Shown: one piece after another, positions 1 through 64,000 of the stretch | Layout of the letters: each line of letters starts with the position of its first letter | How positions within the stretch are numbered: the stretch's first letter is position 1 | Assembly: GCA_964610875.1 (NCBI GenBank) | Contig: CAZSWP010000002.1 | Location: 52,531 to 116,530 of the forward strand | DNA: 64,000 nt | Direction of reading: 5' to 3' | From: an uncultured archaeon | GTDB taxonomy: Archaea > Asgardarchaeota > Thorarchaeia > Thorarchaeales > Thorarchaeaceae | The notes under the pieces: generated by a model | Seen by the model: only the letters and a program-made list of their open reading frames with translations | Told to the model about the DNA's origin: nothing | Database searches by the model: none | Program-made: the position numbers and the translations under genes

Positions 1-19
1 AGGCCAAGGTGATAAATCG

Positions 20-961
20 ATGGGAGAACTCAGATGGAATGCAATGATGGGAGAATGGATTATTGTAACTCCAAAGCGTGCCGATCGACCTTTTCAAGAC
101 AGAGAGAGGCTTTGTCCATTTTGTCCAGGGCAGCCAGAAACTGAGGGAGAATGGGATGTCCTGTCTTTGGACAACAAGTATGCAGCAGTACAGCCAGAAG
201 AGCATCCCATGGATCTTGAGGAGCCATTGATTGTGGGAGCACCTGGTCATGGGTACTGTAAAGTGATTATCCATTCTCGCGACCATGAGATGCAATTTGA
301 GCGGATGCACCCCAACCAAGCAACACTTGTTTTTCAAGAGTATGCCAGAGTGTTTCAAGAATTAGATGAAAAACAGGGTATCAAATATGTGATGCAGTTC
401 GAAAATAGAGGAAAAGCTATTGGAGTCAGTATAAATCATCCACACAGTCAAGTGTATGCATTACCATTTGTTCCACCGAGAATTGAGAGGGAGCTTCACC
501 AATTCCAGGATTATTTTAAGAGATTTGATACCTGTCTCGTCTGTGAAACTATAGAGAATGAAAGCAAATCCAAGGAGAGAATAATCAAGGAGAGTCAAAA
601 TTTCATAACTATACTTCCATATGCCGCACGATTGCCATATGAAGTACATATCTACCCCAAGTGCCATGTGCAGTCTTTACCTCAACTAGGAGAGAAGCTG
701 GAGGAGATGGGAGAAATGGTGATAGATATTACAAAACGCTATGCTGCAGTATTTGATGAGATGGCATACGTGATGGCATTGCATACACGCCCTTCCAAAG
801 GAAATCATGATTATTGGCATTTCCATGTTGAGTTCTATCCACCCTGGCGAGACAGTTCAAGAAGAAAATATCTTGCAGGAATTGAAACAGGTGCTGGTAC
901 CTTTACGAACGACTCAACACCTGAAGAAAAAGCGAAGGAGCTAAGGGAGGCTCTTGATTAG
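20..961 (+). CDS. galT: Galactose-1-phosphate uridylyltransferase
   Basis: ELRWN...R.RP N-terminus, CPFCPG zinc motif, FENRG..IGVS..HPHSQ active site. Confidence 0.95.
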   Translation: MGELRWNAMMGEWIIVTPKRADRPFQDRERLCPFCPGQPETEGEWDVLSLDNKYAAVQPEEHPMDLEEPLIVGAPGHGYCKVIIHSRDHEMQFERMHPNQATLVFQEYARVFQELDEKQGIKYVMQFENRGKAIGVSINHPHSQVYALPFVPPRIERELHQFQDYFKRFDTCLVCETIENESKSKERIIKESQNFITILPYAARLPYEVHIYPKCHVQSLPQLGEKLEEMGEMVIDITKRYAAVFDEMAYVMALHTRPSKGNHDYWHFHVEFYPPWRDSSRRKYLAGIETGAGTFTNDSTPEEKAKELREALD

Positions 962-2124
962 TGCAGATACCAAAAGCATTGGATGAAACATATGAACATC
1001 TGAAGAAAACAACAAATGAGTCTATCTTTCTTTCAAGAGCACCAGGACGAGTTGAAATCCTTGGAAATCATACGGACTACAATGGAGGATTGGTTCTTGC
1101 AACAACTATTGATAGATATGTGTGGACATTAGGTCATCCCTCATCTTATGTCACTCTTTATTCAATGAATTACAATAAAGGGGTCAGTTTTCAGCCCAAT
1201 GTCATAAGTCCCTTTACTTCAATCGATTGGACAGCGTACTTGAGGGGAGTATATTGGGCCTTCAAATCAAAGGACTATAAGGTAAAAGGAATTACAGGCG
1301 CAGTATATGGCGATGTTCCAAGAGGTGGTGGCCTAAGTTCTTCAGCCGCATATGAGGTTTCCCTAGTGAATTTGATTGCTGAAATAAGTGAATTAGACCT
1401 TCAACCTGAAGAACTAGCTGCTATCGCGTACAAAGCAGAGAGGGAATACTGCGGTGTATCATGTGGGATAATGGACCAGTACACTTCTCAGCTAGGAAAA
1501 CCGGATTCATTATTGATGATAGATTGTGCATCCCTGCGGACGGACTCACACAAGGTCTCCGAAATGAGAAAATTTGTTATTATCGACTCTAAAATTTCAA
1601 GAGCCGCAGGACATGCATTGAATACTCGAAGATCTGAATGTGATAGAGCACTAAAGATACTCAACACGAAGGGCTGGTCAATCGCCAACCTCAGTGAGAT
1701 AGAGCTTGACGATTTAGAGAAAATCGAAACGAATCTCAGTAATCCGCTTTCGAAAAGAGTTCGTCATGTGATTCAAGAGAATAAGAGAGTCGAAGAAGGA
1801 ATAATTGCACTAGGACAAAACGATTTTGATTCTTTTGGAGAGATAATGACCCAGTCACATAGAAGTTCAAGAGACCTCTACGAGGTGTCACATCCCAACT
1901 TAGATCTTCTTGTGGACCTCTCCCTTGAAATCCCTGGAGTGAAAGGTGCTAGACTCACAGGAGCAGGTTTTGGAGGAGCAATAGTTGCATTGGTGGATGT
2001 TGAATACATTGAGGAATATGCCACTCAAATTGAGCGGGAGTATTATGAGAGAACAGACTTACACCCGCAGGTCTACACATTCTCAATACCAGGTGGTGTA
2101 AAGGTAGAACAGATTTCTCAATAA
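961..2124 (+). CDS. galK: Galactokinase
   Basis: APGRVEILGNHTDYNGG, PRGGGLSSSAA GHMP motif, CGIMDQ, GARLTGAGFGG; GTG start overlaps galT stop. Confidence 0.95.
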   Translation: MQIPKALDETYEHLKKTTNESIFLSRAPGRVEILGNHTDYNGGLVLATTIDRYVWTLGHPSSYVTLYSMNYNKGVSFQPNVISPFTSIDWTAYLRGVYWAFKSKDYKVKGITGAVYGDVPRGGGLSSSAAYEVSLVNLIAEISELDLQPEELAAIAYKAEREYCGVSCGIMDQYTSQLGKPDSLLMIDCASLRTDSHKVSEMRKFVIIDSKISRAAGHALNTRRSECDRALKILNTKGWSIANLSEIELDDLEKIETNLSNPLSKRVRHVIQENKRVEEGIIALGQNDFDSFGEIMTQSHRSSRDLYEVSHPNLDLLVDLSLEIPGVKGARLTGAGFGGAIVALVDVEYIEEYATQIEREYYERTDLHPQVYTFSIPGGVKVEQISQ

Positions 2125-2191
2125 TCCAATAGAGATTTTATCAGGTAGTACACATCCGATAACTGCATTCTATGAATAGGAGAGTAATTCC

Positions 2192-5122
2192 ATGTCTGAA
2201 AAGAAACCCAAAGGAATCGTGATTAGTGAAACGCACTGGGACCGTGCATGGTACTTGACATTCCAACAATTTAGATTGAAATTAGTAAAACTCACAGATA
2301 AGCTTCTGAATATTCTAGAGAATGACCCTGCGTTTACGCACTATACATTCGATGGACAGACAGTAGTTCTTGAGGATTATCTTGAAGTAAAACCAGAGAA
2401 CGAAGAAAGAATTAGAAAATTAGTAAAAAACTCCAGGATTCACATAGGTCCCTGGTATGTGCTCCCAGACGAGTTTCTTGTATCAGGAGAAGCTTTGATC
2501 AGAAATCTATTGATAGGACGTGGTATTGCAGAACTGTTCGGAGAATGCATGGATGTCGGATACATTCCAGATCCATTTGGTCATGTTAGTCAAATACCAC
2601 AGATACTCAATCAATTCAATTACGATTCTGTGATTTTTGCAAGAGGTATGGGAGAAGAAGCAGAGGAGTTGGGGTCTGAGTTCATCTGGAAAGCATCTGA
2701 TGGCAGTAGCATTTTTGCACATTGGCTACCTCAGTCATATGGTAATATTGCATCACTTCCAGAAGATGTGGATGATGCGGTTTCCGTAATTGAAGAGATG
2801 ATAGGTAAGCTTGAACCTTGGTCGAAGACAGATGTTCTCTTGTTAATGAATGGTTCAGATCATCTTGAACCTCAGAAACACATTCCAAAGGTAGTGGAAA
2901 CCTACAATGAACAGCATGAGAGATATATCAAAATAGGAACGCTTCAGGAATTCGTAGAGTATATTCGGACAATGAAAGGAGAGCTTAAAGAATACTCTGG
3001 AGAGTTTAGAGAACCACGGTTTCAGAATCTTCTATCGGGAGTATATTCAGCAAGAATCTATCTCAAACAGGCCAATGAATATTCTCAAAGATATCTTGAA
3101 CGAATGGTAGAACCTTGGTGCACTGCCGCATTGGCATTGGGTGCAGCTTATCCTGCTCATGAATTGCGTATGGCTTGGAAATATCTGATAAAGAATCATC
3201 CACACGATGATATCTGCGGATGCAGTATTGATCAAGTCCACGATGACATGATGCAGAGATTCAGATGGGTAGATGAGATTGCTGATGCCTTGTTAGATGA
3301 AGCACTGGACTCGGTCCTCTCAGAACTTCAAAACAGTAAACCATCAATTGTAGTATCCAATGCAACACCTCACACACGTTCAGGAATAGCAGAGATTGAA
3401 CTAGCTGTTTCAAACATACGTTTTACCAGACTAGGTCAAATTCGTCTCAAAGACCCAGATTATAAAGCAGACAATCCATTAGATGCTGCAAGGAATGAAG
3501 CACATGTCGCTTACATAAGGACCCACGGATTTGATTTGCCTCCAAATGCGACTAGAGAAATCAAGATGAATGGTGAAACGCTCACAGAGTTCGAGTTTGA
3601 TTTCACAGGACTAGCAATGCTGTTTCCAGAATTAAAGGATTCACTTCGACACCTATCAACGGTGTATAGAATCCGAGTAAACTCAAACAATAGAGTAGTA
3701 GAGGTATTTGCAAGGAAATATGATGCTTCAGATAAGATGAGAGGCGTTCCAGTCCTATTTGATTCCGAGGGAAATCAGATTCCAACACAAGTACTAGGAT
3801 TTTCTGTCATGAAAGATGAGAAGTCACACTTGATCGCAGATCAAGAAGAATTCATCAGGTTGGCAATCAGTGCGCAAGATGTTCCAGCGCTGGGTATGAA
3901 ACGTTACAACGTTGATCTCAGAGAACAATCAGATGACGATGTAAATCCAGAAGATGTAGTAAATTGTACTGAAGAAATCCTGGAAAATGAGTTTGTTATG
4001 CTCAGACTTCAAGAAGATAGCAGAATCTCTTTGACCGATAAACGTAATGGAGAGGTCTATAATAACCTGCTTGAGTTTGAAGATACTGCAGATGTTGGTG
4101 ATGAGTATGATTATTCACCAGCACATATTCCCGTTGATATAAGATCTGCCGGACAAGAAGTTGCACTGGAAGTAATTCATGAAGGACCAATTATTGGTTC
4201 TTGGTTGCTATCAGGTGCTCTCGAATTACCTATCGCAGCAACAACGGATGATTTGACTAGAGAACAGATGACTGAGATTTGTGATTATGTGATGGAAGTC
4301 ACTCTCATGTCAGGGTCTCCTACTGTCTATGTCACCATTCTGTTTGACAATAGGGCACTTGACCATCGTCTTAGGGTTTTATGCCCAACTGGTACAAAGA
4401 CAGAAACTTGTAAAGCAGATAGTACATTTGACATAATCGAGAGGCCTGTACGACCGAAACCTCACGATGATTGGGTTCAACCAGTTGTTCCAACATATCC
4501 ACTCAGAAGCTTTGTCACAGTTCAGGATGAAAAGCGAGGTTTGATGCTTACAACAGAAGGTCTGCTTGAATTCGAGATACTCAAAGAACAAGGAAATACT
4601 ATTGCACTCACATTGCTAAGAGCAGTGGGTTGGTTATCGAAGATTGGATTGAAGACTAGACGGGATGCCGCAGGACCTGTGTTGGAAACTCCAGGTGCGC
4701 AATGCTTAGGCACAAATATCGCGGAATTCGCAATTACACCTTTGGTGGGTGATAGTACACTCGAAGATACCTTGAACCACTCAGAAAACTACCTGATCCC
4801 ATTAGACGGTCACTTTCTACCGGCATCTGATACTAAAGAGGGCGTTTCAGAAATTGGACTAATTGAAATTATACCATCACTCATACAATTATCTGCCTTC
4901 AAGCAATCAGAAGACGAAAAATGTATCATCCTGCGTTTCTGGAACTCATCACAAGAAACTCAGAAATGTAAAGTGAAACTGGGATTCTCTGTAAACAAAG
5001 TAACATCCTCAAGGATGGATGAAGAAGAGACTGATTGGTACAGTATCAAAAAAGTTGGCGGCAATGAATTCGAATTCGATATCACAGGTCGCCATGTGGC
5101 GACACTCCGATTATACAAGTGA
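2192..5122 (+). CDS. GH38 alpha-mannosidase (MngB/mannosylglycerate hydrolase-like)
   Basis: THWDRAWY, FDGQTVVLEDYL, GPWYVLPDEFLVSGE, YIPDPFGH, NHPHDDICGCSID, TLLRAVGWLS. Confidence 0.92.
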   Translation: MSEKKPKGIVISETHWDRAWYLTFQQFRLKLVKLTDKLLNILENDPAFTHYTFDGQTVVLEDYLEVKPENEERIRKLVKNSRIHIGPWYVLPDEFLVSGEALIRNLLIGRGIAELFGECMDVGYIPDPFGHVSQIPQILNQFNYDSVIFARGMGEEAEELGSEFIWKASDGSSIFAHWLPQSYGNIASLPEDVDDAVSVIEEMIGKLEPWSKTDVLLLMNGSDHLEPQKHIPKVVETYNEQHERYIKIGTLQEFVEYIRTMKGELKEYSGEFREPRFQNLLSGVYSARIYLKQANEYSQRYLERMVEPWCTAALALGAAYPAHELRMAWKYLIKNHPHDDICGCSIDQVHDDMMQRFRWVDEIADALLDEALDSVLSELQNSKPSIVVSNATPHTRSGIAEIELAVSNIRFTRLGQIRLKDPDYKADNPLDAARNEAHVAYIRTHGFDLPPNATREIKMNGETLTEFEFDFTGLAMLFPELKDSLRHLSTVYRIRVNSNNRVVEVFARKYDASDKMRGVPVLFDSEGNQIPTQVLGFSVMKDEKSHLIADQEEFIRLAISAQDVPALGMKRYNVDLREQSDDDVNPEDVVNCTEEILENEFVMLRLQEDSRISLTDKRNGEVYNNLLEFEDTADVGDEYDYSPAHIPVDIRSAGQEVALEVIHEGPIIGSWLLSGALELPIAATTDDLTREQMTEICDYVMEVTLMSGSPTVYVTILFDNRALDHRLRVLCPTGTKTETCKADSTFDIIERPVRPKPHDDWVQPVVPTYPLRSFVTVQDEKRGLMLTTEGLLEFEILKEQGNTIALTLLRAVGWLSKIGLKTRRDAAGPVLETPGAQCLGTNIAEFAITPLVGDSTLEDTLNHSENYLIPLDGHFLPASDTKEGVSEIGLIEIIPSLIQLSAFKQSEDEKCIILRFWNSSQETQKCKVKLGFSVNKVTSSRMDEEETDWYSIKKVGGNEFEFDITGRHVATLRLYK

Positions 5123-5134
5123 CTTGGAAGATGC

Positions 5135-5863
5135 GTGATGAATACTGATTCGATTGAACAAATAGTAATTGATCATGCACCAATTCTACATTTTCATCCA
5201 AATGAGGGACAATTCTGCTGCTATCCTAGTGATGCAGAAGAGGTCTTCGATAAATACTCAGAAAGATGGGAAGAATTCATAATTGATATGACGCCAAATG
5301 ATCTGAATCCTGATACTCCAGTCTATTATGAATATTGGAATGACCTGGGCTTTCACCAGATACGATATTGGTTCTGGTATAAATATAACAGATTCCCAGG
5401 TGCGAAGTTCGGTCTCGGTGAACATCTAGGAGACTGGGAACATGTTGAAGTCAGGATATTTGAAAAACATGAGAAGCAACCCAAGGTTGTTGTCTGGCTT
5501 GTTTCAAATCACCTAGAGTTTCGTATTGCATCCTCACCCAATGAGTTCACACTCAAGGACTATGAAACAAAGAACCCAATTCTGACAGGAACACAACTCA
5601 ATACTTGGGTAGCACTGGGATCTCACGCGCATTATCTTGCACCAGATGATGAACCATACTGTGTCTTGAAGATACTGTGTGATCGATTTTCTGATGGTGG
5701 AGAGGTATGGAACACCAGAAATTCACTCATTCCTCTCTCATCGACTAACTTCTATAATTACACTGGTCGTTGGGGAGACAAGAAAGCACCAAGAAGTCCA
5801 ACTAACGAGTACAACAACAGATGGCGAAATATTCCTGCTCTAGCGGTCAGACAGAGACTCTAG
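5135..5863 (+). CDS. Vps62-like protein
   Basis: API.HFHP.E..YPSD, YWFWYKYN, HLGDWEHV.V, VALGSHAHY, GRWG...PRSP follow the Vps62/NPP1-like motif order. Confidence 0.7.
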   Translation: MMNTDSIEQIVIDHAPILHFHPNEGQFCCYPSDAEEVFDKYSERWEEFIIDMTPNDLNPDTPVYYEYWNDLGFHQIRYWFWYKYNRFPGAKFGLGEHLGDWEHVEVRIFEKHEKQPKVVVWLVSNHLEFRIASSPNEFTLKDYETKNPILTGTQLNTWVALGSHAHYLAPDDEPYCVLKILCDRFSDGGEVWNTRNSLIPLSSTNFYNYTGRWGDKKAPRSPTNEYNNRWRNIPALAVRQRL

Positions 5864-5924
5864 TCAGATACTTGATGTACTAGTATGTGCATCTATGTAC
5901 TATATTGCACAATGTTTATAAAAG

Positions 5925-6104
5925 ACCGTCATTGTTCACGCTCAACCACTTCCGAGGAAGATTATACAAGACAACAAGTCTGTTACAGTGGATTTGCGTT
6001 TCTCTTACCTCATTCAAGCGAAGAAGGAGAGAGGGTACCTGTATAATCACCTATCCTCAGCGAATGTACATCTTAGCATGGGATTCTGGCGCGTTTCTGA
6101 ACCA
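5925..6104 (-). mobile_element. Degenerate copy of the ~187-bp GGT-bounded element
   Basis: Minus strand begins TGGTT-CAGAA-ACGCG-CCAGAATCCCA..AAGATGTACA and ends ACAATGACGGT, resembling both ends of the copies at 48221 and 58846. Confidence 0.4.
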
Positions 6105-6431
6105 GTTTTGAAAAAGCAGTGGCTTGCTTTCCAAATCCAGCTTGCCTCGGGAGTGGTTCTATTTTCTTTATCGGGATGTACATATTTGAGCAGTAATGTT
6201 TAAATGCGGACGTCAAAGGAACACCTTGAGAGGAATAACAGTGAGGTCTTGCGTTCATCCGAGGCGATTGTCTTCATTGAAGTCCAGAAGGACATAGACA
6301 CATCGGGAGAAACACAGGCAGAGATTCCTCCGAATTCTGATTTCTTGAATAGGCTTTTCTTTGTTAGAGATGACTCCGTTCGAGAAACATATGGTTCCTC
6401 TCAGACATTAGTTTTAGAAATGGTGGTTAAT

Positions 6432-7418
6432 TTGACTACAGTGAAATTTGTAATTCCAAAGGGTCACCTCACAGAGGAGAGCATTACACTACTGAGAGCC
6501 GCAGGCTACACAATACGTGGTGAAGATCGTACATACAAACCTACTATCAATGACCACCATATCGAGCTTAGGATTCTCAGACCACAAGAGATTCCAATCT
6601 TTGTGGAGGAAGGTCTCCAAGATATTGGAATCACAGGTCAAGATTGGATTGAGGAAACCAAAGCTGATGTTGTTGAACTTGCGAATCTGGGTTTTGGAAC
6701 AGTCCGGCTTGTAGTGGCTGTACCCAAAGAGTGGGATGAGATCAACTCGCTTGAAGATCTTTTAGAAAATAGAATTGCAACCGGAAAGCAACTCAGAGTG
6801 TCAACGGAGTATCTCAACATTGCAAAAAATGCTTTACTTTCTAATGAGGTCTATCAAACAAGTTTCCCAGGTCTGCAGCCACAGATCATCACACCATGGT
6901 GGAAATGCGGAAACAATGAACAGGTGGGAGTATATCTTTCATTCGGAGCAACCGAGGCAAAGACTCCACTCGCTGCCGATGCAATTGTTGAAGTTGTTGA
7001 TACAGGTACGTCTCTCAAAAGGAATGGTCTGAAAATTATTCATGAAATCATGTCTTCGTCAGCAGTTCTCATTTCGAATAGTAGCGTTCTCGAAAACCCT
7101 TCTTCAAGAGAAAAGGTCTATGATATCCTTACACTGCTGCGAGGAGTGATTGAGGGGAGAAGAAAGCTCCACATTTTTGTAAATGTGCAGAAGAGAAACC
7201 TCAATGAACTCTTAGACAGACTTCCTGCACTCAAATGTCCAACAATATCAGAACTCTCAGACAGCGAGTGGGTGGCAGTCAATACTATCATTGACAGAGA
7301 TGAGTACCTCATGATGATTCCGGAGTTAAGGAGATTAGCTCAAGGACTTGTTGTCTATGAACCTAGGCAGGTCCTCCCACTAGAAAAGGATCTTATCGGA
7401 GGCGAGTATATTGAGTAA
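6432..7418 (+). CDS. hisG: ATP phosphoribosyltransferase (long form)
   Basis: IPKG, LRPQEIP.FV..G.QDIGITGQDW, SFGATEAK, VVDTGTSLKRNGL, C-terminal regulatory domain; TTG start after GGTGG chosen over the 6204 start. Confidence 0.93.
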   Translation: MTTVKFVIPKGHLTEESITLLRAAGYTIRGEDRTYKPTINDHHIELRILRPQEIPIFVEEGLQDIGITGQDWIEETKADVVELANLGFGTVRLVVAVPKEWDEINSLEDLLENRIATGKQLRVSTEYLNIAKNALLSNEVYQTSFPGLQPQIITPWWKCGNNEQVGVYLSFGATEAKTPLAADAIVEVVDTGTSLKRNGLKIIHEIMSSSAVLISNSSVLENPSSREKVYDILTLLRGVIEGRRKLHIFVNVQKRNLNELLDRLPALKCPTISELSDSEWVAVNTIIDRDEYLMMIPELRRLAQGLVVYEPRQVLPLEKDLIGGEYIE

Positions 7419-8718
7419 ATCTGCGGACCTCCATCTTGATATCCAGAGAGGGCTGTCCAAAAAACAGCTAGACGCTCGTAGAGTATCTACTAAATGGAAG
7501 AATGATGAAGAGTTTAAAATTGTTTCAAACATAGTAGAGTCTGTAAAAAGAAATGGGAATGCTTCTCTCTTTGAATTCACTGAAAAATTCGATGAGTTTC
7601 TCCTGGATGAAAAATCATTGAGAATATCGACCGATGAGATAAAGAGAAGTTACGAATATGTGAACAAAGATGAGATCGAAGCCATCAAGGAAATAAAAAA
7701 CAGACTTGAAATTGTATCACGCAAGCTTCTCGAAAGACTCTACATTGAAATCGATTTGGATGGTATCTCAATCTCACAACGATATACAGCTCTGGAGAGT
7801 GTAGGCTGTTATGTGCCTGGTGGCAGAGCAGTATATCCAAGCTCACTGATTATGAGTGTAACACCAGGCAAATGTGCAGGTGTTGGCAGAATAGTTGTTT
7901 GTACCCCACCATCAGAACAAGGGTTTGTCAATCCTATCACACTTGTTGCAGCAGACATCTGTGAGGTAGATGAAATCTATAGAATAGGTGGAGCTCAAGC
8001 AATTGCTACACTCGCATACGGTACCGAATCCATAGAACCGGTTGCTAAGATAGTGGGCCCGGGTAACAAATACGTAACAGCAGCAAAACGCATTGTTTCA
8101 CAAGATGTTCCAATAGACATGCCAGCAGGCCCTAGCGAGCTACTCATTCTGGCCGACGAAACCGCTGACGCAAAACTGGTCTGCTTCGACCTCATTTCAC
8201 AAGCAGAACATGACCCAGACTCCAAGGTGTTTCTTATCACGGATTCACAGCAGCTAGCAGAGTCCGTTCGTCAGAATCTGATAGAAGCAGTAAAAGATGT
8301 TTCAAAACGGGAGATCATTAAAGCATCATTAGAGAAGCATGCCATTCTTTGTGTAGTAGATGCTATAGAAAGAGGTGTAGAACTTGCTAATGCAATCGCA
8401 CCAGAACATTTGCAACTTGTCACCGATGATGATGAGAAATATGTAAGAGATCTTCAGACTTCAGGAATTATACTGGTCAGTGATAACACCCCTGTTGCAG
8501 CAAGTGATTATAATCTTGGTACAAATCACATATTGCCAACTGACGGCTATGCACGAGTATATTCAGGTCTCTCAGTCTATGACTTTGTCAGACGCTTTCA
8601 TACGGTAACATGCACGGATAGAGGTCTCAGGACTGTATCAGAAACAGCCAGACTTCTAGCAATCAAAGAAGGATTGCCAAACCACGCCCGTGCAATAGAA
8701 GGGAGGTTCAAGAAATGA
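7411..8718 (+). CDS. hisD: Histidinol dehydrogenase
   Basis: VGCYVPGG.A.YPSS, GGAQAIA.LAYGT, GPGNKYV, DMPAGPSE, SQAEHD, APEHL, GTNHILPT. Confidence 0.96.
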   Translation: MSKSADLHLDIQRGLSKKQLDARRVSTKWKNDEEFKIVSNIVESVKRNGNASLFEFTEKFDEFLLDEKSLRISTDEIKRSYEYVNKDEIEAIKEIKNRLEIVSRKLLERLYIEIDLDGISISQRYTALESVGCYVPGGRAVYPSSLIMSVTPGKCAGVGRIVVCTPPSEQGFVNPITLVAADICEVDEIYRIGGAQAIATLAYGTESIEPVAKIVGPGNKYVTAAKRIVSQDVPIDMPAGPSELLILADETADAKLVCFDLISQAEHDPDSKVFLITDSQQLAESVRQNLIEAVKDVSKREIIKASLEKHAILCVVDAIERGVELANAIAPEHLQLVTDDDEKYVRDLQTSGIILVSDNTPVAASDYNLGTNHILPTDGYARVYSGLSVYDFVRRFHTVTCTDRGLRTVSETARLLAIKEGLPNHARAIEGRFKK

Positions 8719-9791
8719 TGAAGTCATCAAAGACCATGGATCTCGAGAGAGAAACGGTGGCATCTGTTTCGAGGGAATATGGTATTCCTATGAACGAGAT
8801 TCTAAAGTTGGACATGAATGAGAATCTCTTTGTTCACAGAGCATTCCTTCGTCAAATCCTGCAGGATGTAGTCTTATATTCAGATCCGAGGTTCTATCCT
8901 ATCAATCAAATCGATGAACTCAGGGTAATCCTTGCTAGTACAATAAATGTGCAAGATGAACAGATTCTGGTTGGTGCCGGTGGAGACCAGATTATCGACC
9001 TCATCTTTCGTGCTTTCAAAAAAGAACGAAGAAAAGTTGTAACTGTTGATCCCACCTTTTCTATGTATAAGAAATTGTGTGCAGCATCAGAAATAGAGAT
9101 TTCATTCAGTAGATTGCAGCAGGACTTTTCCTTGAATCTTGATGAAATCCTTGATGATTTTAACTCTCAAGATTCTATTCTGATGCTCTGTTCACCCAAC
9201 AATCCCACAGGCAATCAATTTCCACGAGAAACGATTCAAAGACTACTTGATAATTATCAGGGAACATTAGTCATAGATGAAGCCTATGTAGATTTTGCCA
9301 AATTTGACCTCACAAGAAATATCGATGGCAATGAGAAACTCATACTCATTCGCTCATTTTCTAAATCATATGGTCTCGCTGGGCTTAGATTGGGATATAT
9401 GATTTCATCATCAGAAACTATAGGGAGAATACAGAGAACTCTACAGCAACCATACCCCTGCTCAATGATATCTATTGAAACGGCCATAAAGGTACTGCAA
9501 AAACAACCCTATTTTGATTCCTGCATTAAATACACGATTCAAGAGAGAGACAGGTTGTACAATGAACTGAATAAGCTGCAGTCTGTACAACCGTTCGCTT
9601 CTGATACTAATTTCATTCTATTCTCAATCGAACAGAATTGGAGAGATGTAAAGAAAGCTCTCATGCAGAGAGGAATCATCGTAAGAGGCATTGGAGAAGT
9701 AGTGGGCTATCCTAATTGTCTACGAGTGACGGTTGGGCCAAGGCCAATGATGTATTTCTTCCTAGACTCTCTAAAGGAGGTGCTCTCTTGA
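8715..9791 (+). CDS. hisC: Histidinol-phosphate aminotransferase
   Basis: LDMNEN, CSPNNPTG, IDEAYVDF, RSFSKSYGLAGLRLGY. Confidence 0.93.
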   Translation: MMKSSKTMDLERETVASVSREYGIPMNEILKLDMNENLFVHRAFLRQILQDVVLYSDPRFYPINQIDELRVILASTINVQDEQILVGAGGDQIIDLIFRAFKKERRKVVTVDPTFSMYKKLCAASEIEISFSRLQQDFSLNLDEILDDFNSQDSILMLCSPNNPTGNQFPRETIQRLLDNYQGTLVIDEAYVDFAKFDLTRNIDGNEKLILIRSFSKSYGLAGLRLGYMISSSETIGRIQRTLQQPYPCSMISIETAIKVLQKQPYFDSCIKYTIQERDRLYNELNKLQSVQPFASDTNFILFSIEQNWRDVKKALMQRGIIVRGIGEVVGYPNCLRVTVGPRPMMYFFLDSLKEVLS

Positions 9792-10360
9792 GGACTGCTG
9801 AAATCAAACGCACAACCAGAGAAACCCAAGTAGAGGTTTCGGTTTCACTGGACGGGGATAAATCAGCTGATATAACCACACCAATCCAGTTTCTCAATCA
9901 TTTGCTTGAGATTCTGAGTTTCCATGGAGGAATCGGTCTTAGAGTGGAAGCTTCAGGAGACCTCGGTCATCATATAATTGAAGATATTGCGTTAGTGTTG
10001 GGTGCTGCATTAGACAAGGCGCTTGGCGACCGGAAGGGAATCTATCGCTTCGGTGAAGCATGCGTACCAATGGATTGCTCTCTAGCTTCCGTCAATCTTG
10101 ACCTCGGGGGTAGACCCTATTCTGTTGTAAGATTACAGCTAGAACGCGAGATGATTGAGGATGTGGCATCTGAGGACATCCAGCATTTCATGGAGTCTTT
10201 AGCAACCGCATCGCGTGCCAATCTCCACATCAACGTGCAATATGGCAACAATGATCATCACAAGGTAGAGGCTGCTTTCAAAGCCCTCAGTCTTGCATTA
10301 CGTAAGGCTGTTGCTGTAGACGGGAGAAGCAGAACTGCAAGCACAAAAGGAGTGATTTGA
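9788..10360 (+). CDS. hisB: Imidazoleglycerol-phosphate dehydratase
   Basis: R.TRETQV, FLNHLL, GDLGHHIIED, PMD, NDHHKVEAAFKA; TTG start overlaps hisC stop. Confidence 0.95.
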   Translation: MRTAEIKRTTRETQVEVSVSLDGDKSADITTPIQFLNHLLEILSFHGGIGLRVEASGDLGHHIIEDIALVLGAALDKALGDRKGIYRFGEACVPMDCSLASVNLDLGGRPYSVVRLQLEREMIEDVASEDIQHFMESLATASRANLHINVQYGNNDHHKVEAAFKALSLALRKAVAVDGRSRTASTKGVI

Positions 10361-10361
10361 G

Positions 10362-10964
10362 GTGAAGAGAGTAGCGATCATAGATTATGGTTATGGAAAC
10401 CTGTTTAGTGTGAAGAATGCTCTTTCTTCAGTAAATCTCGAACCATTTGTTACGAACAACTCTAGTGACATTACAACCGCCGACGCTGTCGTCATTCCAG
10501 GTGTCGGAAACTATAGCTACGCAGTGAAGGAGCTTGGTTCTTTCAGGAGTAGATTAAGAGAATTTGTGGAAAATGGTGGAACTGTATTTGGTATCTGTCT
10601 TGGACTACAACTTCTCTGTAGAGAGAGTGAGGAAGGAGAAGGCAAAGGGCTTTCTTTTCTGGATGCCTCTGTCAAGAAAATCAGCGCTGACATTGTTCCA
10701 CACATGGGATGGAATTCATTATCACTTGAAAGCGACTCAGAATTGCTTGGACAAGTGATTGACGAGTCATACGTATACTTTGTGCACTCTTACTGTGTAG
10801 AACCAGTTAATTCCTCGATAGTAAGAGCAGTCACTTACTATGGAGAGAAAATAACCGCGGTTGTCGAAGATGGCTCTTTACTTGGAACGCAGTTTCATCC
10901 AGAGAAATCTGGACCTGTTGGACTCCAGATATTAGACAACTTTGCAGGAATACTGAGGAGATGA
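10362..10964 (+). CDS. hisH: Imidazole glycerol phosphate synthase glutaminase subunit
   Basis: IDYG.GNL.SV, PGVG, GICLGLQ, PHMGWN, YFVHSY, QFHPEKS. Confidence 0.96.
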   Translation: MKRVAIIDYGYGNLFSVKNALSSVNLEPFVTNNSSDITTADAVVIPGVGNYSYAVKELGSFRSRLREFVENGGTVFGICLGLQLLCRESEEGEGKGLSFLDASVKKISADIVPHMGWNSLSLESDSELLGQVIDESYVYFVHSYCVEPVNSSIVRAVTYYGEKITAVVEDGSLLGTQFHPEKSGPVGLQILDNFAGILRR

Positions 10965-11695
10965 TAGAAGTGGACTTAATACCAGCTATAGATCTCCTTG
11001 ATGGCAATGTAGTAAGACTTGTGAACGGGCTTCCAGAATATGCAACAGTCTATTATAAGCAAGACGAAGTACAAAAGTGCATCTTTGAATTTGTCAACAT
11101 GGGAATTGATTGTATCAATATCATAGACCTCAATGCCACATTGGGAACAGGTAGTAATCTTTTCTTAATTGAGGAGATTCTTCCAAAGCTGTCAGTTCAA
11201 GTGAATGTTGGTGGGGGAATCCATGACTATGAGTGTGCTGTGAATATTCTATCAAGTACATGTTCGAATATAATAGTGGGTTCAATGGCCTTTGAGTCGC
11301 AAGAAGTTCTGGTAGATCTCATCGACGAGTATCAGGAACGAATCATAGTTGCTCTTGACTACAAGGGACAAGATATACTCACGAGAGGATGGAAACGGAA
11401 CACGGGAGTGACCATCAAAAAAGCATTTGATATGTTTGAATCCATGGGAGTACAAAGCTTTCTCATAACATCAGTAGAGAAAGACGGCACACTAATGGGA
11501 CCTGACATTGAAACGCTTTCTAACATTAGAACCTACACAGAATCTAATCTCATTAGTGCAGGAGGCATCAGGAACGTTTCAGATTTATTGCATCTCAAGG
11601 AGATTGGAATGGATTCTGCAGTATTGGGAAAGGCACTCTATGAAAGAACTATCAGACTCGACCAAGCGTTGAGAGTCTTACGGAGGGAAGGATAA
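10961..11695 (+). CDS. hisA: ProFAR isomerase
   Basis: LIPAIDL.DG.VVRL..G, VGGGI, DGTLMGPD, SAGGIR, GKALYE. Confidence 0.93.
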   Translation: MIEVDLIPAIDLLDGNVVRLVNGLPEYATVYYKQDEVQKCIFEFVNMGIDCINIIDLNATLGTGSNLFLIEEILPKLSVQVNVGGGIHDYECAVNILSSTCSNIIVGSMAFESQEVLVDLIDEYQERIIVALDYKGQDILTRGWKRNTGVTIKKAFDMFESMGVQSFLITSVEKDGTLMGPDIETLSNIRTYTESNLISAGGIRNVSDLLHLKEIGMDSAVLGKALYERTIRLDQALRVLRREG

Positions 11696-11696
11696 C

Positions 11697-12455
11697 ATGC
11701 TGGCGAAGAGAATCATCCCATGCCTTGATATCAAAGAAGGGCGTGTCGTGAAAGGAATAAATTTCCTCAACCTGAGAGATGCTGGTGACCCAGTTGAGCT
11801 GGCTAAAAGGTATAGAAACGCAGGTGCAGATGAACTTGTGTTCCTCGATATCACTGCATCACACCAGAATAGAAAGACTGTCGCAGACCTTGTCAGGAAT
11901 ATTGCTGCTTCCATAGACATACCCTTCACAGTTGGAGGAGGTATATCTTCAGTGGACGATGCGAGAACAATACTCAGCAATGGTGGAGATAAAGTATCAG
12001 TCAACACAGCAGCGGTCAATAATCCATCTCTGCTTATGGAGCTGGCTGATGCTTTTGGAAGACAGTGTGTTGTTTTGGCAATTGATGCCGAGAAGAAGCA
12101 GCAATCAACCAATTATAGGGTTTTCACCCATGGTGGGAGAAATCCAACGGGATTAGAAGCTTCAGAGTGGGCATCAAGAGGAACTATGCTTGGTGCAGGA
12201 GAGATTCTACTAACATCCATGAATCGTGATGGTACTCGAGAAGGATATGATTTTGACCTTATCCGTCAAGTCACAAAGTCAGTGACTGTACCTGTAATAG
12301 CTAGTGGAGGAGCAGGTGAACCCGAGCACTTTTTGGAAGTATTCAAAAAAACGTCAGCATCAGCAGCTCTGGCCGCGTCGGTATTTCACTATGATCAGTA
12401 CCCTGTTCAAATAGTGAAGAGTTACCTGAAACAAAGGGGGATTCTAGTACGATGA
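11697..12455 (+). CDS. hisF: Imidazole glycerol phosphate synthase cyclase subunit
   Basis: MLAKRIIPCLD, GADELVFLDITAS, GAGEILLTSMNRDGT, ALAASVFH. Confidence 0.97.
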   Translation: MLAKRIIPCLDIKEGRVVKGINFLNLRDAGDPVELAKRYRNAGADELVFLDITASHQNRKTVADLVRNIAASIDIPFTVGGGISSVDDARTILSNGGDKVSVNTAAVNNPSLLMELADAFGRQCVVLAIDAEKKQQSTNYRVFTHGGRNPTGLEASEWASRGTMLGAGEILLTSMNRDGTREGYDFDLIRQVTKSVTVPVIASGGAGEPEHFLEVFKKTSASAALAASVFHYDQYPVQIVKSYLKQRGILVR

Positions 12456-12793
12456 AACGTGAATATACTATTGCTGAACTCGACTTCAAGAAAAGCAATG
12501 GTCTGATTCCTGTTGTTGTTCAAGAGTATTCTACAACTGAAGTACTCACTCTTGCCTATGTGAATGAAACTGCCTTGAGAATGTCATGTGAATCGGGATT
12601 CGCTCACTACTACAGAAGATCCAAAGGGAGAGTAATGATGAAAGGCGTTACTTCTGGGAATACACAAGAGATTGTCAAGATTCTAGTTGATTGCGATGCT
12701 GATGCTCTTGTATACCTTGTTAGACAGAAAGGTCCAGCGTGTCATCTTGATGAAGGTTCGTGTTTCCATAATGTGCTCCAATTGGAAGAGTAA
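12452..12793 (+). CDS. hisI: Phosphoribosyl-AMP cyclohydrolase (no HisE domain)
   Basis: GLIPVVVQ, KG.TSGNTQ, DCDADAL, GPACH....SCF; only 113 aa. Confidence 0.93.
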   Translation: MKREYTIAELDFKKSNGLIPVVVQEYSTTEVLTLAYVNETALRMSCESGFAHYYRRSKGRVMMKGVTSGNTQEIVKILVDCDADALVYLVRQKGPACHLDEGSCFHNVLQLEE

Positions 12794-12813
12794 AGGTCTC
12801 TTGAATCCGCATT

Positions 12814-13350
12814 TCATTCCAATGCGGGTTCATTCTTTTTCCACGGTGATAAACGAGGAATCCATCGGGGAACGTTCTTTTTGTACTCTAGATATGCATC
12901 CCCGAATCGCTTCTCTAGACCAGGTTCTTCAGATTTTATGAAATATATATGATTGCCAAATAGGAAGAAGACACACCAGAATAGAATGAATATGGATTGT
13001 AGTGCTATAGATTCTGCAAGAAGTAGTATGACAATACCGGATATCATGGGATTCCTTACATAACGATAGAGACCTTCAATGACCAGATTCTGAGTTGGTG
13101 TCCATGGTGCTAATGTTCCTTCACCTATTGCAGCAAATGAGCGGATGGATTTTACTGATAGATAGAAGCCTATTATGAAAAGTGGGAGAGATAGGAGATA
13201 CCAGCCTATGGATGATAAAATGCTCCAGTATGGTACGACGAATAATTCCTGTGTGTAGATTATCAGTAAGATAGGCACGATTATGAGGACTGTGACAGGC
13301 AACATGAATGCGAAAAGATGCTGTCTTAGCTTCATATTCATCCATCTCAT
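12814..13350 (-). CDS. Isoprenylcysteine carboxyl methyltransferase (ICMT/PEMT) family membrane protein
   Basis: G.GTLAPW.P...LV..GLYRYVRNPM..G, EE..L..RFG..Y..YK..VPRWIP; several TM segments. Confidence 0.88.
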   Translation of the reverse strand: MRWMNMKLRQHLFAFMLPVTVLIIVPILLIIYTQELFVVPYWSILSSIGWYLLSLPLFIIGFYLSVKSIRSFAAIGEGTLAPWTPTQNLVIEGLYRYVRNPMISGIVILLLAESIALQSIFILFWCVFFLFGNHIYFIKSEEPGLEKRFGDAYLEYKKNVPRWIPRLSPWKKNEPALE

Positions 13351-14939
13351 AGACGATCAATCGGTTCGTATCCTTTCTTGAGAATTGTATCGACTGCCTG
13401 TTGCCATCCATTCATGTAGTCCTTATTGTAATGTGCCCCGCGACATTCTTTTCTCATTCTGGCCATCTTTATGATGAGCTCTGCTACGATAGCAATATTA
13501 CGCAACTCAATGAGGTCTGGCGTAATCTTATAGCCCCAATAAAAACTATTGATTTCCTTGGTAATGAAATCGATACGATTTCTTGCACGAATCAATCGTT
13601 TTCTAGAACGGACAATACCAACGTAGTTTGCCATGAGTCTTCTAATCTCATCCCACATGTGTTTGATCACAATCAATTCATCGGCATCTGTAGCGTTTCC
13701 AGGATCCCATGGAGGAATTTCACCGAATTTTCGTTCCTGTTTGACTTCAACTACAGCAGCTTCGACAGCCTTCTTTCCTAATACCGCTGCTTCTAGTAAG
13801 GAATTGGAAGCCATCCTGTTGGCACCGTGAAAACCAGTACAAGCAGTTTCTCCAATCGCATAGAGTCCTTTCACATCAGTCTGTCCATGAATATTGACCT
13901 TCACACCCCCCATCATATAATGAGCAGCGGGTACCACTGGAATCGGTTCTTTGGTCATGTCTATACCGGCTTCTAGACATGTTTCATAGATAACAGGAAA
14001 GCGGTCTTTGACAAACTCAGCATTCTTGAACGAGATGTCAAGCCATACATGGTCAACACCAGTCCGTTTCATCTCATTATCAATGGCTCGTGCAACTACA
14101 TCTCTTGGAGCCAATTCCACATCAGGATGATAGTCTTGCATGAATCGTTTACCATCAGCACCAATCAGAATTGCACCTTCACCTCTGAGAGCCTCAGATA
14201 TCAGAAATGAGCGTAACTTTGGATGAAATAGTAAGCTCGGATGAAATTGGTACATCTCCATGTTCATGACCGATGCACCAGCTCGATATGCCATTGCAAT
14301 GCCATCCCCAGTAGCTACATCAGGGTTGCTTGTGTACACAAAGACTCTTCCAGCACCACCTGTAGCAAGAATGGTGACTTTCGCCTGAAATCGCTCTACT
14401 TCTGTAGTGTTGATATCAAGAACATACGCCCCTTCTACTTGATTGTTACTCACGAAGAGGTTCACAGCCATATGATTCTCATAGATCTTGATGTTAGGTT
14501 CCGCTCTCACTTGTCGATTCAAAGCAAGCTCAATATCTTCTCCAGTATGGTCTTTCACATGCAAGACACGGCGATGTGAATGACCTCCCTCAAGACCCAG
14601 GTCATAATCATCACAACCCTCTTCCTTACAGAATACAACACCAGCTTCTTCTAATTCTCTAATTGCCTCAGGACCTGCTCTCACAAACTCCTCCACCACA
14701 TCTCTATGACAGAGCCCTGCACCCACACGGATTGTGTCTTCAATGTGAGAGTTGAATGAGTCCTCATCAGCAACAACTGCTGCAATTCCCCCTTGAGCCC
14801 GTTTTGTTGAAGACTCTGAGAGAGTTCGTTTAGTAAGCAGATTCACCTTACCATGCTTTGCAGCTTTCAAGGCAAATAGTTGACCTGAGAGTCCACTACC
14901 TATCACTAAGAAATCCGATTGGTATATTTTGTCCGACAT
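13347..14939 (-). CDS. nadB: L-aspartate oxidase
   Basis: GSGLSG FAD loop, AQGGIA, EGGHSHRRVLH, QFHP, LISEALRGEG, LAPRDVVARAI, HGANRMASNSLLE. Confidence 0.95.
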   Translation of the reverse strand: MSDKIYQSDFLVIGSGLSGQLFALKAAKHGKVNLLTKRTLSESSTKRAQGGIAAVVADEDSFNSHIEDTIRVGAGLCHRDVVEEFVRAGPEAIRELEEAGVVFCKEEGCDDYDLGLEGGHSHRRVLHVKDHTGEDIELALNRQVRAEPNIKIYENHMAVNLFVSNNQVEGAYVLDINTTEVERFQAKVTILATGGAGRVFVYTSNPDVATGDGIAMAYRAGASVMNMEMYQFHPSLLFHPKLRSFLISEALRGEGAILIGADGKRFMQDYHPDVELAPRDVVARAIDNEMKRTGVDHVWLDISFKNAEFVKDRFPVIYETCLEAGIDMTKEPIPVVPAAHYMMGGVKVNIHGQTDVKGLYAIGETACTGFHGANRMASNSLLEAAVLGKKAVEAAVVEVKQERKFGEIPPWDPGNATDADELIVIKHMWDEIRRLMANYVGIVRSRKRLIRARNRIDFITKEINSFYWGYKITPDLIELRNIAIVAELIIKMARMRKECRGAHYNKDYMNGWQQAVDTILKKGYEPIDRL

Positions 14940-15129
14940 CAAGCTAACCTTCAATTTCCAAATATTCAACGCCCATATACAGATTGCGCAAGAGAATCAC
15001 TTGTTGCATCTTTGATAAAGGTTTAAAACACACCCAGACCTATTAAATATGGGACCAAGCTCCACTATAATATATCAGGACATATTATTTCATATATTCT
15101 GTTGGGGCTTACAAGCCGGAGTGATTTGA

Positions 15130-16026
15130 ATGAACATCGAAGGAGTAGTCATCTTCGATACAAAGAGTGGTGTACCACTCTATTCGAAATTGAAAGATGA
15201 CATTGACTCTTCACTATTCTCAAGTTTCGTGACAGCCATTGGTCATTTTTCCAAAGAATTGAAATTTGGAGGACTATCTTCATTTACCACAGAAGAGAAG
15301 ATGATATTTCTAGCTGCACGAGAGTCAACGATAACAGCATTAATCACACCAAAGAGAGAAGAATTCCAACAAGCCTATTCGCTAGCCAACGAGCTAGGAC
15401 GACAATTCGAGGAACGACTTGGAAATGTTGGCACGCTTCAACCAGCAGACTATAAGGAATTCAATATCATTGCAGATGATTTCTTGAGAAAGATAAGAGA
15501 CCCATACACCAGTCGTGTTGCTAGTTTTGTACATATTAAATATGGAGGAGAGATTTCCACAAAGCCACGACTGATGAAGGAGTCAGGTACTGAGGGAAGT
15601 CTGGATATGATGATTACTCATAGCACAAAGTACGATGAAGATGATGATTCTAGAGGAAAACGAAGTGTGGCAGAGTCACTTTCTCATTCCTATATTTTCT
15701 GCAAGATATCCGAGGGGCGTATGTCCAAAGGAGAGATTATGGAATTCATTGATACCATTGATGGATTTGGTGCTCGAGTCATGAACAAGGGCAATCTTGA
15801 TTTTATCCCCTATTTCCCCTCACGTGCTGTGATTGTAGCTCGTGAGTTTAATCAACAAGCCATTGACTATCTAAAGAGACTTCCAAAGGATAATGGTTCA
15901 TCATATATTGATGGAAATCACGTCTTTATGGGTCGAGGAATAAAGAATGCACCTAAAGACATGAAGTGTTACTTAGACCTCTATCAATGGCATGATGATC
16001 AAGAACCAGAACCTGTAAAGATCTGA
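15130..16026 (+). CDS. Longin-like domain fused to a PD-(D/E)xK (Mrr-like) fold
   Basis: N-terminus 'VVIFDTKSGVPLYS..IDSSLFSSFVTAIGHFSKEL' is typical of Asgard longin-like domains; C-terminus 'ESG....LDM..YIFCK..MSKGEIMEF..AVIVAREF...A'. Confidence 0.6.
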   Translation: MNIEGVVIFDTKSGVPLYSKLKDDIDSSLFSSFVTAIGHFSKELKFGGLSSFTTEEKMIFLAARESTITALITPKREEFQQAYSLANELGRQFEERLGNVGTLQPADYKEFNIIADDFLRKIRDPYTSRVASFVHIKYGGEISTKPRLMKESGTEGSLDMMITHSTKYDEDDDSRGKRSVAESLSHSYIFCKISEGRMSKGEIMEFIDTIDGFGARVMNKGNLDFIPYFPSRAVIVAREFNQQAIDYLKRLPKDNGSSYIDGNHVFMGRGIKNAPKDMKCYLDLYQWHDDQEPEPVKI

Positions 16027-16041
16027 TACTTGTTGTTTATA

Positions 16042-16707
16042 TCATCCAACTGTTGTGCCACAGTACTCACAGGTAGCTGTCTTACCTCTCTTGAGCTCAT
16101 TTGCTTGTGATTGTGTAAACTTAGACCCACACATTGGACATAACCACATCTTGGTACCATCTGTGGGAACACTAGCTGATTCTCCTCCAATCTCACCAAG
16201 AACGCGTTCTACCCAAGATACGAGTGTAGATTGATTCATTGCGTTGAAAGAAGATAGCGCATCATTCAGTAGTGGTCTTGCCTCATCAAGGCGACCCATT
16301 CCACGTAGAGAATTTGCAAGTCCAAAAGCATTCCAACCAGTATACCAATTATCACCGATACTTCGTGCAAGCTCCAGACCTCTTTGGAAGAAGTGAGTTG
16401 CATCGGGATGATTCATCTGATGTGAAGCTACTTGACCTAACCCCCATAACGCGGCAGCTTGATAAAACAGGTTCTTCATTCCCAGTGCTTCTACTAGTAA
16501 TTGGTCATACAATTCCTTGGCTTTCTTGAGATCGCGCAGGTTGATTGTGCAATCACCCATGACGCGTAAAGCTTCCATGGCACGACCAAGATTCTTCTCT
16601 TTTACGAATTTCTTACGTGCATTCTCCGCAGACTTGAATCCTTTCTTGAACTCACGTGTGCTGTGGAGCTGGACAGCCTGTTGAAGATATTCTTCTGCGT
16701 CTGTCAT
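16042..16707 (-). CDS. TPR protein with C-terminal zinc ribbon
   Basis: Helical TPR-like repeats followed by CPMC-x19-CEYC. Confidence 0.75.
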   Translation of the reverse strand: MTDAEEYLQQAVQLHSTREFKKGFKSAENARKKFVKEKNLGRAMEALRVMGDCTINLRDLKKAKELYDQLLVEALGMKNLFYQAAALWGLGQVASHQMNHPDATHFFQRGLELARSIGDNWYTGWNAFGLANSLRGMGRLDEARPLLNDALSSFNAMNQSTLVSWVERVLGEIGGESASVPTDGTKMWLCPMCGSKFTQSQANELKRGKTATCEYCGTTVG

Positions 16708-16711
16708 GGAT

Positions 16712-17659
16712 TTACTCTGAAGCAATCTCAGTTATAAGAGGCTCGACTGGTTCATTCCGTTCATGATCTGACATCCTTACTAGTGCAACACCAAGCAAAG
16801 CAATAGTACCAGCTATCAGGGAGAGTAAGCTGGGAGGTTCCCCTAGAAGAAAGTCACCAGCAAGACTGACGAAGGGTACAAGAAATAGAAATGAAGAGGC
16901 TTTTGGAGCCCCAAGAGTTTCAATAGCAGAAAAATACAGCAGATAAGCTAACCCGGACGCAATGACTCCTGCAAACAGGAGTCCCAATATGGACCAAGCA
17001 TCAACAATCAGAACCAATTGAGTACCATCTGCAATCATAAGGTAGATGAAAGGTACCACCATGATTGACGAAACACCATGTTTTACAGTCATAACAATAT
17101 ACATGTCAGCCCCTTCGAGGTAATGCAGAGTGATTGTATAAGCAGCCCACGAAAACAGACCTATCACTGCAAGAAGAATACCCCAAGCTGCACCAGGCAT
17201 GAGTGTTAGCGAATTGAAGAGAAAAAGAAGTCCACCAAGTAATCCAAGTAAGAAACCTGTGACCTTCATTGGAGTTATTTTCTCTTTCAGGAACAATGCT
17301 CCGTAAAGTAAAACAACAATTGGATTCAAATTCACTAGTATTGAAGTAGTGCCAGAGGAGATGAATTCAGCACTCATATGAATTGACATAACGAAAAGTG
17401 CAGAGAATAGAGCACTAAGAAAAAGAACTCCTTTGTAAGATTTGGCCTCCTCAGTGATTTGTGATAAGCTTTTCCTCTGCGAAGCAAGAACAAGGACCAT
17501 AGTAATCGTACCGAGAAAATATCGAAAGAAGGCATACAAAATTCCTGATACTCTAATTGGAAGTATTCCAGATAGAATCCTAGCTACCACGAAATTGAGG
17601 CCCCATATTGCGATTATCATTACCAACATTAAGTAGGCTCTTCTAGCGGTCACGAACAA
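16712..17659 (-). CDS. DMT/EamA family transporter
   Basis: IWGLNFVV, two EamA repeats with ~10 TM segments, FLKEKIT, LAYLLY..AI..LG. Confidence 0.9.
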   Translation of the reverse strand: MFVTARRAYLMLVMIIAIWGLNFVVARILSGILPIRVSGILYAFFRYFLGTITMVLVLASQRKSLSQITEEAKSYKGVLFLSALFSALFVMSIHMSAEFISSGTTSILVNLNPIVVLLYGALFLKEKITPMKVTGFLLGLLGGLLFLFNSLTLMPGAAWGILLAVIGLFSWAAYTITLHYLEGADMYIVMTVKHGVSSIMVVPFIYLMIADGTQLVLIVDAWSILGLLFAGVIASGLAYLLYFSAIETLGAPKASSFLFLVPFVSLAGDFLLGEPPSLLSLIAGTIALLGVALVRMSDHERNEPVEPLITEIASE

Positions 17660-17699
17660 TTTGCAATTTTATCATTCACATAGTCTTTTTGATTACGGA

Positions 17700-20093
17700 T
17701 TATCTATGATAGGCTAATACTACAATATTTGCTAAGGGAACTATTCTGAGATGCGGATGAGGTTCTGAATTCTTAGCAACAGTTGCACCACCAAATACTT
17801 TGATCATATGAAGAGGAAAATGAGAGGGAATGTATATCTCAATCTCTTCTGGTAAGGAGTCCATGATTAGCTCTACTTGGTACTGATTTGCCGATGCGCC
17901 TATTTCAAGTCCGATGGTGGAAAGGCTTGTTCTAAGACCTTCGACTCTCAGTGGTTTTTCAGTAGTGAGCCAGTCTTCTGGAATACCTTGGAATACGATT
18001 ATGTTCTTATTATCTTCCAATAGCATCATTTTCAACAACAAGAGAACAAAATCTGTAGACGCAATGATGCTACATCCATTCCCATAACTTCCACCACCTG
18101 TTCTTGGATTGATGAACTCGGGAAAAGTGTAGAATTCTGATAGGTATTCAATTGACTTCTCAAGAGTGACCTCTGCTAAGTCACGTTCATTCAACTCAAC
18201 AAATACCTGCGCTAATCGTAGTGAAATATACCCAGAATAAAAATCACTATTTCTAGGGTCCTTTATGAGTCCTTTAAATAAGTGGCTTTCAAAGATTTTT
18301 CTAACAATGATTTCAGCGATATTCTTTAGTTTACCATTAGGACGAGTCAGTGAGATTGCACTCACATAGTCTATAGCATTAGTCATGTCCCTAAATAATG
18401 CTGCTTCCTCCAGAATTTCCATTCCTTCAAGAAAAGCTGTGATTTTAGTAAGATGTTGTGAGAGAATGTCCCTCATTGATTGATCCAAATCAAGATCAGT
18501 TATTGCGATTTGAAAAGCTGAGTGTATCCACAAAATATTTGTGAGTTCACGAAGAGTTACTTTTGTTTTATATTTCGGTTCGGGAGGGATTCTATCCACT
18601 ATTTCTTTGATCGATTTCTCAAAATCCTCCTCACTTTCATGAGATTCTGCCGTCTTGTCAAAAACAGATTCTTCAGCATCAAGCCGGTATGACTTATCAA
18701 CATGTGACTCCGTGATTCCAGAGTCCTCTACCTTTGGCAATCCTTCTTCTATTGGTAGTGATGGACCAGTTACATCTTTCTTCTCCATCAACAAAGACTC
18801 TATACCATCATCTGCTTTCGATAGAAGTACATCAAGGCACTCCAGAGTCGATTTGAGTGTGCTTCCATATTTGCAGAGAGTGTGAATGCGAATTATCCCC
18901 CAAGAGAGTGCTGCAATATCTTTGAGCTCAAATTCAGACAGAGTTAAACCTGAGAAATAGTTGTCCAACACTGTTTCAAGGCAATCATGACAATGAATCC
19001 TAGAGAGGGTGTACAAAACCCGTATTTTATTCTCAACAGAAGCCTCTCCTTTCAGATAAGAACGAACTTGAATCAGGATGGATGCGATATTTCGTGCCAT
19101 TGCTTCTGTGATCTCTTTTTGTGGGTATATTCCAGCTATAGATTCTCCTGAGAATTCAAACCAACTACTGACTGATGATTCTCGCATTGAAGTGGAGAAT
19201 GTTGGTTTGGTTTCTTCATTCTTGAAAATCTTAGAGAGAGGCAAAGCAAAGAATAGTCGTTTCTTTCCTGCAGGTTCTAATTTAATGTCAAATCGCAAAG
19301 CACCAGTCGCATTCATACGAGGAGTTTTGAAATCTGTGTCAATTCGCTGACCTGAAGAAAGAATATTTGCTATGAAATTAGGATTGTCCCCAGTGGAGAG
19401 GATAACTTGTGAAGGACTCTGGTCAGAGATTACTGATAATATTCCATTAGAGAATAATCTCCCATCTGAATATGTTATGTTCTCAATTGGCTCTACACCC
19501 AACTGTGTAAGAGGTCTTAGTACTACATAGAAAGTGAATTCTGTTTCCTCAAGAGATAGATTCTGTAGAACAACCTCGTTGTACAGGTATTCACATTCTC
19601 CATTCTTAACATGATAGATAAGTCGTGAGAATTCAACTGAACCAACAGCGGCGTTCCATTGATACAACTGGTCTTCAGGAGACACCATTGACAGTCTTGA
19701 TTCTTTTGGATCTACAAGAGTTGGAAAGAGAATTTCATCATTAACTTTCAACCAAAAGTCGATCGAACCGCAATCTGTTATTGCTGTTACTAGGCCCTTG
19801 GTGTCTGAGATGGCATATGCATTCGATGCGATACCTCCTAGGACAATCCAATTTCTATGAGAAGTGTTATTCATGGCCTCTGTAGGAATCCTACCTCGGA
19901 GGTCACGTTTCATCCGATGAACCCAATCTGGAAGCATCCAATCCAAAGCATTGGCAAAGATATGAGCATTTATCGCACCCTGTAGATTCTCAATCTCATC
20001 AGTTAAGGATTCTGATTGAAATTCAAAAGTAATCCGATTATTAGCTGCAAATTGTCGAAATCTATGAAGTCTTGAGTTTGATTCAATTTGCAT
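17700..20093 (-). CDS. Six-hairpin glycosidase-like protein, apparently degenerate
   Basis: DW.LP.WV, N.SHRNW..LG, CGSIDFW, FPEFINPRTGGGSYGNG, GIPEDWL, LRT resemble an uncharacterised (alpha/alpha)6 glycoside hydrolase family. Confidence 0.5.
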   Translation of the reverse strand: MQIESNSRLHRFRQFAANNRITFEFQSESLTDEIENLQGAINAHIFANALDWMLPDWVHRMKRDLRGRIPTEAMNNTSHRNWIVLGGIASNAYAISDTKGLVTAITDCGSIDFWLKVNDEILFPTLVDPKESRLSMVSPEDQLYQWNAAVGSVEFSRLIYHVKNGECEYLYNEVVLQNLSLEETEFTFYVVLRPLTQLGVEPIENITYSDGRLFSNGILSVISDQSPSQVILSTGDNPNFIANILSSGQRIDTDFKTPRMNATGALRFDIKLEPAGKKRLFFALPLSKIFKNEETKPTFSTSMRESSVSSWFEFSGESIAGIYPQKEITEAMARNIASILIQVRSYLKGEASVENKIRVLYTLSRIHCHDCLETVLDNYFSGLTLSEFELKDIAALSWGIIRIHTLCKYGSTLKSTLECLDVLLSKADDGIESLLMEKKDVTGPSLPIEEGLPKVEDSGITESHVDKSYRLDAEESVFDKTAESHESEEDFEKSIKEIVDRIPPEPKYKTKVTLRELTNILWIHSAFQIAITDLDLDQSMRDILSQHLTKITAFLEGMEILEEAALFRDMTNAIDYVSAISLTRPNGKLKNIAEIIVRKIFESHLFKGLIKDPRNSDFYSGYISLRLAQVFVELNERDLAEVTLEKSIEYLSEFYTFPEFINPRTGGGSYGNGCSIIASTDFVLLLLKMMLLEDNKNIIVFQGIPEDWLTTEKPLRVEGLRTSLSTIGLEIGASANQYQVELIMDSLPEEIEIYIPSHFPLHMIKVFGGATVAKNSEPHPHLRIVPLANIVVLAYHR

Positions 20094-20333
20094 TCGCTCA
20101 CACATCCCTTAACTATCAGATTCACATTAATCCATTATTATACCAATGTCCAATAAAAGGAATCCTTACATTTATGTTTCATGTGCGTGAACCTAATGGA
20201 ATAATTCAGTACTTATAACTGAAACATATCCCTTGAACAAAGGTTAATATCATTAGACTTGTGGATGAATATTGCAGAGGAAACCGGTGGATATGCAAAC
20301 TGCTAGCGCCGCGTCGAAGAGAGGTTGAATCGT

Positions 20334-21551
20334 ATGGCAGAGGCATTCTCAAAGCCTTCACGTAGAATAAGAAATATGGTTGCAAAAGAACTTAGATTGA
20401 TAGTCAAGGATAAAGTAGCCATATTACTGATTTTCCTCTTGCCAGCAGTCTTAATTGGAATGCTCTGGTGGGTTATGAATCAGAACGATATGGGTGGGAT
20501 GGGTCCCGGTTCATCAGATGTTGAAGATGTAGATGATGTCGATGTAGAAGACATCGATGATATCAATCCCGAGAATGCAACGGATGATTTCAGTTCGGAT
20601 ATAGTTCTCGGATTGATTGATTTAGATTCCACCCGTACGTATGATGGAGCAGACCTGTCGGAGAATTTCACTAATTATTTGAAAAATTTTGTGAAAGAGC
20701 TCATAATATATAACAATACAGATGATGCTTGGCAGGACCTCTATGAAGAAGAGATAGCGGGATATGTTGTAATTCCTGATGGATTTGAAGCGAACCTTAC
20801 AATAAATGAACCGACTTACGTTGAAGTGCATGTTGACGCGACCGATTTCTTGGCTGAATCACAGATTCAAGGAGTAGTCACAGGAGCCACTATTCTATTT
20901 AGAGCATCAAAACTTTGGATTAGGTCTGAGGTATTTCCATCTCTAAGTATTGAATTCGTACCGGAGGGTGGTGGATTCTATGAAGCCTCATTTGGGGGTT
21001 TCATTGTAGTATTCTCCAGCTATCTTGGAATTGCTATGACGGCTGCACAATCAATCGTAGGGGATACACCTCTTAGGAGAATGCTCTTGACACCTACGAA
21101 TAGACTTGAGGTCATTGTAGCCAAAGTACTAGGATATGTAGTTATAGGATTCTTCCAATCACTGTTACTTGTGACTCTCTGGGTACTTGCGTTTGATCTA
21201 AATTTGAATACAGGATTTGAGAGCTTAGTTATTATTATGAGCTTGACAGCACTTACAGGTTCTGCAACAGGAATACTAATTTCATCTGTGGCGAGTACAC
21301 GGTTACAAGCTAACCAGATGTTTTTGTTTGTTCTTTTTGCGACAGTGATTCTCTCTGGGTTCTTTGTCGATGTAGGAGCTATAGATGAAGTCCTTCCATT
21401 GAATCAAGGACTCAAGATATTAATAGATACGGCATTCAAGGGTCTTACATTGGTTGAAGTCTGGTTCCCTGTAATGAAGTTGCTAGGATTCTCACTAATT
21501 TCAATTCTATTGGCCACATTCATCTTCTCGAAGAAACCAACACTAGGTTAG
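20334..21551 (+). CDS. ABC-2 type exporter permease
   Basis: KELRLIVKD, TM1 plus large extracellular loop (LIDLD...VVIPDGF), LRRMLLTP.NRLEVIVAK, C-terminal TM bundle. Confidence 0.9.
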   Translation: MAEAFSKPSRRIRNMVAKELRLIVKDKVAILLIFLLPAVLIGMLWWVMNQNDMGGMGPGSSDVEDVDDVDVEDIDDINPENATDDFSSDIVLGLIDLDSTRTYDGADLSENFTNYLKNFVKELIIYNNTDDAWQDLYEEEIAGYVVIPDGFEANLTINEPTYVEVHVDATDFLAESQIQGVVTGATILFRASKLWIRSEVFPSLSIEFVPEGGGFYEASFGGFIVVFSSYLGIAMTAAQSIVGDTPLRRMLLTPTNRLEVIVAKVLGYVVIGFFQSLLLVTLWVLAFDLNLNTGFESLVIIMSLTALTGSATGILISSVASTRLQANQMFLFVLFATVILSGFFVDVGAIDEVLPLNQGLKILIDTAFKGLTLVEVWFPVMKLLGFSLISILLATFIFSKKPTLG

Positions 21552-21560
21552 GTGAAGGAT

Positions 21561-23246
21561 ATGACACAAAAGACTGAAAGTGAAACTACAACTACCGAAC
21601 GTCCATCCTTTGTGGAGGAAGCATATTACTCTGGAAATAGGGTTGGAGAGGCAATTGATTGGTGTCTAACACGACACGATAGAGAATTACACTGTGAGAT
21701 AGATGGTGTACTGACAGAAACCAAAGAGGAAGTCAAATTCAAGGGACGGATTCTCTCAGTAAAGAAGGGTGTCATATCCAGAAAACTGGCGATACTTGTT
21801 GAAGAGGACCTACGAAAAAAGAAGAAGGGAGACCTAGATATCGTACTTACGGTTGGTGGTAGAGACACACGACAAGAAGATGTAGCAGCCAGTCAAATAA
21901 CTATACAGAACTACTTGAAACGAGATATGTCAGACGACCTCTATTTTGATGGAAGAGAACTACAACAGGCAGCAAAAGACATTGCCAAGATGCGACACAA
22001 CAATCAAATTGCGTGTACTGTATGGGGAAAACGTGCATCTGACAATCGACCGATAATGATCACGGGTACAATCGTAGGTTCTAGTATTAGATTGCTTGAA
22101 CCAATACTACCAGAGGGATTCCTTGAAATCAGGGTAGAACCGGAGGATTCGGTAGGAGACTCGAAGATATTCACTGTAGCACAACCACAGTTGTTAATTG
22201 GGCCGCGAACTGACCCGAATCTAACGATAATTGCTGAGAAAGTATATGTTCAACCTTCTTCATGGATAGAAGCACCTGAATATAGGGATGTCTTGGAATG
22301 CAGAAATCTTACTGTAGCTTTGAAGAGTGGAAAGAAACTGATTGAGAATGTATCATTATCAATTAAGGAAGGCGAGATGTTAGCCATCATTGGGGAATCA
22401 GGTGCAGGTAAGTCAACAACAATCAAAGCACTCATAGGAGACATTCCAAGTACCGGTGTTGCGCGAATTGCAGGAATTGATTCAAGAAATGCCCAAAAAG
22501 TACGATATTTCTTTGGATATTGTCCACAAGATTTGTCATACATGTATGACACATTTACACCATTAGAAAATATCATTGCATTTGGAAAACAATATGACAT
22601 TCCAGAGTGGCAACTGATTCAGGAAGGCAAGACACTTCTTCGCGACTTTGGCATTTTAGAAAAAGGAAATAATCCAACAAAGGAACTAAGTGGTGGACAA
22701 CAACGTAGAGTGTCAATTGCTATAGCGTTAGTACATAGACCAAAAGTTCTGCTAATGGATGAACCCACTTCAGGTCTCGATCCGGATAATCGTAATGAGT
22801 TGTGGCATTTTCTTGACTATGTAAACAACGAATATGGTACCTCGATGGTGGTAATTACACACTACCCCATTGAAGCAGAATTTTGCGATAAAGTGGCAGT
22901 GTTTCTACGAGGCAAAAGTCTAGTTGCATTTGGGGCACCTGCAAAACTAAAGGAGTCCATGCCATCGAGAGGGTTCTCAGTTGCTGTGGTCTTGGAAGAT
23001 GTAGACCCTCGTGCTCTAAAAGCGCTAGAGAAGGTTGAGGGAGTTTCATTCGTTCTACAACGAGGAGAATTACTGAAAGTGTTCACAGAGGAACCCCTTG
23101 AACTCATTGCTGAACGATGTGTGACAACCCTGAACGAGAACGATATTCCTGTGAAAATTGTAAAAACCAAGGCAATTGCAGATATGGTAGATTACTATGT
23201 GGCCATTACTCGTGGGCTGATATCGGGTACGATTGAGCAATCATAG
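21561..23246 (+). CDS. ABC ATP-binding protein with ~240-aa N-terminal extension (TrmB C-terminal-like repeats)
   Basis: GESGAGKS, LSGGQQRR, LLMDEP, ITH; extension contains LTVGGRDTRQEDVAA. Confidence 0.88.
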   Translation: MTQKTESETTTTERPSFVEEAYYSGNRVGEAIDWCLTRHDRELHCEIDGVLTETKEEVKFKGRILSVKKGVISRKLAILVEEDLRKKKKGDLDIVLTVGGRDTRQEDVAASQITIQNYLKRDMSDDLYFDGRELQQAAKDIAKMRHNNQIACTVWGKRASDNRPIMITGTIVGSSIRLLEPILPEGFLEIRVEPEDSVGDSKIFTVAQPQLLIGPRTDPNLTIIAEKVYVQPSSWIEAPEYRDVLECRNLTVALKSGKKLIENVSLSIKEGEMLAIIGESGAGKSTTIKALIGDIPSTGVARIAGIDSRNAQKVRYFFGYCPQDLSYMYDTFTPLENIIAFGKQYDIPEWQLIQEGKTLLRDFGILEKGNNPTKELSGGQQRRVSIAIALVHRPKVLLMDEPTSGLDPDNRNELWHFLDYVNNEYGTSMVVITHYPIEAEFCDKVAVFLRGKSLVAFGAPAKLKESMPSRGFSVAVVLEDVDPRALKALEKVEGVSFVLQRGELLKVFTEEPLELIAERCVTTLNENDIPVKIVKTKAIADMVDYYVAITRGLISGTIEQS

Positions 23247-23264
23247 AGGAGGTAAATAGGGAGA

Positions 23265-26200
23265 ATGACCAAGAATGCATCAAGAGTCATAGTTCTCACA
23301 CTCCTAGCTTTATTCATATTCAGTTTATCTTCACCGATGGGGTCATCAAATGCTAGTCTGGATGACTCTCAGGAAAATTCTGCGGTCAAAATTGATTCTA
23401 GTTTGTTGAATTTGACAGGCAATGATCAAACAGACATTTTGATAGATTATAACGATGAGGAAGTGAATGAGCGCTTTATAGAGAATGCCTTACGGTCTGC
23501 GGATGCCTATGCGAAGGTCTTAGATAGTTTCTCAAATCTAGGGATAATTCACGCTAGAATCGCTGCAGACGCTATCAAAAGACTTGCGGAGAATGACTTT
23601 ATTGAGAGAATTACATCAAATACACCGGTAAAGATAGCACCTTTGGACTTCTATAATAAACCTGTACTTGCGAATGGAGAAGAATATGAATCACCAATAG
23701 ATCTCATTGGAGCAAGAGATCTATGGGATCTTGGGTATAACGGTTCTGGAACAGTTATTGCTGTACTTGATACCGGAGCAGATTTTCTCCATCCGGACCT
23801 TGATGATTTCGATGACAACGGAACAATTCTCTCTAAGGTCGCTGCTTTTGCCTCGTTCGTTGAGTTCGACTCATTACCTATAGATTTGATAGGACATGGT
23901 ACCTATGCTACTTCTGTGGCTGCAGGAACTGGCAACGCATCTGAAGGATTGTATGCAGGTATTGCTCCTGGCGCAACTATACTAGCAGCAAAAGTTACCT
24001 TCGGTGGATTATTGGCACTCCCCAACTGGATTGTGTCAGGAATAGAATGGGCATCAAGCAGAGGAGCGGACATTATTCTCATGCCGTTCAATACGTTCGG
24101 TACACCCGGGGATGCTGTTGATATTGCTGTAAAGGCTGCTGTTCAGAGAGGCATCTTTGTGGTGGCAGCTGCGGGAGATGATGGTCCAGATTATCTCACT
24201 GTTCTTTCCCCAGGAGGAGGCCCTGAATGCTTCACAGTAGGAGCTTATGATACAGTAAATGAAGAAGTACCAGCATTTTCTGGGAGAGGGCCATCTTTGG
24301 GCCTAATGACTAAACCAGACATTGTTGCGCCCGGAACAAATATAGTAGGTGCTAAAGCAGGTGCAGGATTGGGAGAGTTTGGATTGGGCGACCTCGACCT
24401 AAACGATGTTGGAGATTTTGGAGGGTTACTTGGAGATTCCTTAGGAGAATCTATTGATGAGAACTACATTGTAGCAGACACTACCGCTGCATCAGCCGCT
24501 ATTGTTGCAGGTGCCGCAGCAATTCTAATGCAAGCCTTTGATCGAGCAACGCCTATTGTGTTGGGTAATGTTCTCCGTGATACTGCAACAGAACTTCCAT
24601 ACGGAGCCAATGACGCAGGAGCAGGGCTGCTAAATCTACCGGCAGCCTTTGACTATCTCAGCAGAATACAATCTCCAAAGCAGCCAGAAAATAGGACAAC
24701 GGGAACACCCTTACTTGCATTTGGTATCACCAATGCCGCAGGTAGAAATGCCTCAACTACTCTTTTGATGAGTAACTTTGGGTCTACCTTGATTGCGTTA
24801 GATGACCGTGGAGTTCAGGAGACCAGTTTACATCTCTTAATGGGTATGTTTTCACTGAAATGGAATAATGAAGACCCCACCAACCTTTTGATGTTCGACA
24901 TTGAACGTGAACTTCACCAAGTAGCAGCAGCAGGAACAACGAACAACTATAATCGATATCTTGGAGTGCTTTCATATGATGATACATTATTTGTTACACT
25001 CGTTGTTGAATCCTATAATCTGAGTCTCGTGACTCCCCTGCCATTGACAGCATTCAAAATCACGCCTTATATTCTGAATCTTGGTGATTCCGTAATCGAT
25101 AATGTCAGTCTGTATTTGTCCTATTCACTTGATCTCTTCTCGGACGGTCTCGATGACCATGGAAAATATGCTTTAGGAAATCAAGAGCTCTTTGCTTACG
25201 GGATATCAGAAGACTATGGCAATTTTTACTTTGGCGTAAACTCAAGCAAAAAGCTTGATGCATTCGAGGTCGGCAATTCCTCTGAAATACCATCGCATAT
25301 TAGTAATGATAATCTTACAGGTTCTACATCATTCGATGGTTCTGTCGGATTGGGAATGAAATGGCACTTCGGACGAATATATCCAGGTCAGCCAGTGAAT
25401 GTTACCATTGTTACAGGATTTGGAGAGAATAGGACCATTCTTGATGCATCTATTCAGGATATATGGGCGAGAACGCCTTCTGCAACATTCACAAATCGTG
25501 GAGACCTCATTGTAATAAATGCAGATATACCAAGAACTGCACAAGCTGGTGTGACCTACAAATCAAAAGCAATAGTAATGAACGTCGGAGTAGAATCTTC
25601 TCCTATCATCGCTGCCATGATTATTGGAGAGGGAGAAAATGATAGCGGTGCGCTATTTGGCACGTATTTTAATTTTGAAGATGTAGAGCCGTTCCATGCC
25701 AAGTTAGTAAACACAGAATGGAGCCCAGAAAAAGAAGGACTACATACTGCAGGATGGGTAGTGGCAGGCGAATTAGGTGATGCTGTTGGTTTCATTTCAA
25801 GTCCCACACAAGTGTTAACCGAGTCAGCATTGACACTTTCAGATGATTTTCTGCTCAGAGACCTCTTTGTTGTAACTCCAATCACGTCAACATCCGTATT
25901 TCCCAAAATAGTGCCATTTGGTCCCTTTGACATTCGTTTTCCTATAGATTTTGGACTATATTCTTTCAGTTTATCCACAACTGTAGATTTAGGAAATCTT
26001 ACTATCATCCCCCATGGAAATGCAACTGATTGGGGAAATATGTCACTTAATGCTGTTGACTCGGTGAATGGGTTCTACAATTTTTCATTATTCCTACTAG
26101 CACCCTTTATCATGATGGATGGGTATCATAAGACAGATTATGTCCTTGAAACGGATCTGGGATGGACAACAAACATCACTTTGGAGAGGACCATTCAATA

Positions 26201-27644
26201 TCCAAGAGCAATGATGTTGATGGATACTTCACACGGTGGAGGGTTCAGCTCATTTTTGGGGGACGGTGATGGATTCAGTCTAGGAGGAGATACAGGGGGA
26301 GATGTTGGAGGGTTGCCAAGCTTTCCACTCGCGCAAGATGACTTTGGGGACATCGGTGGAGAAATGGATATTGGAGGAATTGGAGACTTGGGAAACCTAG
26401 GGTCTCTCGATGACCTGCTAGAGTCCATAAGGTTGACTACATTCTCAGGATTATCCAATATGAAGAAAATGATGGCAGAAAAGGGATTACAATTACTAGA
26501 GACACCAGGCTTGGAATTGGATCTTACACTACTATCCCAATTTTCAGCTGTCTTTATGTTTGCTCCATCAGAGGAATTCAATTCAACTGACAGGAGTATC
26601 ATGGCAAATTATACAGCAGGAGGAGGAAAGCTCATCCTCTTTGGTGACTATGAAGATAGAGCAAACCTCACTGTGATTAATGGCCTGCTTGAAAAATACG
26701 GATATGAGATGCGAGGAAAACATGAGAAAGAAAATACTACTGAGATAGTAACCGATTCAATTCTAGGAACAGGAATGAGCTCCATGTGGCTTGGCGGAGG
26801 AACATTCATTGTAAACAATCATTCCTTTAGTAATGTAAATCTCGATGGAAACCCGGTTGTTCTGGTTGATGAGTCAGTGCCAGAGCTAGTTCTATTTGGT
26901 TCATCGAGAATATTCATGAATAAACATCTTGTGAAAGAAGATAATGAGATTCTTCTTGGAAACCTGATAGAGTATTTGCTTCTTGATACTCTGACAACTC
27001 GAACAAGTCTTTCGGAAAATACAACTAGATATCGTGCAGGTCAGAGTGTATATCTCAATCTAGAGGTCTATGACTATTATGGAGACCCTGTCAATGACCT
27101 ATTCGTTGCAATAGTGTTCGAGCTGCCCAATGGAAATCAATCATTCTTCATTGCAGGATTTGTTGAAGATGGTCTCTACTCATCGCAATTCACACCAAGC
27201 ACATGGTCTAAGGCTGGAAAGATAAATGGCATATTCATTATCCTGAGAGATGAATACGCAGGGACATACGCCAGTATTAGTTTTGAGCTATATGAAGATG
27301 AGAAACCAATACCTACTGAAGAACCAACAAGTCTGCTCACACTACCCCAAATCGCATTTATTGTATCGATTGGGATGTTTGGAACTACAATCACCCTCCT
27401 CGTTCTCAACAAGTATCAGCGTGGGAAAAGGTATAGAATCATAGAGGCAGATACAACGTTGACACAGGATATTGATAATTCATTCAATATGTTACTAGCG
27501 ACTTTCGTCCAAATGGAAGATTTAATCTCAAGAGAAGATATGGACCGTATTCAGAAAGTGGAAGCACTTCGCACATTGATGGTCAGCTTGGAGAAGGCTC
27601 GGAAAGAGTTTGAGAATATCAGTGACAAAGTGGGAGGCGTATAA
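23265..27644 (+). CDS. Membrane-anchored S8 subtilase-like protein (catalytic Ser absent) with GIFT/GldG-like domain
   Basis: Signal peptide, prodomain, VLDTG, GHGT, FSGRGP, KPDIVAPG, DTTAASAAIVAGAA; DTSHG..APSEEF..GGGKLILFGD domain; TM at ~27351-27408; helical cytoplasmic tail. Confidence 0.85.
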   Translation: MTKNASRVIVLTLLALFIFSLSSPMGSSNASLDDSQENSAVKIDSSLLNLTGNDQTDILIDYNDEEVNERFIENALRSADAYAKVLDSFSNLGIIHARIAADAIKRLAENDFIERITSNTPVKIAPLDFYNKPVLANGEEYESPIDLIGARDLWDLGYNGSGTVIAVLDTGADFLHPDLDDFDDNGTILSKVAAFASFVEFDSLPIDLIGHGTYATSVAAGTGNASEGLYAGIAPGATILAAKVTFGGLLALPNWIVSGIEWASSRGADIILMPFNTFGTPGDAVDIAVKAAVQRGIFVVAAAGDDGPDYLTVLSPGGGPECFTVGAYDTVNEEVPAFSGRGPSLGLMTKPDIVAPGTNIVGAKAGAGLGEFGLGDLDLNDVGDFGGLLGDSLGESIDENYIVADTTAASAAIVAGAAAILMQAFDRATPIVLGNVLRDTATELPYGANDAGAGLLNLPAAFDYLSRIQSPKQPENRTTGTPLLAFGITNAAGRNASTTLLMSNFGSTLIALDDRGVQETSLHLLMGMFSLKWNNEDPTNLLMFDIERELHQVAAAGTTNNYNRYLGVLSYDDTLFVTLVVESYNLSLVTPLPLTAFKITPYILNLGDSVIDNVSLYLSYSLDLFSDGLDDHGKYALGNQELFAYGISEDYGNFYFGVNSSKKLDAFEVGNSSEIPSHISNDNLTGSTSFDGSVGLGMKWHFGRIYPGQPVNVTIVTGFGENRTILDASIQDIWARTPSATFTNRGDLIVINADIPRTAQAGVTYKSKAIVMNVGVESSPIIAAMIIGEGENDSGALFGTYFNFEDVEPFHAKLVNTEWSPEKEGLHTAGWVVAGELGDAVGFISSPTQVLTESALTLSDDFLLRDLFVVTPITSTSVFPKIVPFGPFDIRFPIDFGLYSFSLSTTVDLGNLTIIPHGNATDWGNMSLNAVDSVNGFYNFSLFLLAPFIMMDGYHKTDYVLETDLGWTTNITLERTIQYPRAMMLMDTSHGGGFSSFLGDGDGFSLGGDTGGDVGGLPSFPLAQDDFGDIGGEMDIGGIGDLGNLGSLDDLLESIRLTTFSGLSNMKKMMAEKGLQLLETPGLELDLTLLSQFSAVFMFAPSEEFNSTDRSIMANYTAGGGKLILFGDYEDRANLTVINGLLEKYGYEMRGKHEKENTTEIVTDSILGTGMSSMWLGGGTFIVNNHSFSNVNLDGNPVVLVDESVPELVLFGSSRIFMNKHLVKEDNEILLGNLIEYLLLDTLTTRTSLSENTTRYRAGQSVYLNLEVYDYYGDPVNDLFVAIVFELPNGNQSFFIAGFVEDGLYSSQFTPSTWSKAGKINGIFIILRDEYAGTYASISFELYEDEKPIPTEEPTSLLTLPQIAFIVSIGMFGTTITLLVLNKYQRGKRYRIIEADTTLTQDIDNSFNMLLATFVQMEDLISREDMDRIQKVEALRTLMVSLEKARKEFENISDKVGGV

Positions 27645-27646
27645 TT

Positions 27647-28624
27647 CTGAGCGAGCATCCTGAACGTGAGATTGACATCTACGATCTAAAAGTTGCCTTT
27701 GGGGACTTCTATGCACTAAAAGGTGTCACGTTCTTTGCGAATAAACGCGAGTTCTTAGGGATCATTGGTGCTTCAGGAGCTGGAAAGACTACTGTTCTCA
27801 GAGTTCTCACTGGTCAGATTGCTCCAACTGACGGTAGTGCCTATGTAGGCGGTTATGATGTAACAAAGAAGAGTGACCTCATCAGTCTGCTTGTGGGCTA
27901 CGTTCCGCAACTCGAACATCTCAGTCTGTACTATGACTTCTCAGCACTTCAGAACGCACAGTTCTTTGGACGTCTATTTGGTATTAAACCAAAAGAGATT
28001 GAAAAACGTGCGAGAAACATTCTCGAGATTCTTGGATTCGATGAAGACTTGATGACCAAAGATGTAGACAAGCTTAGTGGTGGTGAACGGAAACGTGTGT
28101 CCATTAGTCTGGGGATGATACACAATCCGCCAGTATTGCTTCTTGATGAACCGACAACTGGATTGGACGCGCATCTCAGACACGAAACTCTCAATTATCT
28201 CAAAGAGCTGAATTATGAGCTCGGCACGACAATGGTGATTATCTCGCATGATTTAGAAATCGTAGACTACTGTACCAGAGTGACCCTGTTGGAGGATGGA
28301 CTGGTCAGTCAGTTTGGTTCACCACAGGATCTGATTTCAACACTCCCCGGAAAGGGAGAGAGTCTACGTTTAGTCATGCCGAACATGTCACCCGCAATTG
28401 TTGAGAGAATTGCAAAACTCCCAGGTGTTAAATATATGGCCAGGTCTGGTCGAAACGCGATGAAGCTTTTCATTGATAAACCTCGAGAAAATATGCTTCC
28501 AATAATGAGGGAACTCAATGAGATGAAATTACCATTTGAAGAGGTTGCTCTCACTGAAGCAGACTTCTTTGACTTTTTCCAAGTAAAACCTTGGAAGAAA
28601 GAACAAGTTGAGGTGGCGACATGA
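27647..28624 (+). CDS. ABC ATP-binding protein with non-canonical (CTG/ATT) start
   Basis: Frame of the 27893 ORF is open back to 27626 and encodes ALKGVTF..GIIGASGAGKTT; LSGGERKR, LLLDEP and SHD lie downstream; GGAGG at 27633-27637. Confidence 0.88.
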   Translation: MSEHPEREIDIYDLKVAFGDFYALKGVTFFANKREFLGIIGASGAGKTTVLRVLTGQIAPTDGSAYVGGYDVTKKSDLISLLVGYVPQLEHLSLYYDFSALQNAQFFGRLFGIKPKEIEKRARNILEILGFDEDLMTKDVDKLSGGERKRVSISLGMIHNPPVLLLDEPTTGLDAHLRHETLNYLKELNYELGTTMVIISHDLEIVDYCTRVTLLEDGLVSQFGSPQDLISTLPGKGESLRLVMPNMSPAIVERIAKLPGVKYMARSGRNAMKLFIDKPRENMLPIMRELNEMKLPFEEVALTEADFFDFFQVKPWKKEQVEVAT

Positions 28625-31600
28625 AGCCGTATCAAATACTATTAGCAGTAGCCGTTGTTTGTGTTGTATTGAGCCTGCAGACACCATTTGCTGGAGATAG
28701 CATGCAGGGGAGTCCTGTCGAAATTGAAGGGGACACTATGGCTGTTGCTGACCTTCTGCCATTTGAAACAGCTCTTGTATGGGAAGAGAATACAGGTTCT
28801 GAAATTGTTGATATCGTGGTTGCCAATTTTGATACTGATGCCCGTGATGAGATTGCAGTTATTACCGCAAATGGCACACTCATTGTTTTTGATGATAATA
28901 ATACCAGATTACTAGTGAAAGATTTGGAGGCGACTCCCTATGATATTGAGAGCATTGCAGCAAACGCTGGGTCAGCTCTAGAGATACTTGTTAGCACCAG
29001 CAAAGGTGCGTCTGTCTACACTACTGTTGGGACCCTAGTGACGAATGTCACACTCCCAGACGATGTTCGAGTGGCACGCGCAGCTGACTTGAATGCTGAC
29101 AACATAGACGAATTGATTCTCGGTTGTGACGACTGGAACGTGTACGCGTATTATGTCAATGGCACACAAGCGTGGATGTGGAGAAGCAATGCACCAGTAC
29201 GCTTGCTTGAAACTGCCGATGCAGATTCTGACACATTTGATGAGATATGGTGTGCTTCAACGCAAAGAAATGTTACGTATTTAGAGGAAGATGGGAATAA
29301 GACATTCTCCAAACTGGCAAGTGCGACGGTCAATGCAGTCGAGATTGCAGACCTCACAAACACCGGAAATCCTCAGCTCATTTACGGAGATGCCAATGGG
29401 AATATCCTATCCTATCTCTATCTTGACATACTGGTTGACTCTATCACCACTCCAAATGGCGTGACTGCATTATACGGTGATGATCTTATTACAGGTGGAA
29501 CACTGGAATTGGCTGTAGGCACAACCATAGGACAGGTTCGCATCTATAATAGCACCCTCGATTTGCAATGGAACAAATCAATCACTAACCAAGTTTCCAG
29601 TATCGCGATGGCAAATGTTGCTGGTTCAACGGATAGCCATGTCATAGCAACAGCAGGAAGTACTGTCACATTATTCAATGCAACCGGATATAGAATCACA
29701 GAGAGCACATTGGTTGGAACACTCACAGCCCTAGACACCGGAGACCTTGATAATAACGGGAATGCAGAATATGCCCTTGGAACCACCACAGGCCAGGTCA
29801 GCATCTATGGACTTGATGCTGACAGAGACGGCCTTGCAGATGCACGAGAAACCATTCTGGTAGGTACAGATCCCAATGACCCTGATACTGATAACGACAA
29901 TCTCGATGATGGTGAAGAGGTTCTCACATACAACACTAATCCATTGAAGGCGGATAGTGATAATGACAAGCTCTCCGACTTCGCTGAAGTTATCACACAC
30001 AACACAGACCCCAACGACCCTGATTCTGATAACGATTTGTTGACTGACTGGCAAGAGGTCTACCTCGGTACAGACCCTAATGATGCCGATAGCGATAACG
30101 ATTCTCTCACAGATTATGAGGAGAATAATGTCACAGAAACCAATCCCAATCTTGCTGACACAGATGAAGACGGAATAAATGATGCTCAAGATGACAACGA
30201 TGGCGATGGACTCACCAACTTCCAAGAAGTTCGACTCACTGAGACCGACCCCAATGAGGTTGATTCTGATAACGATGGCATAGACGATTATAATGATGAC
30301 GAAGATGCTGATGACCTCAAGAACTGGAAGGAGATATCCGTAGGCTCTGATCCACTCGACCCAGACTCTGATGATGACCAACTACTTGACGGAGCAGAGG
30401 TGAAGATACACAAGACCTCGCCGATTGACAGTGATACTGATGATGACGATCTGACAGACTATGAAGAGGTCGTGATTGTAGGTTCGGATCCAAGAAAAGC
30501 TGACACGGATGAAGACGGTCTTGATGACTATGAAGAATATTACACATATGGGACAAATGTATCAGACAGTGATACTGACCATGATGGTCTCAATGATTTT
30601 GCGGAGATAAACACCTATTCCACAAATGCCACGGACCCTGATACTGATGCAGATGGCCTGACTGATGGTGAAGAGGTTAATATCTATAGTACAGATCCCA
30701 ATTCTAATGATACTGATTTGGATGGCTTGACCGATTTTGAAGAAGTAGACACCTGGAATACAGATCCAAATCTCTCCGACACTGATGGAGATACTCTAGG
30801 TGATGGGCTAGAGGTAAACACATACTTGACCAATGCAACATCAAAGGACACAGACAATGATGGCGTGTTCGACCAGCATGAGATACAGTACTGGAATGCC
30901 ACAGTTGCAAAGAATGCAACCTTCTTCGAGGCCGGAAAATTAGACTATGATGCAGATCCAGATGGTGACAATCTGACCAACGGGGAAGAGATCTACTGGA
31001 CCAAGACAGACCCAACAAAAGATGATTCAGATCTTGATGGAATTACTGATGACGATGAGGACTCGGATTTAGATGGTCTGACGAATTTATTCGAACTCCG
31101 TACCTCATTCACGTTACCAAGAGACCCCGACAGTGATGATGATGGTCTCAAAGATGGAGATGAATGGTATATCACAGGAACTGACCCAAATGACGAAGAT
31201 AGTGATGACGACTCCATTTCAGACTATGATGAAGATTCTGATGATGATGGTCTCAGCGACGGAATTGAATTGTATATAACTCAAACCTTGACTAACGACA
31301 CTGATAGTGACAACGACTCCATATCGGATTATTATGATGATGAAGATGGGGATCAGCTACCAAACTGGTTTGAAGTTGAAATGACAGGAACTGACCCTCT
31401 CTATAATGATACGGATGATAATGGAGTCTTCGATTGGGAAGAAGACCCAGATAATGATGATCTCAACAATCTAGAAGAGCTGAATGCAGGAACTGACCCT
31501 CTAAATCCCGATTCCGACAATGATCAGCTTACAGATGGAGAAGAAGTAAATGAAGTTCTCACAGACCCCAACGATAGTGATAGCGATGACGATGGGATAC

Positions 31601-40925: not shown

Positions 40926-43900
40926 TCATTCGTTTATTAGAACTTCTGGAAGCCCTTTCATCTTCTGAACATCTTGAACCTCTTCACTTATCACTAAATA
41001 GCATGTGAGAATCGCAGATTCCTTAGGTTTGAGTACCTTTAGATGCGATATTTGAACCCTTTCAGCTTGCTCACCCCAATTACTGAATTCAAGGCTCTCC
41101 TTTCCTTTCAGAGTTGAGATTACACCCAAAACGGTCTTCTCATCTGGGTCTTCAAAAGCAACCCAACTTCTATCCATAGGAGCAACAGCATGCATCTCGT
41201 TTTCAGTAGGTTCATATTTTCGTATCCTCCCCTGATGAACTGCGTGTATTATTGGTTGAGAAGATTCACCCGGCTGAGGAAAGCCGTGAAATCCTGAATA
41301 GACTGTTTTTGTTATCTTACTTGTATTCGTAAGATTGATACTCGACCTCACAATAGGAATACCGGGAAGTATCATATACTGGACTTTTGCGGTCATTCCT
41401 TTGATGCCAGGACTGTGCTTGAATAGACTTTCCAATTCATAACCAATCCATGGGTCATCACGAATCTGTTTAATTGACCATTCCTCTTTTCTTAGGGCTG
41501 ATTCCCAATCCCATACTCCTGCCCCAACGAAATATGGAGTGACACCAGAATAAAACTTGTCCCACCATAGGAATGGACCATTATCTGGAAATCGATCCAG
41601 CAAAACACTAGCTTCATCAATCATTCCAAAGCGAGTCAGTGCGGCTCGATATTCAGGACATACTTCAATTGAATATTCACCACTCTCTAATACATAAGCA
41701 GTCATTTCTTCATGTGAGTCTTTTCTCAATATCTCATCGATGTTTTCATCATATGCAATAACTGTAAGTGGAGCCCTTACAATTCTACTCGGAAATTCGA
41801 TATAGGTTTCGCCACCATAATGCAACCATCCATCAGATTCCTGTTTAACTTGGAACCTAATCTTCTTTGAGAATGACTTCTGAAAACCAATCTCACCGAT
41901 TTCGAATTTAATTGATGGTTTCCCTTCTACAAGTAGACTCTCTGGAACAGAAATCTCAACACTTGCACTGGTTGGAGATTCGTGTGGAACTTCTATTATA
42001 ATCTCAACCTCGGACTCGCCTTTTGGAAGAATAATCGGGCTTTCAAGTTTGTATCTCTGCCCTGAAGTATTCACATAAGAAACGTCTAAATCAGGTTTGA
42101 ACTGAATTGAACCTTTTATCAGAGGTGTTTCACCTGTAAGACGCGCCCAGAGTGCTCGGACTTTTCTCCAAGATCCATCACTCACGAGCATACTGAGAAG
42201 CTTTTTCGTGTAACTCTCACCAGGGGTTAAATCGGGTATCTTGTATTCAAACCGAGACATACCCCACTGTCTTCTTGGACTCACTTCTACAAGGTCCTTG
42301 GAATCCCATACATATCCTATTAGCATCCCATTTCTATGGCCTTCAATCGCTGTCCACTCTTCATGGTAGTGCTCTGCTTTCTTTGGTAATTGTCTTCCAC
42401 CAGTCCATTCTCTTGACGTGAATGAATATATTTCACCATTTAGTGGAACATACATCTGTTTGCCATGGACCTGTAGCCATCCGCCAAGTCTTATGCCCAG
42501 ATTACTATGTGTATAAGGACCAGTATTCTCTACTTTCGTAGTAACATCAATGTGTTCTGTCCCAGCATGAATGCGGTATACTGTAGTCACTTTGAGGCCG
42601 AGGCGTTCTTTTGATTCACCTCTCAAGATGATTTCAGAATATCGTTCAGAGGATTGAAGATCTATGTCATACTGCATCCTATCCCATTCGCTTCCATTCG
42701 ATGGAAAGGGATATCCAATGTCCGGAAGCAGGCACCATCCACTTATGTAAGAGTCGAGAATTTTCGACTCAATTCTCGTGAACATATTGGGGACATACTT
42801 TGACATGATGGCACGGAAACTCTCACTCTCTAGGATGTACTCATCCTCAACCCCTTCGAATGCGTGGGAACCAGATATCCCAATCACAGGTATGTTGAGT
42901 GGTTTTTCCACTATCTTTGTCCTCTGGTCTTCTGATATTGAATAGATTGAGATGTTGCTCTCTAAAAGCTTAGATTTCGAAGAAGAGTCAGATTCCACCG
43001 TGAAAGCAATTTCAGTCCCACTATTCTCATTTATTGATACCTCCTCCTCAATAGGTTTGGAGATTCCATCTTTGGAGTGTGTAATCACTATTACTCCATT
43101 GAAAGTTGACTGCATGTTGTTCTCAAGAGATATACGGATCTCTTTTGATTCACCTGGAGTTAATGAAGGATGTTTTGGAAATGTACTGACTTTCACAGCA
43201 TGATTTGGAATTAGACCGCTGAATAGTGAGAACGATTTACCATTCAAAACTACAGACCACTCAACTTGACTGGTTGCTTTTTCATCAGCTAAACGAAGAC
43301 GATCAAGATGTCTTACACCAAAGGGGATTGAATATGTCCCAGTAATCACATGTTTCTCTCCCTTTGGAACCCTACCACTCAAAGCACCTCCAATTGATAA
43401 TCTGATATCATCTGATGTGTTTGTTGTGACCGTGTACGAAACATCATCTGTGGTGTTGTTCGATATTTGAAGTTCAACCGGAACTTCACCAATACCAATA
43501 TACCCAGTATGAATCTTTGGCCGTACATTTACTGCAATCCGTTCATCGTCAAGAAACTTTTCAAAACCACAAATACCCTTAGCTTCTCTATCAATAACAA
43601 CATCCAGATGATCACCGTTTTCTCCTTCGAAATGATATTTGAAAATACCAATCCCATCTTCAACGACATCATCAATTTCTTGTTTGATTTCTCGTTTTAG
43701 TGAATCATACCAGTAATACTTCTCGAAGAAGTCCTGAAACAACTCACAGTTCAGTATACTTGGTATGTGTGATTCCATCAGCACTCTAGTGCCTGGCACC
43801 CAATTGTAGCCTACTCTTTTGTACAGAGGCATTGCTTTTAGATTGCCTCCCCAAGTATGCAAGTCTAAACGTCGCTTTCCAGCCACAGCTGCTGTTTCTG

Positions 43901-44237
43901 CAGCTTCTATGAGGAGTGCCTTTCCAAACCCTTGACCTTGGTATGCTGGATCAACTCCAAGTAATCCAACGTATGCAGATTCTTCATTCATGAAACCATC
44001 CGCGACATTACAATGACCCACGATTTTCTCTTCAGTATGTGCAACAATGATTCGAATATTCTTGGTCTTCTTTAGGTCTTCTAGGACACGATCTGCTGTG
44101 TATGGATTTCCATGGGTGAACCCGCCAGGCCAAGAGCCTGAGTCATCAAAGGAATTGAAGCATGCTGCTAATTTTGCTGCATCTTCTTTTGTCGCTTTGA
44201 AATCTCGTACTTTGTCCTTTACATACTCTTGAGTCAT
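40926..44237 (-). CDS. Large N-terminal GNAT-domain protein (1103 aa)
   Basis: YVGLLGVDPAYQGQGFGK, LDLHTWGGNLKAMPLYKRVG; beta-rich C-terminal region unassigned. Confidence 0.8.
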   Translation of the reverse strand: MTQEYVKDKVRDFKATKEDAAKLAACFNSFDDSGSWPGGFTHGNPYTADRVLEDLKKTKNIRIIVAHTEEKIVGHCNVADGFMNEESAYVGLLGVDPAYQGQGFGKALLIEAAETAAVAGKRRLDLHTWGGNLKAMPLYKRVGYNWVPGTRVLMESHIPSILNCELFQDFFEKYYWYDSLKREIKQEIDDVVEDGIGIFKYHFEGENGDHLDVVIDREAKGICGFEKFLDDERIAVNVRPKIHTGYIGIGEVPVELQISNNTTDDVSYTVTTNTSDDIRLSIGGALSGRVPKGEKHVITGTYSIPFGVRHLDRLRLADEKATSQVEWSVVLNGKSFSLFSGLIPNHAVKVSTFPKHPSLTPGESKEIRISLENNMQSTFNGVIVITHSKDGISKPIEEEVSINENSGTEIAFTVESDSSSKSKLLESNISIYSISEDQRTKIVEKPLNIPVIGISGSHAFEGVEDEYILESESFRAIMSKYVPNMFTRIESKILDSYISGWCLLPDIGYPFPSNGSEWDRMQYDIDLQSSERYSEIILRGESKERLGLKVTTVYRIHAGTEHIDVTTKVENTGPYTHSNLGIRLGGWLQVHGKQMYVPLNGEIYSFTSREWTGGRQLPKKAEHYHEEWTAIEGHRNGMLIGYVWDSKDLVEVSPRRQWGMSRFEYKIPDLTPGESYTKKLLSMLVSDGSWRKVRALWARLTGETPLIKGSIQFKPDLDVSYVNTSGQRYKLESPIILPKGESEVEIIIEVPHESPTSASVEISVPESLLVEGKPSIKFEIGEIGFQKSFSKKIRFQVKQESDGWLHYGGETYIEFPSRIVRAPLTVIAYDENIDEILRKDSHEEMTAYVLESGEYSIEVCPEYRAALTRFGMIDEASVLLDRFPDNGPFLWWDKFYSGVTPYFVGAGVWDWESALRKEEWSIKQIRDDPWIGYELESLFKHSPGIKGMTAKVQYMILPGIPIVRSSINLTNTSKITKTVYSGFHGFPQPGESSQPIIHAVHQGRIRKYEPTENEMHAVAPMDRSWVAFEDPDEKTVLGVISTLKGKESLEFSNWGEQAERVQISHLKVLKPKESAILTCYLVISEEVQDVQKMKGLPEVLINE

Positions 44238-44345
44238 TGCTAACGTCTCCTAGAATAAAAGACAAGTTGTGCCCTCTTAGAATTAATATAAAATTTCGCT
44301 ACACCGCCATTAGAATAAAAGAACTTTAGACATTAAGGATGAAGT

Positions 44346-45719
44346 CTATTTACTTGCCAACACGACTCTTTGACATTCTTCAATATAACCTTGCATTCTC
44401 TTGAGTTTCTTATCAATGGATTCGGAACCAGCATGAATTGAAGTTTCGATTCGTTGCTGAATCTTATCAATATGCTTGTCAATTTGTTCAACTCTGCTTT
44501 CAAATCCCTTCTCAACTGCTAGTTCTCTAGCAATTGCAAAATTTTCAAGACCCTTCAGGAATTGTTGATTCTCGACATCTAAGAATCCTTTCAGTGTAAG
44601 AAGTTGAACTTGAGCTCCGATTGAGTTGTGTTTTCTAGCAATTTCTAAGGTTTGATCCAATCGGGTTTCCATCATTTCCAGATACTCATCTTCTTGAGTC
44701 AATCTATAGGTCTGTAGTTCCAGCTCTACAAGTTGGATCATAGAGAGAAGTTGATATTCAAATACTGCTCCGCGTTGTGATATCTCTAGACAGTTTGTGA
44801 ATTCGGATCTAGCAGTATGTAGGTTTCCTCTCTTCTGAGCCAAGAGTCCGGAATAGAATGCACATATACTGGTTGCATAATCCGAACCAAGATTCATCTG
44901 AACATCCCACATTTTCTCAACAAATTCTTGGCTCTCCTCAAATCTTTTTGTATTAGCTAGAATGCCTGACATAAGTCCTGTAATCTCCACATATACCAGA
45001 TCGAAGGTACGTAGTTCTTCGAATATCTCAACAGCAGTTCTGACTCGCCTTTCTGCTTCTTCGAAATCTTTCTTTGCTAATGCGACTGCACCCAAATTTC
45101 CCCAACAAAGTGCTTGTCCATAAGGGTCCCCCAGTTCTTTATCTTTCTCAAGAGATATCTGGTATAATCGTTCTGCTTCTTCATAGTCACCGCGGAAGCG
45201 ATGTACTTCTCCTAAATTGTTAAGAACTGCGCCTTCACCGACCAAATCATTCAATTCTCGATGCATTGTCAATGCTTGAGTATAGAATTCCAAACCTTGT
45301 TCATAGTCCCCACGTTCTGTAAAGGAGACACCCAGATTATTCATAGTACGGGCGATCCCTTCACGGTTTCCCACCTCTCTGAAAAACTCTAGTGCTTGCC
45401 TATAATGACTCTCAGCTTCTTTCGGAAATCCTTGGTCAATGAGAACATTACCCAAGTAACGTACAGCCTCTCCACCAAGGGATTTGAAGTCGTGTTTCAC
45501 TCCAAGATTCTTTGCCAGCTCAAGAGCACTCTGTGCTGATTCATACTTACCTCGATGCCAGTGGAGTTGACCAAGACATACAAGAGATTCAATATACAAG
45601 GGAGAATTCTCTGGTTCTTCAGCAATGATTTGATTTAGACTCTCAAGTGCTCTATCATACTCTCCAGTAAGAATATCATTTTTAGCCTGTTCAAGCTGTT
45701 TAGAGAGTCCTGGATTCAT
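44346..45719 (-). CDS. Tetratricopeptide repeat protein (MalT/TPR_12-like)
   Basis: Repeats such as NNLG..F..RGDYE..L..Y..AL...RE. Confidence 0.88.
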   Translation of the reverse strand: MNPGLSKQLEQAKNDILTGEYDRALESLNQIIAEEPENSPLYIESLVCLGQLHWHRGKYESAQSALELAKNLGVKHDFKSLGGEAVRYLGNVLIDQGFPKEAESHYRQALEFFREVGNREGIARTMNNLGVSFTERGDYEQGLEFYTQALTMHRELNDLVGEGAVLNNLGEVHRFRGDYEEAERLYQISLEKDKELGDPYGQALCWGNLGAVALAKKDFEEAERRVRTAVEIFEELRTFDLVYVEITGLMSGILANTKRFEESQEFVEKMWDVQMNLGSDYATSICAFYSGLLAQKRGNLHTARSEFTNCLEISQRGAVFEYQLLSMIQLVELELQTYRLTQEDEYLEMMETRLDQTLEIARKHNSIGAQVQLLTLKGFLDVENQQFLKGLENFAIARELAVEKGFESRVEQIDKHIDKIQQRIETSIHAGSESIDKKLKRMQGYIEECQRVVLASK

Positions 45720-45860
45720 CGTTATCACAGTATGATGTACAACCACTTGAAAGTTGTGTGCAGTGTGTTATTTTTTCTTATGTGTATTGAACTTAATGAA
45801 TCTATATGATTCTGTAGATATATTTCTAGGTGTGACAAAGTCGTCCTTAAAAATAGTAGA

Positions 45861-45889
45861 AGGCAGCGGTCATGATAACCACTGCTCCT
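45861..45889 (-). terminator. Putative hairpin terminator after the surface protein gene
   Basis: Imperfect stem GCAGCGGT...ACCACTGC just past the stop, followed by a T-rich tract on the minus strand. Confidence 0.4.
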
Positions 45890-45893
45890 TAAT

Positions 45894-47291
45894 TTAATCC
45901 CTACGTCTACAGACCATCACAAGTCCAATGACGACCACTGCAATTATGCCGAGTATCACAATTCCACCAAGCCCGTCACCATCAGTTGGTGGTATCCCAG
46001 TATCAGTTGTTGATGTGGGTTCTTCGATGACATTAGTGTATGCTGTGTAGGTTGGATCTTGTTGAACTCGATATCCATTCCACTCTGGGAATGTTACAGC
46101 ATACCACCACTGGCTGTCATGGAAAGCTGTTTCAGAATTATCTACAAGTGCTTCCACATCAGAATACGTGTTCCGTATTCGTGGAGATAGGTAGTATGCC
46201 ATATGTGAGAACAAGAAGGCAGAAATCGGAGCTTGCCATCCCACTAGTGCAAAATCACCTTTCTCTGCGGCTAACAGTGAATTAAGAGCAGTTTCACTCT
46301 CAGAGATTGTTGTCCACGGGTCAGTTGATTCATTGATAAGACTATATTCTCGTCCTAGTCCAATATCAAAAGCACGTTCATTACTACTACCTACTTGGAT
46401 GGTAATATTATCTGTCATTGGTGTTGTGCTTGTTGGTGGTTGTAGCTGGTTGCCGGTCGCATTATTGGCAACACGATAATTGCTTGTAAAGACCGAGAGA
46501 TAGTGTACCGCACTCACACAGAATGTTTCATTGATCAGATCTCTGGGTTCGGCTTCAAACAGACCAAGCCATTTTGCTCGTGTGACCTGTCCGATTGTAT
46601 ACAGAGTTTCAGCATGAACCTGACCTGTTTCTGTATCTATGTAGACATCGTACTGAACGACAAGTTCGCTTATCAAGCAAGTCAAGATAGGCAATAAGAG
46701 AGTTGCAATGAATCCACCAATTGAATCTGTAGCGACAATTCGTACTGACATGTTTGTATACCGCATCCCGAAGCGATAGTGATTATCTCCAATCTTCGAG
46801 ACAGGGATTGCTTCCACTCCAGGTGTTACATCATTCCATGGTACACCTGTTGACATTGGAACACATATCCATGTATCTTCATTCCCAACATCAGGTAAGT
46901 TATTGCCACCAAAACTCTCATTGTGAACTAGTAGGAATGCGAAAATAGCTCCAATGAAGACTTCTTGATCTTCAGGGGTAGTGTAGTGCATTCCAAACAA
47001 TTGGTATGGGAGTTGGAACTCTTTGCTATCATTGGTCACGATTTTGTTGAAAGCTAACAGGAATGCCTGGAAATCATCTACTCCAACATAGGATGCAGTG
47101 AATGATGCATTTCCTTTCTGTGTAGCCACTTCAATCGAATCATTAGTCCAATATTCTTCTGTGAAGGTATGACCAAATATTTCAGCTTCATCACCGGGTT
47201 CATACCCAGAAGCGAGTGGTATCGCTGCTAGCGGCAGCAGCAGTAGCATCACGACCCAGCAAGTAAATACCAGTTTTTTCCACGCGTGCAA
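45894..47291 (-). CDS. Secreted, C-terminally membrane-anchored surface glycoprotein
   Basis: Signal peptide, NxS/T sequons, Thr/Pro linker, C-terminal TM followed by RRRD. Confidence 0.75.
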   Translation of the reverse strand: MHAWKKLVFTCWVVMLLLLPLAAIPLASGYEPGDEAEIFGHTFTEEYWTNDSIEVATQKGNASFTASYVGVDDFQAFLLAFNKIVTNDSKEFQLPYQLFGMHYTTPEDQEVFIGAIFAFLLVHNESFGGNNLPDVGNEDTWICVPMSTGVPWNDVTPGVEAIPVSKIGDNHYRFGMRYTNMSVRIVATDSIGGFIATLLLPILTCLISELVVQYDVYIDTETGQVHAETLYTIGQVTRAKWLGLFEAEPRDLINETFCVSAVHYLSVFTSNYRVANNATGNQLQPPTSTTPMTDNITIQVGSSNERAFDIGLGREYSLINESTDPWTTISESETALNSLLAAEKGDFALVGWQAPISAFLFSHMAYYLSPRIRNTYSDVEALVDNSETAFHDSQWWYAVTFPEWNGYRVQQDPTYTAYTNVIEEPTSTTDTGIPPTDGDGLGGIVILGIIAVVVIGLVMVCRRRD

Positions 47292-47394
47292 TGTATAATC
47301 CTCACATCATATGGGTTGGTGGCGTATTAAAACAAATGTAGGATTCATCCATTAGGATTTGGGCTGTTTATATCTGCATAAGATGACGAAAGTA

Positions 47395-47479
47395 TGGAGC
47401 AATTCCTGTTGATTCATGTGTCTCAGTGATGATCTCCCAATTCGTCTTGTGATAGTGTGTCTTGCTGTGAATTGCTCCA
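47395..47479 (+). ncRNA. Candidate small structured RNA or cis-acting hairpin
   Basis: Perfect 11-bp inverted repeat TGGAGCAATTC...GAATTGCTCCA; TTTATAT box at 47367-47373. Confidence 0.3.
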
Positions 47480-47553
47480 CTATTTTAGCTCAACCAATGC
47501 ATGTTTATAAGCAAAAAGACAGGAAAGCATCTCACCTGAAGGGAGTAGAGTGG

Positions 47554-48174
47554 ATGATTCAACAAGTGAGAGGAACCATAACAAACATTGAGCAGTATCC
47601 GGACTATTCAATTCTTACTGTGAAGACCGATACTGGAGACCTTGTCTTCATACGTTACTCTCAGGGTACTGTAGGCTACTCACCAATTTTGGGTGAACGT
47701 TACGAGATTAGTTACAGAGTAGTAGAGAATACACTTGTAGCATTGGAGGTCGCAAAGCCATTTACTCCCACATATTCTTCACAGAGAATGGAAGGTCCTG
47801 AATTAGTTGGAGAATTCACAGGTGCCGAGAGTGATACCGATTACGAGAGAAGAATGAGAAGTGAAGGAGTAAGACCAACAGGCATCTCATTCATTGTTGT
47901 AATCTTCATTCTAGGGGGACTATTTCTCGGTCTAATTGGCTCACTCTTTTTGCTACTACCAGCATTTTTGGGCCATATCGGAATCTTATTCGTTTCAGCT
48001 GCTGGCATTGCAGGGGTTCTATCATATGGTCTCTGGCAATACAAGTCGTGGGCACGCCTGGGTGCCATTATTGCCGGAGCCTTGATCAGCCTGACAATAG
48101 TCGGTGCAATCCTTGGAATACCGATTATCATCTATATGCTACAAGACAAAATCAAAGAACTCTACACAGAATGA
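47554..48174 (+). CDS. Membrane protein with N-terminal OB-fold-like segment
   Basis: VRGTITNIE..ILTV.. beta-rich N-terminus; 3-4 C-terminal TM helices (GLWQYKSWAR). Confidence 0.65.
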   Translation: MIQQVRGTITNIEQYPDYSILTVKTDTGDLVFIRYSQGTVGYSPILGERYEISYRVVENTLVALEVAKPFTPTYSSQRMEGPELVGEFTGAESDTDYERRMRSEGVRPTGISFIVVIFILGGLFLGLIGSLFLLLPAFLGHIGILFVSAAGIAGVLSYGLWQYKSWARLGAIIAGALISLTIVGAILGIPIIIYMLQDKIKELYTE

Positions 48175-48220
48175 TTACTGATTTTCATAGTATTCTAAGA
48201 AAAAGTCGCTCTGAAGCCAA

Positions 48221-48410
48221 GGGTTGAGGGCAGCTACAAAAATCCAGGACAAAGATGGACACGTTGTGAAGTAGCTTATATCCTTCGATACGAAATGCTA
48301 TCATAGGTCATCTCACACCTGTATGCTGACCCCACGTAGTTCCGTTCCAGTGCCGGTCTTGGACAGACAAAGCTCCGGTGTCCAGATTTGTCTAGCTCAC
48401 AATGAACGGT
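48221..48410 (+). mobile_element. ~187-bp non-coding GGT-bounded element (intergenic copy)
   Basis: Last 45 nt are 40/45 identical to 58992-59036; same left-end architecture; GGT-to-GGT spacing 186 versus 187; CTTATAT at the same offset. Confidence 0.8.
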
Positions 48411-48460
48411 AATTGGCGTTATGCGAAAAGAACTTCAATAGTTCTAGAACTGCCCAGACT

Positions 48461-49651
48461 ATGATTCGGGTAAGAGAAGCACGAAATGAAGATCGAGAGT
48501 CTGCTATTCGTGTCTTATGGAAAGCATTTGAATCCACTCAGTCATTTGAGGATATTCTCAAACAAGAATGGATTAAGAGATGGCATCAGCCGGAGGATAA
48601 TGACTGGGCATATGTTGCTGTTGACAGCGACAAAGTAGTTGCGAACCTTTGTTTCTTCAAGACTGATAGAAACATAATCAGAGGTCGGCCAATCCCTTTT
48701 GCAGGAGTCTGGGCTGTTGCAACAGACCCAGCGTATCGTAGAAAGGGTATAGTGAGAGATCTATTCCAACATGTATTCCCAATAATGAGAAACCTCGAAA
48801 TACCTCTGACAATTCTTGATCCATTCAACAGACCATTTTATGAAAAGTTTGGATATGCTTTAGCAGAGAGAAGAACCAAACATGTTTTCAAACAGAATGC
48901 ACTTAGAGCCGTGACCCCATCCGGTAGAATCACTTCTCGAGAAATCACGAATGAAAAGGATGTTGACAAAATACTTGAAGTAGAGAAAACAATGGCACGC
49001 TTTGGATCCAGATTCTTCCAATTCCGGAGAGAATATGTGAGGATGATAAAAGAGAATCACTTCTATCTCCTGGAAAAAGGACCAAAACCTGTCGGAACTG
49101 TCAAGTTCTGGTTCGATAAGGCAGAGAGAGGTTTCAAACTAATTGCAGGTATTCTTCGATATACTACTGATGAAGCACTGCCATCAATAATCGAACTAGT
49201 AAGAAACCATGGAGTAAATGCAAAAGAAATCTCATTATGGGCAGATACGGAAACTCCCGTCAGACATTTCATTGATGACATCCATAAAACGGATTCGTTC
49301 CAGATAGGCTCGATGATGATGCGTGTTATCGATTTCGAATCATATTGCAGGTCTATTTCAGTTCCAAAAGATGCCACAGAAACAGTTACTATCGAACTAA
49401 AGGACAATATGTGTGAATGGAATAATGGGGTCTATGCTATAACTCCCAACGGTGAGTCACTTGATGTAGTAAGAAATAGTAGTGATGCCGAAATAATTCT
49501 TGATGCATTGCAACTATCAAAGGTTATTGCTGGGCAAGTACCGCCCATAATGCTGGAACAGTTCAATGAGATATCATGCAGTAAAGAAACCGCACGAAAT
49601 TTGGAAGCCATATTCCCGTCCGATAATTTCGTGTCCTACTGTAGATTTTGA
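48461..49651 (+). CDS. Eis-like GNAT acetyltransferase with C-terminal SCP2-like domain
   Basis: VATDPAYRRKG, L.PF...FYEKFGY, MMRVIDF, DNMCEWNNG. Confidence 0.88.
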   Translation: MIRVREARNEDRESAIRVLWKAFESTQSFEDILKQEWIKRWHQPEDNDWAYVAVDSDKVVANLCFFKTDRNIIRGRPIPFAGVWAVATDPAYRRKGIVRDLFQHVFPIMRNLEIPLTILDPFNRPFYEKFGYALAERRTKHVFKQNALRAVTPSGRITSREITNEKDVDKILEVEKTMARFGSRFFQFRREYVRMIKENHFYLLEKGPKPVGTVKFWFDKAERGFKLIAGILRYTTDEALPSIIELVRNHGVNAKEISLWADTETPVRHFIDDIHKTDSFQIGSMMMRVIDFESYCRSISVPKDATETVTIELKDNMCEWNNGVYAITPNGESLDVVRNSSDAEIILDALQLSKVIAGQVPPIMLEQFNEISCSKETARNLEAIFPSDNFVSYCRF

Positions 49652-49725
49652 ACCTGTCAAATTATGGTTCGAGCGCTGGCAAGTCTTAATACGAACCAAT
49701 GCTTTGGTTACTGCGACTGTTTAGA

Positions 49726-50262
49726 ATGAGTGAACATGCAATGGCACATCAAGATGATATGATACCGAAAGAAGAAGCAGAGAAGGGCACTAAGGGGGCA
49801 TTATCAAGACTTGCTCTACTCCATCTCTCCTATGCAAAGATATTGGTAGATGCGTTTGGTGAAGAAAAGGGCAAGGACATGATTGCCAAAGCGATAATTG
49901 ACTATGGACAGCGGATACATGAACGGGTTGAAAAAGGATTGCCAGACTTACCGAGTTTTGGCCTATATGATGATTATGGCATAAATGAAGAGGGGAAACA
50001 GTTTGCACACGGTTGCACATTAGCAAAGGTGTTCAAAGAACAGAATGCACTCGACCTTGGTCACATGTATTGTTATGTAGATGCTGCAAAGATGATGGCT
50101 ATGGAACTTGGTGGAAAAACGATTCATGAAAAATGTGAAGCATGTGGTGATGATGAGTGCATTCTGGTTATAGTACAGACTACAGAGGAAGAACGAGAAG
50201 CTTTTGCTAATAAAACAGGAGATTGGAGAGAGGTCGATCCCAGGCTCTTTAAATTCAAATAG
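49726..50262 (+). CDS. ATC-hydrolase-like (L-2-amino-thiazoline-4-carboxylate hydrolase family) protein
   Basis: FGEEKG...I.KAI..YG, C.LAK.F......LG..YCYVD, GDDEC. Confidence 0.7.
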   Translation: MSEHAMAHQDDMIPKEEAEKGTKGALSRLALLHLSYAKILVDAFGEEKGKDMIAKAIIDYGQRIHERVEKGLPDLPSFGLYDDYGINEEGKQFAHGCTLAKVFKEQNALDLGHMYCYVDAAKMMAMELGGKTIHEKCEACGDDECILVIVQTTEEEREAFANKTGDWREVDPRLFKFK

Positions 50263-50401
50263 ATGTAAGACCAACCATTCAATTGCCACATCTATTAGCA
50301 AGATTCACCTTCAAGAATTGAAGTACTCGATTGAGAATTCTTATATTAATTCAGGAAGTAATCAAGACAAGAAGTCAATTCTTAGGAGTTTCGTATTGCC
50401 C

Positions 50402-50632
50402 ATGAAAGAGATAATACTGGAGAAGCTCCTCACCTCTTTCTTTATTCTTTCCTACGCCTTCTCTTGGATAATCCGGATTCCATTACTCATCGTATATTTT
50501 CAAGATCCAGTTTCATTCCAAATGTCGTCGTTTCTACTCATTGGATTCTTGTGGTTGTCGTCATTCTCATTTTTGGAAAAGAATGATTATCTAGGAAACC
50601 CGATATTGATGAGGTGCATTAAAAAGGAATGA
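50402..50632 (+). pseudogene. Possible remnant of a CPBP/Abi membrane protease N-terminus
   Basis: LTSFFILSYAFSWIIRIPLL resembles CPBP TM1; no EExxxR catalytic region follows. Confidence 0.3.
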
Positions 50633-50653
50633 CTAATTGCAGATGAGATTGCT

Positions 50654-51313
50654 ATGACATCAGAAGATGCTTCCAATCAAAATACAACTGATAACAATGA
50701 GGACACAAGTCTTCTTCGTCGCTTGGAGGAAGAGCTTGTTCTCACAGGCCGCTATAAGATAGCCAGGCTCTATGTCACCGAAGAGGTCTTTGATGCAATA
50801 TTACCTATTTTGGGTATCATCTTAGCCGGGTACATCGCAGCACATATGCAGGAACTGTTTATTGTATTTGAGACAACGCTTCTTGCGGCAGTGGGAGCTA
50901 GCATCGCCCACCTCATCTCAGGAATGTCAGGCACATATCTTGTAGAGCATGCAGAAGGAAAACAATTGATTGAGGAGATGATGAAATCTAAAGACGCGCA
51001 CTTGAGTCGTTCTATAATCATCACCGCAGAACATGAAACGACAATGCTTCTTTCAATACTTAAGGGAGCAGTCCCTGCCGGGAGTGTGATACTGGTCATA
51101 AGCCCGATGTTCTTTGCCTTATTTGGTCTCATCGATTATATCCGCTCATTCATTCTTTCGGCAATGATTGGTCTGGGAATTCTGTTCCTTCTCGGTGTGT
51201 TCCTTGGCAAGATCTCAAAGACAAATGTCTGGGTAAGCGGTCTCAAGACACTCTTTGCAGGCCTTTTAATGTGCTCCATTCTGATTGTAATCTCTCTGCT
51301 GACAGGCGCTTGA
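50654..51313 (+). CDS. VIT1/CCC1-like membrane protein (TIGR00267-like)
   Basis: R.YV....FDAIL..LGII, ISG.SGTYL.E.AE, LFLLGVFLGKISK.N...SG. Confidence 0.8.
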   Translation: MTSEDASNQNTTDNNEDTSLLRRLEEELVLTGRYKIARLYVTEEVFDAILPILGIILAGYIAAHMQELFIVFETTLLAAVGASIAHLISGMSGTYLVEHAEGKQLIEEMMKSKDAHLSRSIIITAEHETTMLLSILKGAVPAGSVILVISPMFFALFGLIDYIRSFILSAMIGLGILFLLGVFLGKISKTNVWVSGLKTLFAGLLMCSILIVISLLTGA

Positions 51314-51396
51314 TGCATGGATTATTAGATTGATTCATCGTTGAAAACAGAATAAATTCCGAAATAACACCTCAATGTTTGGTAAGCGTAGCTACG

Positions 51397-51456
51397 TTTG
51401 ATATTTATCAAAATACTTATAAGCAAATACAGCTATGTTTGATATATGTCAAACAT
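51397..51456 (+). promoter_or_regulatory. TATA box flanked by two palindromic operators
   Basis: TTTGATATTTATCAAA (51397-51412), CTTATAAG (51416-51423), ATGTTTGATATATGTCAAACAT (51435-51456). Confidence 0.7.
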
Positions 51457-51497
51457 CAAGCGTTCGGCGCTTGCGACTCGATAAGGTGTTAACAACA

Positions 51498-52415
51498 ATG
51501 TCAACCAACCAACCCACAACCGACTTCAATACTATCTTTGAAGACCTCAAGACAAGTGTCAAGCTGGCAAAGGATAACATTCTGAGTTATGCTCTTGCCC
51601 ACATCGGCATGGGTTTTGCACTCATCTTCATACTAGCAATAGTTGCGATTCCGGTGTTAGCTTTTGTAATCTTATCAGGACCAGTTATCTGGACTTCGAT
51701 TGCAGATATCGTGATGGCTGGACCTGATTCTAGCAGGTTCTTACTTGGTGGCGCGTTTGGCCTTCTGTTTGTTCCATTCTTTGCTGTCGTTTACACATTG
51801 AACGGCGCACTCTTTGGAATGAGCAAGGAGGTCATAGAGCAGGGTAAGACCAAGGCTGAAACTTCATTCTCATTTCTATCTGGCAAGTTCCTCCCATTGA
51901 TGGGTGCAGGCATTCTCCTCACACTGATCATTATTGCACCACAGGCACTTGTCTGGTACGTGGTATCATACCTGAACGGATGGACTATTCCTCTTCTCTA
52001 CTCCCAGATACTGATTGTATTCACATATGTCTACTCTAACATAACTTCCGGATTCTGCGCTATGGTACTACCAGCCATCGTGAATGGAGCTGGCGTCCAA
52101 GATGCATTCAAGGAATCATTCCGCCTAGCCATTGATAGATTCGATAGAGTCTTTGGTGTCTTAATCGGCATTAACATTGTATTCTTTGCGCTCTTTGGAC
52201 CAATAATGGTACTCGGTCTCCTAGTCCCATTTGCCTGGTCTACCCTAGTCCTCGCACCTGCAGTAGCAGTGATTGCACTATGGACGGTCATCGCAGTGAT
52301 CTTGACTGGTCTACTCTTCATTCCAGCAGCATACATTGTCTGGATGAAGGTCTACCATGAGTTGACTGGCAAACCAGTCTATGAAGGTGAACCAGTCGAG
52401 GTACCGATGGTCTGA
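51498..52415 (+). CDS. Polytopic membrane protein (paralog of the next gene)
   Basis: About 6 TM segments; shares ED.K.S.K.A..NILS..LA.IG, GALFGM..E..E.G.T.A, PAI..G, FDRV with the next ORF. Confidence 0.8.
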   Translation: MSTNQPTTDFNTIFEDLKTSVKLAKDNILSYALAHIGMGFALIFILAIVAIPVLAFVILSGPVIWTSIADIVMAGPDSSRFLLGGAFGLLFVPFFAVVYTLNGALFGMSKEVIEQGKTKAETSFSFLSGKFLPLMGAGILLTLIIIAPQALVWYVVSYLNGWTIPLLYSQILIVFTYVYSNITSGFCAMVLPAIVNGAGVQDAFKESFRLAIDRFDRVFGVLIGINIVFFALFGPIMVLGLLVPFAWSTLVLAPAVAVIALWTVIAVILTGLLFIPAAYIVWMKVYHELTGKPVYEGEPVEVPMV

Positions 52416-52489
52416 AATACCACCACCACCTGAGAGTGTCACTGTCGGAAGACGGGGGCACTCTCAAACCCCTCTTTATGGTGAACAAA

Positions 52490-53419
52490 ATGTCGATGAA
52501 AAGTACCAACATGAGAGTTCTGCTGGAAGACGTAAAGGTCAGCTTCAAGTTTGCTGTGAAAAATATTCTCTCTTTCATTCTTGCAATGATAGGCGTAGCG
52601 ATTGTTACAGTAATACTGATTCTAGTAGTAGCAGCAATTATCGTACCAATATTCATAGCTGTGCTTGGATTCCCCGGAATGATCGAGCTCTTTACTCAAT
52701 GGGCAGTAACTTTTGAAACAGCAACGGGACTTGCAATAGTTGGAATGTCTATCTTATTCATTACACCTTTTGCAGCACCATTCATGGCTTCATTTGGAGC
52801 CCTCTTTGGAATGGCCCGTGAGATTGTGGAAAGTGAAGGAACACACGCTTCAGGAGTGTTCACTTGGTACAAGAACAAGTTTCTCTCTCTTCTCGGAGGA
52901 GGAGTTATCCAATTCCTTGTGGCAATTTTACCAATTGCAGTTGTAGTAGCTATAGTAGCACCGTTTAGTATAAGTTTCACAACCACAGACCTCTATCACG
53001 GTATTGCTTTCCTTGTTGTGATTATTGTCTATTGGACCATTGCAATGGGAGCATTATCAATGATTTTTCCAGCAATAATTGACGGTAATTCGGTCATCGA
53101 CTCACTGAAGATTTCAATTACCTATAGTAAGAACTACTTCGACCGCGTCTATTCTGTCTGGATAGCATTCATCGGAATAATAGTTGCCTTACTTATTCCG
53201 ATTATCGCAGCACCAATGAATCTATTCATGACTGGAACCAACTTTATCCCCGGAGCTGCATGGGGACTCTATACAGCAATTACGATGATTATGATGATAA
53301 TAGTCGTGTTCCCTGCAATGGTAATTGGAATGTCGAGAATCTATCTGATTCTATCAGGTGAAGAAATACTGGTTCAAGAAGAAACACATCCAGACATCAG
53401 CTTTGTTGGGGGTATCTAA
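52490..53419 (+). CDS. Polytopic membrane protein (paralog of the previous gene)
   Basis: Same motifs as the previous ORF; GGTGA RBS precedes ATG 52490. Confidence 0.8.
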   Translation: MSMKSTNMRVLLEDVKVSFKFAVKNILSFILAMIGVAIVTVILILVVAAIIVPIFIAVLGFPGMIELFTQWAVTFETATGLAIVGMSILFITPFAAPFMASFGALFGMAREIVESEGTHASGVFTWYKNKFLSLLGGGVIQFLVAILPIAVVVAIVAPFSISFTTTDLYHGIAFLVVIIVYWTIAMGALSMIFPAIIDGNSVIDSLKISITYSKNYFDRVYSVWIAFIGIIVALLIPIIAAPMNLFMTGTNFIPGAAWGLYTAITMIMMIIVVFPAMVIGMSRIYLILSGEEILVQEETHPDISFVGGI

Positions 53420-53422
53420 CAG

Positions 53423-54061
53423 GTGGCAATAGAAAGCAAAGTCGAGCCCATGAAGGACCTTGAAATCATCTCGGATCCTAAGACCATCAAGGTCTTGTTT
53501 GAGTCAACCCGGGCTGCGATTGTATTCAAATATCTAATAAATGGCTCAATGACTGTCAAGCAATTGGCAGATGCATTAGATAAGAATCCTGGTACGATAC
53601 TACATCACATTGACAAGCTGAAAGCCGCTGGTCTCGTGGTGCAAGAACGTACCGAAGCTACACGAACTGGTATTGTACAACGATACTACCGTGCCTCGGC
53701 ACGAGAATATCGTTTGGGTATCAGTGGAATGATGCAGACTGATGGTGGAGTGGCTCAGTTTGCTAAGAATCGTCTGATCTCCATGATAAATAGTCTGTCC
53801 GTCTATGGAATTGAGATTCCTGAATCTCAGATGGATGAAGCAATGGAGCTACTCAGGCAGTTAATTGAGAGGGAAAATACAGTGAGCTCAAGTCTTCCGA
53901 TATTAGATGAAGTGAAGTATCATACGTTGTCACCCTCAGTACGTAACGATGCGTCGCGGATCATGCGTCGATATGCACTCGAAAACGATTCGCAATACCA
54001 GGAACTACGCTCACAGTGGCACGAGTTCCTGAATCGCTATAACAAAGGTGTATCTAACTAA
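53423..54061 (+). CDS. ArsR-like winged-helix transcriptional regulator
   Basis: MTVKQLADAL.K.PGTILHHI.KL..AGLV....T..G.VQRYY. Confidence 0.88.
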   Translation: MAIESKVEPMKDLEIISDPKTIKVLFESTRAAIVFKYLINGSMTVKQLADALDKNPGTILHHIDKLKAAGLVVQERTEATRTGIVQRYYRASAREYRLGISGMMQTDGGVAQFAKNRLISMINSLSVYGIEIPESQMDEAMELLRQLIERENTVSSSLPILDEVKYHTLSPSVRNDASRIMRRYALENDSQYQELRSQWHEFLNRYNKGVSN

Positions 54062-54864
54062 TGAGTAATTATGAACGTAACAATACAATGGTTGCATGTA
54101 TCATCGCCGCTATTATAGTAGGCGCAGTTGGCGTAGGATCTATTGCAATGTTGGGCATAAACAATTGGGCACCCACATGGAACCTCGGTGATTGGAACCC
54201 TGGTGATTGGAACATTGGAGAATGGGAAAACACTACAACCTATGAGTTCTCAAGAACCGAATCATCGATGCCAGATGAAGTTGCAATAGGACTAGAGATT
54301 TCGACAGGGGGCTTTGATATTATCTTCACTGATGACCCCGATCTCGTTTATGAGATTGCCATGGTTGTGCCTAATAGAACTGTTGAACAACACGGCGTAC
54401 CGACTGTGAACTACGTTGATGAAACTGTCACACTGGCTTACACAACAGCACTAGTGAACGTGACTCTTGGAAATGGTACAATTTATGCACTTGACATTGA
54501 TACGACCACCGGAGGAGTATCACTAGTTCTATCATCACCAGGTCAAGTTTCAGACGTTGACGTTGATGTCACTACTGGTGGCATTGAATGTGTCATTACC
54601 GACGACGTGGTCTTTGATGGCAATGTCAGTATAGACCTCACTGCGACTACTGGTGGTATAGACCTCACTGTAGGTCTTCCAACAGGCATTGGAGGAAGGT
54701 TAACAACAAGTGTGAGTACCGGCCCTGTTGATGTGACCACCACGACATGGACAGAAGTAACAGTTGACGAAGTTTATGAAACTTCGGACTATGATACTGC
54801 CACACAAGTAGTACAAATAGCGGCAAGCACCACTACTGGTGGTATTCAAGCAGTCTTGTCCTAG
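54061..54864 (+). CDS. Membrane-anchored DUF4097/adhesin-like beta-repeat protein
   Basis: N-terminal TM, WN(L/P/I)GDW repeats, repeated TTGGI/V beta-turn motifs. Confidence 0.7.
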   Translation: MSNYERNNTMVACIIAAIIVGAVGVGSIAMLGINNWAPTWNLGDWNPGDWNIGEWENTTTYEFSRTESSMPDEVAIGLEISTGGFDIIFTDDPDLVYEIAMVVPNRTVEQHGVPTVNYVDETVTLAYTTALVNVTLGNGTIYALDIDTTTGGVSLVLSSPGQVSDVDVDVTTGGIECVITDDVVFDGNVSIDLTATTGGIDLTVGLPTGIGGRLTTSVSTGPVDVTTTTWTEVTVDEVYETSDYDTATQVVQIAASTTTGGIQAVLS

Positions 54865-54873
54865 AAGTACACA

Positions 54874-54906
54874 GTGGAGGATGGTTCCTCCACATCTCTC
54901 TTTTTT
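54874..54906 (+). terminator. Hairpin plus T-tract terminator
   Basis: GTGGAGGA-TGGT-TCCTCCAC followed by TCTCTCTTTTTT, between convergent genes. Confidence 0.7.
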
Positions 54907-54923
54907 AATACACAACAATCGAA

Positions 54924-56705
54924 CTAGATTGTCTTCTTTAGTTCAGATAGCAATCTATCAGCCTGTTTTGGTCCAAGTTCCCAGAATTGTGGATCAGTCA
55001 AGTCATGACCAAATTCTGCAATTTGTTCACGAGGACTTTTACTTCCACCACTACTAAGGAGTTTCTTAAACCGTAGATTGAAATCACCCTCTCCACTCTT
55101 GTACTCTTCATAGATCGCATATACCAGCATCTGTGCGAACGAGTAGGGATAATTATAGAACCTATAGTTTGCAAAGAAGAAGTGGGGTATCCGAGCCCAC
55201 TCATATTCCATGCATTCAGACCACTCTACTGCATCGCCGAATATCCGGTCTCTACTCTTTCTCCAGAGGTCACAGGCTATTTCAGAATCGATGTGATCCC
55301 CACGTTCTATGACTTTGTATAGCTCCTTCTCAAATAGAGCTCTCATTCCTACGTAGTAGACAGTGTAGTAGAAGTCACCAAGTGTGTGAGAGAGTACTTC
55401 AAATCGTTGTTCGTCATTCTCTGACATTCCTAGCATCTTATCTGTTAGGAGTAATTCACCAAATATACTACCGGTTTCTGCCATACACATCCCTGCAGAA
55501 TAGTTCAAGGGTGTCTGAGAGTTGTATATTAGATGACCCTGAGCTGCATGCCCATTCTCATGCGCCAAAGTGAAAACATCGCCAAGCGTTTCTGCATAAG
55601 TCATCATAATGAAGGATTTCTTGGCACTAGGCCAACCTGCACAAAATGCAGTGTTTGCCTTTCCAACTCTGGATAAGGCATCAATTCGGGAGTCTTCAAA
55701 CATGCTCTTTACAACCATTCCCATTTCTTCATCAAAGGATGCAAAGGAATCAATTACGATCTTTCTAGCATCAGCATACTTGAAACTCCACACAGACTCT
55801 GCCACCCATGGTGCTATTACATCAGATCCTTTGAGTTTTTCAAGATCCATGTATTTAGCTTTTAATTTGAGGAAATCTTGGTATATCTTCGATGTGGATT
55901 CAATTGCTTCTAGAAGGGATTCAATTGTAGCCTCGTCAACATCCTGAGCAAGTAGACTTTGGGTCATTGTTGAGGGCATTCCCCGCCTTTCTGTCATTTC
56001 AACGTGATCAGCGCAGATTCCATGAAGTGCTGTAGCGTGAATCAGTTTAGCATCGGAGTAGCTTTTGTAGAGTGTTCTTGAGGCCATTTCCCGGACCGGT
56101 CGTTTTGTGTCCTGCCTCATCGAACTCAACACTGGAAGAGGTACTTCTCTTTTCTCCCCATCCACTTCAATTTCAAAGACTCGGGAAGAAACCCAAGACT
56201 CTTGGAGTTTTGATAGAAGAGATATTCCATTGACATCTTTCGCTGCAATAAGTCGTTCTTCAACCTCTGAAAGGCGATATGGAGCGGATTTCCTAATCTT
56301 CTCAAGGTAATGCTGGTAATTACTTAGTTTTGAGTCATTGATTAGTTCAGGTCGTTCAAGTAAGACCTCACCTAACTTGATGCTGAAAACAGTGTTGGCT
56401 GCACTGATTCTGCTAGCTGCTTTGTCAGCCCAACTTTTCAACTGTGCATTCTCTTTGTCGGTAGTTCCTACAGTATAACGTAGATTGCAATAAGATAAAA
56501 CATCTCTCACTTCTACATTCAGTTTTTCATGCTCTTGGAGTATCTTAGCAAGGTCTTCTGATGATATAGATGCCAACTGTTTGATATCATGTTGAAGCTT
56601 TTCTTCGACTTCCTTGGAAAAATACACAAGTTTCTCTTTGACCTCTGGTGCCGAGATTCCTTGCACCATAGGAGCAACATTCCATTCCATTTCACCTTGA
56701 CTCAT
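54924..56705 (-). CDS. pepF: M3B oligoendopeptidase F
   Basis: IDA..R.GK..TAFC, TLAHENGHAAQ, AETGSIFGE, WARIPHF...FYNYPYSF. Confidence 0.9.
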   Translation of the reverse strand: MSQGEMEWNVAPMVQGISAPEVKEKLVYFSKEVEEKLQHDIKQLASISSEDLAKILQEHEKLNVEVRDVLSYCNLRYTVGTTDKENAQLKSWADKAASRISAANTVFSIKLGEVLLERPELINDSKLSNYQHYLEKIRKSAPYRLSEVEERLIAAKDVNGISLLSKLQESWVSSRVFEIEVDGEKREVPLPVLSSMRQDTKRPVREMASRTLYKSYSDAKLIHATALHGICADHVEMTERRGMPSTMTQSLLAQDVDEATIESLLEAIESTSKIYQDFLKLKAKYMDLEKLKGSDVIAPWVAESVWSFKYADARKIVIDSFASFDEEMGMVVKSMFEDSRIDALSRVGKANTAFCAGWPSAKKSFIMMTYAETLGDVFTLAHENGHAAQGHLIYNSQTPLNYSAGMCMAETGSIFGELLLTDKMLGMSENDEQRFEVLSHTLGDFYYTVYYVGMRALFEKELYKVIERGDHIDSEIACDLWRKSRDRIFGDAVEWSECMEYEWARIPHFFFANYRFYNYPYSFAQMLVYAIYEEYKSGEGDFNLRFKKLLSSGGSKSPREQIAEFGHDLTDPQFWELGPKQADRLLSELKKTI

Positions 56706-56876
56706 TGTAATGACCTGTTTCTCGGCAAAATCTCAATATGTTAAAAGGGCTCTCTTTGTTACAAGAACGTGGTTTGATATTTCATCTAATCTATATTGAT
56801 GGATTCGTCTAGGATTCAGCAATAGAATTTACCAGACAGCGTGAGTTATAACGAAACCAATTTTTGATGAAACAGG

Positions 56877-57530
56877 ATGAAAGCCAGCAAATCAGACCTT
56901 CATGTACATACAACTTATTCGGATGGTCTCTCTTCAGTACGAGAAGTTATCGAACGAGCAGCCACCATGAATTTGGACGCAATAGCGTTGACCGATCATT
57001 TCTGGCCATCAATAGGAAGTAGAAGGGGAGGAGCTGGGTTAATTGAGGAACGGAGAAGAGAAATCAACGAGCTCCGTGCCGCATATCCGAATCTGAGAAT
57101 CCTTGACGGAGCAGAAGTTGACCTCTACACAGATGGTTCTCATGCTCCTGTTTCGGGAGGATTGGATCAATTTGATATCATAATTGGTTCATTTCATCTT
57201 AGATGTGATTCAACACAGTGGGCACATGGAATCGAATCTGTGCTGAATAATCTCCATTTTGATATTCTAGGACACTGGGATGGTTATTTGTCGTACTATA
57301 GACAAGAGGATGGAGAGAGAGTTGCACAACTTCTAGCAGAAAAGAATGTAGCAATAGAGATCAGTCATAGATATCCAACTGAACACATAAGATTCCTGGA
57401 AGCAGCTAGAGATGCTGGATGTAAATTCACTTTAGGAAGTGATGCTCATCATGTTTCATCTGTTGGGGACCTCTCAGTTGAGCTAAGTGAAGCTAAAGCT
57501 CTTGGTCTTACTTTGCTTGACATAGCGTGA
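56877..57530 (+). CDS. PHP-domain phosphoesterase
   Basis: DLHVHTTYSDG, ALTDH, GAEVD, GSFH, ILGH, GSDAH. Confidence 0.9.
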   Translation: MKASKSDLHVHTTYSDGLSSVREVIERAATMNLDAIALTDHFWPSIGSRRGGAGLIEERRREINELRAAYPNLRILDGAEVDLYTDGSHAPVSGGLDQFDIIIGSFHLRCDSTQWAHGIESVLNNLHFDILGHWDGYLSYYRQEDGERVAQLLAEKNVAIEISHRYPTEHIRFLEAARDAGCKFTLGSDAHHVSSVGDLSVELSEAKALGLTLLDIA

Positions 57531-57609
57531 GATGGATGACATAGTGGAGCTGCATACCATAATTGAAACTGACAGTACACTATCTGCTATTGAGTCACTG
57601 GTCCGTTGC

Positions 57610-57656
57610 GGACGCGTTCTAGGATTGTCCAGCTTTTTGGCAGTTGTTAACAACCC
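57610..57656 (-). mobile_element. Isolated left end of the GGT-bounded element
   Basis: Minus strand GGGTT-GTTAA-CAACT-GCCAAAAAGCTGGACA-ATCCTAGA has exactly the spacing of the left ends at 48221 and 58846. Confidence 0.55.
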
Positions 57657-57739
57657 TTTTCTCCTTGAGAGATTCTCACTGCTATGTCTAACAAACCATC
57701 AACAATTTCATCGAGTAGGTTTGATTCATCATCGGACAT
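57647..57739 (-). CDS. 30-aa small ORF (MSDDESNLLDEIVDGLLDIAVRISQGEKGC), possibly truncated by the element
   Basis: Amphipathic acidic helix; its stop lies inside the element left end. Confidence 0.35.
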   Translation of the reverse strand: MSDDESNLLDEIVDGLLDIAVRISQGEKGC

Positions 57740-57849
57740 TGATCATTTAAATGACTAATACTGGACAAAAGTAATTCTCAGGACGTATGATTTTTGTGTA
57801 TTAATCTATCATTATTGACATTGTATAAGAAAAAAAGGAGTCCAGTGAG

Positions 57850-58263
57850 ATGGAAAAGCACTTGATTTTTTCTGAGGAGTGGTTGTGTTCGTATAAGGAA
57901 TTACTCGATGTTAATGAGCGGTACAAAGAGGTGGCAAGCGATTGGGAAGGAGATTTCATCTTTGAAATAACTCCAGATTATGATTCCATAGAAGAACCAA
58001 TTCGGCTTTATATCGACCTCTGGCATGGACGGATTAGAGATATCTGGGTTGCTAAGGGGGATGAAAAACCAGATTTTGTATATTCAGGGTTTCTTGAGAA
58101 TTGGAAGAAACTGATCGCGAAGAAAATCGGTCCCATAAGAGCCCTAATGTCAAGAAAATTCAAGCTTCAAGGGTCGTATAGTAAAGTGGTCAGATATATA
58201 GCAGCGGCACAAGAACTTGTTGACACTGCAGCAAGAGTTCCGACAAGGTTCCCTGACGAGTAA
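57850..58263 (+). CDS. SCP2 sterol/lipid-binding domain protein
   Basis: F.SEEW, WEGDFIFEI, IDLWHG, NWKKL, ALMSRKFKLQG. Confidence 0.88.
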   Translation: MEKHLIFSEEWLCSYKELLDVNERYKEVASDWEGDFIFEITPDYDSIEEPIRLYIDLWHGRIRDIWVAKGDEKPDFVYSGFLENWKKLIAKKIGPIRALMSRKFKLQGSYSKVVRYIAAAQELVDTAARVPTRFPDE

Positions 58264-58341
58264 GTTTCTTTCAGACATCCAGAAGGCTTTTCTCTCACGG
58301 AGTCCACTGAAGTCAAGTAATTCAAAAGGAGAAAATCGGAG

Positions 58342-58761
58342 ATGAGTGATAAACTAGTTTTTCCTTCGCCCGAATGGATAGCAAAATATTCAGAATTGTT
58401 GAATGATAATGATGATTACAAAGACGCCGCCAAGACATGGGAAGGCGATTTTGTCTTTGAGGTTGAAGCAGACGGAAAAGTGGTAAAAGAACCAATTAGA
58501 TTCTATCTAGACCTCTGGCATGGAGATTGCCGTGAAGCCAGAATGGCAACGCCAGATGATAATCCTGAATTCATCTACAAAGGACCTTACAAGAATTGGA
58601 AATTGTTACTTGATGGAAAGATAGACCCGATAAAAGGCCTGATGTCTCGTAAGTTTGCACTAGGTCAAGGGGATATGGGGAAGATTATGCGTGCGACGAA
58701 GGCTGCAGCCGAACTTGTAGCCACAGCAGCAAAAGTACCAACCAAATTTCTGGACGAATAG
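58342..58761 (+). CDS. SCP2 sterol/lipid-binding domain protein (tandem paralog)
   Basis: FPSPEW, WEGDFVFEV, LDLWHG.C, GKIDPIKGLM..KF.L..GDM..IMR. Confidence 0.9.
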   Translation: MSDKLVFPSPEWIAKYSELLNDNDDYKDAAKTWEGDFVFEVEADGKVVKEPIRFYLDLWHGDCREARMATPDDNPEFIYKGPYKNWKLLLDGKIDPIKGLMSRKFALGQGDMGKIMRATKAAAELVATAAKVPTKFLDE

Positions 58762-58777
58762 AACTGAGTTAAGCAAA

Positions 58778-60050
58778 ATGGCACAGTTAGACACAGAACT
58801 ACTTGATATCTTAGATATTGAACATCCCATTATTCAGGGTGGAATGGGTTTCGTACAGCTCCCAGAATTCCAGACAGACCTAGACATCAGTGTATAGGCA
58901 CTTATATACTCCTGACAAGAACAACTTGGTGAGGGTGTATTGACACACGAACGTGCTCTCACAAAGCCATTCCCAGTACCGCTCCTGGGAGGACAATGCT
59001 CTGGTGTCCAGAATTGTCCAGCTTACAATGAACGGTCCATACAAGACAGAATCGTTGGCAATAGCAGTAGCTAATGCAGGAGCCCTTGGAGCCATCAGTA
59101 GTATAGGGATGGCTGCGACTCTACTTCCTGAAGCTGCTCCAATAGACGCACAGAGATTATTTGGAGATGACCCACCCATAATCATCCTTGAGAAATCAAT
59201 CGAAGCTGTAACTAAAGGAGTGAAAGGAAGGGGAGGAATATTTGGAGTCAATGTGCCTGTCGCATCGGAGTTCATTCTTGCCTCAGAAATGTTCGTTAAA
59301 CAGACTATAGAGTCAATTCAATCGGATTCGGATATTGAACGGAGTCTAAGGGTTCTTATCACGTCTGCAGGAAATCCTACACCATGGAGCAAAGTCAAGA
59401 AATATGGATTGATTTGGATTCATGTTGTGCCATCAGTATATCATGCGAAAAAAGCCGAAAAAGCAGGGGCGGACATAATCGTCGCATCTGGACATGAAGG
59501 TGGTGCGCATATTTCATGGGACCCTGTCCATTCAATGGTATTGGTACCAGCAGTTGCCAAAGCTGTTGATGTTCCAGTGGTTGCGGCAGGGGGATTTTGT
59601 GATGGTGCGACTCTCGCCGCAGCACTTTGCCTTGGAGCTGTTGGAGTACAGATGGGAACTAGATTCATTGCAACACAAGAGAGTGACTTTGAACCCATTT
59701 GGAAGGAAGCCATCCTGAAAAGAGAGGAGAGGGAAACACTTGCTGGTAGAGGTCTCTTTGGACCTATGAGATTTGTCAGAAATAAAAGAGCTGAACAAAT
59801 TGTTGAGAAAACGTTGGAAGATGTCCCAAGATTCTATCTCGGGGAACCTGTCGAATCTAATGAAGCTATTTTGAATCTTGAGAGAGAAGGATTTGATGAC
59901 CTAATTGATGCCAAGGATGAAACAGCCTTGATGTTTGGTGGAGAATGTGTAGGTAGAATTACTGATTTACCAACTGTACAAAATCTTGTTGAAAGCATCA
60001 TTTCCGAGGCTTCTTTCGTTTTACAATCCATGCCCAAGCATGTAAAATGA
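58778..60050 (+). pseudogene. Nitronate monooxygenase/FabK-family flavoprotein interrupted by a 187-bp insertion
   Basis: MAQLDTELLDILDIEHPIIQGGMG (58778-58849) and PYKTESLAIAVANAGALG... (59037-60050) join in frame to give 361 aa; GHEGGAH, AAGGF.DG, GVQMGTRF are intact. Confidence 0.85.
58846..59036 (+). mobile_element. ~187-bp non-coding GGT-bounded element inserted in the NMO/FabK gene
   Basis: GGT at 58847-49 and 59034-36; imperfect subterminal inverted repeats; homologous to 48221-48410. Confidence 0.85.
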
Positions 60051-60140
60051 AACTTTTTTAGAAATACAGCAGAAATAAGAGGAAGAACGGGGATTGGTTC
60101 TAGCTGTAGGTAGTGTACCTCTGTATGGATGTGATTTGAA

Positions 60141-61316
60141 GTGGTCTGGTGGTTTTCAGTACCAAGAGTAGCATTTGGTGAAGATGCCCTGAGTGAATTA
60201 GAACAGTTAGTCGGAGAACGAGCTCTGATTATCACTGACAAAGTGATAGAAGGTCTAGGTTATCCAGCACGTGTGAAAGAAGTTCTCACCGACAGTGGGT
60301 GGGAAGCTGAAATATGGAATGATGTAGAACCCGATCCGAAGGTTTCTACCGCAAGAGCAGCCGCGAAAGAAATGGAGTCTTTGAAAGCTGATTGGATAAT
60401 TGCAGTTGGAGGAGGAAGTGTGATGGACACAGCTAAAGCTGCCTGGGTGCTTTACGCTAATCCAGAGATGGAACTGGAAAAACTGACTCCTTTTGAACAA
60501 CTAGGATTGCGAGAGAAAGCCAAACTTATCTGTATTCCAACGACTGCTGGTACGGGTTCTGAAGCAACTCGTGCAATTGTTATCAGAGAAGATGAGAGTG
60601 GAAGGAAGTTTGCCACAATAAATCCAGAGTTGACTGCGGATTTGGCAATACTTGAGCCAGAGTTTGTTAAAGACCTACCCAAAGAACTCACTATGTACAC
60701 AGGAATGGACGCGCTCACTCACGCAGTTGAGGCTTACATCTCCATGTGGAAAAACGACTTTTCTGACGCTTGTTCATTGAAATCAATCAAGATGATATTT
60801 GAGTGGCTTCCAAAATCGCTTTCAGACTTGGAAGACCTGGAAGCGAGGGAGAAGATGCTGGTTGCTGCTAATCTGGCAGGTATGTCATTCAGCAACTCAC
60901 AGGTATGCATAGCACACTCACTTGGGCATAGTATGGGCTCCGTACTCCGTGTACAACATGGGCTCGCTGTGGGACTCTCACTTCCTTATACAATAGAATA
61001 CAATGCACATGATACACCTGAAGCAATCAAATACTTCTCCGAGCTAGCATGGTTACTGGATATTGAAGGAGAGGAAGGAGAAAATCTTGCACGTGCATTA
61101 GCTGAGATGATTAGAGAGTTTCAGACATCCATTGGATTCCCAACCGACCTTCAAAAAGCCGGTGTTTCGAAGAAGGCCTTTGATAGTGGGTTAGAAACAC
61201 TTGTTGAGTATGCCATGATGGACTCGAGCATAACAATGACCCCAAGAAACATCGACAGCGACGGCATTCGCAAAATGTATCAATACATGTTTGATGGCAA
61301 AAGGATAGATTTCTAG
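60141..61316 (+). CDS. Iron-containing alcohol dehydrogenase
   Basis: VEPDP, AVGGGSVMDTAK, PTTAGTGSEAT, GMDALTHAVE, AHSLGH, HG. Confidence 0.93.
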   Translation: MVWWFSVPRVAFGEDALSELEQLVGERALIITDKVIEGLGYPARVKEVLTDSGWEAEIWNDVEPDPKVSTARAAAKEMESLKADWIIAVGGGSVMDTAKAAWVLYANPEMELEKLTPFEQLGLREKAKLICIPTTAGTGSEATRAIVIREDESGRKFATINPELTADLAILEPEFVKDLPKELTMYTGMDALTHAVEAYISMWKNDFSDACSLKSIKMIFEWLPKSLSDLEDLEAREKMLVAANLAGMSFSNSQVCIAHSLGHSMGSVLRVQHGLAVGLSLPYTIEYNAHDTPEAIKYFSELAWLLDIEGEEGENLARALAEMIREFQTSIGFPTDLQKAGVSKKAFDSGLETLVEYAMMDSSITMTPRNIDSDGIRKMYQYMFDGKRIDF

Positions 61317-61329
61317 GAGGATACCGTAA

Positions 61330-63147
61330 GTGTATGGATATCGTGGCAAAATTCTGAGGGTTGATCTTACAGATGGGAGTATATCTCATCTTGATATTGA
61401 TACAGAACTCGCAAAGAAATTCCTAGGAGGAGCAGGATACGCAACACGACTGCTCTATGATATGGTTGGACCTGAAACGGACCCACTAAGTCCTGAGAAT
61501 CCATTGATCATGATGAATGGACCATTTTGTGGAACTATGGTTCCAACAGGGAGCAAGACTTCACTCTGCAGTAAATCGCCATATACTGGGATTCTGGGTT
61601 ATAGTACTTTTGGAGGTCATCTGGGTGCAGATCTTCGGTTTGCTGGATATGATGGATTGATTGTGGAAGGTGCATCTAAGACACCAGTATATATTCTAGT
61701 TGAAGACGACAAACTCACCATAAAAGACGCAGAACACATTTGGGGAAAGGACACACAAGAAACCTGGGATATAGTACGAACTGAAACAGGACATCGAAAC
61801 GCAGGAGTGGCAAGGATTGGAATTGCTGGAGAAAACCTTGTCAAATTTGCTAGTGTCATTGTAGACCATCAACGAGCAGCGGGAAGAACAGGATTAGGCG
61901 CTGTGATGGGTTCGAAGAAGCTCAAAGCGATTGTGGCGAAAGGTTCAGATCGGAAGATTCCCGTTGCTAATCCAGAGGGCTTACAATCACTTTGTAGGGC
62001 ATTGAATGAAGACAAAAAGGATGATCCCACATTCAAGATGTATAGCGATCTTGGTACTGCAGGATTCGTTGACATGGCTACACTGATGTATGGTTCACTA
62101 CCATCGGGATATTACACTGTGAGTGAATTTGATGCCTATGAGATTAGTGGTACAACACTCCGGGAGAGATACCTCACAGGAAAGAAAGCATGTTTCAGGT
62201 GTCCCATTGGTTGTGGACGGGATATTGAGATAAAAGAAGGAAAGTATGCTACAGGTAAATTCGCAGGACCCGAGCTCGAAGTCACAGGTACCATGGGAAC
62301 ACTGATACTTAACAACAATCTCGAAGCGTTAGCATTTGCCAGTCAGAAACTCGACCTACTCGGAATGGATACAATCTCAGCAGGCACAACAGTCGCGTTT
62401 GCATATTATCTCTTTCAGGAAGGAAAAATACAAAGTGAAGATTTAGATGGGATTGAACCAGAATGGGGAGATATTGACGCTGCGCTAGAATTGCTCGATA
62501 AGATGGCAAATCGAGAGGGAATAGGAGATGTCCTGGCAGAGGGGAGTGCTTTCTTTGGAAAGCACTTTGGAGTAGAAAATCTGGCAGCACAAGTTAATGG
62601 ATTAGAGATGCCAATGCACGACCCAAGAGCATTCTCTGGCATGGCCATTGGATACATGACTTCACCACGGGGAGCTTGCCACATGAGCGCCGATATGTAT
62701 AATGTGCAGATGGGTCAAACCAATGAAGCCTTTGGTATTGAGAGTGAGGACAGATTTGCCAATGAAGCTGAGATAGCAGCGAAATTGCAAAACTTCAGAT
62801 GCATTACGAATTCAGCTTTAATTTGTAATTTCTATCCCATATTTGCTGATGAGTTTCTGGAATTATTGAATCTAACAACGGGTTGGGATTACTCTTTAGA
62901 GTATCTGGAAAAGACCGGAGAGAGAATATTCACATTAATGAGGCTATTTAATATAAAAATGGGGTATAATCCTGAGAACGAACGTCTGCCTGATATCGTT
63001 CTGAAACCTATGGAAGGAGCTACAGAGGGACATGTCCCAGACACAGAAGCACAACTAGAAACTTGGTATAATTTCAGAGGTTGGGATAGAAAAACTGGTA
63101 CGCCTACAGAGAAGCATCTACAAGAACTTGGTCTTGAGTCCTTGTAA
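61330..63147 (+). CDS. aor: Aldehyde:ferredoxin oxidoreductase (tungsten AOR family)
   Basis: GY.GKILRVDL, KSPYTG, AAGRTGLGAVMGSKKLKA, CFRCPIGC, GMDTIS, HDPR, TSPRGACH. Confidence 0.92.
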   Translation: MYGYRGKILRVDLTDGSISHLDIDTELAKKFLGGAGYATRLLYDMVGPETDPLSPENPLIMMNGPFCGTMVPTGSKTSLCSKSPYTGILGYSTFGGHLGADLRFAGYDGLIVEGASKTPVYILVEDDKLTIKDAEHIWGKDTQETWDIVRTETGHRNAGVARIGIAGENLVKFASVIVDHQRAAGRTGLGAVMGSKKLKAIVAKGSDRKIPVANPEGLQSLCRALNEDKKDDPTFKMYSDLGTAGFVDMATLMYGSLPSGYYTVSEFDAYEISGTTLRERYLTGKKACFRCPIGCGRDIEIKEGKYATGKFAGPELEVTGTMGTLILNNNLEALAFASQKLDLLGMDTISAGTTVAFAYYLFQEGKIQSEDLDGIEPEWGDIDAALELLDKMANREGIGDVLAEGSAFFGKHFGVENLAAQVNGLEMPMHDPRAFSGMAIGYMTSPRGACHMSADMYNVQMGQTNEAFGIESEDRFANEAEIAAKLQNFRCITNSALICNFYPIFADEFLELLNLTTGWDYSLEYLEKTGERIFTLMRLFNIKMGYNPENERLPDIVLKPMEGATEGHVPDTEAQLETWYNFRGWDRKTGTPTEKHLQELGLESL

Positions 63148-63152
63148 TCCGA

Positions 63153-63998
63153 TCATATTCCGATCTTGAGGCCACTCACAACTTCCTTCAGCAAATCATA
63201 GAAGACAGTAACACTGGATATTTTCACTCGTTCATCAGGGGAGTGAGCATTCTCCATGTCAGGACCTATAGAAACCATTTGAATGCCAGGTATCTTTGCA
63301 CCTATTATACCACATTCGAGGCCAGCATGAATTGCTTCCACCTTTACTTCCTTGCCAAGTACATCTTCATACTTCTTCTTAACAAATCCTAGTAGTTCAC
63401 TTTGAGGGTCAGGTGACCACCCAGGATATGCCTTTTTGATTTGAACCTGCCACTCATATTCTTCTCCAACAAGCTGAAGAGAACTTCTAAAGTTCTCAAG
63501 CTCAGTGTCTACACTGCTACGAGTAGACATCTGCAGTTTCAGTTCATTTTCATCTATGGTAATTACTGCAACATTATGGGAAGTTTCAACAAGACCCTCT
63601 ACGCTGGGGGAGAAACTCACAGGACCATTATGGAGTACTTGTATTGTTTCAATTATTCGCCTTGATTCTTCAAATGGGAGGAGAGGAGATGATCCTACTT
63701 CTGACCATTCAATGGTAATATCTGGTTCGAGTATTTCACCATCAACATTCTTTCTGAGATAGTACTTGAGAATTTTATCTCTCTCATTCTGTAGAGTTTC
63801 TTTTGCTTTTTCGACATTCTCCCTCGAAATTCCCACAATTGCTTCTGAACTCCTAGGTATGGCATTTCTCTTACTTCCACCAGTCCATGAAGCTAAAGAT
63901 GGTTTTAGATGAAGGATAGAGGATAATAATCGTGCGAGTAGTTTGTTTGCGTTGCCGCGATGTTTGTGTATGTCAACCCCGGAGTGTCCACCGTGAAG
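63153..63998 (-). CDS. pepD: Aminoacyl-histidine dipeptidase (M20C), 5' end outside the window
   Basis: LHGGHSGVDIH..RGNANK at the window edge, VETSHN, RSS, YPGW.PD, IHAGLECG, SIGP....HSPDE. Confidence 0.9.
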   Translation of the reverse strand, partial: LHGGHSGVDIHKHRGNANKLLARLLSSILHLKPSLASWTGGSKRNAIPRSSEAIVGISRENVEKAKETLQNERDKILKYYLRKNVDGEILEPDITIEWSEVGSSPLLPFEESRRIIETIQVLHNGPVSFSPSVEGLVETSHNVAVITIDENELKLQMSTRSSVDTELENFRSSLQLVGEEYEWQVQIKKAYPGWSPDPQSELLGFVKKKYEDVLGKEVKVEAIHAGLECGIIGAKIPGIQMVSIGPDMENAHSPDERVKISSVTVFYDLLKEVVSGLKIGI

Positions 63999-64000
63999 GC

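Follow-up and report, generated by a model that had tools for sequence, protein, structure and literature searches.

Protein-free mini-elements of an Asgard archaeon, probable derivatives of IS607-family transposons with a predicted TnpB guide-RNA scaffold

Introduction

Two elements of about 190 nt, each with conserved ends and a TATA-like box around a core that differs between them, lie in a 64,000-nt stretch of DNA from an archaeon of the Thorarchaeales (the window; C2:52531-116530 in a source assembly of 124 contigs and 3.75 Mb). Where no contig is named, coordinates are positions in the window. What are these elements, what moves them, and what is the core for? A reading of this DNA from its letters alone (the sequence-only reading) had proposed a guide-RNA cassette or a site-specific recombination element, and each half of that proposal holds in part: the elements appear to depend on a serine recombinase and to carry a guide-RNA scaffold behind the TATA-like box, though the recombinase family that had been suggested was wrong. 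The two copies are:

48221-48410, + strand: copy A, a mini-element, compared end to end with copy B
58846-59036, + strand: copy B, a complete mini-element of subfamily 14 (from clustering of the genome copies)

Results

A large family of mini-elements

Copies A and B are co-linear in the window and align end to end. A recount upheld the figures by which the pair had been recognised, namely a GGT-to-GGT span of 186 versus 187 nt, a CTTATAT at offsets 54 and 55, and 40 identities in the last 45 nt. The genome-wide search for the right end that had been advised revealed a family: about 60 right ends that read ...TTACAATGAACGGT, and 40 complete elements of 181-221 nt in 16 clusters or subfamilies. 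A covariance model, R1, built on 21 mini-elements and one TnpB-linked copy, has 56 matches in the source genome. The mini-element family is real and large, and its copy number is far above chance.

Subfamilies 1, 9, 14 and 15 comprise three to seven copies each, 98-100% identical and at unrelated sites, which points to recent bursts of movement. The insertion of copy B is recent, because the five genome copies of subfamily 14 are 99-100% identical. Copy A is a singleton that departs from the family consensus (UCACAC for UGACAC, CGUAG for CGGAG, CCGG for CCGU); it is probably old and, changed at conserved positions, may be dead. R1 scores best in the genome at C3:140494-140602 and C14:9447-9555, but neither site has the usual GGGTT..CAGCT left end at ~190 nt, and their left ends may be variant or truncated. 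For annotation, the family accounts for dozens of repeats that had no annotation in these related genomes, and for the splitting of at least one gene. Elsewhere in the window, a very long run of repeats with a 69-nt period (29866-34925), encoding Asp-rich units of the D-x-D-x-D-G type (TDPNDPDTDNDxLxDGEE), is apparently one giant calcium-binding-repeat protein gene.

Target site and boundaries

The sole conserved flank signal among the 40 copies is an A or T and then a G before the common GGT. The left junction is G-GGT in all 40, partly through the choice of left ends, and the base before it is A or T in 34; the AwGGGT that had been picked out at both empty sites is thus a real target motif in the form WGGGT. 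The right end reads ...AACGG-T, and the flanks of near-identical mini-elements have nothing in common beyond WGGGT. Insertion is at WGGG(T), with GG(T) in common and no other duplication. A GG core at both junctions, a loose target and no target-site duplication are marks of the IS607 family. The hairpins that had been described at the empty sites are chance, since a stem of at least 4 bp occurs in 30% of the reconstructed sites versus 35.5% of random WGGGT sites.

Copy B cuts a gene, and orthologue comparison gives the two parts as:

58778-58849, + strand: first 24 codons of an NMO/FabK-like gene, MAQLDTELLDILDIEHPIIQGGMG, cut by copy B
59037-60050, + strand: rest of the NMO gene (PYKTESLAIAV...)

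In eight intact NMO orthologues, ...QGGMGPYKTE... is uninterrupted, and for two orthologues the junction DNA, GGAATGGGTCCATACAAGACAGA, equals the reconstructed empty site of copy B; together, the orthologue reading and the DNA identity fix the boundaries of copy B and show that there is no duplication beyond the core. This NMO copy is broken, because the 187-nt insert shifts the frame, and an intact paralogue, 75% identical, is found at C3:18250-19245. Just upstream of the split gene, two adjacent ORFs of ~138 aa each (57850-58263 and 58342-58761) have a common 41-nt stretch that is 83% identical and are likely tandem paralogues. Logan contigs from three DNA runs of one microbial-mat study, compared with 47500-59800, contained no joint that skips copy A or B, at low coverage and with short contigs.

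After removal of the elements in silico, 19 of the 40 sites fall in an open frame of at least 120 aa, versus 91% of random GGGT sites, a deficit consistent with selection against genic insertions. The elements have different tips (GGGTTG... versus ...GAACGGT), inverted motifs that are only subterminal (GGACA/TGTCC), and no duplication beyond the common GGT. They are not classical DDE-type MITEs, and on this point the sequence-only reading was right.

A full-length IS607-type element on another contig

The window indeed encodes no recombinase, as had been remarked, and the parent-type element lies on another contig, C18. The parents that had been named for it (IS110/IS1111, IS481/IS3 or an element with a tyrosine recombinase) give way to an IS607-type transposon, with the serine recombinase TnpA and with TnpB. 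Two small serine recombinases and several TnpB-family proteins are encoded in the source genome, and at C18:16148-24729 a left end, tnpA, a gene on the opposite strand, tnpB and a right end follow one another in that order. The left end, GGGTTTGATAACAGCTACATGAAACCCAGACAAACCTAGACA..., is ~90% identical over 40 nt to mini-elements of subfamily 3; the right end is ...TGTCTAGGTTACAATCAACGGT, and the right ~105 nt of the mini-elements align with the 3' end of tnpB plus this right end. TnpA, encoded at C18:16218-16838, scores 175.5 bits against the NCBIfam IS607 transposase model NF033518 (cut-off 110) and has Pfam Resolvase and HTH_17/MerR domains; its best solved relative is the ISC1926 TnpA (PDB, 3.4e-26). 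Such a small serine recombinase with an N-terminal MerR-like HTH, in a relative with the same ends, is again what defines an IS607 element. The TnpB-family protein of 731 aa, encoded at C18:22509-24704, matches PF07282 and has the RuvC D/E/D motifs and the zinc finger; a sequence search with it among solved structures yielded none.

Sequence comparison nevertheless indicates that the mini-elements do not descend directly from the C18 element, which diverges from them in the segment that separates the stem-2 hairpin from the right-end repeats, with ATCAACGGT instead of ATGAACGGT. Further, closer full-length IS607-type copies have probably been collapsed in the assembly or are missing from it at contig ends. 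The TATA-like box of the full element is only ~20 nt before the tnpA ATG, so that the label of tnpA promoter is uncertain for it.

The opposite-strand gene between tnpA and tnpB (C18:16819-22335, - strand) encodes 1838 aa. A second copy of this ~1800-aa gene, 38% identical over 1479 aa, lies in a diverged IS607-type element (L037:872-5593, - strand), and in several other genomes the gap from tnpA to tnpB, ~5-6 kb, is enough for such a gene. The gene has no Pfam match; a LEVKTKT motif and weak atlas leads (scores of at most 0.82) hint at an Mrr-like nuclease plus a STAND-type NTPase. Four contig ends (C35:38689-38742, C39:33342-33395, C86:1-54 and C35:9-62) coincide exactly with right ends of the ATCAACGGT type, which on C18 is the one linked to TnpB.

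With the homology, the structure described below, the target motif and the insertion boundaries established, we are highly confident that copies A and B are non-autonomous, protein-free derivatives of IS607-family transposons.

Anatomy and predicted RNA structure

A mini-element retains four parts of the full element: ~50 nt of left end, the TATA-like box, the last ~105 nt and the right terminus ...ACAATGAACGGT. The last ~105 nt, which in full-length copies overlap the 3' end of tnpB, comprise a conserved predicted RNA with two stems and possibly a pseudoknot. In copy A the parts are:

48221-48224, + strand: left junction GGGT, a host G plus the GGT common to the right end, containing the predicted GG core of the serine-recombinase crossover (flank logo of 40 copies; empty site established for copy B)
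48221-48268, + strand: left end, GGGTT-N5-CAGCT, with CAGCT at 48231-48235 (22-sequence alignment; homology to the C18:16148 left end that precedes tnpA)
48247-48251 and 48257-48261, + strand: two direct GGACA repeats of the left end (mirrored by TGTCC/TGTCT in the right end)
48276-48281, + strand: TATA-like box TTATAT, ~30 nt upstream of stem 1 (alignment; homology of its segment to the bases directly before the tnpA start)
48295-48306, + strand: relic of the tnpA start, ATGCTATCATAG versus ATGTTCTCAGTAG in the full element, which shows where the interior was deleted (comparison with the full element)
48306-48331, + strand: stem-loop 1, GGTCA ... TGACC (helix 1, with both-side changes at 4 of 7 pairs)
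48335-48377, + strand: stem 2, with outer helix CGTAG/CTCCG and inner hairpin TTCCAG/CTTGGA, loop GTGCCGGT (helices 2-4; covarying also in TnpB-linked copies)
48377-48410, + strand: right end, GGTGTCC and then inverted repeats TGTCC (48379-48383) and TGTCT (48389-48393) (motif coordinates)
48399-48410, + strand: right terminus ACAATGAACGGT, end of the predicted omega-RNA scaffold (...ACGG-T)
48411-48430, + strand: predicted guide segment, the host DNA directly 3' of the right end (by analogy with TnpB omega RNA architecture)

The GGACA-type repeats of the left end and their right-end mirrors are presumed TnpA binding sites, and the TATA-like box is the presumed promoter of the RNA. In 21 of the 22 aligned sequences the spacing from box to stem 1 is constant, the exception, subfamily 11, having a sizeable deletion; subfamily 1 has a 30-nt indel upstream of the box. 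The relic of the tnpA start is kept in mini-elements of subfamilies 2 and 3, copy A included (TACGAAATGCTATCATAG versus TACGAAAGACCATGTTCTCAGTAG). An open frame begins 3 nt after copy A.

The central ~60 nt had been described as unalignable yet stem-forming. The stem is borne out, whereas the segment does align once 22 representatives are compared, with compensatory changes, and the covariance model that had been recommended as a check describes the core as a covarying two-stem RNA. Stem-loop 1, of the GGTCA/TGACC type, has a loop with a conserved UGACAC; the second stem consists of an outer helix of the CGGAG/CUCCG type and an inner hairpin of the UCCAG/CUGGA type. Over the 22 rows of the alignment, 86.7% of the cells are paired and both-side changes occur at 10 pairs; its covariation score was reached by none of 500 shuffles, and slid controls pair at 29-46%. 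TnpB-linked copies, in an alignment that was fitted to the model, show both-side changes at 17 of 19 pairs and are 84% paired versus 60% in shuffles, a covariation-backed secondary structure of the kind that marks a TnpB omega RNA. In copy A the loop of stem-loop 1 reads TCACAC, where the family version TGACAC is able to pair with the downstream GGTGTC, and one pair of the outer helix of stem 2 (CGGAG in the family) is broken.

Two long-range pairings, UGACAC with GGUGUC and the hairpin loop ACCGU with the terminal ACGGU, are possible pseudoknots; both are weakly supported because their sequences hardly vary, and the ACCGU/ACGGU pairing shows just one compensatory change and is mismatched in 5 of the 22 aligned sequences. 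Part of the covariation among mini-elements could be a legacy of several full-length parents instead of having been maintained in the mini-elements. Rfam gave no match at gathering score in the window and no relevant match at E up to 10 on four loci, and its covariance models for RAGATH-18, other curated RNA families and the known IS607 reRNA family found nothing.

The scaffold in other genomes

Of 36 other genomes of the same family, 25 have R1 sites, as against none of 24 genomes from outside; homologues of the large TnpB are encoded in 24 of 40 family genomes. At 25 of 27 TnpB loci from other genomes, R1 straddles the 3' end of the TnpB ORF on the strand of the gene; judged by this alignment, its position across the tnpB 3' end is the position of an omega RNA. 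A scaffold laid over the 3' end of tnpB and ending at the right boundary is the architecture by which a TnpB omega RNA is known. In other genomes, at least 12 loci have TnpA upstream of TnpB (0-6.5 kb), co-directional and on the same contig. Gene-less units of ~190 nt with the GGGT..CAGCT left end are found in many other genera of the family.

Discussion

Alternative explanations

Could the mini-elements be cut-down IS110 elements with a bridge RNA? An IS110-family recombinase gene (PF01548 + PF02371), split over the ends of C2 and C15, is indeed flanked by sequence identical to a subfamily 1 mini-element. The junctions, however, speak for the reverse: the first 196 nt of the subfamily 1 mini-element are exactly C2:158416-158611 and its last 27 nt exactly the C15 end, and the overlap is just AA, so that the IS110 element must have inserted inside the mini-element at GGTGTCC-AA-GTTTGT. 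The left end of the IS110 element itself contains GGTGTCCAA, which spans left target and core, and ACAAACTTG, the reverse complement of core and right target, as expected there of a bridge RNA, whose guides match left target plus core and core plus right target (PMC11208160). Moreover, IS110 involvement is confined to subfamily 1, and near-identical mini-elements have flanks alike only in WGGGT, versus the 11-14-nt targets of bridge RNAs (PMC11208160). The sole IS110 is a later insertion nested in one mini-element subfamily, with its own AA core, and mini-element flanks are unrelated within subfamilies; we reject this reading and leave it a minimal probability. The IS110 element (C2:158612-159104 joined to C15:77757-76684, outside the window) has a higher G+C and parts the mini-element scaffold from its right end, and ten such GGTGTCC-AA-GTTTGT sites exist in the genome. 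Its left end (L023:295-418) carries a C/D-box-like AUGAUGA ... CUGA ... CUGA, where Rfam snoRNA matches at E ~8, far below threshold, are probably chance.

Three other explanations were considered. TnpA might simply move the mini-elements by their ends, the RNA-like interior and TATA-like box being inherited baggage that is functionless in them. Broken pairs in copy A and other singleton subfamilies are what such an inert MITE would show, the right half partly overlaps the presumed TnpA-binding repeats and would be kept regardless, and the covariation could be older than the deletions. At the same time, the ~190-nt unit with box and scaffold at fixed spacing persists across many genera and subfamilies, compensatory changes distinguish mini-element subfamilies, and indels are placed upstream of the box and just once between box and stem 1; on balance we regard an inert MITE as unlikely. 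It is very improbable that the unit is a mobile promoter or regulatory small-RNA element kept for control of the gene downstream of its right end: the promoter-like box is directed outward through that end and copy A stops 3 nt short of an open frame, but an ORF start lies within 300 nt downstream in 15 of 40 copies and on the mirror side in 14 of 40, an absence of orientation bias, and several copies interrupt genes. Copy B, on the sense strand of an otherwise intact gene, also raises the thought of a small intron excised at the RNA level, and removal of 187 nt does restore the NMO reading frame exactly. We give this next to no credence, as Rfam intron families have no match, copies in open frames are about half at most and on either strand, the elements have recombinase-type ends and a DNA-level parent, and loss of the split NMO copy is tolerable with the C3 paralogue intact.

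A model for the mini-elements

Overall, we believe that the mini-elements are probably best explained, mechanism included, as IS607-derived elements with a guide scaffold. Transcription, TnpB loading and cleavage we infer from homology and from the IS605/IS607 literature (PMC10055086; 10.1101/2023.11.20.567912). Consider, for example, a single mini-element. The TnpA serine recombinase, acting in trans, would excise it as a circle and insert it at WGGG(T), with crossover at the GG dinucleotide. From the internal promoter, a transcript would then run through the scaffold and the right end into host DNA and would serve as a TnpB omega RNA, with the copy's own 3' flank as guide. TnpB, also in trans and from a gene that is intact in the genome, could cut emptied sites beside WGGG, and such cutting would favour retention of the mini-element. 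Of trans-acting guide function in particular, which is argued by analogy, we would say that the balance tips slightly in its favour.

The guide had earlier been sought in the variable core, and the failure of the core to match its own flanks had been counted against the idea. TnpB omega RNAs take as guide the ~16-20 nt of DNA that follow the right end on its 3' side (PMC10055086; 10.1101/2023.11.20.567912), and so the predicted guide of a mini-element would be the host DNA just 3' of its right end; a guide outside the core would explain why the core has no match to the flanks. Inspection by eye, likewise, found no consistent complementarity or covariation of loop 1 or the stem-2 loops with left-end positions 6-10 or the flanks (covariation between core and target flanks had been put forward as a check), and the loops differ even between subfamilies whose left end is the same.

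A wider picture is attractive, although we hold it tentatively and at a little less than an even chance: the mini-elements may form an old lineage that sustains itself, one of stand-alone guide-RNA genes with their own promoters, parasitic on TnpA for movement and on TnpB for homing or retention, in which each copy programs TnpB against its own vacant site, the ~190-nt unit having been kept by at least 10 genera within a single Asgard family, and in which the mini-elements are themselves targeted by an IS110 bridge RNA. If so, RNA-guided mobile DNA would be nested three layers deep in one genome. Provided that the RNAs are made and loaded, the ~55 copies would each be a natural, separately promoted TnpB guide, and the family would be a handy system for trans-acting omega RNAs, TAM choice (WGGG), self/non-self discrimination (ACGG) and a large, uncharacterised archaeal TnpB.

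Relation to known systems

The mini-elements are a new archaeal variant of known selfish DNA, not a new system. Our literature search found no natural IS607-derived mini-elements, only a laboratory mini-IS for IS607, and no such elements in Asgard archaea. Serine-recombinase (IS607) transposons, and archaeal ones, appear to have given rise to guide-RNA-only hitch-hikers too, which had so far been described for the IS605 PATEs; the archaeal forms have an internal promoter-like box and persist long across genera.

With IS110/IS621 (PMC11208160) the mini-elements have in common a structured non-coding RNA in a transposon end and a short core common to donor and target; unlike IS110/IS621, they show no 11-14-nt specificity in their flanks and have ends that are not IS110 ends, and the IS110 of this genome is separate from them and targets them. 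The closest systems are IS607-family transposons with TnpB and an omega RNA, among them IS607, IS1535, ISC1926 and the best studied, CboIStron of Clostridium botulinum (IS607), in which TnpA targets TGGG with a strict GG core, the TnpB TAM is TGGG, and the scaffold ends in UCGG, whose C at -3 differs from the TAM (10.1101/2023.11.20.567912). The Asgard parent-type element likewise has a serine-recombinase TnpA with a MerR-type HTH, a GG core without target duplication, a loose TGGG-like target with a predicted TAM role, and a guide-RNA scaffold at the tnpB 3' end that reaches up to the right boundary; scaffold end and TAM again differ at -3, ACGG versus WGGG in the mini-elements as UCGG versus TGGG in CboIStron. 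Unlike CboIStron, the archaeal elements have no group I intron and a large TnpB (731 aa), their full-length forms often carry the ~1800-aa gene between tnpA and tnpB, and they include natural, protein-free copies of ~190 nt with an internal archaeal-type promoter box, whereas the published mini-IS is a laboratory construct. The IS200/IS605 PATEs are gene-less too, and encode omega RNAs that TnpB uses in trans (Meers et al., PMC10055086); by analogy, the mini-elements are gene-less units with the ends of autonomous relatives and a retained scaffold that would depend on the TnpA and TnpB of other copies. A Y1 (HUH) transposase, which recognises hairpin ends, mobilises PATEs as single strands (PMC10055086), whereas the mini-elements have serine-recombinase ends, a GG core and, apparently, a promoter of their own.

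Follow-up and report, generated by a model that had tools for sequence, protein, structure and literature searches.

A gene-less mini-element, most probably of the IS607 family, splits an NMO gene in an Asgard archaeal genome and resembles a stand-alone guide RNA cassette

Introduction

How does a gene in a conserved archaeal operon come to be split by 187 nucleotides of apparently structured sequence, and what kind of genetic element is the insert? This question is raised by an NMO/FabK-like gene within a stretch of 64,000 nucleotides (the window, whose positions are used for all coordinates given without a contig name) from the metagenome-assembled genome of an uncultured member of the Thorarchaeota. 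An earlier note on this DNA recognized that removal of the insert would mend the gene, and offered three interpretations: an mRNA intron, an RNA-guided mini-element akin to bridge RNA or seekRNA systems, or an ordinary MITE that knocks out its host gene. We conclude with considerable confidence that the insert is an IS607-family MITE of this genome. This assignment draws on the anatomy of the insert, its family of copies, the full-length parent elements that carry the same ends, and the covariation present in its RNA module.

Results

The insert divides a syntenic NMO gene and is masked by annotation

The reading frame that opens at ATG 58778, MAQLDTELLDILDIEHPIIQGGMG, reads CCC ATT ATT CAG GGT GGA ATG GGT up to position 58849, then continues for 15 codons inside the element before a TAG stop codon is reached (58895-97). 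This frame aligns with the N-termini of 11 orthologs, in agreement with the choice of ATG 58778 as the true start of the gene in the earlier note. A second frame, open from 58953, reads ...GGT CCA TAC AAG... and carries a complete NMO domain (Pfam PF03060, E = 1.8e-45) ahead of the stop codon that ends at 60050. Deletion of 58850-59036 (187 nt) produces a 361-aa ORF with a single terminal stop and no other lesion, as had been predicted, and the restored junction, QGGMG followed by PYKTESLAIAVANAGALG (QGGMG-PYKTES), is the same in the 11 orthologs from related genomes, which carry QGGMG-PYKTE uninterrupted, and in one paralog from the same genome.

58778..58849, + strand: 5′ part of the NMO/FabK-like gene, comprising codons 1-24 (...PIIQGGMG), from translation and alignment with the N-termini of 11 orthologs
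58846..58849, + strand: GGGT target motif left of the element, with the proposed GG crossover core; putative TnpB TAM
58850..59036, + strand: 187-nt non-autonomous element, very probably an IS607-family MITE, from copy comparison; 100% identical to G000:C3:143843-144029
59037..60050, + strand: 3′ part of the NMO gene, comprising codons 25-361 and the stop codon, no further lesion, from Pfam NMO and ortholog alignment

The neighboring genes encode two SCP2 proteins, an Fe-ADH and an AOR, which bears out the operon setting proposed earlier. The same order recurs around the orthologs in related genomes, such that the interrupted NMO gene occupies the syntenic position. No terminal branch in the tree is shorter than that of the interrupted gene, which thus is not longer than those of its orthologs. 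The paralog, which is 73-75% identical, is intact and non-syntenic (C3:18247-19245). It adjoins a large TnpB-like ORF (a 625-aa frame at C3:15854-17731, within G000:C3:15854-19266) that does not carry the transposon ends of the mini-element.

The ATG near the end of the element (59028) shares the frame of the NMO codons that follow it, and gene-calling programs start there. The public entry for this gene (P0003) is accordingly a 340-aa protein, MNGPYKTES..., whose start lies inside the terminal sequence ACAATGAACGGT, and this is the only form present in the public protein collection. The window's own 340-aa call is the sole protein in the database that is at least 90% identical, with the next best match at 82%, and the search of this database for an empty-site allele found none. 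Likewise, no insertion at the same codon was found among the short calls of relatives (P0009, P0021 and P0081), which begin at the methionine of GGMG and have normal-sized gaps to their upstream genes; one of these regions, L057, reads straight through.

Initiation at ATG 59028 was considered as a means of rescue. The resulting product would lose residues 1-23 and, with them, the conserved PIIQGGM strand; it is therefore expected to be inactive, and rescue is judged unlikely. We consider it very likely that the insertion is a knockout of the operon's NMO gene. The lack of any other lesion, the short terminal branch and the existence of a sister copy with 100% identity together point to a very recent insertion event. 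Speculatively, a rightward promoter in the element (see below) might continue to supply transcripts of ADH and AOR, which lie downstream. Thus a conserved SCP2-SCP2-NMO-ADH-AOR operon of a Thorarchaeota genome holds a broken NMO gene, and automatic annotation masks the disruption because public calls start the protein at an ATG within the transposon end.

The insert belongs to a large family of copies with fixed ends

A search with the insert against its own genome assembly (G000; 3.75 Mb in 124 contigs designated C, 95% complete, archaeal, TBP genes present) returned 51 BLAST hits. A motif scan combined with alignment recovered 42 full-length copies, a covariance model of the 3′ module gave 61 hits, and we place the genome copy number at about 50-60. 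Copies are mostly 185-189 nt in length, except for one subfamily of 217 nt, and identity between subfamilies ranges from 70 to 100%. Five members, 99-100% identical and with unrelated flanks, make up the subfamily of the NMO copy, to which the copy at C3:143843-144029 is a perfect match and the three others are 99% identical.

The boundaries of these copies are highly regular. The tetranucleotide GGGT lies immediately to the left of about 40 of the 42 full-length copies, and the right terminus is CGGT in 39 of the 42, with the remaining ones one base off; the base that follows is free. There is no target duplication, the two junctions are asymmetric yet related, and the right flank is variable. 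Because GGT is common to both junctions, the boundary of the element is ambiguous by up to 3 nt. The earlier note had taken this shared GGT as a recombination core, and it is essentially the (G)GG core at which IS607 serine transposases recombine, plus one base. Members of the IS607 family likewise have no terminal inverted repeats, make no target duplication, use a (G)GG target, carry GG at their own termini and have short subterminal repeats that are bound by TnpA (PMC6188088).

58870..58886, + strand: CCAGACA and CTAGACA, the subterminal repeats of the left end, 10 bp apart; putative sites of TnpA binding
59005..59021, + strand: right-end subterminal repeats, two TGTCCAG 10 bp apart, inverted relative to the left-end repeats
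59025..59036, + strand: near-invariant terminus ACAATGAACGGT, including ATG 59028, from the copy alignment
48225..48410, + strand: second, diverged family copy in the window, 186 nt

The left-end CYAGACA repeats are kept in all subfamilies and in the left ends of both parent elements described below. No long terminal inverted repeats are present. The paired ends noted earlier do exist as an end-to-end pairing, but this pairing is weak and barely covaries in the family alignment. The second copy in the window follows CCAAGGGT, and its virtual excision lengthens a 137-aa frame such that it crosses the insertion point.

When virtual excision was applied to all copies, long ORFs were restored at no fewer than a dozen sites, with the element in either orientation, and several further genes of this genome appear to be split by the mini-element family. 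ORFs of 270-547 aa are restored across seven of these sites, five with the element in sense and two in antisense orientation:

G000:C31:31953-32140: ORF-restoring copy
G000:C4:15242-15430: ORF-restoring copy
G000:C39:1548-1734: ORF-restoring copy
G000:C7:26800-26983: ORF-restoring copy
G000:C2:119179-119366: ORF-restoring copy
G000:C9:76075-76261: ORF-restoring copy
G000:C12:48663-48848: ORF-restoring copy

The family also extends beyond this genome. Among 80 other genomes from this taxonomic family, 43 contain its 3′ module, and these represent 11 of 15 other genera. Two further genera yielded complete mini-elements that follow GGGT and carry the TATA box.

Parent elements that share the ends of the mini-element encode an IS607-type transposase and TnpB

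By scanning for the left-end motif and for a variant of the right end, we located two elements of about 8.6 kb on contig C18 that have MITE-like ends and consist of tnpA, a giant ORF and tnpB.

G000:C18:15800-25000 (L017): first parent, C18a
G000:C18:60300-67782 (L018): second, diverged parent; the element runs from C18:60599 to the contig end
L017 6710-8905, + strand: parent TnpB, 731 aa, with a Cas12f/TnpB TNB domain
L017 1020-6536, minus strand: giant ORF between tnpA and tnpB, 1,838 aa
L018 972-6266, minus strand: giant ORF between tnpA and tnpB, 1,764 aa

The variant right end of C18a, ACAATCAACGGT, is located 25 nt past the stop codon of the 731-aa TnpB ORF (C18:22509-24704), and its left end follows GGGT about 8.6 kb upstream of this right end. 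The left ends of the MITEs are identical to that of the first parent at 33-37 of 45 positions, and to that of the second at 29-33 of 45. Directly inside the C18a left end lies a gene (L017 419-1039) whose 206-aa product combines a MerR-type HTH at its N-terminus with the catalytic domain of a resolvase. The serine TnpA proteins of the two parents (204-206 aa, HTH_17/MerR plus Resolvase) have the architecture of IS607 TnpA, and their genes are the only ones in the assembly with a resolvase domain. The second parent has the same gene order, in which tnpA is followed by the 1,764-aa ORF on the opposite strand and then by tnpB.

In the parent TnpB, the RuvC-like motifs GADRG, YFENL and HADVNAARNI (D/E/D) and two CxxC pairs are readable. 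The protein is approximately twice the usual size, and only its last ~150 residues align to TnpB/Cas12f/TranC structures, which leaves the N-terminal ~500 residues outside the alignment. The two giant ORFs have no match in Pfam or among PDB sequences. They are 39% identical over ~1,680 aa, and on the basis of this similarity between the copies of both parents we predict that the ORF is a conserved passenger of the parent transposon.

More parental-type right ends are located at contig ends, and for this reason further parental copies have probably been collapsed in the assembly. An all-against-all BLAST of the 3-kb stretches upstream of right ends found no longer autonomous copy directly adjacent to them, and the seven additional TnpB-like genes that the genome contains have ends that differ from those of the mini-element. 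A solo motif resembling the left end at C51:16339 is no more than a remnant.

The 3′ portion of the element is a probable RNA module with covarying helices and a pseudoknot

Within the 3′ ~110 nt of the insert, an alignment of 23 diverged copies reveals four covarying helices, including a pseudoknot. The three internal hairpins pointed out in the earlier note (GTGAGGG/CTCTCAC, TCCCAG/CTGGGA and GGACA/TGTCC, the last of which extends to GGACAAT/ATTGTCC) are real and correspond to P1, Pb and the pseudoknot helix. The TATA box that had been recognized at 58901 is conserved in the family alignment as well.

58901..58908, + strand: TATA-like box CTTATATA, kept in all subfamilies and in the copies of relatives
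58929..58962, + strand: helix P1 hairpin (GTGAGGG ... CTCTCAC), from covariation
58962..59003, + strand: helix Pa, CAAAGC (58962-67) with GCTCTG (58998-59003), which encloses Pb
58971..58990, + strand: hairpin Pb, TCCCAG (58971-76) with CTGGGA (58985-90)
58991..59019, + strand: pseudoknot helix, GGACAAT (58991-97) with ATTGTCC (59013-19)
59037..59056, + strand: right flank as the putative guide of a read-through transcript, by analogy with TnpB/omegaRNA biology

An invariant AGG at the start of P1 is situated about 26 nt 3′ of the TATA box, which is the usual spacing between an archaeal TATA box and the start of transcription. The transcript is thus predicted to begin ~26 nt past the box, near 58929-58933.

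Several measures support these helices. The cells of the alignment assigned to pairs are paired in 87% of cases, compared to 31-41% when the partners are slid, and the observed covariation, with 12 pairs changed on both sides, was reached in 0 of 500 shuffles. Both partners have changed in three pairs of Pa and in two of Pb, helices in which 96% and 93% of the cells, respectively, are paired, and the pseudoknot shows compensatory changes in four of its seven pairs. Moreover, the G-U pairs fit only the + strand of the element, as many of them would be C-A on the opposite strand. These counts represent few independent events, because compensatory changes are shared within subfamilies, and TnpA binding sites could account for part of the 3′ conservation instead of RNA function. 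Folding of the single sequence is not significant for either strand (z = -0.45 and -1.47), and the structure comes from the family alignment only.

The module is probably also related to the parent elements. Its covariance model (R1) matches C18:24616-24729, which ends 25 nt past the tnpB stop codon, from end to end with 37.7 bits, where the alignment is confident only for the 3′ ~65 nt, which comprise hairpin Pb, an arm of the pseudoknot and the tail. The 5′ half of the module does not align to the parent right end. Given that P1 and Pa are not conserved in the C18 right end, the true parent of the NMO copy's subfamily may be unassembled or lost. From its sequence features, the insert looks like a stand-alone omegaRNA cassette placed behind a TATA promoter.

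At position 59001, the NMO copy and its 100% identical twin carry a C, whereas the three 99% identical sisters carry a T. The C creates an A-C mismatch in helix Pa, and the scaffold of the NMO copy may be slightly damaged.

Alternative explanations for the insert

One alternative is that the 187 nucleotides are an RNA-level intron, removed from the NMO transcript by bulge-helix-bulge (BHB) processing, by IStron-like self-splicing or in some other way, such that the gene remains functional. Removal is exact with regard to frame, the element lies in sense orientation in an otherwise intact gene, and IS607 IStrons provide a precedent in which the DNA donor joint is the same as the spliced exon joint (10.1101/2023.11.20.567912). 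However, not one of the 14 registers compatible with a 187-nt excision gives a BHB with flanking helices, and the sole register with a 4-bp center has one G-C and three G-U pairs with mismatched neighbors. No Rfam family, including group I introns, was detected on either strand of 58750-59120 at E <= 10, except for one noise match (E = 2.4), and the insert is under the usual size of a group I intron. Clear genic copies, as defined by strict criteria, are found 8 times in sense and 3 times in antisense, but 56% sense is expected from the counts of GGGT and ACCC (p = 0.2, not significant), and many copies are antisense or lie between genes. With DNA transposition able to explain every feature, we regard the intron proposal of the earlier note as very improbable. 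We give equally long odds to the specific idea that the NMO insert is still removed from its transcript through an unrecognized small self-splicing fold or a host activity that acts on the structure of the element; if true, IS607 mini-elements would be 'stealth' insertions, similar to IStrons without a group I ribozyme. In a milder version, scarless excision by TnpA could alternate with re-cutting of the emptied site by TnpB and omegaRNA in a polyploid cell to yield a reversible switch.

The possibility that the element resembles the bridge RNAs or seekRNAs of IS110/IS1111, whose internal loops pair with target and donor flanks to program recombination, was suggested by the structured RNA with its own promoter and by two complementarities in the NMO copy, which match the flanks at 8 of 9 (TGTATTGAC, 58936-44) and 7 of 7 (CCATTCC, 58967-73) positions. 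These matches exist as described, but are at chance level when the 42 copies are considered: the best core-to-flank complementarity averages 6.64 on the left and 6.60 on the right, versus 6.63 and 6.65 for a flank-swapped null. Furthermore, four near-identical sister copies place the same core beside unrelated flanks. A bridge-RNA-like reading therefore loses its basis, the target is fixed as GGGT, and the parents, which share these ends, have genes for a serine recombinase and TnpB rather than for a DEDD recombinase. Of all the explanations considered, this is the one to which we assign essentially no probability. The broader proposal of an RNA-guided mini-element fares better, since a scaffold like that of TnpB omegaRNAs is present with the right flank as its putative guide, while the target and donor loops of bridge RNAs and seekRNAs are absent. 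Somewhat less improbable than an intron, albeit still very unlikely, is an IS200/IS605-type PATE that is moved as single-stranded DNA by a Y1 (HUH) TnpA and inserts 3′ of GGGT with CGGT as its right end. The asymmetric junctions, where a fixed tetranucleotide in the left flank is matched by a related terminus on the right, do resemble those of IS608 and ISDra2, as does the subterminal hairpin close to the right end. There is, however, no Y1_Tnp (PF01797) match in the 95%-complete assembly, and in the full-length elements that share these ends, a serine TnpA of IS607 type is encoded directly inside the left end. Finally, a high-copy repeat could have been wrongly threaded into the NMO gene during assembly. 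Many contigs end inside copies, and in public reads, where the region occurs in three DNA runs from one microbial-mat study, the Logan contigs (3-5x) all stop at the repeat and bridge neither junction. No Logan contig joins 58849 to 59037 either, and none holds a circle junction; at this low depth, with contigs stopping at the repeat, these results are uninformative either way. The search of public runs turned up no RNA data for this organism. Misassembly is nonetheless very unlikely, and in our estimate more so than an intron, because the two halves of one gene flank exactly one element length, at the canonical GGGT target and with canonically oriented ends. The interpretation as an ordinary MITE knockout is right with regard to the kind of event.

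Discussion

A model for insertion and retention of the mini-element

For the IS607-family MITE that we favor, we infer that transposition depends on the C18 TnpA, and that the element is transcribed and its RNA loaded onto TnpB. The ~8.6-kb parents would supply the serine transposase in trans, which would recombine a circularized form of the element with GGGT in NMO codons M23-G24. Exchange would occur across a short shared core without target duplication, and excision would regenerate the NMO gene exactly. The data fit a GG core or a GT core equally well. The near-identical copies at unrelated sites are consistent with such mobilization.

The cargo of the element would comprise subterminal TnpA sites in two sets, a TATA promoter of the archaeal type and a pseudoknotted RNA scaffold of ~110 nt, whose 3′ ~65 nt are likely homologous to the region that overlaps the 3′ end of the parent tnpB. 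Transcription would pass through the right end into the flank to generate an omegaRNA with the guide CCATACAAGACAG... If this RNA were to act with the parent TnpB, it would cut the emptied site (GGGT plus guide, or GGGT plus CCATACAAGACAGAATCG for the NMO gene) and thereby promote retention of the element. The occupied site, wherein CGGT precedes the flank, would not be a target for TnpB.

An Asgard archaeal lineage would thus host dozens of mini-elements that combine a promoter with a guide scaffold and that derive from an IS607/TnpB transposon, with the module present in more than half of the genomes sampled from the taxonomic family. They might serve as a natural test bed for the question of whether ORF-less elements can provide guides that load TnpB in trans, and for a large archaeal TnpB they offer numerous naturally occurring versions of the scaffold that differ by compensatory changes.

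Comparison with known systems

BHB introns are known in protein-coding genes of archaea, such as the crenarchaeal cbf5 intron. As with these introns, the insert interrupts an archaeal protein gene and its removal restores the frame, but its junctions have no BHB and it is multicopy mobile DNA with transposon ends. IStrons, which unite a group I intron with an IS605 or IS607 element, provide a similar picture of an IS607-type element that lies in a gene in sense orientation and whose removal at the boundaries restores the frame. Unlike IStrons, the element described here has no detectable group I ribozyme, is too short, and shows nothing that suggests splicing.

The closest systems are the IS607 insertion sequences (H. 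pylori IS607, M. tuberculosis IS1535 and Sulfolobus ISC1926; Chen et al. 2018, PMC6188088) and their mini-IS derivatives. Common to these and the present family are the absence of target duplications and long inverted repeats, the subterminal repeats, the (G)GG target and the GG at the transposon end, and the C18 parents share with them a TnpA built from a MerR-like HTH and a serine recombinase as well as a tnpB gene at the right end. What differs is that the mini-element is a natural, gene-less derivative of 187 nt that exists in about 50-60 copies and has a target extended to GGGT. Its ~8.6-kb parents, found in an Asgard host, are distinguished by the 1,764-1,838-aa ORF between tnpA and tnpB and by an oversized TnpB of 731 aa.

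With regard to RNA, the closest parallels are the TnpB omegaRNAs (reRNAs) and the ORF-less PATE or mini-elements, such as those of Geobacillus IS605 and of the IS607-type CboIStron (10.1101/2023.11.20.567912). For CboIStron, TGGG is both the transposase target and the TnpB TAM, and the donor joint left by excision is scarless (10.1101/2023.11.20.567912). The thorarchaeal module is likewise a predicted pseudoknotted RNA that ends exactly at the right end and has the flank as a putative guide; its left-end target motif would double as the TAM (GGGT here, TGGG in CboIStron), and scarless excision would recreate a cleavable site. In contrast to omegaRNAs that are processed from tnpB mRNA, it has its own conserved archaeal TATA promoter, and unlike CboIStron it has no group I intron, with an RNA function that is suggested by covariation only. 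Mini-elements of this design have already been described in bacteria, and the gain offered by the thorarchaeal family is therefore one of scope and not of kind.
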